This document shows positions 1 to 64,000 of a DNA stretch of 64,000 nucleotides, in pieces. Numbering within the stretch: the stretch's first letter is position 1; every line of letters starts with the position of its first letter. The notes under the pieces were generated by a model. The model was not told the DNA's origin. It searched no databases and was given only the letters and a program-made list of their open reading frames with translations. The position numbers and the translations under genes are program-made. Location: positions 69,452 through 133,451 of the forward strand of contig CAZIZK010000002.1 of NCBI GenBank assembly GCA_964544225.1. Reading direction: 5' to 3'. The stretch comes from an uncultured Candidatus Saccharibacteria bacterium. Its GTDB lineage: Bacteria > Patescibacteriota > Minisyncoccia > Phycocordibacterales > UBA9973.

Positions 1-83
1 TCATGGCTTGGTATGATAATGAAATGGGGTATACACATACACTTGTCGATCACGTAATCAAAACCGGCCAGAGTATAAAATAA
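1..83 (+). CDS. gap: Glyceraldehyde-3-phosphate dehydrogenase, C-terminal end (5' truncated by window)
   Basis: Frame 3 translates ..AWYDNEMGYTHTLVDHVIKTGQSIK* and matches the conserved GAPDH C-terminus (WYDNEWGYS..). TAA stop at 81-83. Confidence 0.7.
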   Translation, partial: MAWYDNEMGYTHTLVDHVIKTGQSIK

Positions 84-87
84 ATTT

Positions 88-744
88 ATGGAAGAAAATA
101 CACCACAATTAAATATGCAAGGAGATGGAATGGTTAATATTACAAAACCTATAAAAATTTTTAAATATAAAAAGAAAGCTATTTTTCTTATAATTGCTGG
201 TATTGTCGGTATAATCCTTTCAATAATATATTACAAAATGTCAGTTACTGGATGTCCTGATAGTTTAATAGATAATCTGTGTTCTGATAAAGATTTAATA
301 AATAATAAAATTACAACTTCTTACCAAACAAGTTATTATTTATTTGTAGCTATTATTGTATTTATAGCTGGTATATTTCTGTATAAAAAAAAGAAAATAG
401 GTTTGTATTTATTTTTGGTTTCTGTGTCTATGATTATCTTTAGTATTTTTTTACCAAAGGATCTTACACATATCTACAAAATTGTTTTTAATTCTAATAA
501 TTTATTTTTAAATTCAATTATTACCGCAACTGCTTTTGGTTTCATTTTCTTCCCAGTTTTAATAGGTTTATATTTTTATTTTTTTGCTATATTTTTTAAT
601 TTATTTTCAATAAAAAAATGGGCATATTTATTTAATATAAATACATCAAAATTATGGTTTTTCTGTTTAAAAATGATAGGTTTTTATTTTATTTTGTTTG
701 AAGTTATAAATATATTTAGAAAATTAATTTACTTAGCTTTATGA
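88..744 (+). CDS. Hypothetical polytopic membrane protein (very AT-rich)
   Basis: 218 aa ORF with several hydrophobic segments. No recognisable motif. Codon usage is unusually AT-rich. Confidence 0.4.
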   Translation: MEENTPQLNMQGDGMVNITKPIKIFKYKKKAIFLIIAGIVGIILSIIYYKMSVTGCPDSLIDNLCSDKDLINNKITTSYQTSYYLFVAIIVFIAGIFLYKKKKIGLYLFLVSVSMIIFSIFLPKDLTHIYKIVFNSNNLFLNSIITATAFGFIFFPVLIGLYFYFFAIFFNLFSIKKWAYLFNINTSKLWFFCLKMIGFYFILFEVINIFRKLIYLAL

Positions 745-1205
745 AAATATACATAGGGACAGATCATGCGGGGTTTGAGTTGAAGAATAAATTGAAAGTA
801 TTCTTGGGTACTTTGAATGGGTCTGGCTACGAGGTGGTAGACATGGGGGCGAATGAATATCACGAAAATGATGATTACCCAGACTTTATCCGCCCAGTGG
901 CCGAAGCTGTGGTGACTGATGAATTGTCTATCGAAGCACCAGTCAAATCTTTTGGCATAATACTTGGCGGAAGTGGCAATGGCGAGGCCATGTGTGCTAA
1001 CCGCATAAAAGGTGCCAGGGCTGCTGTGTACCACGGAGGCAATCTAGATATTGTAAAGTTTGCCCGTGCACATAACAATGCCAATATATTGTCTTTAGGT
1101 GCGCGCTATGTCAGCGAGGAAGAGGCAATGTATGCTGTACGTATATTTATCGATACAGCCTTTACTGGTGAGGCTCGCCATATAAGACGACTTAATAAAT
1201 TTTAA
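741..1205 (+). CDS. rpiB: Ribose-5-phosphate isomerase B
   Basis: N-terminus MKIYIGTDHAGFELK is typical of RpiB/LacAB. Sits beside rpe and tkt. Confidence 0.85.
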   Translation: MKIYIGTDHAGFELKNKLKVFLGTLNGSGYEVVDMGANEYHENDDYPDFIRPVAEAVVTDELSIEAPVKSFGIILGGSGNGEAMCANRIKGARAAVYHGGNLDIVKFARAHNNANILSLGARYVSEEEAMYAVRIFIDTAFTGEARHIRRLNKF

Positions 1206-1208
1206 AAA

Positions 1209-1910
1209 ATGAAGATCATCCCTGCCATAATGCCAGAGAATTTTATAGACATGCGCCACAAAATGGGGGTTATACTTGGTGCTGTGCCGATAGTACAGCT
1301 CGATATCATGGATGGCCGTTTTGTTCGTGAGCGAACATTTCCATACAACAGTGGTGACGAGGTAGATATGGCAAAATTGGAAAGCGAGGATGGTGGCATG
1401 CCGTATTGGCAAGATGTAGATGTAGAGTTGGACTTGATGGTCCGCTACGCACATAAATCCTTTGATATGTTTATGGCTTTTGCCCCAAAGAGGATCATCT
1501 ATCATATCGAAGCCGAAGCTACAAATGAAAAGGAGATGGAAGAGTTCAAAGAATACCTAGAAGCGATAGACATGTACACTCGCGAGAGTGTAGAGTTCGG
1601 CCTAGCTATAGGGAACGACACACCTCTTGAAAGTATCTACCCACTTATACCATTTGTATCATTCGTACAATGTATGGGTATTGCCAATATTGGCTATCAA
1701 GGTGAGCCATTTGATGAAAGAGTTATTGAAAGAGTAACAACTTTGAAAGAAAAATTCCCAGATATGGAGGTAAGTGTAGACGGCTCGGTAAATGAGGACA
1801 CAATACACACACTACAAGACGCCGGTGTAGATAGATATGTAATAGGTAGTGCAATATTTGGGGACTCAGACCCACGTGGCAAGATAAAAGAATTCCAAAA
1901 TATGTTATAA
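1209..1910 (+). CDS. rpe: Ribulose-phosphate 3-epimerase-like
   Basis: LDIMDGRFV motif (HxDxMDGxFVPN family) in a pentose-phosphate context. Confidence 0.65.
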   Translation: MKIIPAIMPENFIDMRHKMGVILGAVPIVQLDIMDGRFVRERTFPYNSGDEVDMAKLESEDGGMPYWQDVDVELDLMVRYAHKSFDMFMAFAPKRIIYHIEAEATNEKEMEEFKEYLEAIDMYTRESVEFGLAIGNDTPLESIYPLIPFVSFVQCMGIANIGYQGEPFDERVIERVTTLKEKFPDMEVSVDGSVNEDTIHTLQDAGVDRYVIGSAIFGDSDPRGKIKEFQNML

Positions 1911-1922
1911 TTAAATTTATAC

Positions 1923-2792
1923 ATGGAAGAATTGAATGCTGAAAAATTAAAATTCCTACGAATCAAAGCGACAGAGATCCGCGAGAGTATTATTAGTATG
2001 TTGCTGGAGGCAAAGAGCGGGCACACTGCAGGACCACTGGGTATGGCAGACATCTTTACACTACTTTATTTCCACGCTATGCATAATGATCCAAAGGATC
2101 CGTACATGAAGAACCGTGATCGACTAGTATTGTCAAACGGGCATATCTGCCCAGTATTGTATGCGACTATGGCACACCGTGGGTATTTCCCTATAGAGGA
2201 ATTGAAGACTTTAAGAAAATTTGGCAGTCGCCTACAAGGCCACCCACACCGCGAGTTCATGCCATGGCTTGAAACTTCATCGGGCCCACTGGGAAGTGGA
2301 CTTTCACAAGCAGTGGGTATGGCTATAGCCGACAGGATGGACAATGGTGTAAATACACATACTACAATGTATGCACTACTTTCCGATGGTGAGCATGATG
2401 AAGGTAATATATGGGAGGCAGTGATACTGGGTGCAAAAGAAAAGCTAGGCAACCTAATAGCCATTATTGACCGCAACAATATCCAGATCGACGGCTATAC
2501 CGAGGATGTAATGCCACTAGGGGATATGAGCAAGAAATACAAAGAGTTCGGCTGGCATGTGCAGGAGATCAATGGCCACAATATGGAAGATATAAACAAT
2601 GCTATCAATACAGCAAAGGCAGTGCGTGACAAGCCATCTGTAATAGTGGCGCGTACTATCCCGGGTAAAGGTGTGAAGGAATTTGAATACGACTTCCACT
2701 GGCATGGAGTGGCACCGGATCGCGAGCAGGCCAACATGGCTTTGAAGGAACTGCGTACATTACAAGGCCAGATAGAGGGGGAACACATGTAA
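1923..2792 (+). CDS. tktA: Transketolase, N-terminal subunit (split tkt)
   Basis: SGHTAGPLGMADIFTLLY..NRDRLVLSNGH..GHP motifs of the transketolase TPP-binding half. Confidence 0.85.
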   Translation: MEELNAEKLKFLRIKATEIRESIISMLLEAKSGHTAGPLGMADIFTLLYFHAMHNDPKDPYMKNRDRLVLSNGHICPVLYATMAHRGYFPIEELKTLRKFGSRLQGHPHREFMPWLETSSGPLGSGLSQAVGMAIADRMDNGVNTHTTMYALLSDGEHDEGNIWEAVILGAKEKLGNLIAIIDRNNIQIDGYTEDVMPLGDMSKKYKEFGWHVQEINGHNMEDINNAINTAKAVRDKPSVIVARTIPGKGVKEFEYDFHWHGVAPDREQANMALKELRTLQGQIEGEHM

Positions 2793-2800
2793 AATATTTT

Positions 2801-3787
2801 ATGTTAAATCAATCATTAAAATTAAATACAAAAATGTGGAACGACGATGTGGAACAGCTACCAATACGCAAAGGCTTTGGCCAAGGGTTATTGAAAGCGG
2901 GTGAGAACGATGCCAACATTGTCGCACTATGTGCTGACCTGACCGAGAGTACTCAAATGCATTTCTTTAAAGAAAGATTTCCTGAAAGATTTGTACAGAT
3001 AGGTGTCGCCGAGCAGAACCTAGTAACAGTAGCAAGTGGTATGAGTGCCATGGGAAAAATCCCTTTTGTATCTAGCTATGCGATGTTTAGCCCAGGCAGA
3101 AATTGGGAACAGATTCGTACAACTATTGCATACAATGACAGGAAGGTGGTGATAGTCGGCTCACATGCTGGTATATCTGTTGGTCCCGATGGAGGTACAC
3201 ACCAAGCTATCGAGGATATGGCTATCATGCGTGTGATACCCAATATGGTGGTGATATCACCATGCGACGCTATCGAGGCCAGGAAGGCGACCCTCGCACT
3301 TGCAAAAAGTAAGGAGCCAGCATACCTGCGCCTCGCTCGCGAGAAGACTCCGATAATGACTACCGATGATACACCTTTTGAGATAGGAAAGGCACAGATA
3401 ATGTTCGTACCAGAAGCAGGCCTTGCCCAAGTAGGTATCATTGCAACAGGCGCACTCGTACACAAGGCACTTGTGGCGGCAAAGCAATTGGAAGGCGAGG
3501 GCATAAAAGTAAAAGTAATGAATATAGCAACTATCAAGCCACTGGATACCGAGGCGGTGATAGCGCTTGCAAAAGAAGCTAAGAAAATTATAACAGTCGA
3601 GGAGCACCAGATAGCCGGAGGCCTTGGAAGCGCTGTGGCTGAATGCCTAGCCGAGAACTATCCGGTAAAGATAAAGTTCATCGGAGTTCATGACAAATTC
3701 GGTCAGTCTGGCACCCCAGCAGAACTTATTGAACATTATGGTATGGGGGTAAAAGACATACTAAAAGCAGTAAAGGAAATCTTATAA
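2801..3787 (+). CDS. tktB: Transketolase, C-terminal subunit (split tkt)
   Basis: Pyrimidine-binding and C-terminal domains (VGSHAGISVGPDGGTHQ). Immediately downstream of the N-terminal subunit. Confidence 0.85.
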   Translation: MLNQSLKLNTKMWNDDVEQLPIRKGFGQGLLKAGENDANIVALCADLTESTQMHFFKERFPERFVQIGVAEQNLVTVASGMSAMGKIPFVSSYAMFSPGRNWEQIRTTIAYNDRKVVIVGSHAGISVGPDGGTHQAIEDMAIMRVIPNMVVISPCDAIEARKATLALAKSKEPAYLRLAREKTPIMTTDDTPFEIGKAQIMFVPEAGLAQVGIIATGALVHKALVAAKQLEGEGIKVKVMNIATIKPLDTEAVIALAKEAKKIITVEEHQIAGGLGSAVAECLAENYPVKIKFIGVHDKFGQSGTPAELIEHYGMGVKDILKAVKEIL

Positions 3788-3808
3788 TAAATAAGCATTT
3801 CGTGTTAA

Positions 3809-3827
3809 TATATATATATATATATAT
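3809..3827. repeat. (TA)9 dinucleotide tract abutting the start codon
   Basis: tatatatatatatatatat directly precedes and overlaps ATG 3826. A homologous (TA)5 tract precedes the paralog at 25797-25807. Confidence 0.9.
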
Positions 3828-6636
3828 GAATTCAAGCAATAAATTAAAACAAATATTTATATCTACATTTATTGTTGGTATTTTTGTATTATTCTTAATA
3901 CCTTTAAATACAAATGCAGCAACTTGGACACAACAATTAGGTTCAGGTAGTAGGTATTGGTCCGATGTAGCTTCATCATCTGATGGTACAAAATTGGTAG
4001 CGGTAGGAAATAATAGTTCTGATGGAGTATATATCTACACATCAACCGACAGTGGAGCAACCTGGACAGAGCGAACAGGTGCAGGACAGCATAATTGGAG
4101 AGGGGTAGCTTCTTCATCTGATGGTACAAAATTGGTAGCTATATATTATGATGGTTCCGCTGGTTCTATATACACATCAAGTGACAGTGGGGCAAACTGG
4201 ACAGAGCGTACAGGCGCTGGTTCTAGGCAATTTTTTTCAGTCGCATCATCTGCTGATGGTACAAAGCTTGTAATTGGTGTAATTGGTGGTGGATATATCT
4301 ACACATCAAGTGACAGTGGGGCAAACTGGACAGAGCGTACAGGCGCTGGTAGCTCATATTGGTACAGTGTTGCATCATCAGCTGACGGTACAAAATTAGT
4401 AGCAGTAAAAAATACAGGTCTCGGTTCTGACTATATCTATACATCCACTGACAGTGGAGCAAACTGGACAGAGCGCACAGGTGCTGGTAATAAGCGTTGG
4501 ACAAGCGTTGCATCATCTACTGATGGTACAAAATTGGTAGCAGTAGAAGATAATAATAGTAATGCTGGTGGGGGGTATGTATACACATCTACTGACAGTG
4601 GTGCAAACTGGACACAACAAACTGGTTCGGGTCTTGATTTTTGGCAGAGTGTTGCATCATCTGCTGATGGTAGTATATTGATAGCAACAACATATAATTA
4701 TATATATCTATCTTACGATAGTGGTGTTAGTTGGGCAGCACAAACTCTTGCAGGTAATCAAACTTGGGGAAGCACTGCTTCATCGTCTGATGGTACAAAA
4801 TTCATTACATTTGCACCTGGTCCTGGTAATCTAGGTTATATATACACATCTCCTGCGATTGTCCCTTCGTTAACAACAGGTGCATCTTCATCTACAACAC
4901 AAACAACAACAACGTTATCTAGTAATATGGTAGATATAGGTGCAGACACACCAACAATACGAGGTGTCCAATATGGATTAACAACATCTTATGGATCAAC
5001 AGCTTCAGAAAGTGGTTCATTTAGTACAGGTGTGTACACCTTGGGATTAACAGGTCTGACTTGTAACTCTACTTATCATTATCGTGCATACTCAACCAAT
5101 AGTTCTGGTACAGGATACGGTAGCGACGCAACATTTAGTACTTCTTATTGTGCACCTACCATGACTTCTGGATCTTCTTCATCTATAGCTAGCACAACAG
5201 CAACTCTAGCTGGTGAAATAACGGCAAATGGTGGAGCAACAAGTACCATACGAGGTTTCCAATATGGCACAACAACCTCTTATGGATCCACAGTTTCAGA
5301 AAGTGGGTCATATGGACCATTTGGTACATACCTCTCCCAATTTGGAACAAATGGTGGTGGTGACGGAGAGCTTGATTATAGTCAAGGAATTGAAACAGAT
5401 TCTTCTGGTAATATATATGTTGTTGATCAGTATAATGGACGCGTTCAGAAATTTAACTCTAGTGGAACTTTTGTTTGGAAAACAAGTTATGCATTTGACT
5501 ATCCTACTGGTATAGCTATTGACTCATCGGGTAATCTTTATGTTCTTGATGGTAATAGTACAGTTGTAAAGCTCGACCCTTCTGGTATATATGTATCCCA
5601 ATTCAGTTCAAATGGTTCTGGCAATGGAGAGTTAGCATACCCTTATGCAATAGCTATTGACTCAGATGATAATATTTATATAGCTGATAGTGGTAATAGC
5701 CGTATTCAGAAATTCGATCCAAGTGGTGTGTATCTTTTGCAGTGGGATGGAAGTGATAGTCCTGATGGAGCTCTATCCGTTCCTCGAGGTATTGCAGTTG
5801 GTGCAGATGGTAATATATATGTATCTGAGCGTAATGCCTCAAGAAGAATTATAAAATTTACACCTTCTGGAGTTTATATTTCTCAATTCGGATCATCAGG
5901 CTCTGGAGATGGACAGTTTAATAGACCTCATGGTATAACAGTCGATTCTTTAGGTAATATATACGTAGCTGATATGAATAACAACCGTATTCAGAAATTC
6001 GATTCTACTGGTGCCTATGTAGCCCAATTCGGCTCATCTGGTTCTGGAAATGTAGAATTCTCGCAACCTTTTGATGTGGCTATAGATTCAAATAATAATA
6101 TATATGTATCTGATACTAATAATAATCGTGTCCAAAAGTTAGCAGTTTCTGGTAACTACACAGCTTCACTTACAGGTCTTGTGTGTGGAACCACATACCA
6201 CTACCGTGCGTATGCTACAAACTCTATAGATACTGGATATGGATCTGACGCGACATTTACCACATCTGCATGTGCTACAAGTTCTGCAACAGGTTCATCG
6301 GCTGGTAGTAGAATACAAAATTTATTAAATATGGGTAAAGTGGATGAGGCGCAAAAATTAGCACTCCAATTTCCAAATGCAGTAACTCCAACTCAAAATC
6401 AATTCAATACCCCAGGTATACAAATAACAAAGAAGCTGATAAGGGGTATTAAAGACAATGAAGTAAAGACACTTCAAACCATACTAAATAAAATATTAAA
6501 TATGAATCTAGTAATCGACGGAGCTTTTGGACTAAAGACTCGTAATGCTGTTATGGAATTTCAAAAGAAATATAATCTAAAGGCCGATGGGGTAGTAGGG
6601 CCTATGACAAGAGGGGTATTAAATAAATTATTATAG
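3826..6636 (+). CDS. Large secreted surface protein with BNR/Asp-box propeller, Fn3-like modules, NHL repeats and a C-terminal peptidoglycan-binding domain
   Basis: Signal peptide present. About seven S-x-D-S-G-A-x-W-T (BNR) repeats with a period near 46 aa. Two Fn3-like modules (LTGLxCxTTYHYRAYxTN..GxGYGSD). Six NHL repeats (GNIYVxDxxNNRIQKF). C-terminal DGxFGxKTxxAVxxFQKxxxLxADGVVGPxT = PG_binding_1. The ORF caller's GTG at 3802 runs through a (TA)9 tract. ATG 3826 (MNSSNKLKQ) is the likely start. Confidence 0.7.
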   Translation: MNSSNKLKQIFISTFIVGIFVLFLIPLNTNAATWTQQLGSGSRYWSDVASSSDGTKLVAVGNNSSDGVYIYTSTDSGATWTERTGAGQHNWRGVASSSDGTKLVAIYYDGSAGSIYTSSDSGANWTERTGAGSRQFFSVASSADGTKLVIGVIGGGYIYTSSDSGANWTERTGAGSSYWYSVASSADGTKLVAVKNTGLGSDYIYTSTDSGANWTERTGAGNKRWTSVASSTDGTKLVAVEDNNSNAGGGYVYTSTDSGANWTQQTGSGLDFWQSVASSADGSILIATTYNYIYLSYDSGVSWAAQTLAGNQTWGSTASSSDGTKFITFAPGPGNLGYIYTSPAIVPSLTTGASSSTTQTTTTLSSNMVDIGADTPTIRGVQYGLTTSYGSTASESGSFSTGVYTLGLTGLTCNSTYHYRAYSTNSSGTGYGSDATFSTSYCAPTMTSGSSSSIASTTATLAGEITANGGATSTIRGFQYGTTTSYGSTVSESGSYGPFGTYLSQFGTNGGGDGELDYSQGIETDSSGNIYVVDQYNGRVQKFNSSGTFVWKTSYAFDYPTGIAIDSSGNLYVLDGNSTVVKLDPSGIYVSQFSSNGSGNGELAYPYAIAIDSDDNIYIADSGNSRIQKFDPSGVYLLQWDGSDSPDGALSVPRGIAVGADGNIYVSERNASRRIIKFTPSGVYISQFGSSGSGDGQFNRPHGITVDSLGNIYVADMNNNRIQKFDSTGAYVAQFGSSGSGNVEFSQPFDVAIDSNNNIYVSDTNNNRVQKLAVSGNYTASLTGLVCGTTYHYRAYATNSIDTGYGSDATFTTSACATSSATGSSAGSRIQNLLNMGKVDEAQKLALQFPNAVTPTQNQFNTPGIQITKKLIRGIKDNEVKTLQTILNKILNMNLVIDGAFGLKTRNAVMEFQKKYNLKADGVVGPMTRGVLNKLL

Positions 6637-6693
6637 ATATTAAGTAAAACTTGGAAGCAAGGCTTCCAAGTGACATAATATAAAAAGAAAAAA

Positions 6694-6720
6694 AGAGCAC
6701 TTTGGTTATGTGCTCTTTTC
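6694..6720 (+). terminator. Intrinsic terminator hairpin (aagagcac..gtgctctttt)
   Basis: 7 bp GC-containing stem followed by a T-run, downstream of the 3826..6636 gene. Confidence 0.6.
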
Positions 6721-6740
6721 TTAATGGGGGTGTGTAGAGG

Positions 6741-7046
6741 TTAATTTATGATTTTTTTGATTTCGTCTTGTAGACGATGTACTTCTGCTTTTTCTTTGTG
6801 GATTTCAATAAAAGCTGGGTCTCTTTCAGGGTGTTGATAAATTTCTTCGGCAAAATGTCTTTGAATTGAGTTGTCGCTATCTAATCCATCAATTGTTGAA
6901 TTAAATTTTGCTTCCAAGCTAGCAATTCTTACATTATGTTGGTTGATTTCATCAAGCATCTGATTCATAATTTCCTCTTGTTCTTTTGTTAGAACTGGTC
7001 CTTCTAGATGTTTCTGTATCATAGTTTTGGAGTTTAGGTGGGACAA
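6741..7046 (-). CDS. Hypothetical protein (charged, helical)
   Basis: 101 aa ORF. No recognisable motif. Confidence 0.4.
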   Translation of the reverse strand: MSHLNSKTMIQKHLEGPVLTKEQEEIMNQMLDEINQHNVRIASLEAKFNSTIDGLDSDNSIQRHFAEEIYQHPERDPAFIEIHKEKAEVHRLQDEIKKIIN

Positions 7047-7057
7047 TTGTTTAAAGA

Positions 7058-7094
7058 ATTATAAACAATTACACCCTGTGTGTCAACAGGGTGT
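7058..7094 (-). terminator. Hairpin acaccctg..cagggtgt downstream of the PfkB gene
   Basis: 8 bp stem immediately 3' of the stop at 7119. Confidence 0.45.
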
Positions 7095-7118
7095 AATTTG
7101 TCAATATTTTATAAGTGT

Positions 7119-8111
7119 TTAGTTGATCTTACTGATCTTGTAATCTGCTGGGGCTTTGGCTAGGTGTTCCTCGAGTTTATCTTTGAACAATAGTCCTGCT
7201 TGAGCACCAACTTTCTGTACCACTGACATAGAGTTGATAGGTGCCCAAGTCATGGCCTCGGCTAGAGTCTTACCCATACACAATACTGCTGTAATAGTAG
7301 ATGAAAAAGCGTCTCCAGCACCTGTACGTTCGTATGGTTCGTGTGGATACACCGGCATAAAGAATGCGTCAGTACCGTCATATGCATAGGCACCCTTGAT
7401 ACCATCGGTCATGATTATTATCTTTGGGCCAAGGTCCTTCAAACCTTGCATTAATTTGATCTTATCTTTTTCTTCTGTTGCCAATATCCTCTGAGCTTCT
7501 TCAAAATTACAGAAGAATACTTCAGTGTTCTTGTAGATATCTTTCAATATTTCAGTACCGAGCTTCATCTGGAATGTACCAGGCTGAAAAGCCAATTTTA
7601 CATTTGGGTGCTCGTTCAGGTACTGGGCTATTTGTTTATGATACTCAGTAGAGTTGGAAGCCATCGATGAAAGATATATCCACTTCGGCTCAGGCATGTT
7701 CATAGGGAAGGCGTATGGGTATTCCTCGTGCTTTACCAGTATTGTGCGTTCTACATCGTACCAAAGCACGTAGTGGAAGTTCGACTTCATGCCTTCTACA
7801 GTTGTGACATAGTCAGTTATGATATTGTTCTTCTTTAATTCGGCTACATTGTTTACACCTATGTCGTCACTACCTATATATGTCATAAGGGCAGTGTTCA
7901 GGCCTAGGCGTGCGGCAGATACAGCAGCATTTGGGCTGTTGCCTACAGCTACACACAACTCGGCAGATTCATAAGGCACTTTGTCACCAAAGCGGAGTGA
8001 TAATTTGCAGTGTTCTTGGTCCAGATCACAGGTGGCTTCTGCGTCTTTTAGTCTAATAAATGGCTCGGTGACTATGTCACCAATTGCTAAAAAGTCAATT
8101 TGTTTTTCCAT
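7119..8111 (-). CDS. PfkB-family carbohydrate kinase (ribokinase-like; candidate phosphofructokinase)
   Basis: C-terminal TGAGDAF anion-hole motif and PfkB-like fold length. Divergently adjacent to a class I aldolase. Confidence 0.75.
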   Translation of the reverse strand: MEKQIDFLAIGDIVTEPFIRLKDAEATCDLDQEHCKLSLRFGDKVPYESAELCVAVGNSPNAAVSAARLGLNTALMTYIGSDDIGVNNVAELKKNNIITDYVTTVEGMKSNFHYVLWYDVERTILVKHEEYPYAFPMNMPEPKWIYLSSMASNSTEYHKQIAQYLNEHPNVKLAFQPGTFQMKLGTEILKDIYKNTEVFFCNFEEAQRILATEEKDKIKLMQGLKDLGPKIIIMTDGIKGAYAYDGTDAFFMPVYPHEPYERTGAGDAFSSTITAVLCMGKTLAEAMTWAPINSMSVVQKVGAQAGLLFKDKLEEHLAKAPADYKISKIN

Positions 8112-8146
8112 AGGTACAGTATAACATAGTGTGATATAATTTTGGA

Positions 8147-9142
8147 ATGAACAAAGAAATACTTATAGATACAGTTAGTAAATTAGTAAAAGAACCAAAG
8201 GGAATACTCGCTATCGATGAGAGCATGCCTACTTGTAATACTCGATTTGAAAAATTGGGCATCCCGACAACAGAAGAAAAGCGCCGAGATTACCGTGACT
8301 TGTTAGTATCTGCCCCTGGTATAGAACAATACGTTTCTGGATATATCACATTCGACGAGACAATGCGCCAGAGCACACGCGATGGAGTAACATTCCCAAA
8401 TGTTTTAAAGAATAAGGGTATTGAGGTGGGTATCAAGCTCGATGAAGGTACAAAGAATTTCAACGACATGGGTGAGAAGGTGACAACAGGCTTGGATAGT
8501 CTGCCAACACGCATACCAGAATACAAAGCTATGGGTGCAAGCTTTGCAAAGTGGCGCGCTGTGATAAATATCGGTGATGGTTTACCAACTGACGAGGCAT
8601 TGAATGCAAATGCTCAAGCTTTATCAAAATATGCAAAGATCTGCCAAGACAATGATATCGTTCCAATAGTTGAGCCTGAAGTTCTAATCGATGGTAACCA
8701 CACTATGGAGCGTTGTTATGAGGTAACAGCAAACAACTTAGATATTTTATTTACAGCTTTAGCTAATGAAGGTGTATTTATTCCCGGCATAATTTTAAAG
8801 ACAAGTATGATCCTACCAGGTAAAGATAGTGGTATCATTGCAATACCCGAGCAAGTAGCCGAGATGACAATCAAATGTCTTCGTGAACATGTACCAGCAG
8901 ATATTGGTGGCATTGTGTTCCTCTCTGGTGGCCAGAGCGATATGGACGCAGTGTTGAACCTAAACGCAATGAAGAAGAATGCTGACTTGCCTTGGGCTCT
9001 GACATTCTCATACGGGCGTGCAATACAGAACAATGCATTACAAGCTTGGGCAAAGAATCCTACAGATATAGCCGGCGCACAAAATGCATTACTTGAATCT
9101 GCAAAGGCAAATAGCCTAGCATCTGTGGGTCAATATAAATAA
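8147..9142 (+). CDS. fba: Fructose-bisphosphate aldolase, class I
   Basis: GILAIDES..RRDYRDLL..GIKLDEG matches the eukaryote-type class I FBA signature. Confidence 0.8.
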   Translation: MNKEILIDTVSKLVKEPKGILAIDESMPTCNTRFEKLGIPTTEEKRRDYRDLLVSAPGIEQYVSGYITFDETMRQSTRDGVTFPNVLKNKGIEVGIKLDEGTKNFNDMGEKVTTGLDSLPTRIPEYKAMGASFAKWRAVINIGDGLPTDEALNANAQALSKYAKICQDNDIVPIVEPEVLIDGNHTMERCYEVTANNLDILFTALANEGVFIPGIILKTSMILPGKDSGIIAIPEQVAEMTIKCLREHVPADIGGIVFLSGGQSDMDAVLNLNAMKKNADLPWALTFSYGRAIQNNALQAWAKNPTDIAGAQNALLESAKANSLASVGQYK

Positions 9143-9155
9143 TTAATTTTTCAAA

Positions 9156-10898
9156 ATGATATTATCAAACGAGTTAAAGAAAATAATAAAGGGTGATGTA
9201 GACGACACTATCGATACGCGTACCAAATATTCACGCGACGCGAGCCTACTCGAGGTAATGCCCGAGGTGGTAGTGTATCCGAAGGACTCGGCCGATGTAT
9301 GTGCAATAGTAAAGTGGGTTAGTGAGAATAAAGATACATATTCCAAATTATCTATCACAGCGCGCTCTGCTGGAACATGTATGTCTGGTGGCGCTATCGG
9401 TGAGTCTATTATCATGGACTTTACTCGTTATATGAATGTTATCGAAGGTGTAAATAAAGTCACACCATTTAATATCGTTCCGAAATACCCAAACGCTCAC
9501 GAGGTAGAAGTGGCAGGCCAGGCGACTGTAATGCCAGGGTGCTATTATCGTGACTTTGAAAAGGTAACATTGGAGAATGGTTTGATATTACCTTGCTACA
9601 CCGCTTCCAAGAGTATCAATGCTGTCGGTGGTATGGTGGGCAACAACTCTGCTGGGGAGAAGACTTTGCAATACGGCAAGACCGAGGATTATATAAAGGA
9701 ATTGAGTGTAGTATTTGCTGATGGGTATGAATATGTTGTAAAGCCACTCAATAAAAAAGAGTTGTATGCAAAAATAGCGCAGACCGACTTTGAGGGCAAA
9801 GTCTACAAAGATATATTCAATATGATAAAGGACAATGCCATGACACTGAAAAATGCAAAGCCAAATGTTAGCAAGAACTCTGCCGGCTACTATCTATGGA
9901 ATGTATGGGATGAAGAAAAAGAAATATTTGACCTAACAAAATTAATCGTAGGTTCACAGGGGACACTCGGTATAGTTACAAAGATCACTTTCCACCTGAC
10001 AGCGGTAAAGCCTGCTTCAAAGTTGGTGGTATTGTTCATGAAAGATCTGAGCAAGCTCGGTGATGTGGTAGATACAATACTCCCATACAAGCCCGAGAGT
10101 ATCGAGAGTTACGATGATGCTACTATGAAGCTCGCTATAAAGTTCTTCCCAGACTTTTTCAAGAAGAAGGGCGCATGGGGGATGATAAAGTTCATGTGGA
10201 GCTTCTGGCCAGAAGTATTTATGATGCTAGCAGGTGGTATGCCAAAGTTGATAATCCTTGTCGAGTTTGCAGGCGACAGTGAGGCTGTGATAGATAAACA
10301 GGCAAAAGATTTTGCCAAAGATATAAAGAAGTTTGGCTTTCCAACACGTGTTACTGCAAGTAAATCTGAAAGTGAAAAGTATTGGGATATTCGCCGGGAG
10401 AGCTTCGCCCTTCTTCGCAAACATGTGAAGGACAAGCATACAGCACCGTTTATCGACGACATTATCGTGGCTCCACACTTACTTCCACAATTCCTGCCAG
10501 AGTTAAATAAAATATTGAAGGATTACCCGATCACTTATACTATTGCCGGCCATGCTGGTAATGGGAACTTCCATATCATACCGCTTATGGACTTCTCTGA
10601 CCCTAAAACAGCCGAGATCATTATCGAATTGTCTGCAAAGGTTTATGACCTAGTGATAAAATACAAAGGCTCCACAACAGCCGAGCACAATGATGGTATC
10701 ATCCGCACAGCATTCCTGAACCAAATGTATGGTGACAATGTTACAAAGCTTTTTGCAGATACAAAGAATCTATTTGACCCAAAGGTAATACTGAACCCAG
10801 GCAAGAAGGTGGCATTGGGCGATGGAGGCCCAGGAACTGTTGAATATATTCGTTCACATATAATAAAAGAATCCCACGACCATAGTCATAAAGTGTAA
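9156..10898 (+). CDS. FAD-linked oxidase, D-lactate dehydrogenase (Dld)-like
   Basis: N-terminal PCMH-type FAD-binding region. 580 aa length and the C-terminal ..AEHNDG..NPGK resemble quinone-dependent Dld. Confidence 0.55.
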   Translation: MILSNELKKIIKGDVDDTIDTRTKYSRDASLLEVMPEVVVYPKDSADVCAIVKWVSENKDTYSKLSITARSAGTCMSGGAIGESIIMDFTRYMNVIEGVNKVTPFNIVPKYPNAHEVEVAGQATVMPGCYYRDFEKVTLENGLILPCYTASKSINAVGGMVGNNSAGEKTLQYGKTEDYIKELSVVFADGYEYVVKPLNKKELYAKIAQTDFEGKVYKDIFNMIKDNAMTLKNAKPNVSKNSAGYYLWNVWDEEKEIFDLTKLIVGSQGTLGIVTKITFHLTAVKPASKLVVLFMKDLSKLGDVVDTILPYKPESIESYDDATMKLAIKFFPDFFKKKGAWGMIKFMWSFWPEVFMMLAGGMPKLIILVEFAGDSEAVIDKQAKDFAKDIKKFGFPTRVTASKSESEKYWDIRRESFALLRKHVKDKHTAPFIDDIIVAPHLLPQFLPELNKILKDYPITYTIAGHAGNGNFHIIPLMDFSDPKTAEIIIELSAKVYDLVIKYKGSTTAEHNDGIIRTAFLNQMYGDNVTKLFADTKNLFDPKVILNPGKKVALGDGGPGTVEYIRSHIIKESHDHSHKV

Positions 10899-10902
10899 TA
10901 AA

Positions 10903-10937
10903 AAAATCCTTCATACATAGTACGAAGGATTTTTATA
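10903..10937. terminator. Bidirectional terminator (atccttc..gaaggatttttat)
   Basis: Hairpin flanked by A-run and T-run between convergent genes. Confidence 0.6.
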
Positions 10938-10951
10938 ATTGTTTGAGAAAA

Positions 10952-11707
10952 TTACTTTCTTTTAATACTACCAGATCCTGACATATCAATATCAGAAACT
11001 AGAGTATTCTTTGGAAGTATTAAACTTCCACTGCCAGTGATTTCTACCTCATCTATGCTTGCGCATTTGTTGATAGATACATCGGCTGAGCCAGTAATTT
11101 CAATCTTGTTAGCATGCTTACAGCTATCAATTGATACCGAAGCGGAACCTGTTACCTCAAGTTGCATTAAGTTTGTAACTAAAGCAACAGTAACATCGGA
11201 ACTTCCTGTAATTTCCAAATTTAAATTTGTTACTTTGTTGTTGATAGTTACATCATACAACGAAGTTATTTTTAAATCTGAATTATCAGGCATGGTAATT
11301 GCAAAAGTTGTTATTGGTGTAGAGTTATTAGGTATAACCTGACCATTTACAATGATTACATTTTTACCTGATACTTTTTTGCCATCGATTGTAATTGTAT
11401 TGGTATTACCAGTATTGATTATTGTTCCATCAATATTAGTATTACCACCGATTATAACCGAACCGTTAGAGCCACCTACAACATTTACGCCTGTATTTAC
11501 TCCTTTGAGTGTATACATCTGCGATAAAGAGTCATAGGTTAGGGTAACATTGTATTTTTTCAAGGTGTCTTTGTTTGGTAAACTGAGAGCACCTTTATTT
11601 ATTACAATGTTTCCAGGAAGATTTTTTAAGGTCAATTTCTGACCATAAACGCAATTGCTACTGATGCACAGTGCAAGTAAGATAAGGTAATTAATGTAAT
11701 TTTTCAT
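10952..11707 (-). CDS. Secreted repeat protein, putative adhesin-like beta-helix (DUF2807/DUF4097-like)
   Basis: Signal peptide present. Repeated E(I/V)TGS(A/S)DV(S/T) units with a period near 20 aa. Confidence 0.45.
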   Translation of the reverse strand: MKNYINYLILLALCISSNCVYGQKLTLKNLPGNIVINKGALSLPNKDTLKKYNVTLTYDSLSQMYTLKGVNTGVNVVGGSNGSVIIGGNTNIDGTIINTGNTNTITIDGKKVSGKNVIIVNGQVIPNNSTPITTFAITMPDNSDLKITSLYDVTINNKVTNLNLEITGSSDVTVALVTNLMQLEVTGSASVSIDSCKHANKIEITGSADVSINKCASIDEVEITGSGSLILPKNTLVSDIDMSGSGSIKRK

Positions 11708-11833
11708 TGTTTTGTCGATTTATTAGTATTATATCATATTTATACTGTTTAGTCAATATATTGCAATAAAAGCATATAATATAAGGATCAATAAAGTTTG
11801 CCTAAATGGGGGATTTATGCTAAAGTTGGACCT

Positions 11834-12460
11834 ATGAATAAATTAACCGCAACAAAGCGAAGTAAGGCTGAAAAGCTTGCAACTGTACGAAATAACGGTA
11901 TGGTGCCGGCTGTAGTCTATGGCGCTCACGTGGAGAATACTATACTCTCTGTGCCGAGCGTTGATTTTATAAAGGTTTTTAGAGTCGCAGGAGAGTCAAG
12001 TACAATACAGCTTGCCATTGATGGCATAAATGTAGATGTACTTATACACGATGTACAATTGGACCCATTAAAGGGCTTCCCATTGCATGTAGACTTCCTA
12101 GCTGTTGATATGAACAAGCCTGTCCAAGTTGCAATACCACTTGAGTTCACTGGTGTAGCACCTGCTGAAAAGGCTGGTTTGGGAGTATTGGTAAAGGTAT
12201 TACACGAAGTAGAAGTAAGTGCTCTTCCAAAAGATTTGCCACATGCTATATCAGTAGACCTAGCTACTCTTGCAACATTAGAAGACCAGATACACGTATC
12301 TAACATTGTACTTCCAAAGGGAGTAGAAATGATTACAGATACTGAAGAAGTAGTAGCTCTTGTGGCTGCTGCCAAGGAAGAAGTAGAGTCAGCTCCTGTT
12401 GACCTTTCATCTATTGAAGTAGAGAAGAAGGGTAAGAAGGAGGAAGAAGCTGCTGAATAA
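11834..12460 (+). CDS. rplY: 50S ribosomal protein L25/general stress protein Ctc
   Basis: MNKLTATKRSK..PAVVYG is an L25 N-terminus with an acidic C-terminal extension. Start taken at the conserved MNKL (ORF caller start 11798). Confidence 0.8.
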   Translation: MNKLTATKRSKAEKLATVRNNGMVPAVVYGAHVENTILSVPSVDFIKVFRVAGESSTIQLAIDGINVDVLIHDVQLDPLKGFPLHVDFLAVDMNKPVQVAIPLEFTGVAPAEKAGLGVLVKVLHEVEVSALPKDLPHAISVDLATLATLEDQIHVSNIVLPKGVEMITDTEEVVALVAAAKEEVESAPVDLSSIEVEKKGKKEEEAAE

Positions 12461-12485
12461 AAATAAAACACAGATTTCTTAATTG

Positions 12486-12518
12486 AAAACCCCTAAAATA
12501 AACATTTTAGGGGTTTTC
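12486..12518 (+). terminator. Intrinsic terminator (aaaacccctaaaat..attttaggggtttt)
   Basis: Perfect 14 bp stem with U-run after rplY. Confidence 0.7.
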
Positions 12519-12537
12519 GTATGCTATAATATGTACT

Positions 12538-13890
12538 ATGAATCGAGCAATACGATATTTTATTTCTGTTACTCTAATATTTTCCTTTTTTATTTCTGTT
12601 ATTCCTGTCCACGCCGACCAATTACAAAACGCCCAAGCTGACAAAGCTCGCTTGGAGTCTGAATTGGCAAGTCTAGAGGCTGAGATAGCCCAGAAGCAAA
12701 AAGAACTAGAAGGGCAAAAGGGTCAGTCCGTGTCACTTTCGCGTGATATTACAATACTTACTACTCAGATCAACAAAGCAAAGCTCGATATAAAAGCTCG
12801 TAACCTTACTATTACAAAGCTTGGTGGAGAGATCACCCAGAAGAATACAGCTATCCGATCACTAACCGAGAAGATCGAGATGGAGAAAGAATCATTAGCC
12901 CAGCTTTTGCGTAAAAGTAGGGAGATAGACGATATGTCATTGTTGGAACTAATGCTTTCAAAGAAGAGTCTGAGCGAGGCTTATGGTGATGTAGACGATT
13001 TTGCATCATTGAATAAATCTATTAAAAATTCAATAGAGACTATTTCAGGTGTTCGCAATCAGACGGAGGTACAGAAGAAGTCGCTAGAAGTAAAGAAGAA
13101 CCAAGAGATAGATACAAAAGTGGCGCTTGAAAATGCAAAGAAATTGGTAGAGACTAGTGAGGCCCAAAAGAAGCAACTTCTTTCAATAAGTAAAAACAAA
13201 GAGACTGAATATCAAAAAGTCCTAGCTGACAAAGCAAAACGTAAAAATGAAATATTGGCAATGTTGTTCGGCCTGCGTGACACGGCGGCTATCCCTTTTG
13301 GAAAGGCCCTGGAATATGCTAATTATGCATCTAGTAAGACAGGGGTCCGGCCCGCGTTTATATTGGCGATACTTACTCAGGAGAGTAACTTAGGTACTGA
13401 CCAGGGTTCATGTTATGTTACTAACTTTGAAACAGGGGCGGGGGTGAGCTCACGTAGTGGTAAAACATTTACAAATGTGATGAAGCCAACACGCGACATT
13501 GAACCATTCAAGGCTATAACTGCCTCAGTTGGCCGTGACCCGTATAAAACTCTGATATCTTGTCCTATAGGTGGATATGGTTACGGTGGGGCGATGGGTC
13601 CAGCCCAGTTCATACCATCGACCTGGAACCTTATGAAGACTCGTGTTGCCAGTGCCCTGGGCAAGACAGCCGCAGACCCTTGGAACCCACGTGACGCATT
13701 CATGGCTTCAGCTATATACCTAGGTGACTTAGGGGCAAAAGCCGGAACTTATACATCTGAAAGGACAGCAGCTTGTAGGTATTATGGTGGGGGCAAGGCT
13801 TGTACTACTATCACATCACCATATGGTAATAGTGTTATGAAGAAGGCCGACAATATCCAAAAGAACATGATCGACCCATTGCAAAATTAG
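12538..13890 (+). CDS. Secreted coiled-coil protein with C-terminal lytic transglycosylase (SLT-like) domain
   Basis: Signal peptide present. About 230 aa of coiled coil. The C-terminal region has ES (TQESNLG) and [13 protein letters not shown], matching the SLT GLMQ..T motif. Confidence 0.55.
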
Positions 13891-13916
13891 TAAACCTATG
13901 CTATTATGGCACCTAT

Positions 13917-14129
13917 ATGAAAAAGGAAATCCACCCAAAATACAATATAGCTTCAGAAGTGTCTTGCGCATGCGGAGCGTCATTTGCTGTTGGTTCTACA
14001 ATGGACAAGATCAATGTTGAAATCTGCAGTCAGTGCCACCCATTCTATACAGGTAATGAAAAGGTTCTAGACACAGCAGGACGTGTTGATCGCTTCAAGA
14101 AGCGCGCAGCTGCGAGTGCAAAGAAATAA
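13917..14129 (+). CDS. rpmE: 50S ribosomal protein L31
   Basis: MKKEIHPKY..Cx[11 protein letters not shown] matches L31 type A. Confidence 0.85.
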
Positions 14130-14140
14130 ATATTTTACAA

Positions 14141-14170
14141 AAAGCGCTCTTTAAGAGCGTTTTTTGTTTG
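14141..14170 (+). terminator. Intrinsic terminator after rpmE
   Basis: aagcgctctttaagagcgtttttt hairpin with T-run. Confidence 0.6.
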
Positions 14171-14177
14171 GAAAATT

Positions 14178-15149
14178 ATGGAAAATATTGAAGAATTAAA
14201 AAAGAATCACAAGACGGGCTACCTCGCAACACAATACGAGCATCTTTGCCGTGAGGAAGAGAAGGTGAAAGGGATGATCAATGAGGATGAGAGTATGAGG
14301 GAACTTGCCGACGAAGAATTGCAAAATATAAAATTTCAAAAAGAGGGTATAGAGATGCAAATAGAGGAAATATTGAAGAGCGAAAAAGAGGAAGAAGAAT
14401 TTCCAAATGAAATAGTTTTGGAAGTCCGCGCAGGTGCAGGTGGTGATGAAGCGTCACTCTTTGCTTGGGAACTGGCTCGTATGTACGAGCGCTATGCCGA
14501 GACACAAGGCTGGAGCTGGAAGACTCTGGATGAATCCGAGAACAATGTAGGTGGGTACAAAGAAGCTTCTTTTGAAGTGCGTGGAAAGGATGTATATAGG
14601 GAACTACGCTACGAGACAGGTGTACACCGTGTACAGCGTATCCCCGCAACGGAAAAGAATGGCCGTATACATACATCTACTGCATCGGTAGCAGTGTTGC
14701 CAATGAAGAAGAAGGTAACTATCGAAGTAAACCCTGCCGATATCGACATGGAATACTCACGTTCAGGGGGTGCCGGTGGGCAGAATGTGAACAAGGTGGA
14801 GACAGCTGTCCGCTTAATCCACAAGCCAACAGGTATTGATGTTCGCTCTACAAGTGAGCGTACACAGCTTGGAAACAGGGAAAAGGCCATGACAATCTTG
14901 ATGTCCAAGCTTCAGATGGCAAAGGATGAAGAAGATGCAAAGAAGTATTCTGCCGACAGAAAGAACCAGATAGGAACAGGGGACAGAAGCGAGAAGATCC
15001 GCACCTACAACTTCCCCCAGGACCGTATTACCGACCACCGTATACGAACGTCTTGGTCCAATATACCAGGCATTATGCAGGGTAATATAACTAAAATAAT
15101 CGAAGCCCTATCCTCCGGCACCGTCGGCGACGCCGAAGACGAGGAATAA
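14178..15149 (+). CDS. prfA: Peptide chain release factor 1
   Basis: GGQ motif ([13 protein letters not shown]) and PAT tripeptide (RVQRIPATE), diagnostic of RF1 rather than RF2. Confidence 0.9.
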
Positions 15150-15186
15150 AAAAATCCCCGTTTATTTTTAAACGGGGATTTTTTGC
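15150..15186. terminator. Bidirectional terminator (aatccccgttta..aaacggggatttttt)
   Basis: Perfect hairpin with flanking A-run and T-run between prfA and a convergent gene. Confidence 0.7.
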
Positions 15187-15194
15187 TTATTTTT

Positions 15195-15707
15195 TTAAGC
15201 AAGATTTTTAGTAGAATAATCTTGTTCTGAACTACACAATAAAGTTCCACACTCTGGATTTTCATCATCGCATCCAGATGGCAGGCATGAACCACATCGT
15301 CCAGCTAAAACCAGCTTGCCCTTCTTTGAATTGCAAATTTCTCCGAATTCAATCATGAAGTATTTATTAGTCTTTTTAAATAGGATTTTCAACCTTTCTT
15401 TTTCACCTTTTGTATTTCCTGCTGGATTGTGATGTAAGTAATATCCAAATGTTTTTTGACAATCACTTTGGTATCTTTTTGAAAAAAGTATATGGTGGTG
15501 CCAAACTTCATCAATCATTTTGCTGGGTGCAAATGGACCTGCATCGTGATATTTTGCATGGATAATCAAAAATCTTTTGTACCATTTAATGGCAGTCTCA
15601 GCTTCTTCTTTTGTCCATGGATTTTGATTGTCTGTTGTCTTCTTTGTAAGTTGGGTTAAAATCATATCAAGATTTAAACCATCAATCATTTGTGTGATAT
15701 TGTTCAT
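15195..15707 (-). CDS. Hypothetical Cys-rich protein with W-HHH..C..FG-YLHH motif (possibly DUF1399/GRDP-like)
   Basis: DEVWHHHILFSKRYQSDCQKTFGYYLHH core. C-terminal CGSCLPSGCDDENPECGTLLC cysteine cluster. Confidence 0.45.
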   Translation of the reverse strand: MNNITQMIDGLNLDMILTQLTKKTTDNQNPWTKEEAETAIKWYKRFLIIHAKYHDAGPFAPSKMIDEVWHHHILFSKRYQSDCQKTFGYYLHHNPAGNTKGEKERLKILFKKTNKYFMIEFGEICNSKKGKLVLAGRCGSCLPSGCDDENPECGTLLCSSEQDYSTKNLA

Positions 15708-15840
15708 GGTGTATTTAGTTTTGTTTCTATTAAAATAACATGATTTATATATATTGTAAAGGATATGTATAGGCTCACTAGCTTGGATGGAATAGGTAAA
15801 GTAATAAAAATAAATATGTAACTTGCTAGATAATGGGGTT

Positions 15841-15856
15841 TTGTGGTATATTAATC
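15841..15856 (+). promoter_or_regulatory. Extended -10 promoter (tttgtggtatattaat) about 160 nt upstream of the RRM gene
   Basis: Matches the recurring TTTGTGGTATAAT promoter motif seen elsewhere in the window. Confidence 0.4.
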
Positions 15857-16009
15857 CTCAGTAGTTTGCTTACGTTTTGGTTATTTGTTTCATTTTCGTT
15901 GTGTTAAACATTGAGAGTGTAAATGAAAATCGGCTAGCGATTACATTTATAAATTTATTTCCTTTGAATTTCAGTATGAAAGTACTGTTAGGAGAAGTAC
16001 ATTGTCATT

Positions 16010-16270
16010 ATGGCAAAGAAATTATATGTTGGTGGTCTTCCTTACAAGACAACTAACGACGAGCTAAAAGCTCACTTTGAAGCAGCTGGATCAGTTGCAT
16101 CAGCAACTATTATCATGGATAAGATGACTGGACGCTCAAAAGGCTTCGGTTTCGTAGAAATGAATGATGATGCAGATGCTGACAAGGCTATCTCAATGTT
16201 TAACGGTCAGGACTTCGATGGAAGAAACCTAACTGTAAACGAAGCTCGCCCAATGGCACCACGTGCTTAA
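16010..16270 (+). CDS. RNA-binding protein with single RRM domain
   Basis: RNP-2 LYVGGL and RNP-1 KGFGFVEM. 86 aa. Confidence 0.85.
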   Translation: MAKKLYVGGLPYKTTNDELKAHFEAAGSVASATIIMDKMTGRSKGFGFVEMNDDADADKAISMFNGQDFDGRNLTVNEARPMAPRA

Positions 16271-16282
16271 TTAGGCCTGTAT

Positions 16283-16314
16283 AAAAAGCCCTGGGGTAAC
16301 CCGGGGCTTTTTGT
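16283..16314 (+). terminator. Intrinsic terminator after the RRM gene
   Basis: aaagccctggggtaaccccggggctttttg hairpin with T-run. Confidence 0.6.
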
Positions 16315-16479
16315 TTGCAAAATAGGGTTATTTTTGCTATATTTTAGGTGCTCATATATAGATGAATGGGTCGTTATTTTTATTTACAAATAGGAATCTG
16401 AAGTATGAGCGTATAGTTGTTGGTAGGACTATGAGTAACCAATAATTGGCACATTTATAAAAGTAAGGTTTAAATCGAT

Positions 16480-16551
16480 GCGCGTATAGTTCAGTGGTAG
16501 AACGCTGTCCTGATAAGACAGAGGCCCTTGGTTCGATTCCAAGTACGCGCA
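16480..16551 (+). tRNA. tRNA-Ile (anticodon GAT)
   Basis: Manual cloverleaf: acceptor GCGCGTA/TACGCGC, D-stem GTTC/GAAC, anticodon stem CTGTC/GACAG with loop CTGATAA, T-arm CTTGG-TTCGATT-CCAAG, discriminator A. CCA is not encoded. Confidence 0.9.
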
Positions 16552-16679
16552 CAAAGTGTTAAAACACTTTGTGCGAGACGGAGCGCGACGGCGCGAGTCA
16601 GGGTCGTGCAAATTTTCACCAGAAAATTATGTATGACCACAAAGTGTTAAAACCACAAAGGTTAAAAACACAAAAATGT

Positions 16680-16925
16680 ATGGAAGAAAACAATACAAAA
16701 AGTAAATCAAAGTGGCTTGTTGGTATAGTTTTATTTACCAAAGTATCTATTTGGATTGTAGGTCCTATACTAGTTGCTTTGTTTGTAGGTAAATACATGG
16801 ATGCTAAATACGGTACAGAACCATGGATGTTTATAGGTGCGATGGTTATTGCATTTATTACATCAATGATAGCCATAACAAAAGTTGCTTTTAAATATAT
16901 TAAAAAAGTTGATATAAAAAAATAA
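16680..16925 (+). CDS. Small membrane protein upstream of atpB (AtpZ/AtpI-like)
   Basis: MEENNTKSKSKWLVGIVLF.. has two TM helices and sits at the head of the atp operon. The ORF caller's start at 16569 runs through a GC-rich non-coding stretch. Confidence 0.45.
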   Translation: MEENNTKSKSKWLVGIVLFTKVSIWIVGPILVALFVGKYMDAKYGTEPWMFIGAMVIAFITSMIAITKVAFKYIKKVDIKK

Positions 16926-16926
16926 T

Positions 16927-17883
16927 ATGTCACAAACAGAAATTACAACAGAAGATACTCACGTAAACAATACAGCTATTGTTGTGGATGGTATAGAGCA
17001 TGCAACTTCAACTGAAAGTCATTCTTCTGAGCTTGTACCACACGAGGCAGGGCTGTATGCAGAAGAGATAGGTCATATTGGTAATTTTCCTATAACCAAT
17101 GCTTTATTTACTGGCTGGTTGTCTGTTGGTGTGATATTGATATTGGCTATTATAATTCGCCTAAAAATAAAAGAAGTTCCAAAAGGTATACAGAATTTCT
17201 TTGAATATGTTGTAGATGGTGCAATGTCGCTGGCTGACCAGGTAACAGGTGACAGAAAGATAACCGAAAAAGCTTTTCCATTTATATTTCCTATATTCAT
17301 GTTTGTTTTGATCAATAACTGGTTCGGTATTATGCCACTAGGAGGATTCGGAATTATCCATGTAACAGAACATGGTAATGCATTTATACCACTGATACGT
17401 AGTGCTACTGCCGATATCAATGGTACAGTCGCACTAGCCATATTCTCAGTTATAGGAGCCAACATATTTGGAGCAATATTTATCGGTATATGGAAAATGT
17501 TCAATAAATATGTTAATCTAAAGGCGCTCGGTGGTGTTGTAACAAAGGTCAGGAAAGACCCAATGGTTCTCCTAACAGCACCGATCATGGTATTCGTAAG
17601 TGCATTGGAAATAGTGGGTGAGATAGCAAAGGTTGCCTCACTTTCATTCCGTTTATTTGGTAACGTATTTGCAGGTGAAGTATTGCTTGCATCTATGGCA
17701 GCACTAATGTCATATATATTACCAACACCATTCCTAATATTGGAAGTATTCGTAGGAATAATCCAAGCATTTATATTTGCTATACTTACACTGGTGTATT
17801 ACACAATCGCAGCACAGGACCATGATCATGATGAGGAGCACGAACACAAACCCCATCATGAGGCAGAGGTAAGTGCAGTGTAG
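16927..17883 (+). CDS. atpB: F0F1 ATP synthase subunit a
   Basis: Conserved LSFRLFGNVFAGE arginine motif. Has an N-terminal extension and a His-rich C-terminal tail (HDHDEEHEHKPHHEAE). Confidence 0.85.
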   Translation: MSQTEITTEDTHVNNTAIVVDGIEHATSTESHSSELVPHEAGLYAEEIGHIGNFPITNALFTGWLSVGVILILAIIIRLKIKEVPKGIQNFFEYVVDGAMSLADQVTGDRKITEKAFPFIFPIFMFVLINNWFGIMPLGGFGIIHVTEHGNAFIPLIRSATADINGTVALAIFSVIGANIFGAIFIGIWKMFNKYVNLKALGGVVTKVRKDPMVLLTAPIMVFVSALEIVGEIAKVASLSFRLFGNVFAGEVLLASMAALMSYILPTPFLILEVFVGIIQAFIFAILTLVYYTIAAQDHDHDEEHEHKPHHEAEVSAV

Positions 17884-17919
17884 TTTTATTTAGAGGTCAA
17901 AACATTATTAGTTTAATAA

Positions 17920-18153
<234 letters not shown>

Positions 18154-18247
18154 TTCGCTATTTGTAACTGGCCACTTTACTCTATCAAGCTGGCTGGTGA
18201 CAAGGAGCGAATGAAGATTCACTTTTATAATTTAATTTTTTACACAA

Positions 18248-18739
18248 ATGGACTCATTTATTGACGCATTTCATATAGATTGGAAGATAATCATAGCTCA
18301 GGCTGTGAACTTTGTTGTTGTATTGATAGTACTGCACTTTATCCTTATCAAACCATTGAAGAAGGTAATGGCAGAACGTTCAAAGAAGATCGAGCAGGGT
18401 ATTGAAGATGCAAAGTGTAATGCCGAGGCAATAAAGGCTACAAAAGAAGAATATACAAAGATAATAGCCGAGGCAAAATCTGAGGCACACAAGATTTTCC
18501 AAGAAGGTAAAATTGAAGCTGAAACAAAAAAATCCGAGATGCTAGCTCAAGCGTCTTTAGATGTAGAAGCAATGGTATTAAACGGCAAGAAGCAGTTAGA
18601 ACGTGAAAAATTGACAATGGTAGATGACGCAAGGCGCGAAATAGTGTCACTAGTAGTAGCTGCAACTGAGAAATTGCTAGGTGATGAGGCTGATAGCAAG
18701 CTCGATGCAAAGTTAACAAAGCGTATAAGCAAGATGTAA
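18248..18739 (+). CDS. atpF: F0F1 ATP synthase subunit b
   Basis: Single N-terminal TM followed by a long charged helix. Operon position supports the call. Confidence 0.75.
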   Translation: MDSFIDAFHIDWKIIIAQAVNFVVVLIVLHFILIKPLKKVMAERSKKIEQGIEDAKCNAEAIKATKEEYTKIIAEAKSEAHKIFQEGKIEAETKKSEMLAQASLDVEAMVLNGKKQLEREKLTMVDDARREIVSLVVAATEKLLGDEADSKLDAKLTKRISKM

Positions 18740-18745
18740 TTATTT

Positions 18746-19153
18746 ATGATAAAGGCTCGAACAAACGACATAGCACACGCAATACACGAAGCAGTAAAAG
18801 GCAAGAAAGGTGCCGAGCTTGAAGCGGTGCTTGAAAATGTTGCAAAGTTCTTGGCCAAGAATAGGTTACTAAAGAAGAAAGAGGAAATAATAAATAAACT
18901 CGAGATTTTACAAAATAAAGAGGAAGGACGGATAAAAGTAAGTTTACAAAGTAGGCATAAATTGAAAAAGGAAAATATTGCAGACATAAATCATTTCTTG
19001 AAGAATCATTACAAAGCTGAAGAGATAGATATAGATGAAAGTGTGGACGAGAGTTTGATAGGCGGAGTAAGGATACAAGTAGGCAACGACATTATAGACA
19101 TGACACTGAGCAACCAGATAAAACAATTAAAAAATTATTTATTACAAAATTAA
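18746..19153 (+). CDS. atpH: F0F1 ATP synthase subunit delta (short OSCP)
   Basis: C-terminal GGVRIQVGNDIIDMTLSNQIKQL matches the delta/OSCP signature. Confidence 0.7.
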   Translation: MIKARTNDIAHAIHEAVKGKKGAELEAVLENVAKFLAKNRLLKKKEEIINKLEILQNKEEGRIKVSLQSRHKLKKENIADINHFLKNHYKAEEIDIDESVDESLIGGVRIQVGNDIIDMTLSNQIKQLKNYLLQN

Positions 19154-19165
19154 TACAATACCAAT

Positions 19166-20668
19166 ATGACAAAAAATAACATAGTAGAAAATTTAAGAAA
19201 GCAGATTGAACATTTCAATACCGACATGAAGGTAGAAAAGGTTGGTCATGTTGTAGAAGTATTCGACGGTATTGCAAAGGTGTCAGGACTATCTGATGTA
19301 AAGGTGTCAGAAATGGTGACTTTCGCAGGTGGTGAAGTGGGCGTAGCCTTGAACCTCGAAGAGGATTTCGTAGGTATCATCATATTGTCAGACTTTTCAA
19401 ATATTAAAGAGGGTGATGAAGTTCGTGCAACAGGTAAAATATTGGAAGTAGGTGTTGCCGACGAACTTGTAGGCCGTGTGGTAAATGCCCTAGGTGAAGC
19501 TATCGATGGCAAAGGTGCTATAAAGGCTACAGCTTATAACCCGATAGAAAAGGTGGCTCCAGGTGTGGTTACTCGCCAGAGTGTGGACCAGCCAGTTCAG
19601 ACTGGTATCAAGGCTATCGACGCTATTATCCCTATCGGCCGTGGTCAGCGCGAGCTTATCATTGGTGACCGCCAGACAGGTAAGACTGCTATCGCTATAG
19701 ACGCTATATTGAACCAAAAAGGGCAAAACATGATCTGTGTTTATGTATCTATCGGTCAGAAGGATTCCAAACTTCGCAAACTACAATCACGTCTAGAGGA
19801 GGGTGGTGCTATGGATTATACAATCATTGTTTCTGCAGGTGCATCTGAGCCTACATCTTTGTCATATATTGCACCATATACAGGTGTAGCTATCGCTGAA
19901 TACTTTATGGACAAAGGTCAAGATGTATTGATAATCTACGACGATCTTTCAAAGCACGCTGTTGCGTACCGTGAAATATCACTTCTACTTCGCCGCCCAC
20001 CAGGACGCGAAGCTTACCCTGGAGACGTGTTCTACCTACACTCACGCTTGCTCGAGCGTGCATGTCGCAGGAATAAAGAGTACGGTGGTGGATCTATCAC
20101 AGCATTGCCTATTATCGAGACTCAGGCTGGAGACATCTCTGCATACATTCCTACAAACGTGATCTCTATTACTGATGGACAGATCTTCCTAGAAACAGAT
20201 CTATTCTACAAAGGTGTTCGCCCTGCGGTGAACGTCGGGTTCTCTGTGTCACGTGTGGGTTCATCTGCTCAGATCAAAGCTATGAAGAAGGTGGCTGGTA
20301 CATTGAAGCTTGACCTTGCACAATTCCGTGAATTGGAAGCCTTTTCACAATTCGGTTCCGACCTTGATGATGCTACAAAGCGCCAGCTAGAACGCGGCAA
20401 GAGGGCTGTGGAAGTTCTTAAACAGCCACAATACGCACCGGTAGTAGTACAGCATCAGGTAGCTGTTATGTACGCACTTGTAAAAGGCTACATGGATGAT
20501 GTGCCATTGGATATGATCAAGAAGTTCGAGCAAGAATTGGTGGAGTACACAGAGCGTGCAGTACCAAACTTCTTCAAAGAAGTAGTAGAGAAGGGTATGT
20601 ACAGTGAGGAGAGTGAAGAAGCTTTCAAAAACGTAATCGTAGAATTCAAAACAAACTTCTTGAAATAA
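19166..20668 (+). CDS. atpA: F0F1 ATP synthase subunit alpha
   Basis: Walker A GDRQTGKT and highly conserved alpha-subunit sequence throughout. Confidence 0.95.
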
Positions 20669-20679
20669 TAATTTAATTT

Positions 20680-21588
20680 ATGGCATCAGGTAAAGAAATT
20701 AAAAACCGAATAAAGAGTGTAAAGAACACAAAGAAGATCACAAAGGCTATGGAACTTGTGGCGGCTTCAAAGATGAAGCGCGCAGTGTCATCTACACTTG
20801 CATCACGTTTGTATGCACAATACTCTTGGGAGGTTCTGACATCTTTGGCAAACAGTAGTGAGGAGATACAGCACCCACTTTTCAATAAAAGAGAGGTAAA
20901 GAATATATTGCTAGTATTGATCACTTCAAACCGTGGACTATGTGGTGCTTACAATGCCCAGGTGATAAAGAAGACTCTGGCACTATTGCGCGCAGACAAT
21001 GGTGATGCGAATATTGATATTATAACTATTGGTCGCAAGGGCGACACAGCTATGCGCCGAATCGGCCGCAATATAATAGCAAGCTTTACTGAACTACCAG
21101 ACAATGTAAAATTGTCAGACACACGACCAGTATCGAGCCTAGCATTAGCCGAGTTTAAGAATGGTAATTATGATCAGGTGATGGTGGCTTATACAGACTT
21201 TGTTTCCGCATTAACTCAGAAGCCAAATATTAAACAAATCCTTCCAATATCAAAAGATTATATAAAGGAACTGATAGACACACTAGGTGACAATGAAAAG
21301 GATAAGGTAGAGGAAAAGGCTGAAAAGCAAAATGATTATTTATTTGAAGGGAACAAGGTTGTATTACTAGACACACTAGCAGACAAGATATCCCAGATGC
21401 AGATCTATCAGATGCTCCTTGAGTCCAATGCTTCTGAACAATCATCCCGAATGGTCGCCATGAAGAATGCAAGCGAGGCTGCCGGCGAGATGATCGATGA
21501 CCTAACACTGGTATTCAACAAAGCCCGCCAAGCGTCGATCACGCAGGAGATATCAGAGATAAGTGCCGGTATGGCAAGTGTAAGTTAA
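20680..21588 (+). CDS. atpG: F0F1 ATP synthase subunit gamma
   Basis: MASGKEIKNRIKSVKNTKKITKAMELVAASKMKRA is a classic gamma N-terminus. Confidence 0.9.
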   Translation: MASGKEIKNRIKSVKNTKKITKAMELVAASKMKRAVSSTLASRLYAQYSWEVLTSLANSSEEIQHPLFNKREVKNILLVLITSNRGLCGAYNAQVIKKTLALLRADNGDANIDIITIGRKGDTAMRRIGRNIIASFTELPDNVKLSDTRPVSSLALAEFKNGNYDQVMVAYTDFVSALTQKPNIKQILPISKDYIKELIDTLGDNEKDKVEEKAEKQNDYLFEGNKVVLLDTLADKISQMQIYQMLLESNASEQSSRMVAMKNASEAAGEMIDDLTLVFNKARQASITQEISEISAGMASVS

Positions 21589-22983
<1,395 letters not shown>

Positions 22984-23007
22984 ATAATTACGAATTTCAA
23001 ATTACGG

Positions 23008-23454
23008 ATGAATAAAAAAATATTATTAAAAATAGTCACACCGGAAAAGTTGGTCCTCGAAGAAGAGGTAGACCAAGTTACTTTCCCTACATCAGAAGGG
23101 GAGCTGACAATACTACCAGAACATATTCCACTAGTTGCATCTCTTGCATCTGGTGATGTGGTTGCAAAGGTAAATGATGAGTCTGTACCTATGGCTGTAT
23201 CTGGTGGGTTCGTCGAGGTAAAGAATGATATAAACAACAATACTGTGGTTGCAATCTTGGCCGACTTTGCTGAACATGTTGCCGATATGACAGACGACGC
23301 TATCAGTCAGGCCCGTGCCCGTTCCGAGGAACTCAGAAAGTTGGCCGAGGACAAAGGTACTGTGGACTTTGAACACTTTGCAACAGAATTGGAAAGGTCA
23401 CTAACCCGTGTAAAAATAGCCGATAAGTGGAAGAGCAAGAAGTATCGCAAATAA
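23008..23454 (+). CDS. atpC: F0F1 ATP synthase subunit epsilon
   Basis: Beta-sandwich N-terminus (LKIVTPEK..) plus helical C-terminus. Last gene of the operon. Confidence 0.85.
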   Translation: MNKKILLKIVTPEKLVLEEEVDQVTFPTSEGELTILPEHIPLVASLASGDVVAKVNDESVPMAVSGGFVEVKNDINNNTVVAILADFAEHVADMTDDAISQARARSEELRKLAEDKGTVDFEHFATELERSLTRVKIADKWKSKKYRK

Positions 23455-23465
23455 TATAAAAATAA

Positions 23466-23508
23466 AAATACCGTAAGCTTTCATCCCTGAAAACTTACGG
23501 TATTTTTT
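23466..23508. terminator. Bidirectional terminator after the atp operon
   Basis: aaaataccgtaag..cttacggtatttttt perfect stem with flanking A-run and T-run. Confidence 0.7.
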
Positions 23509-23511
23509 AAT

Positions 23512-24138
23512 TTAACTTTGTTGATATTTTAATATTTCCGTTAATGTCTTAAAATCATCATCATCATCTGCTGTTTCTGGTAAAATCACTTCTTTGATTT
23601 CGTATTGAAGTTTATTTACCTCGGCTTGAGTAAAGTTGTATTCTTTTATTAGTCGCTTCAATTCGTGTTCAAATTGAAACAATGAAGAAATATCTTCACT
23701 AACCTTTTTTGTTTCTTCACCACTGGCATCTTTTACTTTGAAATAAATTCGAACAAAAGGACCCTCTAATTCATCAAAATATCCAATGCCTGGAAAATTT
23801 ACAATTTTTGAAGAAACAATTTCATTTTCAATTTCTTCGCATATTGTAGCGACTCTATCTAGAAAAGATTGTTCTTCGTAGATCCTGTAGTATCCACTAC
23901 TCTCATTTAAAGAAGATAAATTTGGCAATTCTAGGCCAATAATATTCATAAATAATTCAAATGCATTTCCATAAGACATTTTTCTATTTCGTAATAATTC
24001 AGAGACTAAATCACAAAGATCTTCTTTGTTGTAGTGAACAGAACTCTCGTAGTCACTAGTTGTGTCAACGATTTTGTAACCTAGCTCCATTTCGTCTTCT
24101 GAAACGACAAAGCTTACTTTTTCATTTAATTTATCCAT
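23512..24138 (-). CDS. Hypothetical acidic protein
   Basis: 208 aa ORF. No recognisable motif. C-terminal DDDDD. Confidence 0.4.
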   Translation of the reverse strand: MDKLNEKVSFVVSEDEMELGYKIVDTTSDYESSVHYNKEDLCDLVSELLRNRKMSYGNAFELFMNIIGLELPNLSSLNESSGYYRIYEEQSFLDRVATICEEIENEIVSSKIVNFPGIGYFDELEGPFVRIYFKVKDASGEETKKVSEDISSLFQFEHELKRLIKEYNFTQAEVNKLQYEIKEVILPETADDDDDFKTLTEILKYQQS

Positions 24139-24216
24139 AGCTATAAAGATTTTTTCTTCATTCTATACTTAAAATAGGCTTTGTCAATAAAGTACTTTTT
24201 TGCTATAATTTGGCCC

Positions 24217-25173
24217 ATGAGACAGATATATCAAATACTTTTATACTATAAATATGTGCATGTAGACGACCCTAAAATGCTTCGGGATCTGCAATTTCAC
24301 CTATGTCAGGACTTGGATATGCGTGGGCGCATAATAGTGGCTCATGAGGGCATAAATGGCACTGTAGAGGGGACTGTAGATGCTTGTGTCGAGTATATGA
24401 GGGTTATGAAGGCCGACCCACGTTTTGCCGATATACACTGGAAGATCAGCGATGGAACAGCCGACGGCACCGCCTTTCCAAGGCTATCAGTAAAGACACG
24501 CCCCGAGATAGTATCACTACACTTAGGTGATGAAGAGGATATCGACCCGAACCAACTAACAGGTGTGCACCTAAAGCCTGAACAGTTGAGGCAGTGGTAT
24601 GAAAGTGGCGAGGAATTCCACATAGTAGATATGCGCAATGAATACGAGCTACGTGTTGGTAAGTTCGAAGGTACCGTATTCCCAGATCTTGATAATTTCC
24701 GTGATTTGAAGAAGAACTTGAAGAAACTAGAAGGACTGAAGGACAAGAAGGTCCTAACTGTTTGTACTGGTGGCGTGCGTTGCGAAAAGGCTTCAGGGTT
24801 ACTTGTTCGCGAAGGGTTCAAAGATGTCTATCAGCTCGATGGTGGTATGGTCAGTTATATGGAGAAATACCCAGGGCAGGACTTCAAAGGTTCACTATAT
24901 GTATTCGACAAGCGCAATGTAATGCACTTCGAAGATCCGGATAAGCACGAAATCATCGGCCGTTGCGCCAAGTGTGGTGTTCCTAGCGAGCATTATGTAA
25001 ACTGTGCGAACCTCATGTGCCACGACCACTTCATCTGTTGCGAGGATTGTCTAGAAGAACCTATTGGTAACCATCCATCGGGTGGGGTAGCGTATTGCGA
25101 CTGGAAATGTAATTTAAAATGGAAGCTCTATAATAAAAAGAACAATTTTTTTAAAAAGTTTGCCCACAAATAA
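24217..25173 (+). CDS. trhO: tRNA uridine(34) hydroxylase TrhO (UPF0176/YceA, rhodanese-domain protein)
   Basis: RGRIIVAHEGINGTVEG N-terminal signature. Rhodanese CTGGVRCEK. C-terminal Cys-rich Zn finger. Start taken at MRQIYQILLYYKY (ORF caller start 24181). Confidence 0.75.
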   Translation: MRQIYQILLYYKYVHVDDPKMLRDLQFHLCQDLDMRGRIIVAHEGINGTVEGTVDACVEYMRVMKADPRFADIHWKISDGTADGTAFPRLSVKTRPEIVSLHLGDEEDIDPNQLTGVHLKPEQLRQWYESGEEFHIVDMRNEYELRVGKFEGTVFPDLDNFRDLKKNLKKLEGLKDKKVLTVCTGGVRCEKASGLLVREGFKDVYQLDGGMVSYMEKYPGQDFKGSLYVFDKRNVMHFEDPDKHEIIGRCAKCGVPSEHYVNCANLMCHDHFICCEDCLEEPIGNHPSGGVAYCDWKCNLKWKLYNKKNNFFKKFAHK

Positions 25174-25796
25174 TGCAAGATTTTACAAAAAAAGAAATAG
25201 CACTGTTTAGAAAGTTAAATACACCGGCAAAGGTGCAGGACTTCCTAAATACTATTCCTTTCAATTTTGAAGAAGACGGCAAAGATGTTATAAAGTCACC
25301 ACTTCATGTAATACGTACTAACAATGCTCACTGTATCGAGGGGGCAATACTTGGTGCATATATACTGTCACTACACAGTCACAAGCCGTATATTATGAAT
25401 CTGCGTACAACTGCCCATGATCTAGAGCATGTGATAGTGCCTTTCAAGGTGGGCGGACTGTGGGGTTGTCTGTCAAAAACGAATCATGCAGTACTTCGCT
25501 ATCGTGACCCAGTTTACAAGACCATCCGCGAGTTGGTTATGTCGTATTTCAACGAGTATTATCTAGATGATGGCACCAAGACTCTGCGCCAATATTCAAA
25601 CCTAGTAAATTTAAATATTTTCAAGGATGATTGGTACAAGGCTGACTATGATTTGTGGAGTATCGACGATGAATTGGATAGTGCTATGTATCATGACATT
25701 GCACCAAAAAATATTTTGAAGAACTTACGCAAAGCAGACCCTATAGAGCGTGAGGCTGGTAAATTGATGAATTGGAAAAAGGGTAATATGTGTTAA
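25173..25796 (+). CDS. Hypothetical protein (possible Cys/His hydrolase fold)
   Basis: 207 aa ORF with conserved-looking NAHCIEGAILGAYIL and DLEHV segments. No confident family assignment. Confidence 0.4.
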   Translation: MQDFTKKEIALFRKLNTPAKVQDFLNTIPFNFEEDGKDVIKSPLHVIRTNNAHCIEGAILGAYILSLHSHKPYIMNLRTTAHDLEHVIVPFKVGGLWGCLSKTNHAVLRYRDPVYKTIRELVMSYFNEYYLDDGTKTLRQYSNLVNLNIFKDDWYKADYDLWSIDDELDSAMYHDIAPKNILKNLRKADPIEREAGKLMNWKKGNMC

Positions 25797-25807
25797 TATA
25801 TATATAT
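25797..25807. repeat. (TA)5 tract abutting the start codon of the paralogous surface protein
   Basis: tatatatatat precedes and overlaps ATG 25806. Homologous to the (TA)9 at 3809-3827. Confidence 0.9.
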
Positions 25808-27746
25808 GAATTCAAACAATAAATTAAAACAAATATCTAGAAATATATTATTTATATTTTCTTTTCTATCATTAGTTTTACCAACGAGTGTGTTTGCTGC
25901 TGCTGGTACTCCTGATACTACATTTACCACAAATATGGGTGATCCAGGGCTTGATAATGTTGTACGTGCTTCTGTTGTATTGTCTAATGACAAAATAGTT
26001 GTTGGAGGGTCTTTTAATTATTTAAATGACATAATAGATGCAAATTATGTTGCTGGGTTTAATAGTGATGGAACTCCGGATACTACATTTAATACAAATC
26101 TTGGGACAGGCTTTAGTGATGCTGTATATGCTATGGCTGTTCAATCTGATGATAAAATAGTTGTAGGAGGGTCTTTTACTGGTATAAATGGAACAACAAG
26201 CAATCGTATAGCTCGATTAAACAGTGACGGAACACTTGATACTACTTTTACCACAAATATTGGCACAGGATTTGGAGCTACTCGTGTAAACACTATCGCT
26301 ATCCAGTCTGACGGCAAGATAGTTGTTGGAGGTTCGTTTAGTACTATAAACGGGGTGACAAGTAACCGTATCGCTCGATTAAACAGCGACGGAACTCCAG
26401 ATACTACCTTTACCACTAATATCGGTACAGGGTTTGGTAGTAGCGTGTATCGTGTAGGGATACAGTCTGATGGTAAAATAATTGCTGGAGGAATATTTAG
26501 TACTCTTAATGATGTATCTACTACTACTATAGCTCGATTAAACAGCGACGGTACTCCTGATACTACATTTACCACAAATATTGGTACAGGATTTGATAAT
26601 GATGTACAAACATTAGCGGTTTTATCTAATGATAAGATCGTTGTCGGTGGATTAATAGAAAATTTTAATGGCACGAGTATACATTTCTTTACTGGGTTAA
26701 ATAGTGATGGTACATTAGATACAACATTTAATACAAATCTTGGGACAGGCTTTGGTAATTTCGTAGAGACCATCGCTATCCAATCTGACAATAAAATAAT
26801 AGTAGGAGGGTCTTTTACTACAATTAACGGTGTAACTAGTAACCGTATTGCAAGGTTAAGTAGTGTTGGAATCCCAGATACTACCTTTACCACTAATATC
26901 GGTACAGGGTTTGATGGAACAACACGCACGATTGCTTTCCAATCTGATGGTAAAATAATCGTTGGAGGGGCTTTTGGTTCTGTAAATAGTGTAACTAGTA
27001 ATTACGTTGCTCGTCTTGATGGTGATGTATTTGCTCCTACTGTCACTACTGGTTCAAGCTCGGCTATTACCACAACTACTGCAACCCTTGCCGGTAATAT
27101 AACAGTCACCGGTGGTGAGAATAGTACAACTCGTGGAGTCGAATATGGTCTAACAACAGGTTATGGTACAACTTCATCAGCTTCAGGAAGCTTCAGTACA
27201 GGTGCGTATACTACCGACATCACCGGTCTTACTTGTGGCACTACATACCACTATCGTGCGTATAGTACAAATACTGCAGGTACTGGTACAGGTAGTGATG
27301 ATACATTTACCACATCTACTTGTCCTGTAGTTGCAAGTACTAACAATACTTCTTCTGGGTCATCTGCCGGATCTCGAGCTTCCAACCTATTTGCTATGGG
27401 TAAAGTAACTGAAGCAAATAAAATACTGCAACAATTCCCAAATGCTATAAATGAAATCAAAGATGCAAATACAAAGAATGCTCTATCAAATACAAATACT
27501 GAAAATTCTAATTCTAATATTTCTGGATCAAAGATAACAAAGAAGTTGATTAAAGGTATGAAAGATAATGAAGTAAAGATACTTCAAACAGTTCTAAACA
27601 AAGTATTAAAACTCGGTTTAACTGTAGATGGTGTATTCGGTCAGAAGACCAAAGATGCTGTTATGCAATTCCAAAAAGCTAATAATCTAAAGGCCGATGG
27701 GGTAGTGGGGCCTATAACAAGAGGTGTTTTAAATAAATTACTATAA
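25806..27746 (+). CDS. Secreted surface protein with delta-60-like beta-propeller repeats, one Fn3-like module and a C-terminal peptidoglycan-binding domain
   Basis: N-terminus MNSNNKLKQI is near-identical to the 3826 gene. About nine repeats of roughly 60 aa (GTPDTTFTTNIGTGFG..IQSDGKIVVGGSF..INGVTSNRIARLNSDG). Fn3-like GLTCGTTYHYRAYSTN. The C-terminal PG_binding_1 is about 70% identical to that of the 3826 protein. Confidence 0.7.
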   Translation: MNSNNKLKQISRNILFIFSFLSLVLPTSVFAAAGTPDTTFTTNMGDPGLDNVVRASVVLSNDKIVVGGSFNYLNDIIDANYVAGFNSDGTPDTTFNTNLGTGFSDAVYAMAVQSDDKIVVGGSFTGINGTTSNRIARLNSDGTLDTTFTTNIGTGFGATRVNTIAIQSDGKIVVGGSFSTINGVTSNRIARLNSDGTPDTTFTTNIGTGFGSSVYRVGIQSDGKIIAGGIFSTLNDVSTTTIARLNSDGTPDTTFTTNIGTGFDNDVQTLAVLSNDKIVVGGLIENFNGTSIHFFTGLNSDGTLDTTFNTNLGTGFGNFVETIAIQSDNKIIVGGSFTTINGVTSNRIARLSSVGIPDTTFTTNIGTGFDGTTRTIAFQSDGKIIVGGAFGSVNSVTSNYVARLDGDVFAPTVTTGSSSAITTTTATLAGNITVTGGENSTTRGVEYGLTTGYGTTSSASGSFSTGAYTTDITGLTCGTTYHYRAYSTNTAGTGTGSDDTFTTSTCPVVASTNNTSSGSSAGSRASNLFAMGKVTEANKILQQFPNAINEIKDANTKNALSNTNTENSNSNISGSKITKKLIKGMKDNEVKILQTVLNKVLKLGLTVDGVFGQKTKDAVMQFQKANNLKADGVVGPITRGVLNKLL

Positions 27747-27830
27747 TTTATTTGCAAATTGATAGATTGGAAAAAGGGTACAAAGGGGGTATAATAGGGG
27801 TATTAAAAGCTTAATAAAGAATTTTATTTT

Positions 27831-28193
27831 ATGACAACATCTATGGCATTAACATTTCTTGGACGTATATTGTTTGGTTTATATTTCATGTACAGTGGTT
27901 ACAATCATTTCAAGCATGTAAAACATACATCTGAATATGCAAAGATGAAGGGCGTTCCAATGCCTCGTGAAGCAACACTTATAACTGGGTTGTTGATGAT
28001 ATTAGGAGGTCTAGGATTCTTCTTGAATGTTGGTATTGGTGCATCTGCTGTATTACTCCTTGTATTCATGGTACCTACAACATTTATCATGCACCAGTTC
28101 TGGAAGATAAAGGACCCTGCACACCAAATGGGCGAGAAGATCAACTTCCTAAAGAACCTAGCTCTAATCGGCTCATTGCTAATGTTGATGTAA
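27831..28193 (+). CDS. DoxX family membrane protein
   Basis: 120 aa with 4 TM and DoxX-like LGRILFGLYFMYSGYNHF. Preceded by a GGTATAAT -10. Confidence 0.65.
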   Translation: MTTSMALTFLGRILFGLYFMYSGYNHFKHVKHTSEYAKMKGVPMPREATLITGLLMILGGLGFFLNVGIGASAVLLLVFMVPTTFIMHQFWKIKDPAHQMGEKINFLKNLALIGSLLMLM

Positions 28194-28211
28194 TTCAATA
28201 GTTTTCGTTCA

Positions 28212-28904
28212 ATGAATAATGAAATAGGAACTTTATACATAGTGGCAACCCCGATAGGTAACATGGAAGACATGACCTATCGGGGTTGTCGTGTATTAAA
28301 AGAGGTGGATTGTATATTGTGCGAAGACACTCGCACCACTGGCAAACTCTTGGCAAAATACGATATAAAGAACAAGACCATGAGCTACCACGCCCACAGT
28401 TCAAAGGGTAAGGAAAACGTGATCATAGAAATGCTAAAAGAGGGTAAGAACCTGGCCCTAGTATCTGATGCAGGTACACCATGCATATCGGACCCAGGTG
28501 TCATGCTAGTTGCCCAGGTCCGATCCGAGTTTGGATCCGATGCAAAGGTGGTTCCAATACCTGGGGCTTCGGCACTAGTGTCTGCAATATCTGCATCTGG
28601 AGTATCGGCATCGTCTTTTGTCTTCCTCGGTTTCCTGCCACACAAGAAGGGTAGGGAGACATTATTTAAAGAGATATCGACTATGGATAGAACTGTCGTC
28701 TTCTACGAATCCTCACACCGTATTATAAAGACTCTTGAATCATTGTCCGAGTATTGTCCGGCAAAAAATATAGTTGTCGCGCGCGAGATAACCAAGATGT
28801 TCGAGGAATTTACCTCTGGTACACCTCTTGAAGTTCTAAAACATACACAGTCAGATGTCAATAAACAAAAAGGTGAGTTCGTGGTCATTGTAGAGTCAAA
28901 GTAA
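28212..28904 (+). CDS. rsmI: 16S rRNA (cytidine1402-2'-O)-methyltransferase
   Basis: LYIVATPIGNMEDMTYRGCRVLKEVDCILCEDTRTTGKLL is the RsmI/tetrapyrrole-methylase signature. Confidence 0.85.
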   Translation: MNNEIGTLYIVATPIGNMEDMTYRGCRVLKEVDCILCEDTRTTGKLLAKYDIKNKTMSYHAHSSKGKENVIIEMLKEGKNLALVSDAGTPCISDPGVMLVAQVRSEFGSDAKVVPIPGASALVSAISASGVSASSFVFLGFLPHKKGRETLFKEISTMDRTVVFYESSHRIIKTLESLSEYCPAKNIVVAREITKMFEEFTSGTPLEVLKHTQSDVNKQKGEFVVIVESK

Positions 28905-28922
28905 ATAAGATATAATTAGAAT

Positions 28923-29150
28923 ATGAAAAAAGAAAGAACACTATTTTTTATTGGTTTGTGGGTTGCGATACTACCATATCTTGGTTTTCCAACATCTTTT
29001 AGAAAGATACTATTTGTAATAACTGGTTTGGTTATTATTTATTTCTCATACATGCTACGCAAGAAGGCAAAGGAAGAGGCTCAGGTTATGCAAAAGGAAG
29101 ACAACAGCAAGATGAATACTTTTGTTGATAATATAGGTAATACTGCATAA
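28923..29150 (+). CDS. Small membrane protein
   Basis: 75 aa with 2 predicted TM. Confidence 0.35.
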   Translation: MKKERTLFFIGLWVAILPYLGFPTSFRKILFVITGLVIIYFSYMLRKKAKEEAQVMQKEDNSKMNTFVDNIGNTA

Positions 29151-30370
29151 TGCCTAAGAATAATTTTAAAATTTTTATAATCACAGTGGTTATCATCGGA
29201 GGTGCCACTGTTGTTTATTTCTCACTACCTTATGTATTCACTAAATCATACTCTATTCATAATAAAGAAATAGATAATAAAGATGATGTAAGCAAAGATC
29301 AGATTTTAGGTGCAAGTGTAAACACTGCCACTGTAAATGGTGTGGCCAACCCATCGGCTATTGTGGTCACACATATCAAGACCCCTGACCCACTCAAAGC
29401 TGTATACATATCAGCCTGGGTCGCTGGGTCACCTAACCTTCGTGATAAAATAATCAACATGATAGACACTACCGAGATCAATGCTGTCGTGATAGATGTA
29501 AAAGACTCTACCGGTAAAATCAGCTTTCCTGTAGATAACCCCGATCTTGCCAAGTTCGGCTCAACTGAGAAACGCATAAAGAATGCAAAAGAATTAGTAG
29601 ACATGTTCCACAAGAAGAATATATATGTCATCGGCCGTGTATCAGTATTTCAGGACCCATACATGACAGGCCACAAGCCAGAGTGGGCAGTAACACGCAA
29701 AAGTGATGGTAAGGTCTGGAAGGATCGAAAAGGCCTATCCTTTATGGACCCATCTAAACAAGAAGTTTGGGATTATAATCTTGCAATCATAAAAGACGCA
29801 TATGCTCAAGGGTTCGATGAGTTAAATCTGGATTATATCCGCTACCCATCAGATGGCAATATAAAAGATATAAATTATCACCTAGTCGATGGTAAAACAC
29901 GAGCAGACAATATAAAATCTTTTTTTGAATACATAAATCGTGAAGCAAAGAAGGATAACCCAATAGTATTGTCAGCAGACTTGTTTGGACTCGTTACTGT
30001 TACCACATCTGCAACCGATGATCTAGGTATCGGTCAGATACTAGAACATGCTTTACTTCATTTTGACTATGTTGCACCTATGGTGTACCCGTCACATTAT
30101 GCTACTGGCTGGCACAATTTCAAGAACCCGGCAGTTCACCCATACGATGTTATCAAGATATCTATGGACAGTGCTGTAGTCAAAGCAAAAGCTATCAACG
30201 TTCCTGCAAGTAAATTGCGTCCATGGCTACAAGACTTTGACATGGGGGCAAAGTATACACCCGACATGGTAAGGGCACAGATAAAGGCTACAAATGACGC
30301 AGGGCTAACATCGTGGATGCTATGGGACCCAGCGAATACTTATACAGTTTCTGCTCTTGAAATTAATTAG
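29150..30370 (+). CDS. Putative glycoside hydrolase-like protein (TIM-barrel, DUF4015/GHL-type)
   Basis: N-terminal TM. The ..AVVIDVKD..GRVSVFQDP..GFDELNLDYIRYP pattern resembles the putative glycosyl hydrolase DUF4015. Confidence 0.45.
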   Translation: MPKNNFKIFIITVVIIGGATVVYFSLPYVFTKSYSIHNKEIDNKDDVSKDQILGASVNTATVNGVANPSAIVVTHIKTPDPLKAVYISAWVAGSPNLRDKIINMIDTTEINAVVIDVKDSTGKISFPVDNPDLAKFGSTEKRIKNAKELVDMFHKKNIYVIGRVSVFQDPYMTGHKPEWAVTRKSDGKVWKDRKGLSFMDPSKQEVWDYNLAIIKDAYAQGFDELNLDYIRYPSDGNIKDINYHLVDGKTRADNIKSFFEYINREAKKDNPIVLSADLFGLVTVTTSATDDLGIGQILEHALLHFDYVAPMVYPSHYATGWHNFKNPAVHPYDVIKISMDSAVVKAKAINVPASKLRPWLQDFDMGAKYTPDMVRAQIKATNDAGLTSWMLWDPANTYTVSALEIN

Positions 30371-30397
30371 AATAATTGCGATACTTAATTCAATATT

Positions 30398-39183: not shown

Positions 39184-39906
39184 TTATATACCCGCTACGC
39201 CAAATAGTTTACCAATACCGAATGTTACAACCATGGCGATAATACCGCCTAGCACCACGCGTATAGTAGCCTTTGTCTTGTTCGCACCACCAGCATGCGC
39301 ACTAAGTGTGCCAGTGAATATGAGCGCTATTAGTACAGATACGAAAGTAAATACTATCTTCCACCCTGCTGGGGCTATAATAACAGCGATGATAGGTATG
39401 ATCGCTCCGCAGAAGAATGCTGCACCCGATGCATAGGCTGCATGCATTGGGTCGGTCAGGTTGTTTGGGTCGATACCTAGCTCGGCATCTAGGTGGGCGG
39501 CATAGGCATCCTTGGCAGTGAGTTCCTTTGCCACAACTTCCGCTGTGGCGCGTGATAGGCCTTTGCCTTCGTATATTGTGACCAGTTCCTCTAGTTCCTG
39601 TTCTGGTAAGTTGTCCAATTCGTATTGCTCTTTTGCCATGAGGGCCTTCTCGGTATCGCGCTGAGTACTGACCGATACATATTCACCCACCGCCATAGAC
39701 AATGCGCCCGCCACCAGTGCTGCCACACCTGCAGTGAGGATGAACTTCGTATCGCTCGATGCACCAGCCACACCGACTATCACAGATGATACCGACACAA
39801 TACCATCATTGGCACCGAGTACGGCTGCACGTAGCCAGTTGAGCTTGGAATTGCCTATATTACTATCTAGTTGCACATGAGTAAGTGGGTCGCGTAATTT
39901 ATCCAT
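39184..39906 (-). CDS. VIT1/CCC1 family iron/manganese transporter
   Basis: N-terminal ..LRAAVLGANDGIVSVSSVIVGVAGA is the VIT signature. 5 TM. Confidence 0.8.
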   Translation of the reverse strand: MDKLRDPLTHVQLDSNIGNSKLNWLRAAVLGANDGIVSVSSVIVGVAGASSDTKFILTAGVAALVAGALSMAVGEYVSVSTQRDTEKALMAKEQYELDNLPEQELEELVTIYEGKGLSRATAEVVAKELTAKDAYAAHLDAELGIDPNNLTDPMHAAYASGAAFFCGAIIPIIAVIIAPAGWKIVFTFVSVLIALIFTGTLSAHAGGANKTKATIRVVLGGIIAMVVTFGIGKLFGVAGI

Positions 39907-39937
39907 ATATAAATATTATTTTTATTATTAAGAATTT

Positions 39938-40336
39938 TTACCAATTCAATCGAGTTATTGTTAATTGCAAAACTGTAGCAAATGATACCCATAACAAATA
40001 CGGTATCTGGATATAGGCAATCCAACGTGCGTGTGGGTAGATAGCTACCATTAGCCATACAATAGTAATCAAGATCAATACTATATCAATAGCAGCCAAT
40101 AAATTATTTTTTAATCCAAATTGAAAATAAGTAAAAGAGAAATTAAAAATCAAATTTAAAATAAAAGGCAATACTACAATAAATGGGATCTGCTTGTTGT
40201 AGAACATCATAAATACTTTACCAAAAGATATGGCAATAAGTATATACAAGAATGTCCAAACAGGCCCGAATAGGAAGCTCGGTGGTGACCATGTTGGCTT
40301 GATAAGTGTGCTGTACCAGTTGTATGAATTATTCAT
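39938..40336 (-). CDS. TspO/MBR family protein (short)
   Basis: WYSTLIKPTWSPPSFLFGPVWTFLY matches the TspO N-terminal consensus. Confidence 0.6.
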   Translation of the reverse strand: MNNSYNWYSTLIKPTWSPPSFLFGPVWTFLYILIAISFGKVFMMFYNKQIPFIVVLPFILNLIFNFSFTYFQFGLKNNLLAAIDIVLILITIVWLMVAIYPHARWIAYIQIPYLLWVSFATVLQLTITRLNW

Positions 40337-40375
40337 ACATACATTATAGCACTTTCACAAATAATATTGTGCGTT

Positions 40376-40735
40376 TTAGTGTAGCTTGTGGTATGAACGA
40401 TAAGACACGAACAATACTACGATAGCAATAACAGGTAGCAATAGGAAAGTTGATACACCCATTACGAAATACATACTCAATAGTGCTGCGATAAAGTCGA
40501 ATGCGAACCCAGCATAAGCCCATTCTTTTATTGTCTTTGGAACTTGTGGTATTACTAGAGCCAATGAACCTAGAACTTTCGCGAACACTATCATACCTAC
40601 AAAGTATGCAGGGTAACCCAAGCCCACTATGCCAGCAGTAGCAGATCCGTTCATATAAGCAACCACTTCCATTACACCTTGTGTAAAGAATATTAGTAAA
40701 GTTGTAACCCAAAACATTATTTTGTATTTTTTCAT
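40376..40735 (-). CDS. DoxX-like membrane protein
   Basis: Starts MKKYKIMFWV. 120 aa with 4 TM. The ORF caller's start at 40942 is upstream of an in-frame hydrophilic non-genic stretch. Confidence 0.5.
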   Translation of the reverse strand: MKKYKIMFWVTTLLIFFTQGVMEVVAYMNGSATAGIVGLGYPAYFVGMIVFAKVLGSLALVIPQVPKTIKEWAYAGFAFDFIAALLSMYFVMGVSTFLLLPVIAIVVLFVSYRSYHKLH

Positions 40736-40761
40736 ATTTTTTATTATAACAAATTTTATTT

Positions 40762-41280
40762 TTATTTTGTATTGTATGCCCAGTGTAGTAGTGCCTGGCG
40801 CTGGCGTGGTCGGCAGTGTATGTCGCCAGGCCTGCAGTTCGCACTGATCTGGCCTAGGTGCCTGCGGATAGCCTTCCACCTCTTTATCTGCCTCGCATCT
40901 TCCTTTGGAATCCGGCGCCCCATATAATACCGGCAGTACCATTGGAACCAGCCTCGGGGGTCATCCTTGTGTATCCAGTGCTTTACCTTCCACTCGGCTA
41001 GCGACTGGCTTGCATTGACTCCAAAATAATTTAACCCTGGTTCCCTCTTTGTACCTTTGGCCATTTTTGCCCGGGTGAACCAATCCTTTGGAAATTCTTT
41101 TATACAATCACGCATGTATATGCCACCGAATACGCCCATTGCCAGCATTTGCTTTGGGGTAACATTTGGCTTGAACTCGGGGTCGAAATTCTTGCCCACC
41201 GGCTCGGTCAGTACATATTCGTAACCCTTTTGCATTTTGTCATTTACTACGACTTTTTTATTTTGCTTTTTTTGCTTCAT
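40762..41280 (-). CDS. Conserved hypothetical protein (DUF4385-like)
   Basis: GGIYMRDC..LNYFGV..GWFQWYCRYYMGRR..EDARQIKRW conserved blocks. Confidence 0.45.
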   Translation of the reverse strand: MKQKKQNKKVVVNDKMQKGYEYVLTEPVGKNFDPEFKPNVTPKQMLAMGVFGGIYMRDCIKEFPKDWFTRAKMAKGTKREPGLNYFGVNASQSLAEWKVKHWIHKDDPRGWFQWYCRYYMGRRIPKEDARQIKRWKAIRRHLGQISANCRPGDIHCRPRQRQALLHWAYNTK

Positions 41281-41531
41281 TTTGTTTTGTAATTTTTTAT
41301 TAATTCTAGCTTTTGTGTGCGGGTCAATTTCTTTATTTTCGCTTCTGCTATCGATGCCCGGGACCGGTCGCGGAACTTTCTGGAATATACCAGTGTCACA
41401 GGCCTGCGTGCCGATGTATATTTGGCACCCAACTTGCTTGTGTTATGTTCACCCACACGCCTCTTTAAATCGGTTGTAATGCCCGTATACAGCGTTTTAT
41501 CCGCACATCTGAGTATATATAGGTGGTACAT
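41277..41531 (-). CDS. GIY-YIG nuclease superfamily protein (YhbQ/UPF0213-like)
   Basis: YHLYILRCADKTLYTGITTDLKRRVGEHN is a GIY-YIG signature. Start taken at MYHLY (ORF caller start 41585). Confidence 0.7.
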   Translation of the reverse strand: MYHLYILRCADKTLYTGITTDLKRRVGEHNTSKLGAKYTSARRPVTLVYSRKFRDRSRASIAEAKIKKLTRTQKLELIKNYKTK

Positions 41532-41602
41532 TATTTTATTATAGCACTTTTGTGGATAATTTATTTCCTTGCCTATTATGATCATTTTGATATAATTTCA
41601 AG

Positions 41603-41893
41603 ATGAATCAATTAATTATATTTTTTTATAATACTATCTTTATTTATCCTGTATTTTTTGTATTTTGTATAGTAATACTATTTTTAACTCGTAAGGAATA
41701 TAAGGGTATTAAAAATAAACAAAAAAACGATTTAAGTAATAATGAAAAATTTGTCATTTTTTTATATAAATTAAGTAAAATATATGCTTATATATTTACT
41801 ATTGCAGTTGTATTATATTATTTAACTGGTACATTTGAACTTTTTTACGGAATAATTAGAGTTGCCTGTTCAGATAATATTTGTCTTAACTAA
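41603..41893 (+). CDS. Small AT-rich hypothetical membrane protein
   Basis: 96 aa with 2 TM. Very AT-rich, so it may be non-coding. Confidence 0.25.
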   Translation: MNQLIIFFYNTIFIYPVFFVFCIVILFLTRKEYKGIKNKQKNDLSNNEKFVIFLYKLSKIYAYIFTIAVVLYYLTGTFELFYGIIRVACSDNICLN

Positions 41894-42159
41894 TCTGCTT
41901 GGCAGAATATAGCACCTTCTTTTTGAAGTAGTTTAGCTTTTGCCATGCTTCCACCACGATTGTAGTCGCCCACTTTACCATCGCTACGTATGACACGGTG
42001 GCAAGGCACATCTGGCTTGTAATTCCCCTTCATGATACTACCCACCACTCGACAAGCTCGTGGCGAGCCTGCACGTGTAGCGACTTGTTTATAAGTCATT
42101 GTTTTACCCTTTGGTATTTTACGGACAATGTCTAGCACCTTTTCATTAAAACTTTTCAT
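41890..42159 (-). CDS. ogt: Methylated-DNA-protein-cysteine methyltransferase family protein (MGMT DNA-binding domain only)
   Basis: PCHRVI active-site motif and HTH region. 89 aa. Confidence 0.75.
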   Translation of the reverse strand: MKSFNEKVLDIVRKIPKGKTMTYKQVATRAGSPRACRVVGSIMKGNYKPDVPCHRVIRSDGKVGDYNRGGSMAKAKLLQKEGAIFCQAD

Positions 42160-42168
42160 TGTATTTTA

Positions 42169-42657
42169 CTACTTCAAATAACTATCAAAGTATATAGCAT
42201 GACAGGTGTAGCCACCTGGGTTCTTTTGTAGAAAGTCTTGATTAAAATCTTCAGCGACCCAGAATTTGGTAAATGGCTCAAGTGTTGTTACTACAGGCCC
42301 CGGCCATCGGCCGGAATCGTTGACTATTTTTATAAAATCTTTCGCTTGCTTTAATTCACTTTCATTCTGGTAGAATATCGCACTCCTATATGAAGTACCC
42401 ATATCATTACCCTGCTGGTTGAGTGTAGTTGGGTTGTGTATCTGAAAGAAGAAGTCCAGCAACTTCCAGAAGCTCGTAATATTTGGGTCATAGACTATCT
42501 CTATTGCTTCAGCATGGCCTGCATGGTTCTCATAAGTAGGATTTTCCACAGTCCCACCAGTATACCCTGCGGTAATATCCAATACTCCCGCCTGACTTCG
42601 CATCAGTTCCTCGAGGCCCCAGAAGCACCCACCAGCTAAATATGCTTTGTTATTCAT
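42169..42657 (-). CDS. msrA: Peptide methionine sulfoxide reductase MsrA
   Basis: GGCFWGLEE active-site motif. Confidence 0.9.
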   Translation of the reverse strand: MNNKAYLAGGCFWGLEELMRSQAGVLDITAGYTGGTVENPTYENHAGHAEAIEIVYDPNITSFWKLLDFFFQIHNPTTLNQQGNDMGTSYRSAIFYQNESELKQAKDFIKIVNDSGRWPGPVVTTLEPFTKFWVAEDFNQDFLQKNPGGYTCHAIYFDSYLK

Positions 42658-42664
42658 AAAATAA

Positions 42665-42961
42665 TTATATCACCTTTATAAATACTTTTATTTCATCACC
42701 TGGGTAGATATCTTCCGCACGCAATACCTTTTTATTTATACATATTAGGTATTCCACTTGTTTAGACTTTTTATTTACTGTGTGTGGGAAAAGTGATGTA
42801 TTCCATATTGTATGGCCCACCTTTACCTGCACTTTTACAAAGCCTTTTGTGTACACCTGGCGGATACCTTCGGACACCTTTTTATCGAGCGTTACAAAAT
42901 GCCAGCCCGCATCGCCCGGCCACCGCCACACCTTTGCCTTGATTGTAAAATCCTTCTTCAT
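42665..42961 (-). CDS. DUF1905-like small protein
   Basis: VWRWPGDAGWHFVTL..motif. 98 aa. Confidence 0.45.
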   Translation of the reverse strand: MKKDFTIKAKVWRWPGDAGWHFVTLDKKVSEGIRQVYTKGFVKVQVKVGHTIWNTSLFPHTVNKKSKQVEYLICINKKVLRAEDIYPGDEIKVFIKVI

Positions 42962-42980
42962 CTATTTCTCTTCTTATTTT

Positions 42981-43427
42981 TTATTTAACTATGTACCAAA
43001 CCAGCATTACTAAGCTACTCCACCAGCCAATGTCGGAAATTATCAAACTTGCCATTATTTTATTCTGTAGTGTTTGTGGTAACAATTCATTTACCCTACC
43101 TTCAGCCTCCATCTTCAGTAGAAATGGGCTCACGTAGAATGACAGGAAAAGACCATTGAGTACTAAAATAACAGCAATGATTGCATGATACATTGGTATG
43201 CCAGCTAATGGCACATTGTTGTAAAACATGAACCCACCAATAATCGCAATTATGGTACCCGCCCATATCATTGGCTTTGTTACTTTGTGTGTGCGTATTG
43301 TCGCCTGTGTCCAATAAATTGATTTACGCCCTAGGAACCCATGAATATCGATAACAGTCACCGCCCCGAGGCCGATGATAAACCCAGCGATCATTAGAAA
43401 TAGTCCGATAAAATTTAATGTAATCAT
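42981..43427 (-). CDS. Hypothetical membrane protein
   Basis: 148 aa with 4 TM. Confidence 0.45.
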   Translation of the reverse strand: MITLNFIGLFLMIAGFIIGLGAVTVIDIHGFLGRKSIYWTQATIRTHKVTKPMIWAGTIIAIIGGFMFYNNVPLAGIPMYHAIIAVILVLNGLFLSFYVSPFLLKMEAEGRVNELLPQTLQNKIMASLIISDIGWWSSLVMLVWYIVK

Positions 43428-43428
43428 T

Positions 43429-43818
43429 TTATATAAACTTTGTTATAACTACGTTGATCACTGCCATAGATAGCATCAATAGTGCCGGCACTGTGCGAAT
43501 AAATGGGTCCTTTACCTTTATATGCATAGACACTGCACCCAGCATTAGCAATACTAACAATGCGGATGCCGGATATACAACCACTGGCACCCAGAAGCCT
43601 ACTATCATGAGTGTGGCTATCAGCATCTTGCCTGCACCTATTAAATACATGAACCACTTCGGCAGACCATACGCTGCGAATTCGTCGGCCATATTACCTG
43701 CGCCACCTCCGCGATATTTAGTCGGCTTGTTGAATCGTACGAGCCATACATTGATCAAACCAAAAGCAATAATTATTTGAAAGATGTAAACAATATACAT
43801 AGGCATTATTTGTGACAT
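43429..43818 (-). CDS. DoxX-like membrane protein
   Basis: 4 TM. ..NKPTKYRGGGAGNMADEFAAYGLPKWFMYLIGAGK..is typical of the DoxX-like family. Start taken at MSQIMPMY, downstream of the 43848-43860 promoter. Confidence 0.5.
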   Translation of the reverse strand: MSQIMPMYIVYIFQIIIAFGLINVWLVRFNKPTKYRGGGAGNMADEFAAYGLPKWFMYLIGAGKMLIATLMIVGFWVPVVVYPASALLVLLMLGAVSMHIKVKDPFIRTVPALLMLSMAVINVVITKFI

Positions 43819-43847
43819 AAATATAAGATTTAATTTTAATATATAAA

Positions 43848-43888
43848 TATTATACCACAAAGGCCCAAGTGTCCCCTTGGGCCTTTGG
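43848..43888 (-). promoter_or_regulatory. Terminator-hairpin + TTTGTGGTATAAT extended -10 module
   Basis: Minus strand reads ggcccaaggggacacttgggcc-TTTGTGGTATAAT. The same module recurs at 46401-46438. Confidence 0.55.
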
Positions 43889-43923
43889 TATTTAACTATC
43901 TAGGTATATAATGCCCTTATGAT

Positions 43924-44041
43924 CCCGTTAGAGGCCGCGGTCACGCTAATCAATACGGAATTGTATCATTTAATTTATAATATTAATTAGGTTAGGAGTG
44001 TTTCTATTTTAGAATATAGATCGCGACCTGCCTCTAACGGG
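43924..44041. mobile_element. MITE-like element, copy A
   Basis: CCCGTTAGAGGCCGCG..CGCGACCTGCCTCTAACGGG terminal inverted repeats with an AT-rich interior. Flanked by ATGAT (43919-43923) and ATGAAT (44042-44047). The right flank is the start codon of the PhnA-like gene. Confidence 0.6.
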
Positions 44042-44281
44042 ATGAATAATGAAGAAGACGAAGATGTAGTAATACAGCGCGATGCCAACGGTAACATATT
44101 GGCCAATGGTGACAGTATTACACTGATAAAGGATTTAAAATTAAAAGGTAGTAGCACTGTGATAAAGAAAGGCACAAAGGCCAAGAATATTCGCCTGACC
44201 GATGTTGAGGGCGAGATAGAATGCAATATCGACGGCATGCGTGGTATAGTCCTAAAAACTGAATTTATCAAAAAAGCCTAA
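44042..44281 (+). CDS. PhnA-domain protein (lacks the N-terminal zinc ribbon)
   Basis: DANGNILANGDSITLIKDLKLKGSS..KKGTKAKNIRL matches the E. coli PhnA C-terminal domain. Confidence 0.65.
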   Translation: MNNEEDEDVVIQRDANGNILANGDSITLIKDLKLKGSSTVIKKGTKAKNIRLTDVEGEIECNIDGMRGIVLKTEFIKKA

Positions 44282-44352
44282 TCCAACGATTAGGCTTTTT
44301 TGATTGACATTTCTATATTTTCATGTTAATTTAAAGAAAAATTTAAACAACC

Positions 44353-44835
44353 ATGAACTTAATTGATTTTAATCAAAAACCAACATCAATAGCGCCATAC
44401 GAATTTGGCCACGATGTAAACCGAGAGAATTTTGTAAATTTTCTAATTCTTAGTTACGCTGTTTCCAGAGGAAACTTTGTAATTCAAAAAGTCTTCTTTG
44501 TAATGTATAAAAGAAAGTTTGGCTTTCCTTGGAAGCATGTCATACAAGACTTTTATGAAAGTGGCGGATACGATGCCCTAACCGAAGACGAACAACAAAT
44601 TTTTAAAAAAGCATTCCGCAACGTTTCTGCTCATATGGAAAAATACATTGAGATAGAAATTGAAGATGAAATCCGAGATGAAATCGATGGTTTGGGTGAC
44701 CGGCCAGAAAATCAAGGAGAAATTACTTTTAATGCTGCATTGAGCTTTTTTAAATTCGAGGAGATAAATTCAATTGCTGAATTTAATGCAACCGCAAAAG
44801 AATTCAATTCAAAATTTGAATCTTCATTAAACTAA
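44353..44835 (+). CDS. Hypothetical protein
   Basis: 160 aa ORF. No recognisable motif. Confidence 0.4.
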   Translation: MNLIDFNQKPTSIAPYEFGHDVNRENFVNFLILSYAVSRGNFVIQKVFFVMYKRKFGFPWKHVIQDFYESGGYDALTEDEQQIFKKAFRNVSAHMEKYIEIEIEDEIRDEIDGLGDRPENQGEITFNAALSFFKFEEINSIAEFNATAKEFNSKFESSLN

Positions 44836-44855
44836 GCTTGGAACAACTAAAAAAT

Positions 44856-44890
44856 TAAAGCGACACAATTTGTCGCTTTTTTATTTTTTA
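44856..44890. terminator. Bidirectional terminator (aaagcgacacaatttgtcgctttttt)
   Basis: Hairpin with flanking A-run and T-run between convergent genes. Confidence 0.65.
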
Positions 44891-45408
44891 TAATATTTAC
44901 ACCCTTTTACATGCGCGCCAGGTAGCAGGCCTATGGACATGAGGAATTCATTTACTATTTCCCCGCCGGTAAATTTAAATGTTTTCTTGAACAATTTCAC
45001 CCACTCCCCTTTATTTAAATTTGGATACTCCAAAAGCCATTTATGGAACGACCCATGTTTCTTTTGTAACCCTATTATTACATTGGCATTATGTATGGCC
45101 GCATCTACCTTTAGCCTGTTACGGATTATCCCCGCATCGGCCAGTAGTCGTGCACGGTCAGTATCACCATACTTTGCTACCTTTTTAATATTAAAATTAT
45201 TATAAGCTTTTCTAAAATTCTTTTGCTTGTTTAATATAGTGTTCCAGCTTAGGCCGGCTTGGTTTATCTCCAGTATCAACCTTTCAAATAAATCATTATC
45301 GTCATTTATATCCACGCCATAGAATTGGTCATGGTATACACGGTGCACATTGTCCGGTGGTAATGTCTTTACATAATCACAATAAGATTTTGGTTTTTCT
45401 TTTCCCAT
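44881..45408 (-). CDS. tag: DNA-3-methyladenine glycosylase I
   Basis: CxY..YHDxEWGVP-like N-terminus (YCDYV..YHDQFYGVD), EINQAGLSW and Zn-binding Cys. Confidence 0.85.
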   Translation of the reverse strand: MGKEKPKSYCDYVKTLPPDNVHRVYHDQFYGVDINDDNDLFERLILEINQAGLSWNTILNKQKNFRKAYNNFNIKKVAKYGDTDRARLLADAGIIRNRLKVDAAIHNANVIIGLQKKHGSFHKWLLEYPNLNKGEWVKLFKKTFKFTGGEIVNEFLMSIGLLPGAHVKGCKYYKK

Positions 45409-45417
45409 TTGAGTTTA

Positions 45418-45451
45418 AACATTCCTACATTCTCAAGAATGTAGGAATGTT
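45418..45451. promoter_or_regulatory. Perfect 16-2-16 palindrome P1 (candidate ArsR-family operator)
   Basis: AACATTCCTACATTCT-CA-AGAATGTAGGAATGTT. Lies 10 bp upstream of the tag ATG and overlaps the last codons of the regulator gene. Confidence 0.6.
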
Positions 45452-45717
45452 TTTATGAACTTTGTAATTTGTTTTCCGTATGGTGAAAGAGAGTGCGCTA
45501 CTTGCCTACCCTTGTAGTTTTTATTTAGCAAGCCTGCTTGCACCAGTCTGCGAGTATGTTCAGAAACTGTTTTAAAATTAGCTTTCAATTGTGTTGCTAT
45601 TTCGTCGACAGTAATACCATCATGCTTTTCAACTATCAGGAGGATGTCTATTCGACGATGATTCGCGATACCTTTGAAGTGCCTCTCGATCTGTTTACTT
45701 GTTTTGATCTTTTGCAT
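45433..45717 (-). CDS. ArsR/SmtB-family winged-helix transcriptional regulator
   Basis: ..RRIDILLIVEKHDGITVDEIATQLKANFKTVSEHTRRLVQAGLL.. HTH. 94 aa. Leaderless-type promoter (TGATATAAT 8 nt before the ATG). Confidence 0.75.
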   Translation of the reverse strand: MQKIKTSKQIERHFKGIANHRRIDILLIVEKHDGITVDEIATQLKANFKTVSEHTRRLVQAGLLNKNYKGRQVAHSLSPYGKQITKFIKTFLHS

Positions 45718-45733
45718 GTTTTAATTATATCAA

Positions 45734-45767
45734 GACATTCGCACATTCTCAAGAATGTAGGAATGTT
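45734..45767. promoter_or_regulatory. Palindrome P2 (candidate operator overlapping the regulator's own promoter)
   Basis: gACATTCgcACATTCT-CA-AGAATGTAGGAATGTT, two mismatches from P1 and P3. Sits immediately upstream of the -10 of the ArsR-family gene. Confidence 0.6.
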
Positions 45768-45814
45768 TATAAAGGGATGAGGGAGGATTAGGAGGAGGGT
45801 TTAGTGATAGAGGG

Positions 45815-46180
45815 TTACTTCCCTTCTACGAATTTGAGTGATATTGAATTTACACAGTGGCGGGTGTTTTTGTCTGTTAGCATCTCGCCTTCGAATACGT
45901 GGCCTAGGTGGCCACCACAGTTTGCACAAGTGATCTCTTGCCCATAATATGGATCAATATAAGAGGCTCTTTTGATAGCACCTGGAATCTCCTGATCAAA
46001 ACTTGGCCATCCGCATGTATATTCGAATTTATCCTTTGAGTCATATAGCGGTGCATTGCACTGCTTGCACACATATACACCCGTTGCTTTGTTATTCACA
46101 TACTCACCGGTAAAAGGCATCTCGGTCCCTTTGTCCACTATCACCCTCTTCTCTTCCTCTGTTAGTTGATTTAATTGCAT
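45815..46180 (-). CDS. msrB: Peptide methionine sulfoxide reductase MsrB
   Basis: SelR domain with CxxC..CxxC zinc site and catalytic RHCVNS. Start taken at MQLNQLTEEEK. The ORF caller's 5' extension overlaps the upstream small gene. Confidence 0.85.
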   Translation of the reverse strand: MQLNQLTEEEKRVIVDKGTEMPFTGEYVNNKATGVYVCKQCNAPLYDSKDKFEYTCGWPSFDQEIPGAIKRASYIDPYYGQEITCANCGGHLGHVFEGEMLTDKNTRHCVNSISLKFVEGK

Positions 46181-46190
46181 GTTATTTTTT

Positions 46191-46394
46191 TTATAACGGA
46201 ATTCCAAAACATAAAGATCTTTCTTCGGCATCTGCCAATTCTTTTGTAGGAGTATAGGTAAAGCCATAGCAATGCTTCTTTTCATTTGCCTCCCATGCAT
46301 CGTATATTTCTTTTGTTGTATAACCTGGGTACGTAACAAATGACTTTGGGAAAAAGAATACTGCTATTAAAATAAAAATTATCAAGTATTTCAT
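46191..46394 (-). CDS. Small secreted/membrane protein upstream of msrB
   Basis: MKYLIIFILIAVFFF signal/TM. 67 aa. Leaderless-type promoter 6 nt upstream. Confidence 0.35.
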   Translation of the reverse strand: MKYLIIFILIAVFFFPKSFVTYPGYTTKEIYDAWEANEKKHCYGFTYTPTKELADAEERSLCFGIPL

Positions 46395-46400
46395 AAGCCA

Positions 46401-46438
46401 ATTATACCACAAAGCCCGAGTGTTCCCTCGGGCTTTTT
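46401..46438 (-). promoter_or_regulatory. Terminator-hairpin + TTTGTGGTATAAT extended -10 module
   Basis: Minus strand reads gcccgagggaacactcgggc-TTTGTGGTATAAT, with the -10 six nt before ATG 46394. Confidence 0.55.
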
Positions 46439-46445
46439 ATTATAA

Positions 46446-46483
46446 TGAACATTCCTACATTCTCAAGAATGTAGGAATGTTCA
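46446..46483. promoter_or_regulatory. Perfect 18-2-18 palindrome P3
   Basis: TGAACATTCCTACATTCT-CA-AGAATGTAGGAATGTTCA, upstream of the small-protein/msrB operon promoter. Confidence 0.6.
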
Positions 46484-46487
46484 TTGG

Positions 46488-46739
46488 TTAATTTTTTCTC
46501 CAGCGTGGGGCGAAGCGGATCATGAATGTGTAAAACTTGGCTAATATATATGGGGTGCCACTTTTACGCATGGATTCGTAGCAGACTTTTTGAAACTCTT
46601 TCAAGTCATTGCCTTCGTAACAAAGCTTGCCGCCCTTGTAGCACAGGCTACAATAAATATCGCTCTCCCTTACCCCTGGGTCCTTACTAAAAGGCATTAA
46701 ACAACTCTGACACGCATTACATTTTTTGTTTTGGCTCAT
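46488..46739 (-). CDS. Putative zinc-ribbon domain protein (Zn_ribbon_2-like)
   Basis: CNACQSCLMPF..YCSLCYKGGK pattern. Confidence 0.5.
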   Translation of the reverse strand: MSQNKKCNACQSCLMPFSKDPGVRESDIYCSLCYKGGKLCYEGNDLKEFQKVCYESMRKSGTPYILAKFYTFMIRFAPRWRKN

Positions 46740-46942
46740 ATAAATATATTACTAAAATATTTTCTAGAGGTCAAAAATTTTTCAAATAAATACTCTATTT
46801 GACTAACGATTTACTTAATAACAGATTGGACTAAGTATAAAATATCCTTACTAAATAATAATCTTTTAGTAAAATTAAAAGTTTTATTTTAATGTAGCTT
46901 TAAATTTAAATACAAACTAGCGCTTTATTCATCTATTGAATT

Positions 46943-47815
46943 ATGCTATATTATTTTTATATGCAATTACAATACTTTACATATTTTTTAAACCCTCTGA
47001 GTACTCCGAGCTTATTTCCTGAAACGAGACCTAAAAAGGAAATATTCAGACAAGTCTTACAGCAGAAAAACTTAAAATATAAGGCTTCTGGATCAGATTT
47101 AGCCTACGTTTTTGAAAAAGAAGATGGAGATTATATAGTTGCTAAATTAGGCAAAAAGCAATCTCTTAAGAGAAGCCTTCCTCCAGAAGAAAGGTTTGAA
47201 GAAACTATTGATGAAAATTGGCCACATTGTTTAGTTTTTTTTAATTTAGATGAAAATCCTAATACAGGTCAAAAAATTGCATTTGAATATAAAACAAATA
47301 TTTTTAAAACACCCTTTGTCCAACTGCAAGATCTTGCTGAGGAACTAAATATTGCACTTTTTAATTCTAATTATGCTGTGTCAATTCATCCAGTAACAGA
47401 AGAGAGAAAGTTTTGGGATATTGTTAAAGAAAACCAAGGTAAGATTGAAAAAGTAACTTTTTCTTTTAATGCACCAAATCTTTTTAATCTAAAAAATAAT
47501 TTAAATGACGATTTAAGAAATGCTCAGGAGAAATTTGGACTAACAAAGGCAACCGTTGAATTCGAAAATCCACAAGGGAAACTCACTCTTTCAGAAGATA
47601 ATGATTTTTTACAACAAGGCGTAGAGTATGTTCGTAAGGGAGGAGGAGACTTTCATCTTAAAATAAAAAATAGTAAAAGCAGAATAATCAGAAGTGAGGA
47701 TGGTGTGATGACTAAAACAGTTGATTATGAAGATATTGAGGCAAGAATAAAATTTGATAATCCTAATGTTATCAACAGTGCAATTAAAAATATTTTTGAT
47801 AAAATAAAAGAATGA
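46943..47815 (+). CDS. Hypothetical protein (AT-rich island)
   Basis: 290 aa ORF with no recognisable motif. Overlaps the next gene by ATGA. Confidence 0.4.
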   Translation: MLYYFYMQLQYFTYFLNPLSTPSLFPETRPKKEIFRQVLQQKNLKYKASGSDLAYVFEKEDGDYIVAKLGKKQSLKRSLPPEERFEETIDENWPHCLVFFNLDENPNTGQKIAFEYKTNIFKTPFVQLQDLAEELNIALFNSNYAVSIHPVTEERKFWDIVKENQGKIEKVTFSFNAPNLFNLKNNLNDDLRNAQEKFGLTKATVEFENPQGKLTLSEDNDFLQQGVEYVRKGGGDFHLKIKNSKSRIIRSEDGVMTKTVDYEDIEARIKFDNPNVINSAIKNIFDKIKE

Positions 47816-48264
47816 GATTTCTTGGATTTTTATTTTTAACAATTCTAATTTCTGCTGGTATTATTACTGTAGATATTCTTCTTCCTGGAAATTTTTTAAT
47901 TAACTTTATCAATAATCATTACATTGAAACCTTTGCTTCTTTAATTGGTTTCAATCTTGCGTCAGTAACATTTTTACTCGGACAACTTATTACCATTGAA
48001 GCAACAATAAATCAAGAGTCTATGTTCGAATCAACAAGAAAAGAAATAAAGCACAATGCATTCTTTTTAATTTTTATTTTTGTTGTAGCTTTACTCCTTT
48101 TAACTTTTAGACCTGATATAGGTATAACTGGAAGATTTGACCTAAATATTGCTTATTATGTGGTTAATACTTTAGTAATTTCTATATTTTTAATGGCCTT
48201 GTTTGCTATTTTTGAAATATTGAATTCTGTATTTTCTATAGGTAAATTTTTTAAGAAAAAATAA
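47812..48264 (+). CDS. Hypothetical 4-TM membrane protein (AT-rich island)
   Basis: 150 aa with 4 hydrophobic helices. Translationally coupled to the 46943 gene. Confidence 0.4.
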   Translation: MRFLGFLFLTILISAGIITVDILLPGNFLINFINNHYIETFASLIGFNLASVTFLLGQLITIEATINQESMFESTRKEIKHNAFFLIFIFVVALLLLTFRPDIGITGRFDLNIAYYVVNTLVISIFLMALFAIFEILNSVFSIGKFFKKK

Positions 48265-48372
48265 TTTTTGATATAACAACAAGAATTAAAATTGTAAAAT
48301 TAATTAATCTCAAGTTGTTTTTTACCTATCTTAATAGGTCATTTATATCAATCGGTTCATGTGATTATTTTA

Positions 48373-49122
48373 CTATTTTTGAAATATAAATAAATGCTCG
48401 TGCATTATTAATAAGAAATTTGAATCTTTTGATTTTTGAACCCAAAATCCTGTAGCCTTGCAATTAAATTGCCTCTTAATAATGTCTTCTTTTAATTCAA
48501 AACCAGAATCTAAAAACTTTTGCATTACTTTGTATGCCAATGGCTGATACATTTTATTACGCCTTGTGTCCCCCATTAGAATTGCACAGAATTTACCTGG
48601 TCTTAATACTCGATATAATTCTTTTGCGGTCTTTTCAATTTCATAACAAAACTTGTCTATATCATGAATATTTGAAATATCGTCCTCTATTGTTCCATCG
48701 CTATATTTAATTATGTCTGCATATGGTGGATGAGTAAGAGCAAAATCTATCTCTTTATCTTTAATAAAGCTTAAATTTCTGGCATCACCCTTCACCACTC
48801 TTTGTTTAGATTTATTATCAACAATGAAATCTAAAGCTTTTATAGTTCTTTCAATAGCTACTTCATTAACATCTACACAAGTAATATGCCTATTTAAAAT
48901 TTTTGCTTCTATTGCTGTCGTGCCACCACCAATCATGCAATCTAGCAAATGGTCGCCCTCTTTTGAGTATCTTAAAATTAAATTCCGTACAACCTCTGGT
49001 GCCCAATTACCTCGCCAATCTGAAGTATGTGTAGCCCAGTTACCACGACGAGGAAAAGCCCAGACCGTAGTACACTCCATTTCAAAACTTTCAGGATGAA
49101 GTTTTAAATTTTTTTGAGACAT
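48373..49122 (-). CDS. DNA methyltransferase (N4-cytosine/N6-adenine, PF01555-like)
   Basis: Motif I LDCMIGGGTTAIEA and motif IV THPPYAD. The PF01555-like FP..L region precedes motif I. Confidence 0.7.
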   Translation of the reverse strand: MSQKNLKLHPESFEMECTTVWAFPRRGNWATHTSDWRGNWAPEVVRNLILRYSKEGDHLLDCMIGGGTTAIEAKILNRHITCVDVNEVAIERTIKALDFIVDNKSKQRVVKGDARNLSFIKDKEIDFALTHPPYADIIKYSDGTIEDDISNIHDIDKFCYEIEKTAKELYRVLRPGKFCAILMGDTRRNKMYQPLAYKVMQKFLDSGFELKEDIIKRQFNCKATGFWVQKSKDSNFLLIMHEHLFIFQK

Positions 49123-49130
49123 TGTTTTTT

Positions 49131-49751
49131 TTACTTTTTATTCCAACAATTTTTAGGAAAACCTATTTTCTTTAAAATATCTGTAAACGCAACATATTCA
49201 ATATGTTGTTCTTTGTAAAAAGCCAAGCTTTCTTTGAGTTCGATTGTTTGATTATTTTTATCTAAGAGATCTCCAAAAGCGAACTTTTCTCTAGCTTCAT
49301 ATTCTTGATAGCCAACTAAAATTATTTGTAGTGGTTTGTGATAAAGCCTTGGAACTTCTCCATATTTCAAAGGTACACCAAGAATTTTTTCGCCCGCAGT
49401 ACCTGGAGTAGACCAGCTTCTACCTTTTACTTCATAAACATAATCGTCACATTCTAAATCTGGATCATATTTTTTAGTTCTTAATGAGCTTTTTTTAGTG
49501 GTGGTAGACCTAACATTTTTTCTACCGAGCTTAATAAGTGCCTCCATTACTAATTCTTGGCAAAGTACAGTTGTCCATTGTTTTCCGCCAATGGTATTAA
49601 TAACCTTATTGCCCCAATCTTGCTCAATTTTCTTTGATTCTTTAAGCCTTTTCTCGCTTTCAGTATTACGCAAAGAAATATCAGTGATACCTTCATAGCA
49701 CCATTGAATAACTTTTGGATTATTAAGCAAATTTAAATTTTCTTTTTTCAT
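49131..49751 (-). CDS. Putative restriction endonuclease (PD-(D/E)xK-like)
   Basis: ECDDYVYEVKG resembles a (D/E)xK catalytic motif. Gene is immediately upstream of, and co-oriented with, the methyltransferase. Confidence 0.4.
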   Translation of the reverse strand: MKKENLNLLNNPKVIQWCYEGITDISLRNTESEKRLKESKKIEQDWGNKVINTIGGKQWTTVLCQELVMEALIKLGRKNVRSTTTKKSSLRTKKYDPDLECDDYVYEVKGRSWSTPGTAGEKILGVPLKYGEVPRLYHKPLQIILVGYQEYEAREKFAFGDLLDKNNQTIELKESLAFYKEQHIEYVAFTDILKKIGFPKNCWNKK

Positions 49752-49771
49752 AAATATTTTTTGATGTGAAA

Positions 49772-50860
49772 TTAGAATGGAATATCTAAAGGATCAATTT
49801 CTTCATTTTGAGTGTTAGGATCAGGTACATAATAAAATGTGTCTTTATTAATTTTATATGTTTCAATATATTTCTTTTTTATAGCTTCCCAATCTTCACT
49901 AGAAATATATCTGTCCTTTAAAGATGTTAGTAATAATTCAATTAAAGAAATATTATAATTACAAATTAATTTATAAAAATACTCATTAGATACTTTTATT
50001 CTGTCCTTTTCCGAATGTCGAACATCAAATATGCTGTTATTGAGTGTTTGGCATGTTTTTGCCATATCACTAATTATTACCATAAATTCCGCCTCCCTTT
50101 TTTCTTTTTCATCTGTGTTAACAACAATTAAGCTTACTAGGTCTTTTTTCAATCCATCTATAACATTCTTCTTTGATTCAGTTTCATCGCTAAAAATTAA
50201 TCCTAAAATCTCTGCAGATATTTTGGATGCATTTATGTAGTCATCTTCATCAAAGAAACTATAGTAAGAATTTATTTTTTCTGATAATTTAACATCTTTC
50301 AACTGAGATGCAATATTTCTCAAATCCTCTCCTTCGTTTTTAGTAATTAAGTCTTCTTTTATATAGTAATTAATTTTTTCTTCCTTAAAGATATTGTTAA
50401 TTCTATTAATGACATCTTTTCTTTGATTTGCTTTAGAAAAAAGAATAGTTGCTTCTAGTAAATCAAAAAGTATGAAATCATCGTAAACATCTTCCATAAT
50501 TTGTTTTTCATCATTACTAACAACTGATTCACCTTTAAATTTAAATGGGTAGTAATCAAAACTATCAGAAAATCTATACCCAAGTTCTGATTCAGAAAAA
50601 TCATCTATAAGTTTTTTGTTAAAGTAGTGGGCCTTGTCTTTTCTATTTTCAATTAGAATATATTTCTCTAAAAAAAGATCTGAGCTTGAAATAAATTTCA
50701 ATAGGGAAACTAATCTAATTCTTGTTTGAGAATTAATAATTTCATTCCTTTTCTGCCTATTTAAGTAACCTATTCTGGAATCTCTATTATTAACCGTGCT
50801 AGACCTATAAAAATTAGACGCAAATCCATCTCTTTTGTTTCTTTTTGAGAAAAGTTTCAT
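49772..50860 (-). CDS. Hypothetical protein within the restriction-modification island
   Basis: 362 aa, helical and charged. No recognisable motif. Tightly packed between the Dam-like methyltransferase and the putative nuclease. Confidence 0.4.
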   Translation of the reverse strand: MKLFSKRNKRDGFASNFYRSSTVNNRDSRIGYLNRQKRNEIINSQTRIRLVSLLKFISSSDLFLEKYILIENRKDKAHYFNKKLIDDFSESELGYRFSDSFDYYPFKFKGESVVSNDEKQIMEDVYDDFILFDLLEATILFSKANQRKDVINRINNIFKEEKINYYIKEDLITKNEGEDLRNIASQLKDVKLSEKINSYYSFFDEDDYINASKISAEILGLIFSDETESKKNVIDGLKKDLVSLIVVNTDEKEKREAEFMVIISDMAKTCQTLNNSIFDVRHSEKDRIKVSNEYFYKLICNYNISLIELLLTSLKDRYISSEDWEAIKKKYIETYKINKDTFYYVPDPNTQNEEIDPLDIPF

Positions 50861-50861
50861 A

Positions 50862-51830
50862 TTAATAATTAGTTACTAATACCTCTGTAATTTTTCCGCG
50901 ACCTGTGCCTTTTGAGTTTATCGATCTGCCAGCTTCGATTTTATTGATTTTCACCTTCTTGTCTTTTAATTCAGAATAGATCTTATTTATAAAAGGTGTA
51001 TCTGAATTTGAAAGCATAACAAAACAACCTCTGTTATGGAGCTGATAAAATACATCCCTGAGTTCTATCTGTTCTTTATCAAGGAAAGAATCGGCAGTAT
51101 AAGCAGTAAATGAAGAAGTTTTGTTGATTGGGTAATATGGTGGGTCAAAGTATATAAAGTCCCCTTTTTTAGCTTTCTTTAACACATTTTTATAATCTCC
51201 ATGATTAATTGTCACTTTTTGTAAAGAAGCTGAGACTTTTTTAAGATTCACCTCATCACAGATAAGAGCATTTTTATTTAATCCAAAAGGGGTATTAAAT
51301 CCACCTTGTTTATTAACACGATACAGGCCATTGAAACATGTCCTGTTTAAATAAATAAACCTTGAAGCTATCTCTACCTCTGATAAATCTTTAATATTTT
51401 TTGCACGAATTTTTAGAAAATAATCTTTATTGTTTTTATGTTTTTTAAGAGTTCCAATCAATTCATCCACATTATTTTTTATAACATTATAGGTAACTAC
51501 TAGTTCATTATTTAAATCAGAAAGTATTGCTTTTTTAGGAAGTAGGTCAAAGAAAACAGCACCACCCCCTACAAATGGTTCAAAATATGTGTTCTTTAAT
51601 GCATCAAAACCTTCAGGAGGATAGAAACCTAAATCACGAAATTGTTTTAATAATTGTCTTTTGCCACCTACCCATTTTACAAAAGGTTTTGCTTTTTCAT
51701 TAATTATTTTTTTAATTTCTTCAGGAACAAACTTACCTTTTGTGTGGTGTAAAATATGTTGAGCAAAAATTGAATTTATATCAAAATCCTTTTGAATTTT
51801 TTTAGATATTTCGTGTGTTGTCATGCTCAT
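50862..51830 (-). CDS. Dam-family DNA N6-adenine methyltransferase (D12 class)
   Basis: PFVKWVGGKRQLL N-terminal motif and IYFDPPYY catalytic motif. Start taken at MSMTTHE (ORF caller used a TTG at 51863). Confidence 0.85.
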   Translation of the reverse strand: MSMTTHEISKKIQKDFDINSIFAQHILHHTKGKFVPEEIKKIINEKAKPFVKWVGGKRQLLKQFRDLGFYPPEGFDALKNTYFEPFVGGGAVFFDLLPKKAILSDLNNELVVTYNVIKNNVDELIGTLKKHKNNKDYFLKIRAKNIKDLSEVEIASRFIYLNRTCFNGLYRVNKQGGFNTPFGLNKNALICDEVNLKKVSASLQKVTINHGDYKNVLKKAKKGDFIYFDPPYYPINKTSSFTAYTADSFLDKEQIELRDVFYQLHNRGCFVMLSNSDTPFINKIYSELKDKKVKINKIEAGRSINSKGTGRGKITEVLVTNY

Positions 51831-51859
51831 ATATTTTAGCACAAAATATTGATTTTTAG

Positions 51860-52033
51860 TCAATTTAATTCCTTTAGCAAATCCTCATAATCAAGCGGCT
51901 CAGTGACCATTTCGACGAGGCCGTCGTTGGAGACTTTCCGTTCATTCTTTGGCCTGTCTACGTATATCTCTACCCCATTGTTGTCGGGGTCGCGTAGGTA
52001 GATGGCCTCGGACACGCCGTAAGGCAGTAATAT
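51860..52033 (-). pseudogene. Fragment of a VOC-family (glyoxalase/ring-cleaving dioxygenase) gene, C-terminal 57 codons only
   Basis: Minus-strand frame reads ILLPYGVSEAIYLRDPDNNGVEIYVDRPKNERKVSNDGLVEMVTEPLDYEDLLKELN*, with an in-frame stop immediately upstream and no start codon. Typical VOC beta-alpha-beta-beta-beta C-terminus. Confidence 0.55.
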
Positions 52034-52074
52034 TTAGGTATTTTCCAGAGCTGTGGATAAAGTGGCATAAAATG

Positions 52075-52102
52075 TTGACTTATATCCCAATAGTGATATA
52101 AT
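52075..52102 (+). promoter_or_regulatory. Near-consensus sigma70 promoter (TTGACT-N16-TATAAT)
   Basis: ttgact tatatcccaatagtga tataat, with no plus-strand CDS downstream. Confidence 0.5.
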
Positions 52103-52128
52103 CTGCATATCACGAATGGAAGAGATCA

Positions 52129-52169
52129 CCCTTTAAGGTTTTGTCCTTAAGGGGCCTTTTCTTTTTTAT
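52129..52169 (+). terminator. Intrinsic terminator (ccctttaagg-ttttgt-ccttaagggg + ccttttctttttt)
   Basis: 10 bp stem with one G-U pair and a long U-run. Overlaps the stop of the convergent NYN gene. Confidence 0.6.
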
Positions 52170-52644
52170 ACGCCAATTTATTCTGTAAGTCATTCATAAA
52201 TCTTAGATAGGGCTTTACATAATGCATCTTTAAAAGTGCTGAAAACCTGAGTTTGTTTGGTATTAAAACAGCCTGAAGCTTTTCTTTTTCTATAAAGTAG
52301 TTTATTAGGCAATGAAAATCTCCATCACCACTGACAATAATAGCTTTATCGAAATTCATGTATTCTATCATTGATTGTAAAACAAGCTCGGCATCACAAT
52401 TACCCTTGGTGGTTCCATCTTTATGTTTTAGTGTGGGTTTAAAAATACAGATAAATCCAGCTTCTTGTAAAGATGTATATAAAAGATTATTCCCTTCTAT
52501 ATAACCAATAAATAAAAAGGCTTTTGTAACCCCATATTTTTCAGTTAAGTATACACGGAATCTTTTGAAGTCTAACTTCCAACCAAGCCCTTGAATCCCA
52601 AGGTTTAAATTTTGACTATCTATAAAAGCATAGTTGTTGCTCAT
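52147..52644 (-). CDS. NYN-domain (LabA-like PIN) protein
   Basis: YAFIDSQNL..KGNCDAELV..IVSGDGDF conserved NYN acidic residues. Confidence 0.75.
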   Translation of the reverse strand: MSNNYAFIDSQNLNLGIQGLGWKLDFKRFRVYLTEKYGVTKAFLFIGYIEGNNLLYTSLQEAGFICIFKPTLKHKDGTTKGNCDAELVLQSMIEYMNFDKAIIVSGDGDFHCLINYFIEKEKLQAVLIPNKLRFSALLKMHYVKPYLRFMNDLQNKLAYKKEKAP

Positions 52645-52735
52645 ATAAATATTTTACCATAAACTTTAAATGTAATATAATAGATATATTATGAAAGAGA
52701 CCCTTGTATAGGTACGCCTATACCGGGGGCTTTTT

Positions 52736-52975
52736 TTATAATAAATTATCTATCCCGCCGCCGTCGGTGACATGGGTAAAGCCATTCTCTGCCAGCATGT
52801 TGCAGGCCATCATGGATCGGTTGCCCGATTCGCAATACACTACTATCTCGGCACCCTTTTCTATATCAGGGAACTTGCCATACATCATGTCCATAATGTC
52901 GTGATGTATCGCACCGTCTACACAGCCACAATCATACTCGCCTTTTGTTCGCACATCTAAAATATACCTAGTCAT
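52736..52975 (-). CDS. Single-domain rhodanese sulfurtransferase
   Basis: Starts MTRYILDVRTKGEYD. Active-site CESGNRS. TTGTGGTATAAT sits directly upstream, so likely leaderless. Confidence 0.75.
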   Translation of the reverse strand: MTRYILDVRTKGEYDCGCVDGAIHHDIMDMMYGKFPDIEKGAEIVVYCESGNRSMMACNMLAENGFTHVTDGGGIDNLL

Positions 52976-53044
52976 ATAGCTATTATACCACAATAAAAAA
53001 GAACCCTTTTACCAGACAGCGACCCGGTCGCTGGTTGGTTTGAC

Positions 53045-53113
53045 CCCGTTAGAAGCCGCCCTCTTTAGTAAAAGAGTGCTACGGTCACCTTGGGGCGACC
53101 TGCTTCTAACGGG
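53045..53113. mobile_element. MITE-like element, copy B (short)
   Basis: CCCGTTAGAAGCCGCCC..GGGGCGACCTGCTTCTAACGGG terminal inverted repeats. Perfect 7 bp direct repeat GTTTGAC on both flanks (53038-53044 and 53114-53120). The right copy forms a TTGACA -35-like hexamer. Confidence 0.6.
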
Positions 53114-53166
53114 GTTTGACAATAGGGTTATTTAGGAGTACTTTTAAAAGAAAAAGGAGGTAAATT

Positions 53167-53751
53167 ATGTTCCAAAAAACAATTTTTCTAGGCTTGTTGG
53201 ATCAATACGCAGATGTATTTTCCCACAAAGAAGATGATGGCGACTTGGTTATAAATCTGAAGGACAATGTAAAGAAACGCATTTTTGAAAGATTCTGGCA
53301 AGAATTTATCGACCTTGCGTGGTTGATAGGGCTAAAGAATACAAAAGTGAATGTGGAGTTGCGTTACAAATCAAAATCAGCTTCTGATATAGGTGATTAT
53401 TATCTAACAGGTAAAATTATATCACTTAAAAATGAATTATTTGTAGATTCTTATACTTCAATCTTTATGGATACTAATCAAATGCAATCCATGTCTGTAA
53501 GGAGGAATACTCTTGATTCAAATGATGATCTGATAGTTGATTATAAGTTAAATAATCATTTAGAGGATCAGGTGCGAATTTTCTGGAGTTTAGAGCCCCT
53601 AAGTGACATTGAAAGGTTTGATTGTATATTAAAAGAAGTAGAAAATGAATTTATTTCTCATACTAATAATCGTGCCTATTATCAGATCGGACTGGCTATA
53701 CCGATCTATAAAATAAAACGCCTTCGGTTCTATTCCATATACGAAGAATAG
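53167..53751 (+). CDS. Hypothetical protein
   Basis: 194 aa ORF with a strong SD (aaaggaggt). No recognisable motif. Confidence 0.4.
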   Translation: MFQKTIFLGLLDQYADVFSHKEDDGDLVINLKDNVKKRIFERFWQEFIDLAWLIGLKNTKVNVELRYKSKSASDIGDYYLTGKIISLKNELFVDSYTSIFMDTNQMQSMSVRRNTLDSNDDLIVDYKLNNHLEDQVRIFWSLEPLSDIERFDCILKEVENEFISHTNNRAYYQIGLAIPIYKIKRLRFYSIYEE

Positions 53752-53812
53752 TAACCACTAAATTTTAAAAAAGCTTTACAGGTTATATAGACCTGTAAAG
53801 CTTTTTTTATTT

Positions 53813-54337
53813 TTAATACAGCTTTAGCTCTTTGCGGAGGGCTTTATAATCGGGTATATACGTGGCTACAAGGCCCCAGAAGCGTGCTGAATGGTTCATC
53901 TGGGCTAAGTGGCATAGTTCGTGTACTACTAGGTAATCCTGCAAATTTTCAGGCAAGAAAAGTATTTTATAATTGAAGTTCAAGTTCTTCTTGCCACTAC
54001 AGCTTCCCCACCTGGTGGACTGGTTCTTGATAGATATCTTGCCGATATCGTATTGATAAAATTGGTTATAATACTCTACCCTACTCATCGCAAGCTTCAG
54101 AGCCTCATCCTTGTACGCTCGATAATCTTGTTTGTTGTGGTGGGCTAGTAATCTGGTTGGCCGAGCAGACATCTCTGATACTTTAGCTGTGATCCACGCA
54201 CTCTTCCTATGTACGAGTAATTTTATATATGCGAGTGGAACGCGAAGTGGCTTTGTGATAGTCACAAAGCCACTGTCGTCTACACGAATCGTGATACGTT
54301 TCGATTTCTTATTTGATTTAACTTTATATTCAATCAA
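53813..54337 (-). CDS. YgjP-like M48-family metallohydrolase (DUF45)
   Basis: RWGSCS..YLVVHELCHL..NHSARFW (HExxH) signature. Confidence 0.75.
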   Translation of the reverse strand: MIEYKVKSNKKSKRITIRVDDSGFVTITKPLRVPLAYIKLLVHRKSAWITAKVSEMSARPTRLLAHHNKQDYRAYKDEALKLAMSRVEYYNQFYQYDIGKISIKNQSTRWGSCSGKKNLNFNYKILFLPENLQDYLVVHELCHLAQMNHSARFWGLVATYIPDYKALRKELKLY

Positions 54338-54347
54338 ATCGTATTTA

Positions 54348-55010
54348 TTACTTCAAACTGATACTCTCCAATATTACAGGCTTTACTGGGCGGTCATTTG
54401 GGCCTGTTGCAACATTGTTGATAGCTGTTACTACGTCCATACCGGCTGTTACCTTGCCAAATACTGTGTGCTTTGTATCAAGGAAATTGTTCGGAGCAAC
54501 GTTGACGAAGAATTGGCTACCGTTTGTATTTGGGCCAGAGTTGGCCATTGATATAGTGCCTACATCGTTGCGGTTTGTAGATGTCAATTCATCGTCGAAC
54601 TTGTACCCTGGGCCACCTGTACCCCAATAATCAGCCCTGCTGTCATCCTTTGTCAGTGGGTCGCCACCTTGGTTCATAAAGCCTTTTATAACACGGTGGA
54701 ACTTTGTGCCGTTGTAGAAGCCCTCCTTTGCTAATTTGGTAAAGTTGTCCACTGTGCGTGGTGTTGTGTTACTAAACTCGATAGTGATGTCGCCCATGTT
54801 TGTGTGTAATGTTGCTTGCATAATCTTCTTGTTATTTACTTCTTTATTAATAATTGTTTTATCGCCTGCGTCTGTCGCCTGTGTTGTATTGTCTAATAAT
54901 TGATTGATATCTTGGTTATTTACATTGTCGGACTGTTTATTCCTAATAGCAAAGTAAGCCATACCACCTATTACTAATAATATAATAATACCTATTAAAA
55001 CTTTTTTCAT
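54348..55010 (-). CDS. ppiB: Peptidyl-prolyl cis-trans isomerase, cyclophilin type (membrane-anchored)
   Basis: FHRVIKGFMNQGGDP and ..GTISMANSGPNTNGSQFF cyclophilin motifs. N-terminal TM. Confidence 0.85.
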   Translation of the reverse strand: MKKVLIGIIILLVIGGMAYFAIRNKQSDNVNNQDINQLLDNTTQATDAGDKTIINKEVNNKKIMQATLHTNMGDITIEFSNTTPRTVDNFTKLAKEGFYNGTKFHRVIKGFMNQGGDPLTKDDSRADYWGTGGPGYKFDDELTSTNRNDVGTISMANSGPNTNGSQFFVNVAPNNFLDTKHTVFGKVTAGMDVVTAINNVATGPNDRPVKPVILESISLK

Positions 55011-55047
55011 AAGAAGATTATATCATAAAATAAAAGAAAAACAGGCC

Positions 55048-55113
55048 ATAGGCCTGTTACTTCTTTACTACCTTCTTTGGCTTCTTTGTCTCCTTCTTCT
55101 GCCTGTTATCACC
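55048..55113 (-). CDS. 21-aa lysine-rich micro-ORF (MGKGDNRQKKETKKPKKVVKK), possibly bTHX-like
   Basis: Sits between an extended -10 (TTGTGGTATAAT, minus strand 55152-55165) and a strong minus-strand terminator overlapping its stop (caggcctatggcctg + ttttcttttatttt). The MGKGD N-terminus resembles ribosomal protein THX. No SD. Too short for the ORF track. Confidence 0.25.
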
Positions 55114-55159
55114 TTTTCCCATATAATTATTTAAAATTAACTTTTAATATATTTATTAT

Positions 55160-55192
55160 ACCACAAAATAAAAAACACAGATGATAGAATCT
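55160..55192. terminator. Bidirectional terminator (aacacagatgatagaatctgtgtttttt)
   Basis: Hairpin with A-run and T-run downstream of the SWIB gene. Confidence 0.6.
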
Positions 55193-55217
55193 GTGTTTTT
55201 TACTAAACGAATGTTTA

Positions 55218-55475
55218 TTATGAAAGATGCTTTGAAACGAGCTTTGTCATTTCGAACATGTTTACTACAGCCTTGCCACCGAATACCTTCTTTAGGTTTT
55301 CATCGGCTACGATGTTACGCTTTGCCTTTGGATCTTGAAGGCCATGCTTCTTGATGTATACCCACAATGCCTTTACTACCTCTGAGCGTGGCATTGGACC
55401 CTTACCTACAACCGCTGCCAATTCCTCACTTATCTTCATTGGCTTCATAAATGCTGATACCTTTTTTTCTGCCAT
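55218..55475 (-). CDS. SWIB/MDM2 domain protein
   Basis: ..EELAAVVGKGPMPRSEVVKALWVYIKKHGLQDP..is a SWIB-domain signature. 85 aa. Confidence 0.75.
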   Translation of the reverse strand: MAEKKVSAFMKPMKISEELAAVVGKGPMPRSEVVKALWVYIKKHGLQDPKAKRNIVADENLKKVFGGKAVVNMFEMTKLVSKHLS

Positions 55476-55580
55476 AATATATTATTACCACCCGAAGGTG
55501 TTTTAGTTACTTAATAATCTTACCTATCTATTATACCATACAATAATAAAAATGTAGCAATACCCCTAGGGGGAAATCGT

Positions 55581-56342
55581 TTATTTATACTCGGCCTTCA
55601 AAACACTCGCAAGTTCCGACAATGGTAGTGATACCTCGATATTGCCGTATACATATGGTGCGATCTGGTATTGCTGGAATATTATTGTAATATTTGCCCC
55701 ATCAATCATGAATGCAGAATAGTTGTCGGCTGTAGGTGCGGTGCCGTCAGTGAACCATTCAGAAGCGATGGCCTCTTTATAATCGGTATTGGACTTTATC
55801 TTTGCTACGACTTTGTTGGCCAGAGTTTGTAACCCAACACTTGGGTTGGTAAACAAGTCTGACACCCCTATTTGCTTGCCATTTGCATTGAATGTATAAG
55901 TCTGTACTAGGTTGCCACCATGTGCCCCACCGGTAAAGTTGTATATATCGAGCTTGTGAGTTAATAAAGCACTGGAGTGCGAAGTAGCATAGCTAATATT
56001 CATGGTGTATTCCCTATCCTTATCCAGATTCATAGTGGCCATGTCCTCGGCACTAGTGTCGGTAAAGTCATTGTCCTTTTTGAATACTTCGATCTGTTCG
56101 CGTACCTTGCCCTCCACATACGAAGCACCCACTCCGGTAGTTGGATATGTGGCAGTTATGTCTAGGTACTCTATCGAAGTATCGCGAATATCTTTGGTCT
56201 TTATCTGGGTGCCGTCAATATTTACTGGAGTCGGTAGCGTGTCTTGGACTGGATTGTTATAAAATGATCGGTATTTGTAAATCACAATACCCAAGACGAT
56301 GATGACGATGAGTATAAATGTTTTATTATTTTTCCTTCGCAT
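55581..56342 (-). CDS. DUF3298/DUF4163 domain protein (RsiV/PdaC-like), membrane-anchored
   Basis: N-terminal TM. FTGGAHGG motif typical of DUF3298. Confidence 0.6.
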   Translation of the reverse strand: MRRKNNKTFILIVIIVLGIVIYKYRSFYNNPVQDTLPTPVNIDGTQIKTKDIRDTSIEYLDITATYPTTGVGASYVEGKVREQIEVFKKDNDFTDTSAEDMATMNLDKDREYTMNISYATSHSSALLTHKLDIYNFTGGAHGGNLVQTYTFNANGKQIGVSDLFTNPSVGLQTLANKVVAKIKSNTDYKEAIASEWFTDGTAPTADNYSAFMIDGANITIIFQQYQIAPYVYGNIEVSLPLSELASVLKAEYK

Positions 56343-56350
56343 ATATTTGT

Positions 56351-56794
56351 TTATTGAGTTGGGACTATCTCGTTAGTTGTATTGAGTTCTTTATTGTTGG
56401 CCCAAGTGTTTACCTGCTTTGTAACTTCGTCGGCGACAGCCTTCTTTGCTTTGTCTTCGACAACATCTTTGGCACCAGTGATACTGTCTACACCCTTGAA
56501 GCTATTGATAAAGTCGGTAATGCCTGGAGTCTGTGATACAGGGTTTAGATTGTTAGTCTTGAAGAATTGCGAGAATATACTTCCGCCACTACTCGGAACT
56601 ATCTTGTGCCAATACACAAGTACTGTTGTCTTTACATAATTTATATTCTTGTTTAGTTGAGGGTTCTTTGTGATTGAAGCCAGATCATAGCGGAATAATA
56701 TAAATATAATACCAATGATAATGATCAAGGGTAACAGATTGATCCGAGAACCTGATTGGTGATTATGATTGTGTTGTGTGTTCTCCTCCTCCAT
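56351..56794 (-). CDS. Hypothetical membrane-anchored protein
   Basis: 147 aa with one N-terminal TM. Confidence 0.4.
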   Translation of the reverse strand: MEEENTQHNHNHQSGSRINLLPLIIIIGIIFILFRYDLASITKNPQLNKNINYVKTTVLVYWHKIVPSSGGSIFSQFFKTNNLNPVSQTPGITDFINSFKGVDSITGAKDVVEDKAKKAVADEVTKQVNTWANNKELNTTNEIVPTQ

Positions 56795-56812
56795 ATATTT
56801 TTATTATATCAA

Positions 56813-58129
56813 TTAATCTGTTCCGCTACCACTCTTCTTCATACCTGCTGTTGTCTTCGGGAAATACAGCATTGGGTCTAGATACGCAGCTGTCGCAGCC
56901 AATGGCATGATAAATGTCTTGCCACTGCATGAGATGCTAGGCTTTGTCTGCACTGATGCACCGTCAGATGCATATACTGTGACATGTAGGTGTGGCCCTG
57001 TAGAATGCCCAGTGTTGCCAGATAGCCCTACCACATCACCAGCTACGACTTTGTCACCAGCTTTGGCTTGGATACTAGATAGGTGGCCAAATGTACTAGA
57101 CAAGCCGTTGTTGTACTCTATAAATACCCACTTGCCAAATGATGCACCCTTGCAGTACTGGTCAGTGTCACCCACACCGAGCACTGTACCAGTGCCCATA
57201 GCCTTTACAGGTGTACCCACAGATGCACGAAAGTCTACACCACTGTGGCTACCAGATGTATACAACCTTTTCGAAGCAGTTGTTTTACCAAATAATTGAG
57301 TGATAACAATATTGTCCAATGGCCACGCCAAAGGTGCTGAACCAATAGTTGGAAGCAATTTATTATTTAATATGAACTTGATCTGCGATTCATAATCACG
57401 GATCTCCTTTTCGAATGCGTCGCGCTTCTTTTGACTCTCGGCTAGTAGGCGCTGATATTCTGATTCTTTATTTTTTGTAGCTTTTAGTAATTTATCCTTT
57501 TCGGCTTTACTGATCTCTACAGCCTTTTGGCTAAGGGTTAGGTCGTTCTGCAATTTGGTCAATTTCGCCTTCTCCTCCTCCTTTTGTTCCTTTGCCTTTT
57601 CTACTACTACCACTGCGCTCTTTACGTTGCCGATAAAGTTGTTGATATTGTTCGCTAGGGATATCCTGTTGTTGTATTCCTTTGCTACATCACTGAATGT
57701 GTCGAGCGTTAGTAAGTGTTCAGTAACAGAAGTATTGTCCTGTTGGTACAAGTCGTACAAGGCCTTCTTCATAGCGGTCTTTGTGACATCTATGTTCTGG
57801 TTCTTCTGATTGATATCGGCAGACAAGTTCTGAATCACAGCACCTGTTAATTTAATCTTGCTTGATGTTTGCTTTACCTGGGCTTGGAGTTTGCTACGTG
57901 TAGCTGACAATTCGCGGATACGGGCGGAGAGAGTGTTCTTCTCCTCTTGAGTCTGGCTGATCTGGCCCTGGTATTGGGATATCTGTTTATCAAGCTCGGC
58001 TATCTGCTGGTTCATGGTAGCTATCTGTTGCTCTAGAGATTCCTTTGTAGCAGTAGGTGTCGCAGCAAAAGAAACATTTGTAAATGTAATACAAATGAGA
58101 GTTATAGATAAAATTAAAAATCTACGCAT
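56813..58129 (-). CDS. Coiled-coil M23-family peptidoglycan endopeptidase (EnvC/LytM-like)
   Basis: Signal peptide. About 230 aa of coiled coil. C-terminal GNTGHSTGPHLHVTVY (HxH) and HSGVDFRA M23 motifs. Confidence 0.75.
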   Translation of the reverse strand: MRRFLILSITLICITFTNVSFAATPTATKESLEQQIATMNQQIAELDKQISQYQGQISQTQEEKNTLSARIRELSATRSKLQAQVKQTSSKIKLTGAVIQNLSADINQKNQNIDVTKTAMKKALYDLYQQDNTSVTEHLLTLDTFSDVAKEYNNRISLANNINNFIGNVKSAVVVVEKAKEQKEEEKAKLTKLQNDLTLSQKAVEISKAEKDKLLKATKNKESEYQRLLAESQKKRDAFEKEIRDYESQIKFILNNKLLPTIGSAPLAWPLDNIVITQLFGKTTASKRLYTSGSHSGVDFRASVGTPVKAMGTGTVLGVGDTDQYCKGASFGKWVFIEYNNGLSSTFGHLSSIQAKAGDKVVAGDVVGLSGNTGHSTGPHLHVTVYASDGASVQTKPSISCSGKTFIMPLAATAAYLDPMLYFPKTTAGMKKSGSGTD

Positions 58130-58149
58130 GTATACAGTATACTATATTT

Positions 58150-59631
58150 CTACAACATCTCCAGTGCGTTTTGTAAACGCAAGACTGTTTCTTCGTGTCC
58201 TAGTACTTCTGCAAGCACAAATGGGTCTGGAGATTTCTCGCGACCAGAAAGTGCATAACGCATTGGCCACAATACTTGCCCACGGCCCACAACGGTAGCA
58301 TAGTCCCAGATCGCGTTCTTTATATTTTCATTATTCCAAGTTTCTACAGTGCCTAGTATCTCGATGATTTTATTCAAAGCTTGCTTTGTCACTTCTTTAC
58401 CCTTGTTTGGATCTTCTTCGGTATTTAACTTCTTTGCTTGGGCAAGTAATATGTCGGTAGCTAGTGTCGGTTCTTTGAAGAAGTATTCAATATCGCCAGC
58501 TATACACATGGCCTCGATATCGGTACCACAGTTCACACGCTCCATGATTATCGGAACTATGGCATGCAGGCGCTCGGTGCTGTAGTGTGGCAGACTCTTT
58601 ATTTCAGATATTATGTATTGATTGATATATTCCTCTTGCTCCTCGTAAGACATACGCTTTAGATGCTCGCGGTTTACCCAGTCGAGCTTCTCATCGTTGA
58701 ATTGTGCACCTGATCGGCCCACCTTTTCAATATCGAAAGTATTAGTAAGTTCACTCGGTGTAAATATCTCTTGTTCGGTGCCTGGGTTCCAGCCTAGGAG
58801 TGCTAGGAAGTTCATCATCGCGTTCGGCAAGTAGCCTTCGGTGCGGTATTCGAGGATATCTTTGGCACCGTCACGCTTGCCCAACTTTTTATTGCCACCT
58901 TCTGCGAGTATTGGTGGAAGTGTTGCAAACAGTGGCGCATCGCATCCAAGTGCTTCATATACAGAAAGGAACTTTGGTGTAGAGGAAATAAATTCTTGCC
59001 CACGCATGACATGTGTCACACCCATCTCGATATCATCCACAATGTGCGCAAAGTTGTATGTGGGGTAACCATCGCTCTTTATCAATATGAAGTCATCCAG
59101 AGCCTCTTCACCAGCAGACAAGTCACCGTATACCAGGTCATGCCATTCGTATCTCTTTATACTTGGAACTTTGAATCGCAATGGCTTGCTTCCATCCCAA
59201 ACCTCATTTACATCTTTGCGATGCTCACGGTATAGGAATGCACGCTTCTCCTCTTCGGCTTGCTTCCTCAATACATTGATCTCTTCTTCTGTATATGGGT
59301 CGGGATATGCGTAGCCTTTGTCTATCAATATCTGTGCATACTCGCGGTACTTCTGTAGGCGTTGTGACTGGATATATGGTGCATGCTGGCCACCAATATC
59401 TGGGCCTTCGTCATAATCCATACCTAGCCATGCAATAGATTCGATAATATGCTCGATAGAGCCCATTACCTCGCGTTCCTTGTCGGTGTCCTCGATACGC
59501 AATATAAAAGTCCCGCCATGTTTGCGGGCATATAGCCATGCATATAGTGCTGTACGCAAGCCACCCACATGCATGAAGCCTGTTGGTGATGGAGCAAAAC
59601 GCGTAACAACTTTTTTGTTTTCTTTATTCAT
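58150..59631 (-). CDS. gltX: Glutamate--tRNA ligase
   Basis: VVTRFAPSPTGFMHVGGLRTALYAWL (HIGH-class) N-terminus. Start taken at MNKENKK (ORF caller start 59661). Confidence 0.9.
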   Translation of the reverse strand: MNKENKKVVTRFAPSPTGFMHVGGLRTALYAWLYARKHGGTFILRIEDTDKEREVMGSIEHIIESIAWLGMDYDEGPDIGGQHAPYIQSQRLQKYREYAQILIDKGYAYPDPYTEEEINVLRKQAEEEKRAFLYREHRKDVNEVWDGSKPLRFKVPSIKRYEWHDLVYGDLSAGEEALDDFILIKSDGYPTYNFAHIVDDIEMGVTHVMRGQEFISSTPKFLSVYEALGCDAPLFATLPPILAEGGNKKLGKRDGAKDILEYRTEGYLPNAMMNFLALLGWNPGTEQEIFTPSELTNTFDIEKVGRSGAQFNDEKLDWVNREHLKRMSYEEQEEYINQYIISEIKSLPHYSTERLHAIVPIIMERVNCGTDIEAMCIAGDIEYFFKEPTLATDILLAQAKKLNTEEDPNKGKEVTKQALNKIIEILGTVETWNNENIKNAIWDYATVVGRGQVLWPMRYALSGREKSPDPFVLAEVLGHEETVLRLQNALEML

Positions 59632-59638
59632 ATAATAT

Positions 59639-60772
59639 TTATTCTTCGTGACTAATAGCAATGTTCAGAGCTTCGCGGGCGATCTTGTTCGCGGCGTCAG
59701 GTGTGGCAAATGCGTGAGTCTTCTTTACCATTACATCGTACCTTTCTTTGTTATTCATTATTTTATCAATTTCGGCTACGAGTACATGTGGAGTCAGATT
59801 TGCCTCTTCGATCACTTCGCAGGCACCAGCACGTGCGTAGTTGAATGCGTTCTTCCTCTGGTGATCGCCATTACTATTGGTGATAGGGATAATGATAGAC
59901 GGTATACCCCATGATGCTATCTCGAATATTGTAGATCCTGCACGAGACACTACAATAGATGCAGCACCCGATGCCATCTTTGTAGTTAGATTGTTCATGT
60001 ATGCAAATGGTTGATAGCGTTCTTTATTTGGGTTCTTGTCTAGTATCAGGTTCGCACGCAAGGCAACTTCGTCCTGATTCTTCTGGCCTGTTTGGTGAAG
60101 GATTTGATATTTCTCTACAAGTAGTGGCAATGCATCCAGTACTACATTGTTGATCTTCTCTGCGCCTTGTGAGCCACCTTGTACCAATATAGTTGGCAGA
60201 GTTTTGTCGAGCTTGAAGAAGTCGTATGAAGTGTCCATATCGCCACGCACAATTTCCTTCCTCACTGGTTGGCCTGTCCACGCTACTTTGTCCTTTGGGA
60301 ATTTTTCGCCAGCTTCTGAATATGACACTGCGATACGACGAGCAAATGTTGCACTCCATTCATTCAATCGTCCTGGGTAAGAGTCGGACTCGTGGACTAT
60401 AAGTGGTATGCGTAATACTTTGGCTGCAAATACGGCTGGGAATGCGCCATAGCCACCTTTGGAAATTATTACATCTGGGTATATAGCAAATACGCGCAAT
60501 ACTCCTACCATAGCCCCGATACCTGCCGTGATCATGTCAAAGAAGTTCTTTATACTGCTATATGTACGCATCTTGCCAGCCGGAACTGCAACAAAAGTGA
60601 TATTGTTGTTAGACAATGCTTGTTTGTCGTATGGCTTGTCAGACATGTAGTATAGCTTTACATTGAGCAAGCGCTCCTTTTCCGCCAATACATTTAACTC
60701 CTCGGCAATAGCTATAAGTGGGTAGAAATGTCCCCCAGTCCCCCCACCTGTAAGTAATATCTTCATATTCAT
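59639..60772 (-). CDS. murG: Undecaprenyldiphospho-muramoylpentapeptide beta-N-acetylglucosaminyltransferase
   Basis: MKILLTGGGTGGHFYP N-terminal signature. GT28 fold length. Confidence 0.9.
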   Translation of the reverse strand: MNMKILLTGGGTGGHFYPLIAIAEELNVLAEKERLLNVKLYYMSDKPYDKQALSNNNITFVAVPAGKMRTYSSIKNFFDMITAGIGAMVGVLRVFAIYPDVIISKGGYGAFPAVFAAKVLRIPLIVHESDSYPGRLNEWSATFARRIAVSYSEAGEKFPKDKVAWTGQPVRKEIVRGDMDTSYDFFKLDKTLPTILVQGGSQGAEKINNVVLDALPLLVEKYQILHQTGQKNQDEVALRANLILDKNPNKERYQPFAYMNNLTTKMASGAASIVVSRAGSTIFEIASWGIPSIIIPITNSNGDHQRKNAFNYARAGACEVIEEANLTPHVLVAEIDKIMNNKERYDVMVKKTHAFATPDAANKIAREALNIAISHEE

Positions 60773-60915
60773 ATATTCTACCGCATCTTCCCCATTTTTT
60801 CTAGTATTCTCTACCCACAGATAGTCACCCGGTCACTATCTGGCAAAAAGAAAAACCCCAAGCATTGGAGTTTTTCTCCAAAGCTCAGGGCTTTTTAAAA
60901 TTTTTAGCAGTTAGT

Positions 60916-61287
60916 TTATATTCCGAAGAATAGATAAATACTGAAAGTTAGTAAACTTGCAATATTTAAAAAAACTATCATACCACTCAAAAACATGATC
61001 ATATCCTTGTTTCTCATGGCATGAGCACATGAAAGATAATCATTGTTTTGATGAATTGTTACCGCGTTTGTTACGCGGATTATTAACATTAATGATGTAA
61101 ATACACCCAAAATGTTAACAATTGCACAAATCCATCCGATTAAGGAGTGATCATACGTCCATTGAGAAATGAATCCAATAAGAATCATTGCTGCTAGTGA
61201 TGTTGTAAAGCTGATCACTGGCAAGCTTTTGGTGTTCCATCCGAATTTTTCAGATGAGTTTTCTGTGTTTAAAATTAAATTTTTCAT
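60916..61287 (-). CDS. Hypothetical membrane protein
   Basis: 123 aa with 3-4 TM. Confidence 0.4.
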   Translation of the reverse strand: MKNLILNTENSSEKFGWNTKSLPVISFTTSLAAMILIGFISQWTYDHSLIGWICAIVNILGVFTSLMLIIRVTNAVTIHQNNDYLSCAHAMRNKDMIMFLSGMIVFLNIASLLTFSIYLFFGI

Positions 61288-61494
61288 AATTGTTTTGTTT
61301 AAGGTTTGTTGCAGTGGCCAAAATATTCAGCCATTAGAACAAACCCTCAACAAAACATGAAAAACGTATCAATGTACTTTATTGGGTATATTATAGCACA
61401 ATAATACCCTATCTGTCAAGGTGCTAGAAACGGGTATTTAACCCTTATTTTACAAGTTATTATTCCGCCCGTGCCTAAAGCACGGGCGGAAGTG

Positions 61495-62604
61495 TTAGTC
61501 GGTGGATTTTTTATAGAAGCGGGAGATGTGCAGGATGATACCCATAGCACCCAGGGTGATGGCAAGCGCAGTTCCACCATGGCTGACAAATGGTAATGGT
61601 ACACCAGTGAGCGGAAAGACTCCGATGATAGATGCAATATTCATAAATGCTTGCGCGGTAAAGAGTGTGATGAGGCCGATGACCAAGAGTTTAGAGAAAG
61701 AGTCCGGTGCACCCCTGGCGACTTTGTACCCTCGGAAGCAAAATGCAAGATACAGTACTATCAACACTGTTGCCCCGATGAACCCCACCTCCTCCCCCAC
61801 TACAGCAAATACCGAGTCACCCTGAGGCTCGGGCAAATAATTGAACTTCTGTATACTTTGCCCGAGCCCGCGGCCAAATATTCCACCTGAACCGATAGCT
61901 ATCAGTGACTGCTGTAACTGGTACGATGAGCCACTTGGGTCACGATCTGGGTGTAGGAATGTAGCTACACGATCCTGTAGATATGGCTTGAACGATATTA
62001 AAATTAGAAATCCAATAATAGAAACTACTAGTATTCCTAATATATGTTTCCACTGCATACCAGATACGAATAGCATGGCCATAGCTGTAATAGACATGAG
62101 GATCAGGCTCTTTGTGTCGGGTTGCTTCAGTAGTACTACTGCTATGATCCCGAGCATGATAAATAGTGGTATGACAGAGAATTTGATATCGCGGACCTTG
62201 CCCTTTACCCACGACAGCCATGAAGCAAAGTAAATAATGAATCCAATCTTTAGGAACTCTACTGGCTGAAATGATATACCGAATATGTCTATCCACCTAC
62301 GTGCACCACCGTGGGCAAAGCCTATGTGCGGTACAAATACTAATGTTGTCAGTATGATAGAAGCTAGGAATATGATCAGAGACTTCTCTTTCCAGAATTT
62401 ATAAGGAATCTTTAACGCAAAGTACATGGCTATACCCCCACCCACCAGGCCAAATACGAATTGGTTAAATATGACTCCGTAGAACTTTGACTCGTTCTTT
62501 GCCAATATTCCCAATGATGCCGATGTAAATATAATAGCCCCAGCAATAATAAGTGCCAGGATGATAGTAAAGAATATTTTGTCTACACTTTTTACTTTAT
62601 TCAT
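61495..62604 (-). CDS. ftsW: SEDS-family peptidoglycan glycosyltransferase FtsW/RodA
   Basis: 10 TM and conserved SEDS blocks (..GIGRG..QSLIAIGSGG..). Start taken at MNKVKSVDKIF. Confidence 0.8.
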   Translation of the reverse strand: MNKVKSVDKIFFTIILALIIAGAIIFTSASLGILAKNESKFYGVIFNQFVFGLVGGGIAMYFALKIPYKFWKEKSLIIFLASIILTTLVFVPHIGFAHGGARRWIDIFGISFQPVEFLKIGFIIYFASWLSWVKGKVRDIKFSVIPLFIMLGIIAVVLLKQPDTKSLILMSITAMAMLFVSGMQWKHILGILVVSIIGFLILISFKPYLQDRVATFLHPDRDPSGSSYQLQQSLIAIGSGGIFGRGLGQSIQKFNYLPEPQGDSVFAVVGEEVGFIGATVLIVLYLAFCFRGYKVARGAPDSFSKLLVIGLITLFTAQAFMNIASIIGVFPLTGVPLPFVSHGGTALAITLGAMGIILHISRFYKKSTD

Positions 62605-62605
62605 A

Positions 62606-63655
62606 CTACTGTAGGAAAGATAATACGACGCCAATAATAGATGTCATAATACCGATGATCCAGTAGCGCATGGTGACCTTGTATTTCGGCCAGCCCTTCA
62701 TCTCAAAGTGGTGGTGCAGTGGTGCCATGCGGAATACCTTCTTGCCATGGCGGAATCGCCTAGACAGCATCTGGATAATGTCAGACAGTGATGTGATAAA
62801 TAATGGAAATGCAATAATAGGTAGCAACAGTACTGTATCAGTCAGGAATGCGATAGTTGAAAGCGTTACAGTCAGCCCTATCATACCTGTTTCCCCCATA
62901 TAGAAGCGTGCAGGTGGTATGTTGTACCAGAGGAATGCAAGTATACCTGCTGTAACCACCGCGCAGAATGCTGCCAGATTCAACTGCCCATGACCAAATG
63001 CTATCACAGCGTAACCGGCAAATATTGGGGCCAATACCCCACCCGATAAGCCATCGATACCATCGATCACCGATGATGAGAAGACGGCAAGCATAATGAG
63101 GATGAAGAAAGGTATAAATGCTAGACCAAGATACAATGTGCCGTCAAATGGTATGTGTAGTGTCTCCATACCCAACTTGCTATAGAACCACCACCCGATC
63201 ACAGCACCTAGCGCTACGATGATACCCACCTTGAGCCATCGCAATACTATAGGGTCACCCCGTAGCCTGCCACTGGCAAATATCTGGATAAAGTCATCAC
63301 CGAGACCAATGATAGATGCAAGTATTAGCGTAACGAATGGCAACAATGTCTCAGCACGAGTGATGAAGTATAAATGATCGGATAATCTATCACTAATAAA
63401 GAAAGAAATTATCCAAAGTATAAAGAGTGTAAATATAACAGACATCCAGATGATCATCCCACCTACGCGTGGTGTGCGAAGTTCTGTGTCTTCATATATA
63501 TTCTTGAATTCTGCATTACCTGTGGCAACTGTGACGCGACTGGTCTTGCGCCACAGTTTGTATTTATAAAAGAAATGAGTAAAGACCGGGGTAAGTAATA
63601 TACCCGAAATAAAGCTGATTATAGCTGGTATCAATATCTTTAATGCATTACTCAT
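62606..63655 (-). CDS. mraY: Phospho-N-acetylmuramoyl-pentapeptide transferase
   Basis: Conserved MraY blocks (..DGIDGL..HHHFE..). Confidence 0.9.
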   Translation of the reverse strand: MSNALKILIPAIISFISGILLTPVFTHFFYKYKLWRKTSRVTVATGNAEFKNIYEDTELRTPRVGGMIIWMSVIFTLFILWIISFFISDRLSDHLYFITRAETLLPFVTLILASIIGLGDDFIQIFASGRLRGDPIVLRWLKVGIIVALGAVIGWWFYSKLGMETLHIPFDGTLYLGLAFIPFFILIMLAVFSSSVIDGIDGLSGGVLAPIFAGYAVIAFGHGQLNLAAFCAVVTAGILAFLWYNIPPARFYMGETGMIGLTVTLSTIAFLTDTVLLLPIIAFPLFITSLSDIIQMLSRRFRHGKKVFRMAPLHHHFEMKGWPKYKVTMRYWIIGIMTSIIGVVLSFLQ

Positions 63656-64000
63656 TTGTGTCTACTTGATTATTTAATGCTTTTTGTATCTCAGATACTA
63701 CTTCACTGTATCGTGGCAATTCCTCTATATTTGTAACACCCATGAATCGTAGTACTTCGATAGTTGGCTTGTATACGGCACGGCGTGAATCGTTCGGGTC
63801 GATACCCTTCTCGATCAAACCGCGGATCATCAGGTTGCGAAGTATGAATCCAGAATTTACTCCACGGATATAGTCGATCTCACTTCTTGTAACACCACTC
63901 TTGTAAAGTATGATAGATAGTGTGTCCAGTGTTGCTTTGGACAAGTCCTTTGTCACCTCTTCACGGCGAAGTTCTTCTAGAAATACGCTTGCACTCGGTG
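63648..64000 (-). CDS. scpB: Segregation and condensation protein B, C-terminal part (5' end beyond window)
   Basis: ..SRSEIDYIRGVNSGFILRNLMIRGLIE..RAVYKPTIEVLRFMGV..is the ScpB second winged-helix domain. Reading frame stays open to the window edge. Confidence 0.6.
   Translation of the reverse strand, partial: PSASVFLEELRREEVTKDLSKATLDTLSIILYKSGVTRSEIDYIRGVNSGFILRNLMIRGLIEKGIDPNDSRRAVYKPTIEVLRFMGVTNIEELPRYSEVVSEIQKALNNQVDTNE

Follow-up and report, generated by a model that had tools for sequence, protein, structure and literature searches.

A non-autonomous, hairpin-forming MITE-like element of Patescibacteria that probably preserved, rather than created, the promoter beside it

The window analyzed here, a 64,000-nt stretch of DNA from an uncultured Candidatus Saccharibacteria bacterium, contains a short element (copy B) at a divergent gene pair encoding a rhodanese and an ORFan protein. 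The core of copy B is 69 bp long (53045-53113) and has perfect 12-bp inverted repeats at both ends, with the left arm CCCGTTAGAAGC at 53045-53056 and the right arm GCTTCTAACGGG at 53102-53113. The heptamer GTTTGAC stands on either side of the core (53038-44 and 53114-20), and the region reads ...GCTGGTTG GTTTGAC, CCCGTTAGAAGC ... GCTTCTAACGGG, GTTTGAC AATAGGG.... To the right of the element lies a putative plus-strand promoter (53116-53144), composed of TTGACA (53116-21), a 17-bp spacer (53122-38), and a weak -10 box, TACTTT (53139-44). It is followed by the SD motif AAGGAGG (53154-60) and the ORFan gene on the same strand, which begins with the ATG at 53167 and encodes 194 aa (53154-53751 with the SD motif). 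The original prediction, made from the sequence alone, had described both the 69-bp element with its two terminal repeats and the succession of TTGACA, 17 bp, weak TACTTT, SD, and ATG, and the sequence bears out each of these positions. Among 5.8 billion proteins, gene 53167 has no homologue except itself, and it has no Pfam match. Upstream of copy B, a 13-bp inverted repeat (53011-37) was identified as terminator-like by a scan tool.

Two longer copies are present in the same window. Copy A consists of a 119-nt core (38292-38410) and an outer T:A pair (38291-38411 in total); the strand designated S is its plus strand, and the element adjoins the start codon of the minus-strand gene 37731-38291. 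It is flanked by a target site duplication (TSD) of sequence TCCA (38287-90 and 38412-15), and the original ATG (38416-14, minus strand) is still recognizable, with TATAAT ahead of it at 38429-24. Copy C has a 118-nt core (43924-44041), again with an outer T:A pair (43923-44042 in total), and its S strand is the minus strand. It adjoins the start codon of gene 44042-44281 (YjdM) and has the TSD TGA; the original plus-strand ATG at 43919 lies 6 nt past a promoter, TTGGTA-16-TATAAT (43885-43912). The three copies account for six strand-matches to the paired-terminus pattern in the window (both strands of each), compared with none in shuffled sequence. As the original prediction proposed, all three touch a start codon (copies A and C) or a -35 hexamer (copy B). 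A tRNA-like identity was also considered and rejected; ARAGORN found only a tRNA-Ile at 16480.

The distribution of the family was examined with two scans. The first covered one genome per species and required the two termini at a distance of 43-103 bp. It returned at least 120 stretches, nearly all of them, among the matches listed, in Patescibacteria MAGs, where fewer than 10 such matches would be expected by chance according to our own estimate. The lineages listed include Saccharibacteria, Paceibacterota, Nomura-, Kaiser-, Yanofsky-, and Kerfeldbacteria, and others. A metagenome scan aimed at the 66/69-nt subfamily to which copy B belongs also returned at least 120 stretches, which brings the family to at least about 250 copies from other genomes and metagenomes; only two copies were on viral contigs. 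The terminal inverted repeat shared by these copies is 13 bp long, Y-CCCGTTAGARGY...RCYTCTAACGGG-R, and its end 10 bp are nearly invariant. CCC...GGG termini occur in all copies, a feature that the search pattern required, although variant copies show it too. Of the 148 copies listed, 142 have complementary bases immediately outside the two 12-bp arms (T:A in 89, C:G in 52). With these bases counted into the element, the TSD is exactly 4 bp in 84 of these 148 (with 3 bp in 11 copies and 5 bp in another 7), and 8.9 4-bp duplications would be expected with the flanks randomly re-paired. An earlier parse with a 12-bp repeat and a 6-7-bp duplication was rejected, being compatible with 25 of the 148 copies compared with 84 for the 13-bp repeat and 4-bp duplication. 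The TSDs have the form TNNA, and TGAA, TGGA, TTTA, and TTGA (with their complements) are the commonest. Their length is fuzzy (3-6 bp) and the outer pair partly matches the flanks: where the 4-bp repeat is exact (158 copies), the flanking base that follows is identical to the end base of the element in 94 on one side (59.7 ± 5.1 expected) and in 77 on the other (58.9 ± 5.2).

Because the outer pair is complementary throughout the family and the modal TSD is 4 bp, copy B is better parsed as C + core + G (53044-53114), with C at 53044 paired to G at 53114 as the outermost bases of the terminal repeats and TTTGA (53039-43 and 53115-19) as the duplication. On this parse the outer G and C of the apparent 7-bp repeat are end bases of the element itself that match the flank by coincidence. 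Both occurrences of the perfect GTTTGAC repeat described originally are therefore real, and it is their reading as a 7-bp duplication that gives way to a 5-bp one.

Comparison of related genomes revealed sites that differ by the presence of an element. The window resembles Paceibacterota DNA, and its ATP synthase operon shares 77-85% protein identity with those of three other loci (L010, L200, and L215). The start of atpA in the window (19166) is empty, and the L010 orthologue has a 98-nt copy between ATGAGT repeats. Similarly, the AtpC protein of the window (148 aa) does not have the 25-residue in-frame insert of the L215 AtpC, the two proteins being 58% identical with a single gap block. Mobility is also evident from two near-identical copies located at different genes on one contig (L079). 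No empty-site allele was found for copy B itself because the neighboring gene 53167 is an ORFan present only in this genome. Terminal repeats, TSDs, high copy number, and presence/absence differences between related genomes all bear out the assignment of these sequences as MITE-like elements.

In the 66/69-nt subfamily, 92 of 101 copies listed have a length divisible by three, and placement was counted on 82 non-redundant copies among the matches listed. Long open frames contain 44 of these, in both orientations, and 13 adjoin a -35-like TTGACN that has a -10 box at a distance of 16-18 bp, against an expectation of about 0.5. Only three are at start codons, and the remaining 22 are elsewhere. 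Hosts of the in-gene copies include RsmH, PurD, PepA, and AtpC. In RsmH, PepA, and PurD, the element corresponds to a "PVRS...SNG" segment situated between duplicated Ile-Asp residues, and when PurD and RsmH were aligned to solved homologues, exactly this segment was left unmatched. Pfam confirmed the domains of the hosts and returned no family for the inserted peptide. Each insertion adds a net 72 or 75 bp. Within genes the copies invariably keep the frame open and have a net length divisible by three, and they lie in both orientations (21:23). Restoration of empty sites in silico gave no convincing case of a gene interrupted by a stop-carrying copy, which argues that the insert is translated rather than removed by RNA splicing. 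Excision as an intron or otherwise at the RNA level was rejected on the same grounds.

The minus strand of copy B, its S strand, is predicted to fold with a free energy of -39.0 kcal/mol (z -7.2), compared with -34.4 for the plus strand. Read 5' to 3' on this strand, the predicted structure comprises a 12-bp helix strand (P1), an unpaired A, hairpin P3 (GGUCGCC-CCAA-GGUGACC), the trinucleotide GUA, hairpin P2, a G, and the returning 12-nt strand (P1'). The right arm opens P1 and the left arm supplies its 3' strand, and an alignment of 33 69-mers preserves the full set of 12 P1 pairs. The junction A at 53101 is invariant in this alignment (A13 of alignment A1) and marks the polarity of the element. 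P3 occupies 53083-53100 and contains a conserved G.U pair, with compensatory changes at three of its seven pairs; the GTA junction follows at 53080-53082 (G32 and A34 invariant, T33 in at least 90%). P2, at 53058-53079, reads GC-A-CTCTTT-TACT-AAAGAG-G-GC on the minus strand, and five of its eight pairs have changed on both sides. A UUCG tetraloop in P2 was considered and rejected, since the loops are 3-nt UUC or varied 4-mers. Across the 33 sequences, 97.2% of cells are paired in the three-helix structure and nine pairs have changed in both partners. The covariation score of 0.207 compares with 0.083 in shuffles, none of 500 of which reached it, and control structures in which partners were slid by 1-3 columns have 33-53% of cells paired. 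The original prediction had instead paired the inner arms GCCGCCC and GGGGCGACC with one another, an arrangement other than that supported by the covariation, which indicates P2 and P3 as two separate hairpins.

The same plan (arm, A, 7-bp hairpin, GTA) is seen again in copies A and C and across many other subfamilies, even though the sequences of their helices are quite different. GTA is the most frequent triplet after P3 in the other subfamilies, and the junction A was found in 37 of 48 local-hairpin copies. The AT-rich variable segment sits in the loop of either P2 or P3, and inner positions of the terminal repeat covary as well (AGAAAT/ATTTCT, AGAGAC/GTCTCT). Wobble pairs in P3 are one-sided: among 73 unique copies there are 95 G.U pairs versus 6 A.C pairs, and the S strand is the better-folding strand in 68 of the 73. 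Since in-gene copies occur in both orientations, folding of the mRNA is not the selected feature.

These properties bear on how the elements move. Neither a longer element with these termini nor a transposase turned up in the window or among 244 loci (~1.7 Mb in total), and the "solo" ends encountered there are degenerate short copies. None of the 20 ORFs in the window encodes a transposase, and a tblastn search of the 244 loci with the ISEcp1 transposase (IS1380 family) gave only matches with E > 5. Neither a reverse transcriptase nor an HUH gene was seen adjoining any copy. We infer that the mobilizing enzyme acts in trans. The piggyBac superfamily, which has a prokaryotic relative in the IS1380 family, is characterized by CCC...GGG ends and a 4-bp TTAA-type TSD, and the TSD variants TCAA, TAAA, and TTAG are on record (PMC10813416). 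By analogy, the CCC...GGG ends and 4-bp TNNA duplications of the present family point to a piggyBac/IS1380-type DDE transposase, which is to be taken as a lead and not as a result.

Strand-specific wobble and conserved hairpins are unexpected for a plain double-stranded cut-and-paste element. A different route would involve a folded single-stranded intermediate (ssDNA or RNA of the S strand) recognized by a structure-specific enzyme that is HUH-type, integron-integrase-like, or dependent on a reverse transcriptase. The compensatory changes in P2 and P3, the covarying inner positions of P1, the excess of G.U over A.C pairs, and the greater stability of the S strand would all be expected of such an intermediate, and a single-stranded stage of the element itself may offer the simplest reading of the conserved fold and strand-specific wobble, although only tentatively. 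The occurrence of in-gene copies in both orientations, the variable TSD length, and the failure to find an autonomous DDE element in the window or the 244 loci are further points in favor of this route, under which copy B would likewise have inserted passively at a promoter edge. To our knowledge, HUH elements have neither terminal repeats nor TSDs, and part of the wobble bias goes back to a small number of ancestral states and does not reflect many independent events. No copy has a reverse transcriptase or HUH gene beside it, and the perfect terminal repeats, modal 4-bp TSD, and CCC...GGG ends are a signature of piggyBac/IS1380-type DDE enzymes (PMC10813416). On balance, we regard a single-stranded route as unlikely.

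At the level of the whole family, the dominant insertion site is the start codon. With adequate flanks required, 88 of the 147 copies listed directly adjoin the start codon of a frame that stays open for 60 codons or more; 3 would be expected at random positions and about 7 at TNNA-compatible positions. Together with the excess of -35 junctions described below, these counts uphold the target preference suggested in the original prediction. Long forms prevail at start codons (69 of 88), and orientation is strongly biased, with 54 copies having the S strand antisense to the gene and only 4 having it in the sense direction. The start codon at the junction is a hybrid, formed from the last base of the element (A or G) and the TG of the TSD. 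This explains junctions of the type "ATGAAC / element / GTGAAA" as well as the presence of C at the opposite end of all 11 copies that adjoin a GTG. A TATAAT-like box lies 4-11 nt before the original ATG in 38 of 78 upstream flanks, compared with 14 of 78 in the control, and an SD-like motif occurs in only 8 of the 78, so many of the target genes look leaderless. After insertion, none of the 78 start-codon copies has an SD within 16 nt of the start, and the first base of the start codon is paired in the 13-bp stem.

Several ways in which a start-codon copy might influence expression were considered. Upstream ORFs beginning at the displaced ATG have no common stop position (12 of 51 stop at the right-arm TAA), and both translational bypass and uniform uORF coupling were rejected on this basis. 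An element-borne promoter for the downstream gene was also rejected, since -10-like boxes are equally common on both strands and none was called gene-ward in copies A-C. An arrangement of a -10 box, an ATG, and a mini-ORF ending at the right-arm TAA is found in 12 of 88 copies, compared with 3 in the control; copy A carries it, with the peptide MYDNLVIIYF. SD-like pentamers in the gene sense are found about 35 nt upstream in 17 of 84 copies, again compared with 3 in the control.

One interpretation of these observations is that the structure serves the host as a functional RNA or cis-regulatory module, either as a 5'-leader hairpin for leaderless genes or as a small RNA, in which case copy B would act on the divergent rhodanese/ORFan pair. 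The strong, covarying fold and the orientation bias and predominance of long forms at start codons are consistent with such a role, and so are the leaderless mini-ORFs and the SD-like motifs. These candidate signals are, however, confined to 15-20% of copies. TSDs and presence/absence polymorphism are features of a mobile element, copies lie in both orientations within unrelated genes where they are predicted to be translated, and no promoter for the S strand of copy B is visible in the sequence. Rfam 15 returned no match at copies A, B, or C, either at the gathering score or with E up to 5. A host RNA module is thus quite unlikely to be the primary identity of these sequences. The orientation bias itself suggests either expression signals in the long forms that depend on direction or an integration process that responds to the polarity of transcription.

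Junctions with -35 hexamers form the second class of insertion site and include copy B. In the first (genome) data set, such junctions were found in 6 of 133 copies listed, where 1.0 would be expected. These 6 and the 13 from the 66/69-nt subfamily reproduce the geometry of copy B with better -10 boxes, and 9 of the 13 share its polarity. The expectation that insertions elsewhere would be associated with promoters is thus borne out in part, through the enrichment at -35 hexamers and start codons, and fails for the 44 of 82 subfamily copies that reside inside genes.

At copy B, deletion in silico of the element and one TTTGA gives back GGTTGGTTTGACAATAGG, which includes TTGACA. The -35 hexamer would therefore be older than the insertion, contrary to the original proposal that the duplication created it. 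The sequence TTGACA-17-TACTTT was not called by a consensus promoter scan because TACTTT matches the -10 consensus at only three of six positions. Copy B probably entered TTTGA, a site that overlaps the start of the -35 hexamer in the putative gene 53167 promoter; duplication of this pentamer, together with the terminal G of the element, would have rebuilt GTTTGACA on the gene side and preserved the core promoter. The DNA upstream, including the 13-bp inverted repeat, would have been displaced by 76 bp. We infer that the promoter of gene 53167 is functional, and the effect of copy B on it would be neutral or modest.

The converse explanation is promoter remodeling, in which gene 53167 would owe its promoter, or an altered form of it, to -35/-10 hexamers supplied or duplicated by the element. 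Some Correia elements of Neisseria act in this way, and promoter provision by Correia elements is on record (PMC10969869). This explanation draws on the position of TTGACA at the right junction, 17 bp from TACTTT, and on the recurrence of -35-like junctions far above chance, and it is very improbable given that TTGACA is already in the restored empty site, that the conserved termini CCCGTTAGA and TCTAACGGG (...TCTAACGGG-R) contain no match to a -35 or -10 hexamer, that the left duplicate TTGACC has no -10 partner at the right distance, that promoter scans call no gene-directed promoter inside copies A, B, or C, and that most copies of this subfamily lie inside genes. The proposal that such elements deliver or duplicate promoter hexamers is accordingly abandoned.

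The explanation that best accommodates these data is that copy B belongs to a family of non-autonomous, hairpin-forming, MITE-like or RPE-like elements of Patescibacteria, and that it probably preserved promoter hexamers it had neither made nor delivered. In this model, the family would integrate at T-N-N-A by a staggered cut that leaves a short TSD, modally 4 bp, and the 13-bp terminal repeats close the three-helix fold of P1, P3, and P2. A site preference of the form R-T[G/T]NA-Y, which resembles both TTGAC and ATGAA/ATGGA, would combine with survival wherever the TSD regenerates the signal. Copies would persist only where the TSD and end base rebuild a start codon or the TTGA of a -35 hexamer, or where the reading frame is maintained by a net length divisible by three. 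The 54:4 orientation bias at start codons counts against this model to the extent that sequence preference alone does not explain it.

No published description of the element or of its terminal sequence was found in the literature, including a MITE census of 183,000 genomes, and the family is apparently undescribed so far. In behavior, its closest counterparts appear to be RPEs, which also invade genes in frame, and Correia elements, which are likewise hairpin MITEs upstream of genes. RPEs insert a peptide segment into housekeeping genes and have no known transposase (PMC10969869). Like the present elements, they are short and palindromic, have no coding capacity of their own, and occur both in frame in unrelated housekeeping genes and between genes; no transposase is known for either family, and copy B's subfamily has more than half of its counted copies in open frames. 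This likeness is one of behavior. RPEs differ in their hosts (Rickettsia rather than Patescibacteria) and in size (~100-150 bp versus 66-125 bp). The present termini, in contrast, have 10 bp that are identical across phylum-level diversity and a clear 4-bp TNNA TSD, and the long forms are mostly located exactly at start codons rather than inside genes. Correia elements (CREE/NEMIS, Neisseria) are MITEs of ~100-150 bp with terminal inverted repeats. Like the present elements, they are found chiefly a short distance upstream of genes and are transcribed together with them as hairpins; they are known to affect promoters and mRNA processing (PMC10969869, PMC2649163). They differ in having a TA duplication and ~26-bp repeats, compared with a 4-bp TNNA duplication and unrelated 13-bp repeats here. 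Correia ends also carry -35/-10 hexamers, with an IHF site inside, whereas the present ends lack such hexamers.

Other known systems resemble the family in part. The piggyBac/IS1380 elements and their MITEs share CCC...GGG termini, repeats of ~13 bp, and a 4-bp TTAA-type TSD (PMC10813416), and the left end of ISEcp1, CCTAGATTCTACG, has CC..TAGA in common with CCCGTTAGAAGC. The present family differs from these in the extra, variable complementary pair between TSD and CCC, and its three-helix fold and strand-specific wobble have no counterpart among them. With attC sites and REP/BIME elements it shares variable sequence within conserved structure and termini, one strand that folds better, and a size of ~60-140 bp. 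The attC consensus, RYYYAAC...GTTRRRY, is however opposite in polarity to the GTTAGA...TCTAAC found here, and attC sites flank cassettes in arrays and have no TSD, whereas the present copies have TSDs and are not in arrays. REP sequences are single hairpins of 20-40 nt with a 5' GTAG, extragenic and free of TSDs. More generally, PATEs of the IS200/IS605 type and REP/BIME elements have subterminal hairpins but neither terminal inverted repeats nor TSDs, and the present family has both.

For gene 53167 alone, this is an ordinary case of a selfish element beside a promoter not of its making. The family as a whole is of wider interest. Genomes of Patescibacteria are tiny and streamlined, with little room for mobile DNA, yet a hairpin element is spread among them from Saccharibacteria to Paceibacterota. 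It would do so by occupying harmless niches: first codons, where the start is rebuilt, the outer edge of -35 hexamers, and protein loops, with a net insertion divisible by three. In unculturable organisms the element could readily mark where genes start and where promoters lie, and it carries a warning for annotation, since 22-25-residue "PVRS...SNG" inserts and false upstream starts can be expected where copies are present. It also raises the question of how translation begins behind a 13-bp stem without a ribosome-binding site. A bolder proposal, to which we assign only a small chance, is that these elements form a hitherto unrecognized class, specific to Patescibacteria, that moves in single-stranded, folded form (10 of its terminal pairs being invariant) and rebuilds the start codons of often leaderless genes, and that start-codon copies have in addition been co-opted as 5'-leader translation modules of hundreds of genes throughout the superphylum. 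The family points to a mobilizing enzyme, and it is worth a dedicated study.

Copy B of the element (53044–53114) lies at the −35 edge of the gene at 53167–53751, an ORFan whose sole match among 5.8 billion proteins was itself and in whose product no Pfam domain was found. Immediately to the left of the copy is a 13-bp inverted repeat (CCAGACAGCGACC c GGTCGCTGGTTGG; 53011–53037), scored by a scan tool as terminator-like on the plus strand; there is no plus-strand gene upstream of it. This repeat could be an operator common to the divergent rhodanese and ORFan genes, and the insertion of copy B shifted it 76 bp further from the −35 hexamer. Its half-sites, GCGACC and GGTCGC, are similar to P3, one of the helices of the element.

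Judged by their sequence, several genes in the window look leaderless, with a TATAAT box 6–7 nt 5′ of the ATG and without a Shine-Dalgarno sequence. The starts of this type are that of the rhodanese gene (52958–52975, minus strand; tggTATAAT-agctat-ATG at 52975) and the pre-insertion starts of the two genes that carry an element copy at the start codon, 37731–38291 (copy A; start at 38414–38429, minus strand) and 44042–44281 (copy C; start at 43885–43921). In contrast, gene 53167 has a strong Shine-Dalgarno sequence. On the minus strand of copy A (38292–38410), TATTAT is followed after 7 nt by an ATG, which opens a 10-codon ORF (MYDNLVIIYF) that spans hairpin P3 and has the TAA of the terminal repeat as its stop codon, 4 nt 5′ of the gene start codon. 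Of the 88 copies abutting the start codon of an open frame, 12 have this arrangement, versus 3 in the reverse-strand control.

The window also holds a perfect 34-nt palindrome, AACATTCCTACATTCTCAAGAATGTAGGAATGTT, in three copies (45418–45451, 45734–45767, and 46448–46481; 100%, 91%, and 100%) on either side of an ArsR-like 94-aa ORF (45433–45717) and MsrB (45815–46339). These could represent another small repeat family or common operator or terminator hairpins. From ~46000 to 52000, GC content is 29–32%, compared with about 40% elsewhere. This low-GC island contains two DNA methyltransferases, one of the N6_N4 type (48373–49122) and one D12/Dam-like (50862–51863), as well as several ORFs without a Pfam match, and was probably acquired as a restriction-modification region. 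A peak of the cumulative GC skew near 38 kb and a change in gene orientation near 34 kb, with most genes on the plus strand before it and most on the minus strand after it, fit a replication terminus at ~34000–38000. A LexA-like gene is located at 36853–37422. Two large ORFs, 3802–6636 (944 aa) and 25806–27746 (646 aa), are made of 123–162-nt tandem repeat units; their 5′ regions are near-identical (3816–3902 and 25796–25882, 77% identity), and the products look like paralogous, repeat-rich surface proteins.

For two insertions in related Paceibacterota, the window provides natural empty sites. The atpA start codon (19166) corresponds to a 98-nt copy in L010 (5293–5390), and atpC (23008–23454) to a 69-nt in-frame copy in L215 (12659–12727) that adds 25 residues. 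Minimal versions of the element, of 27–28 nt, consist of the terminal stem and a 3–5-nt loop (L032, 3725–3814; L039, 6015–6041; L128, L163, and L187, all loci from other genomes or metagenomes). Some are in metagenome-assembled genomes labelled non-Patescibacteria (Smithellaceae, Planctomycetota), with different flanks. These versions are arranged in tandem pairs or nested within larger copies, and they suggest that the terminal hairpin may by itself be the mobile or recognised unit of the element.

Follow-up and report, generated by a model that had tools for sequence, protein, structure and literature searches.

Between the genes for a SWIB-domain protein and a cyclophilin, the 64,000-nt stretch of DNA analyzed here (the window) carries on its minus strand a lysine-rich reading frame of only 21 codons. 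The question raised by this locus is whether so short a frame is a gene at all and, if so, what its product might do. The sequence-only reading of the window had described a self-contained unit with its own promoter and terminator, and had tentatively related the encoded peptide to the ribosomal microprotein THX. On the minus strand, the SWIB gene and its terminator are followed by TTGTGGTATAAT, a 32-nt A/T-rich spacer, the ATG, 21 codons, a TAA, a hairpin and a U-tract; after the U-tract come TGATATAAT (55025-55017) and then the ATG of the cyclophilin gene at 55010. The features are, in this order:

55475-55218, minus strand: SWIB coding sequence (SWIB domain, E = 1.4e-31)
55168..55203, minus strand: terminator of the SWIB gene, the upstream boundary (-16.3 kcal/mol, z -7.78)
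55155..55166, minus strand: extended -10 promoter TTGTGGTATAAT, with TATAAT at 55160-55155, 32 nt 5' of the ATG
55123..55148, minus strand: 5' leader of the micro-ORF, ~26 nt from a putative transcription start, A/U-rich and without a Shine-Dalgarno (SD) sequence
55057..55122, minus strand: micro-ORF encoding MGKGDNRQKKETKKPKKVVKK (66 nt; ATG at 55122, 21 codons and TAA at 55059-55057)
Hairpin 55058-55040 and U-tract 55039-55028, minus strand: intrinsic terminator AACAGGCC-UAU-GGCCUGUU, overlapping the stop of the micro-ORF
55017..55025, minus strand: extended -10 TGATATAAT of the cyclophilin gene, the downstream boundary, 6 nt before the ATG (leaderless-type)
55010-54348, minus strand: cyclophilin coding sequence (Pro_isomerase, E = 4e-49)

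Positions 55166-55028 of the minus strand constitute a free-standing expression cassette. This bears out the self-contained unit proposed earlier, all elements of which lie within its span of 55028-55165 save for small corrections: the extended -10 is real but runs from 55166 to 55155 instead of occupying 55152-55165, and the 66-nt frame, which had been placed at 55113-55048, lies 9 nt away at 55122-55057. The separate -10 that had been announced for the downstream gene is TGATATAAT. The element TGTGGTATAAT occurs in the window four times exactly and ten times with at most one mismatch, against a chance level of 2.75 +/- 1.62 in shuffled sequences, none of which (0/100) reached ten; at 52992 it lies 6 nt 5' of the ATG of a rhodanese-like gene, a leaderless distance. 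Since it is over-represented and also precedes the ATG of another gene, TGTGGTATAAT is clearly the promoter consensus of the host genome. A generic two-hexamer promoter scan did not list the promoter of the micro-gene, because it has no good -35. Elements resembling TG-N-TAnnnT were also found 28-33 nt 5' of the homologues in three loci (L008, L182 and L270). The terminator consists of an 8-bp stem with five G-C pairs, a loop of 3 nt and, after the hairpin, UUUUUCUUUUAUUUU; its fold (-11.9 kcal/mol, z = -3.55) was equalled by 0 of 200 shuffles, in keeping with the earlier description of a strong terminator overlapping the stop, and the SWIB terminator is stronger (-16.3 vs -11.9 kcal/mol). An SD-like motif precedes only 6 of the 62 long ORFs of the window, most ORF starts being preceded instead by A/T-rich sequence (...aaatatATG) or by a -10 at leaderless distance, and the lack of an SD sequence upstream of the micro-ORF is therefore normal for this genome.

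The SWIB protein of the window has more than 570 relatives, the best 80 of which were taken as related loci; all 80 belong to Paceibacteria/Parcubacteria-type CPR genomes, at 79-93% identity, and the window likewise comes from a member of the Paceibacteria (CPR). The search of related loci for conserved micro-ORFs, suggested with the original reading, yielded a homologous micro-ORF in five of these 80 loci, on the same strand and downstream of the SWIB gene in each case (MAKGTGARKEVKKPKKAKKK, MAKGMSHKKEKKKPKKAKK, MAKGNESRRKEKKKPKKNKK, MGKGNNAYRKDKKKPKKDKKK and MAKGETHRKEKKKPKKK). When a family HMM was run over the window and the 80 related loci, cut into 19,712 stop-to-stop segments, the ORF of the window scored E = 3.3e-9 and five further segments matched at E <= 1.5e-5, the next best segment having E = 0.89; judged by these scores, the micro-ORF is not due to chance. 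The family motif starts at the initiator methionine and reads M-[AG]-K-G-x3-4-[RK]-K-[ED]-x-K-K-P-K-K. Members consist of a 17-residue N-terminal module with either no tail, as in CPR bacteria (17-21 aa), or a lineage-specific tail (to ~50 aa), for a total length of 17-51 aa, and the longer tails hold conserved motifs that are not basic (IAAAPSQK...W.P, DRPMPPVTTV.PRGK). The window peptide aligns without gaps with family members of 29-44 aa, and it shares with the MAKG...RKE.KKPKK family the motif placed at the methionine, the length and the free-standing gene.

The family extends far beyond these genomes. A degenerate DNA pattern of the motif retrieved ~45 members on IMG/VR phage contigs, and 107 of 120 metagenome stretches found with it were members (GC content 0.28-0.72; 18-51 aa). 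A profile search of a collection of 5.8 billion proteins returned 1469 clusters at E <= 0.01, all labeled 'hypothetical' and with no Pfam domain, and a HMMER search without word index of 1.84 billion representatives returned 425 clusters at 50% identity, figures to be read with the knowledge that Lys-rich low-complexity sequence inflates similarity scores for this family. Among the RefSeq 'hypothetical proteins', the family includes WP_256477141.1 (Bradyrhizobium), WP_173909579.1 and WP_259060943.1 (Microvirga) and WP_170119688.1 (Aquabacterium), all of them plasmid-encoded, and nucleotide matches were also obtained on plasmids of Methylobacterium and Methylocystis. The first three genera are cultivable carriers of the gene and, by these nucleotide matches, the last two probably are as well. 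A tblastn search of INPHARED phages and PLSDB plasmids with phage-type and 29-aa members gave no match, probably through low-complexity masking; longer high-GC members did match plasmids. Known carriers thus comprise Patescibacteria, Alphaproteobacteria (Hyphomicrobiales), Betaproteobacteria (Burkholderiales), many unidentified bacteria, plasmids and phages. The distribution is patchy, with two copies in contig L218 and paralogues on plasmids.

Gene callers, with their floor of 30 codons, are blind to most of the family, whose members are for the most part shorter. Many of the clustered members are exactly 29 aa long, which is where gene callers stop, or have been called with an N-terminal over-extension and end in the motif, and the expectation that standard annotation would miss the gene is in this respect amply confirmed; the case illustrates how conserved genes of fewer than 30 codons are overlooked by annotation pipelines. 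The family is not mentioned in the literature retrieved by full-text searches on its motif strings or on the ribosome structures of CPR bacteria. When ~25 members were scanned against Pfam, NCBIfam and PHROGs at E <= 10, the sole match was a non-significant one to DUF4519 (E = 7.8). Searches of PDB chains at E <= 10 with the family profile and with three single members returned none of relevance, a match to mitoribosomal L43 at E = 0.22 being irrelevant; no chain in solved ribosomes matches the family profile, and no species with a solved ribosome is known to carry the gene. Comparison with Rfam gave nothing but sub-threshold noise for the region, and a single tRNA across the window as a whole. 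The window peptide is the shortest version of a family that is very large and is absent from the four libraries searched, Pfam, NCBIfam, PHROGs and the PDB sequences. The ribosomal proteins bS22 and bL37 were considered as relatives and set aside, with no similarity in NCBIfam or PDB searches. The small EDRK-rich factors (SERF/4F5, PF04419) bear a superficial likeness to the family, in that both consist of small proteins with a disordered, nucleic-acid-binding character and the N-terminus MARGNQR...R.KN.KK can be set beside MAKGQQRSNRE.KKPKK. They were rejected as well: hhalign gave a probability of 0.4%, and 0 of 9 family members matched PF04419 at E <= 10 in the same scan in which human SERF2, the positive control, scored 1.6e-11.

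Whether the frame is translated can be judged from how its codons vary among family members. The DNA search pattern fixed M1, K3, G4 and KKPKK, that is, 8 of the 17 motif positions, which are for this reason unusable as evidence of conservation. At the three pattern-free positions that precede x-KKPKK, however, [RK] is found in 34 of 42 members, [KR] in 42 of 42 and [ED] in 41 of 42. Arginine at these positions is encoded by codons of both the CGN and the AGR families, and the acidic position (GA[AGTC]) varies at the third base only. Even the pattern-fixed residues vary synonymously, with AAA and AAG at about 1:1 in the four lysines of KKPKK and with all four glycine and all four proline codons in use, and aligned members differ in length by whole residues. 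An SD sequence precedes the ATG in 67 of 71 members of high GC content, and two proteobacterial subfamilies have one in 38 of their 40 members. Terminator-like hairpins lie 3' of 23 of 57 low-GC members, compared with 15 of 285 control positions. Since amino acids are conserved while codons vary synonymously, the comparison shows the micro-ORF to be, as far as substitution patterns can tell, under protein-level selection. The loss of the reading frame among relatives, which had been named as a finding that would overturn the original interpretation, is the opposite of what is seen here, and the locus almost certainly holds a real, translated and conserved gene. The earlier interpretation is thus partly supported: a real, conserved microprotein gene is present, the membership in THX discussed below fails, and a role at the ribosome would be a reasonable analogy.

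The surroundings of the gene say little about a fixed partner. In metagenome loci, 123 flanking proteins fall into 111 Pfam families, none of which recurs more than three times, and a single ribosomal protein, bL20, is found among them; a scan of these 123 proteins and 72 others against Pfam and PHROGs revealed no conserved neighbor. The micro-gene is almost always an isolated unit, and the matches that recur beside it are to SWIB (two members), cyclophilin (two members) and phage structural proteins. The association with SWIB in CPR genomes is a loose one, a SWIB gene being nearby in seven loci: the window, L192 and five of the 80 that had been gathered by their SWIB protein. A loose association with a cyclophilin gene was likewise observed in the window and in L207, L270 and L182, in the last three of which the micro-ORF lies downstream of the cyclophilin gene, unlike in the window, where it lies upstream. 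The phage copies are genuine phage genes, located among head, tail-fibre and virion-structural genes, in several cases on the opposite strand, and in five loci they adjoin genes for tRNA-Thr or tRNA-Tyr. In one lineage the tRNA-Thr is common to T4-like cyanophages as well. Copies on alphaproteobacterial plasmids are near groES/groEL (in two genera), a cold-shock protein gene and a trehalose-6-P synthase gene (both near another copy) and a phasin gene. In addition, the database protein P0201 is a family member that reads through into a cold-shock domain, and because it reads through both, the family gene must abut a cold-shock gene there.

The peptide itself, MGKGDNRQKKETKKPKKVVKK, contains 9 Lys, 1 Arg, 1 Asp and 1 Glu in 21 residues; the first count had been given as 10 Lys, the other three being correct. 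Its net charge is ~+8 and its hydrophobic residues are two, both Val. AlphaFold returned a pLDDT of 65 and a pTM of 0.11, with no secondary structure, and on the strength of this model the peptide is predicted to be disordered and, we infer, cannot fold alone. Because of its charge, its two hydrophobic residues and its predicted disorder, the peptide would need a polyanion as its binding partner, with the conserved basic module spread over a polyanionic surface. It quite probably acts by binding nucleic acid. The docking target would be universally conserved, since from CPR bacteria to Proteobacteria and their phages the module hardly changes, a conservation that suggests an interaction with something universal. 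The strict 17-residue module, together with the conserved non-basic tails, also points to a defined docking surface and argues against non-specific charge neutralisation. We tentatively propose, at somewhat under an even chance, that the peptide is a free-standing polycation whose docking site is a conserved nucleic acid; the likeliest such site is the ribosome, to which it would belong as an exchangeable accessory. The target would then be rRNA in the ribosome, and the peptide, bound loosely and open to exchange, would serve as an accessory factor or as a microprotein for times of stress, similar in principle to bTHX, bS22, bL37, Sra and phage-borne bS21 and unrelated to them in sequence.

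The ribosome is favored as the target because the best-known conserved polycationic proteins of 20-35 aa in bacteria (bTHX, bS22, bL37 and the slightly longer bL36 and bL34) are ribosomal. Further backing for this choice comes from the precedent of bS22 in Flavobacterium johnsoniae and from the exchangeable ribosomal proteins of phages. The F. johnsoniae protein (Fjoh_1533; 30 aa, pI 12.7) was first annotated as hypothetical and was found by cryo-EM (PMC7797042). Phages carry exchangeable ribosomal proteins, among which the incorporation of bS21 has been demonstrated (PMC6375957), and phage bS21 occupies the reverse strand amid a block of structural genes (PMC9723584). Like bS22 of Mycobacterium and F. 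johnsoniae and like bL37, which are polycationic proteins of 24-33 aa that were at first called hypothetical or missed and came to light only through cryo-EM, the family is small, basic and overlooked; bS22, however, is a helix between h44 and h45, whereas the family is predicted to be helix-free and has a central Pro. Phage bS21 and bL12 resemble the family as small basic proteins common to bacteria and phages, and several phage copies of the family are placed alike, with the difference that bS21 is a recognised ribosomal protein whose incorporation has been shown. Sra (RpsV) and RMF offer a further parallel as products of non-essential, free-standing genes for small basic proteins that are sometimes stress-linked, which may be compared with the groESL, csp and trehalose islands on plasmids, but they have no sequence similarity to the family, for which no EcfG-type promoter was found.

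The evidence from gene context on a ribosomal target is divided. The proximity of phage copies to tRNA genes and their reverse-strand placement, like that of phage bS21, speak for it. Against it, bL20 is the only ribosomal protein among the 123 neighbors, and the patchy, multi-copy distribution with carriage on plasmids and phages is atypical of a core ribosomal protein; the family shows no linkage to ribosomal or translation operons, and both the double copy in L218 and the plasmid paralogues depart from what such a protein would generally display. The stress islands on plasmids fit a general stress protectant equally well, and the proximity of SWIB genes in CPR genomes and the likeness of KKPKK to histone-H1-type minor-groove motifs favor DNA binding. 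Taken by itself, the claim that the target is specifically the ribosome seems possible at rather less than even chances. If the peptide is ribosome-associated, a widespread mobile microprotein would be added to the bacterial translation apparatus, with relevance for the stripped-down ribosomes of CPR bacteria and for the takeover of translation by phages. A bolder and more doubtful version of this proposal would have a horizontally mobile, ribosome-targeting peptide of the exchangeable accessory or hibernation type, common to CPR bacteria, Proteobacteria, other phyla, plasmids and large phages, of which CPR bacteria keep the bare rRNA-docking module of 17-21 residues and which phages, with the gene beside tRNA genes or in late gene blocks, use to tune host ribosomes, a role that has been proposed for phage bS21.

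The main rival to the ribosome reading is DNA binding, in which a nucleoid-binding polycation would neutralise, compact or protect under stress the chromosome, a plasmid or packaged phage DNA through its KKPKK-type module. A disordered and strongly cationic peptide would suit this role, and in five of the 80 SWIB loci and in the window the micro-gene lies at most 2.5 kb downstream of a gene for a SWIB/MDM2-domain protein, on the same strand, starting in L031 only 15 nt past the SWIB stop. With one randomly placed copy per ~0.8 Mb genome, such proximity would be expected by chance in ~0.5 loci. The SWIB link is nevertheless weak in an unbiased sample, where among ~57 low-GC members from the metagenome and viral sets L192 alone has a SWIB gene in its vicinity, 3.4 kb away, and bacterial SWIB proteins are themselves no more than candidates for a part in DNA transactions. 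Phage copies amid head, tail and virion-structural genes fit a peptide associated with packaged DNA, and the location of plasmid copies in stress islands fits protection of DNA. The KKPKK core, the disorder and the high charge, together with the proximity of SWIB genes in CPR genomes, also recall the (S/K)PKK motifs of histone H1 and protamine-like peptides. Those motifs, however, are repeated and fast-evolving, whereas the family has a single motif in a strictly conserved 17-residue module. DNA-condensing peptides are, in the same vein, usually of low complexity and evolve quickly, while the family motif is kept from CPR bacteria to Proteobacteria with invariant Gly, acidic and Pro positions, and the conserved non-basic motifs of the tails suggest docking on a defined surface. 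On this evidence DNA binding appears an unlikely alternative that still deserves weight; if correct, it would give bacteria and phages something rarely seen in them, a protamine-like peptide.

A second alternative dispenses with a defined machine and sees the peptide as a general chaperone of RNA or other polyanions, or as a stress protectant of the hydrophilin or cold-shock-accessory kind, with mRNA, tRNA or polyphosphate as its partners. The groES/groEL, cold-shock and trehalose-6-P synthase genes near plasmid copies are what such a role would predict, as are the abutment with a cold-shock gene in P0201, the tRNA genes beside phage copies and the multi-copy, accessory and mobile distribution. 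Upstream of 40 proteobacterial members, though, no EcfG-type general-stress promoter was found, the CPR copies have constitutive-looking consensus promoters, and the very strict conservation of the motif argues for a specific site. We regard a general protectant of this kind as improbable.

Descent from bTHX itself, as the sequence-only reading had suggested, would require an orthologue so degenerate that the central RGKI.RG.YG core is gone. The similarities to bTHX (PF17070; Thermus, and chloroplast PSRP4/bTHXc), which binds in a cavity atop the 30S head, lie in the size of 21-27 aa, the extreme basicity, the frequent neglect by annotation, the MGKGD start of the window member and a basic xPxK-type C-terminal segment, a [KR]P[KR]K-type end being present in both. 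The MGKGD start is identical to that of T. thermophilus THX, and a BLASTP comparison with THX aligns residues 1-10 with 6/10 identities (E = 5e-4 as a single comparison). As a THX signature it does not hold up, however: the family consensus is MAKGNN or MAKGEQ, position 2 being Ala in 31 and Gly in 11 of 42 members and position 5 mostly Asn, so that MGKGD is a minority variant. THX is characterized by a RGKI(W/F)RG(T/S)YG core with GKGD and RPRK flanks, and the absence of this core, already remarked upon for the window peptide, extends to all aligned members; THX in turn has no counterpart of the family core RKE.KKPKK. The comparison with the PF17070 HMM that had been suggested gave no match at E <= 10, either for the window peptide or for other members. 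T. thermophilus THX, its sequence confirmed against the PDB, readily retrieves THX, PSRP4 and bTHXm chains from it, whereas the family profile retrieves none of them, and hhalign aligns the family to T. thermophilus THX over residues 1-7 only (MGKGDxR), with a probability of 3.6%, the profile similarity stopping at residue 7. THX membership was rejected on these grounds, together with the null result in NCBIfam, and a degenerate bTHX orthologue is very improbable.

The weakest alternative, a Lys-sensing leader peptide or attenuator of the cyclophilin gene or else an untranslated small RNA with a fortuitous ORF, could draw on the shortness of the ORF, its 9 Lys codons, the terminator directly overlapping its stop codon, its position upstream of the cyclophilin gene on the same strand and the cyclophilin homologue adjacent in L207, L270 and L182, but is largely refuted by the comparative data, since the cyclophilin promoter, with its leaderless-type start, lies past the terminator of the micro-gene, no antiterminator or alternative fold is evident (z = -1.57 for the whole transcript), the micro-ORF is downstream of cyclophilin in those three loci and followed by unrelated genes across the family, lineages that use SD sites have one before the ORF, Rfam offers no match, and conservation is seen in the amino-acid sequence, with codons free to vary. 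The Lys codons of the micro-ORF are themselves biased, 8 of 9 being AAG compared with 48% AAG in the long ORFs of the window (p = 0.015), a bias consistent with a translated sequence in which slippery poly-A runs are avoided.

The extended -10 element in front of the micro-gene, the lysine-rich 21-codon ORF, follows a strong consensus of the genome, TGTGGTATAAT, which was matched 10 times across the whole window versus an expectation of 2.75; example sites are listed below. In many window genes the -10 element lies 5-8 nt before the start, as in leaderless-type expression, and a Shine-Dalgarno (SD)-like motif was present in only 6 of the 62 long ORFs. The terminator hairpin of the micro-gene (55040-55058) is a perfect palindrome and was scored as a terminator in both orientations, and no convergent plus-strand gene was found near it in the window. 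Base composition is uneven, with a GC content of 0.29 at 48001-52000 versus about 0.39-0.43 elsewhere, and this low-GC stretch may be a foreign island.

52992-52982, minus strand, extended -10 site
46411-46401, minus strand, extended -10 site
43859-43849, minus strand, extended -10 site
55025-55017, minus strand, extended -10 site
55218-55475, minus strand, stand-alone SWIB/MDM2-domain protein, 85 aa, with counterparts in the Paceibacteria loci L001-L080

The SWIB/MDM2-domain protein shows an extraordinary degree of conservation across Paceibacteria: over 570 relatives were found, and identity is 79-93% in the best 80 species genomes. Close to the SWIB gene, two of these loci carry another type of basic micro-ORF, of 37-39 aa (MAKRITGLDKKRTTRSKKTKKRLAIKKDMLAAKAAKKRK, MAKRRTGVGKYRKTHSRKTKKRLAIKHAMLAARRKRF), for which a PDB sequence match was sought and none was found.

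L043, ORF start at 4038 in reverse-complement coordinates, minus strand, second basic micro-ORF type
L054, 1781, minus strand, second basic micro-ORF type

Several variants were observed within the family of basic microproteins sharing the N-terminal module. One metagenome contig (L218) carries two near-identical copies, MAKGQQ[KR]KNKEVKKPKKKPTPAI, at a spacing of 3.6 kb. Some short members, on the IMG/VR viral contigs L096, L104, L107, L110, L127 and L148, end in a cysteine, with tails such as …KKPKKSC, …GC, …MC, …GEC and …GGKC; this terminal residue hints at a modification, or at a disulfide or metal contact. In the Burkholderiales-type subfamily (…KKPKKDTS.PK…DRPMPPVTTV.PRGK), a small hairpin, ccccatgtcgggg, is conserved in the 5' leader directly before the SD.

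L218, 677-748 and 4313-4384, plus strand, paired family copies
L188, L205, L211 and L250, 40-15 nt upstream of the ATG, leader hairpin

Family copies were also located on plasmids, and in two genera groES/groEL lies 1.6-2.7 kb away from them. Another plasmid copy is close to genes for a cold-shock protein, trehalose-6-P synthase, MgtC/SapB and spermidine synthase, with several further tiny hypothetical genes around it. P0201, an 84-aa metagenome protein, reads through from a family member into a cold-shock domain of the CspA type, owing either to a frameshift in the assembly or to a natural fusion, and shows that the family gene and a cold-shock gene abut in that genome. In a phage locus (L084), ARAGORN reports a tRNA-like gene with a four-base anticodon, which may be an artefact or else a tRNA of the frameshift-suppressor type.

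L163, Bradyrhizobium sp. 186, plasmid family locus
L292, Microvirga terrae, plasmid family locus
L164, M. ossetica, plasmid family locus
L084, 11480-11554, plus strand, phage tRNA-like gene with four-base anticodon (gacg)
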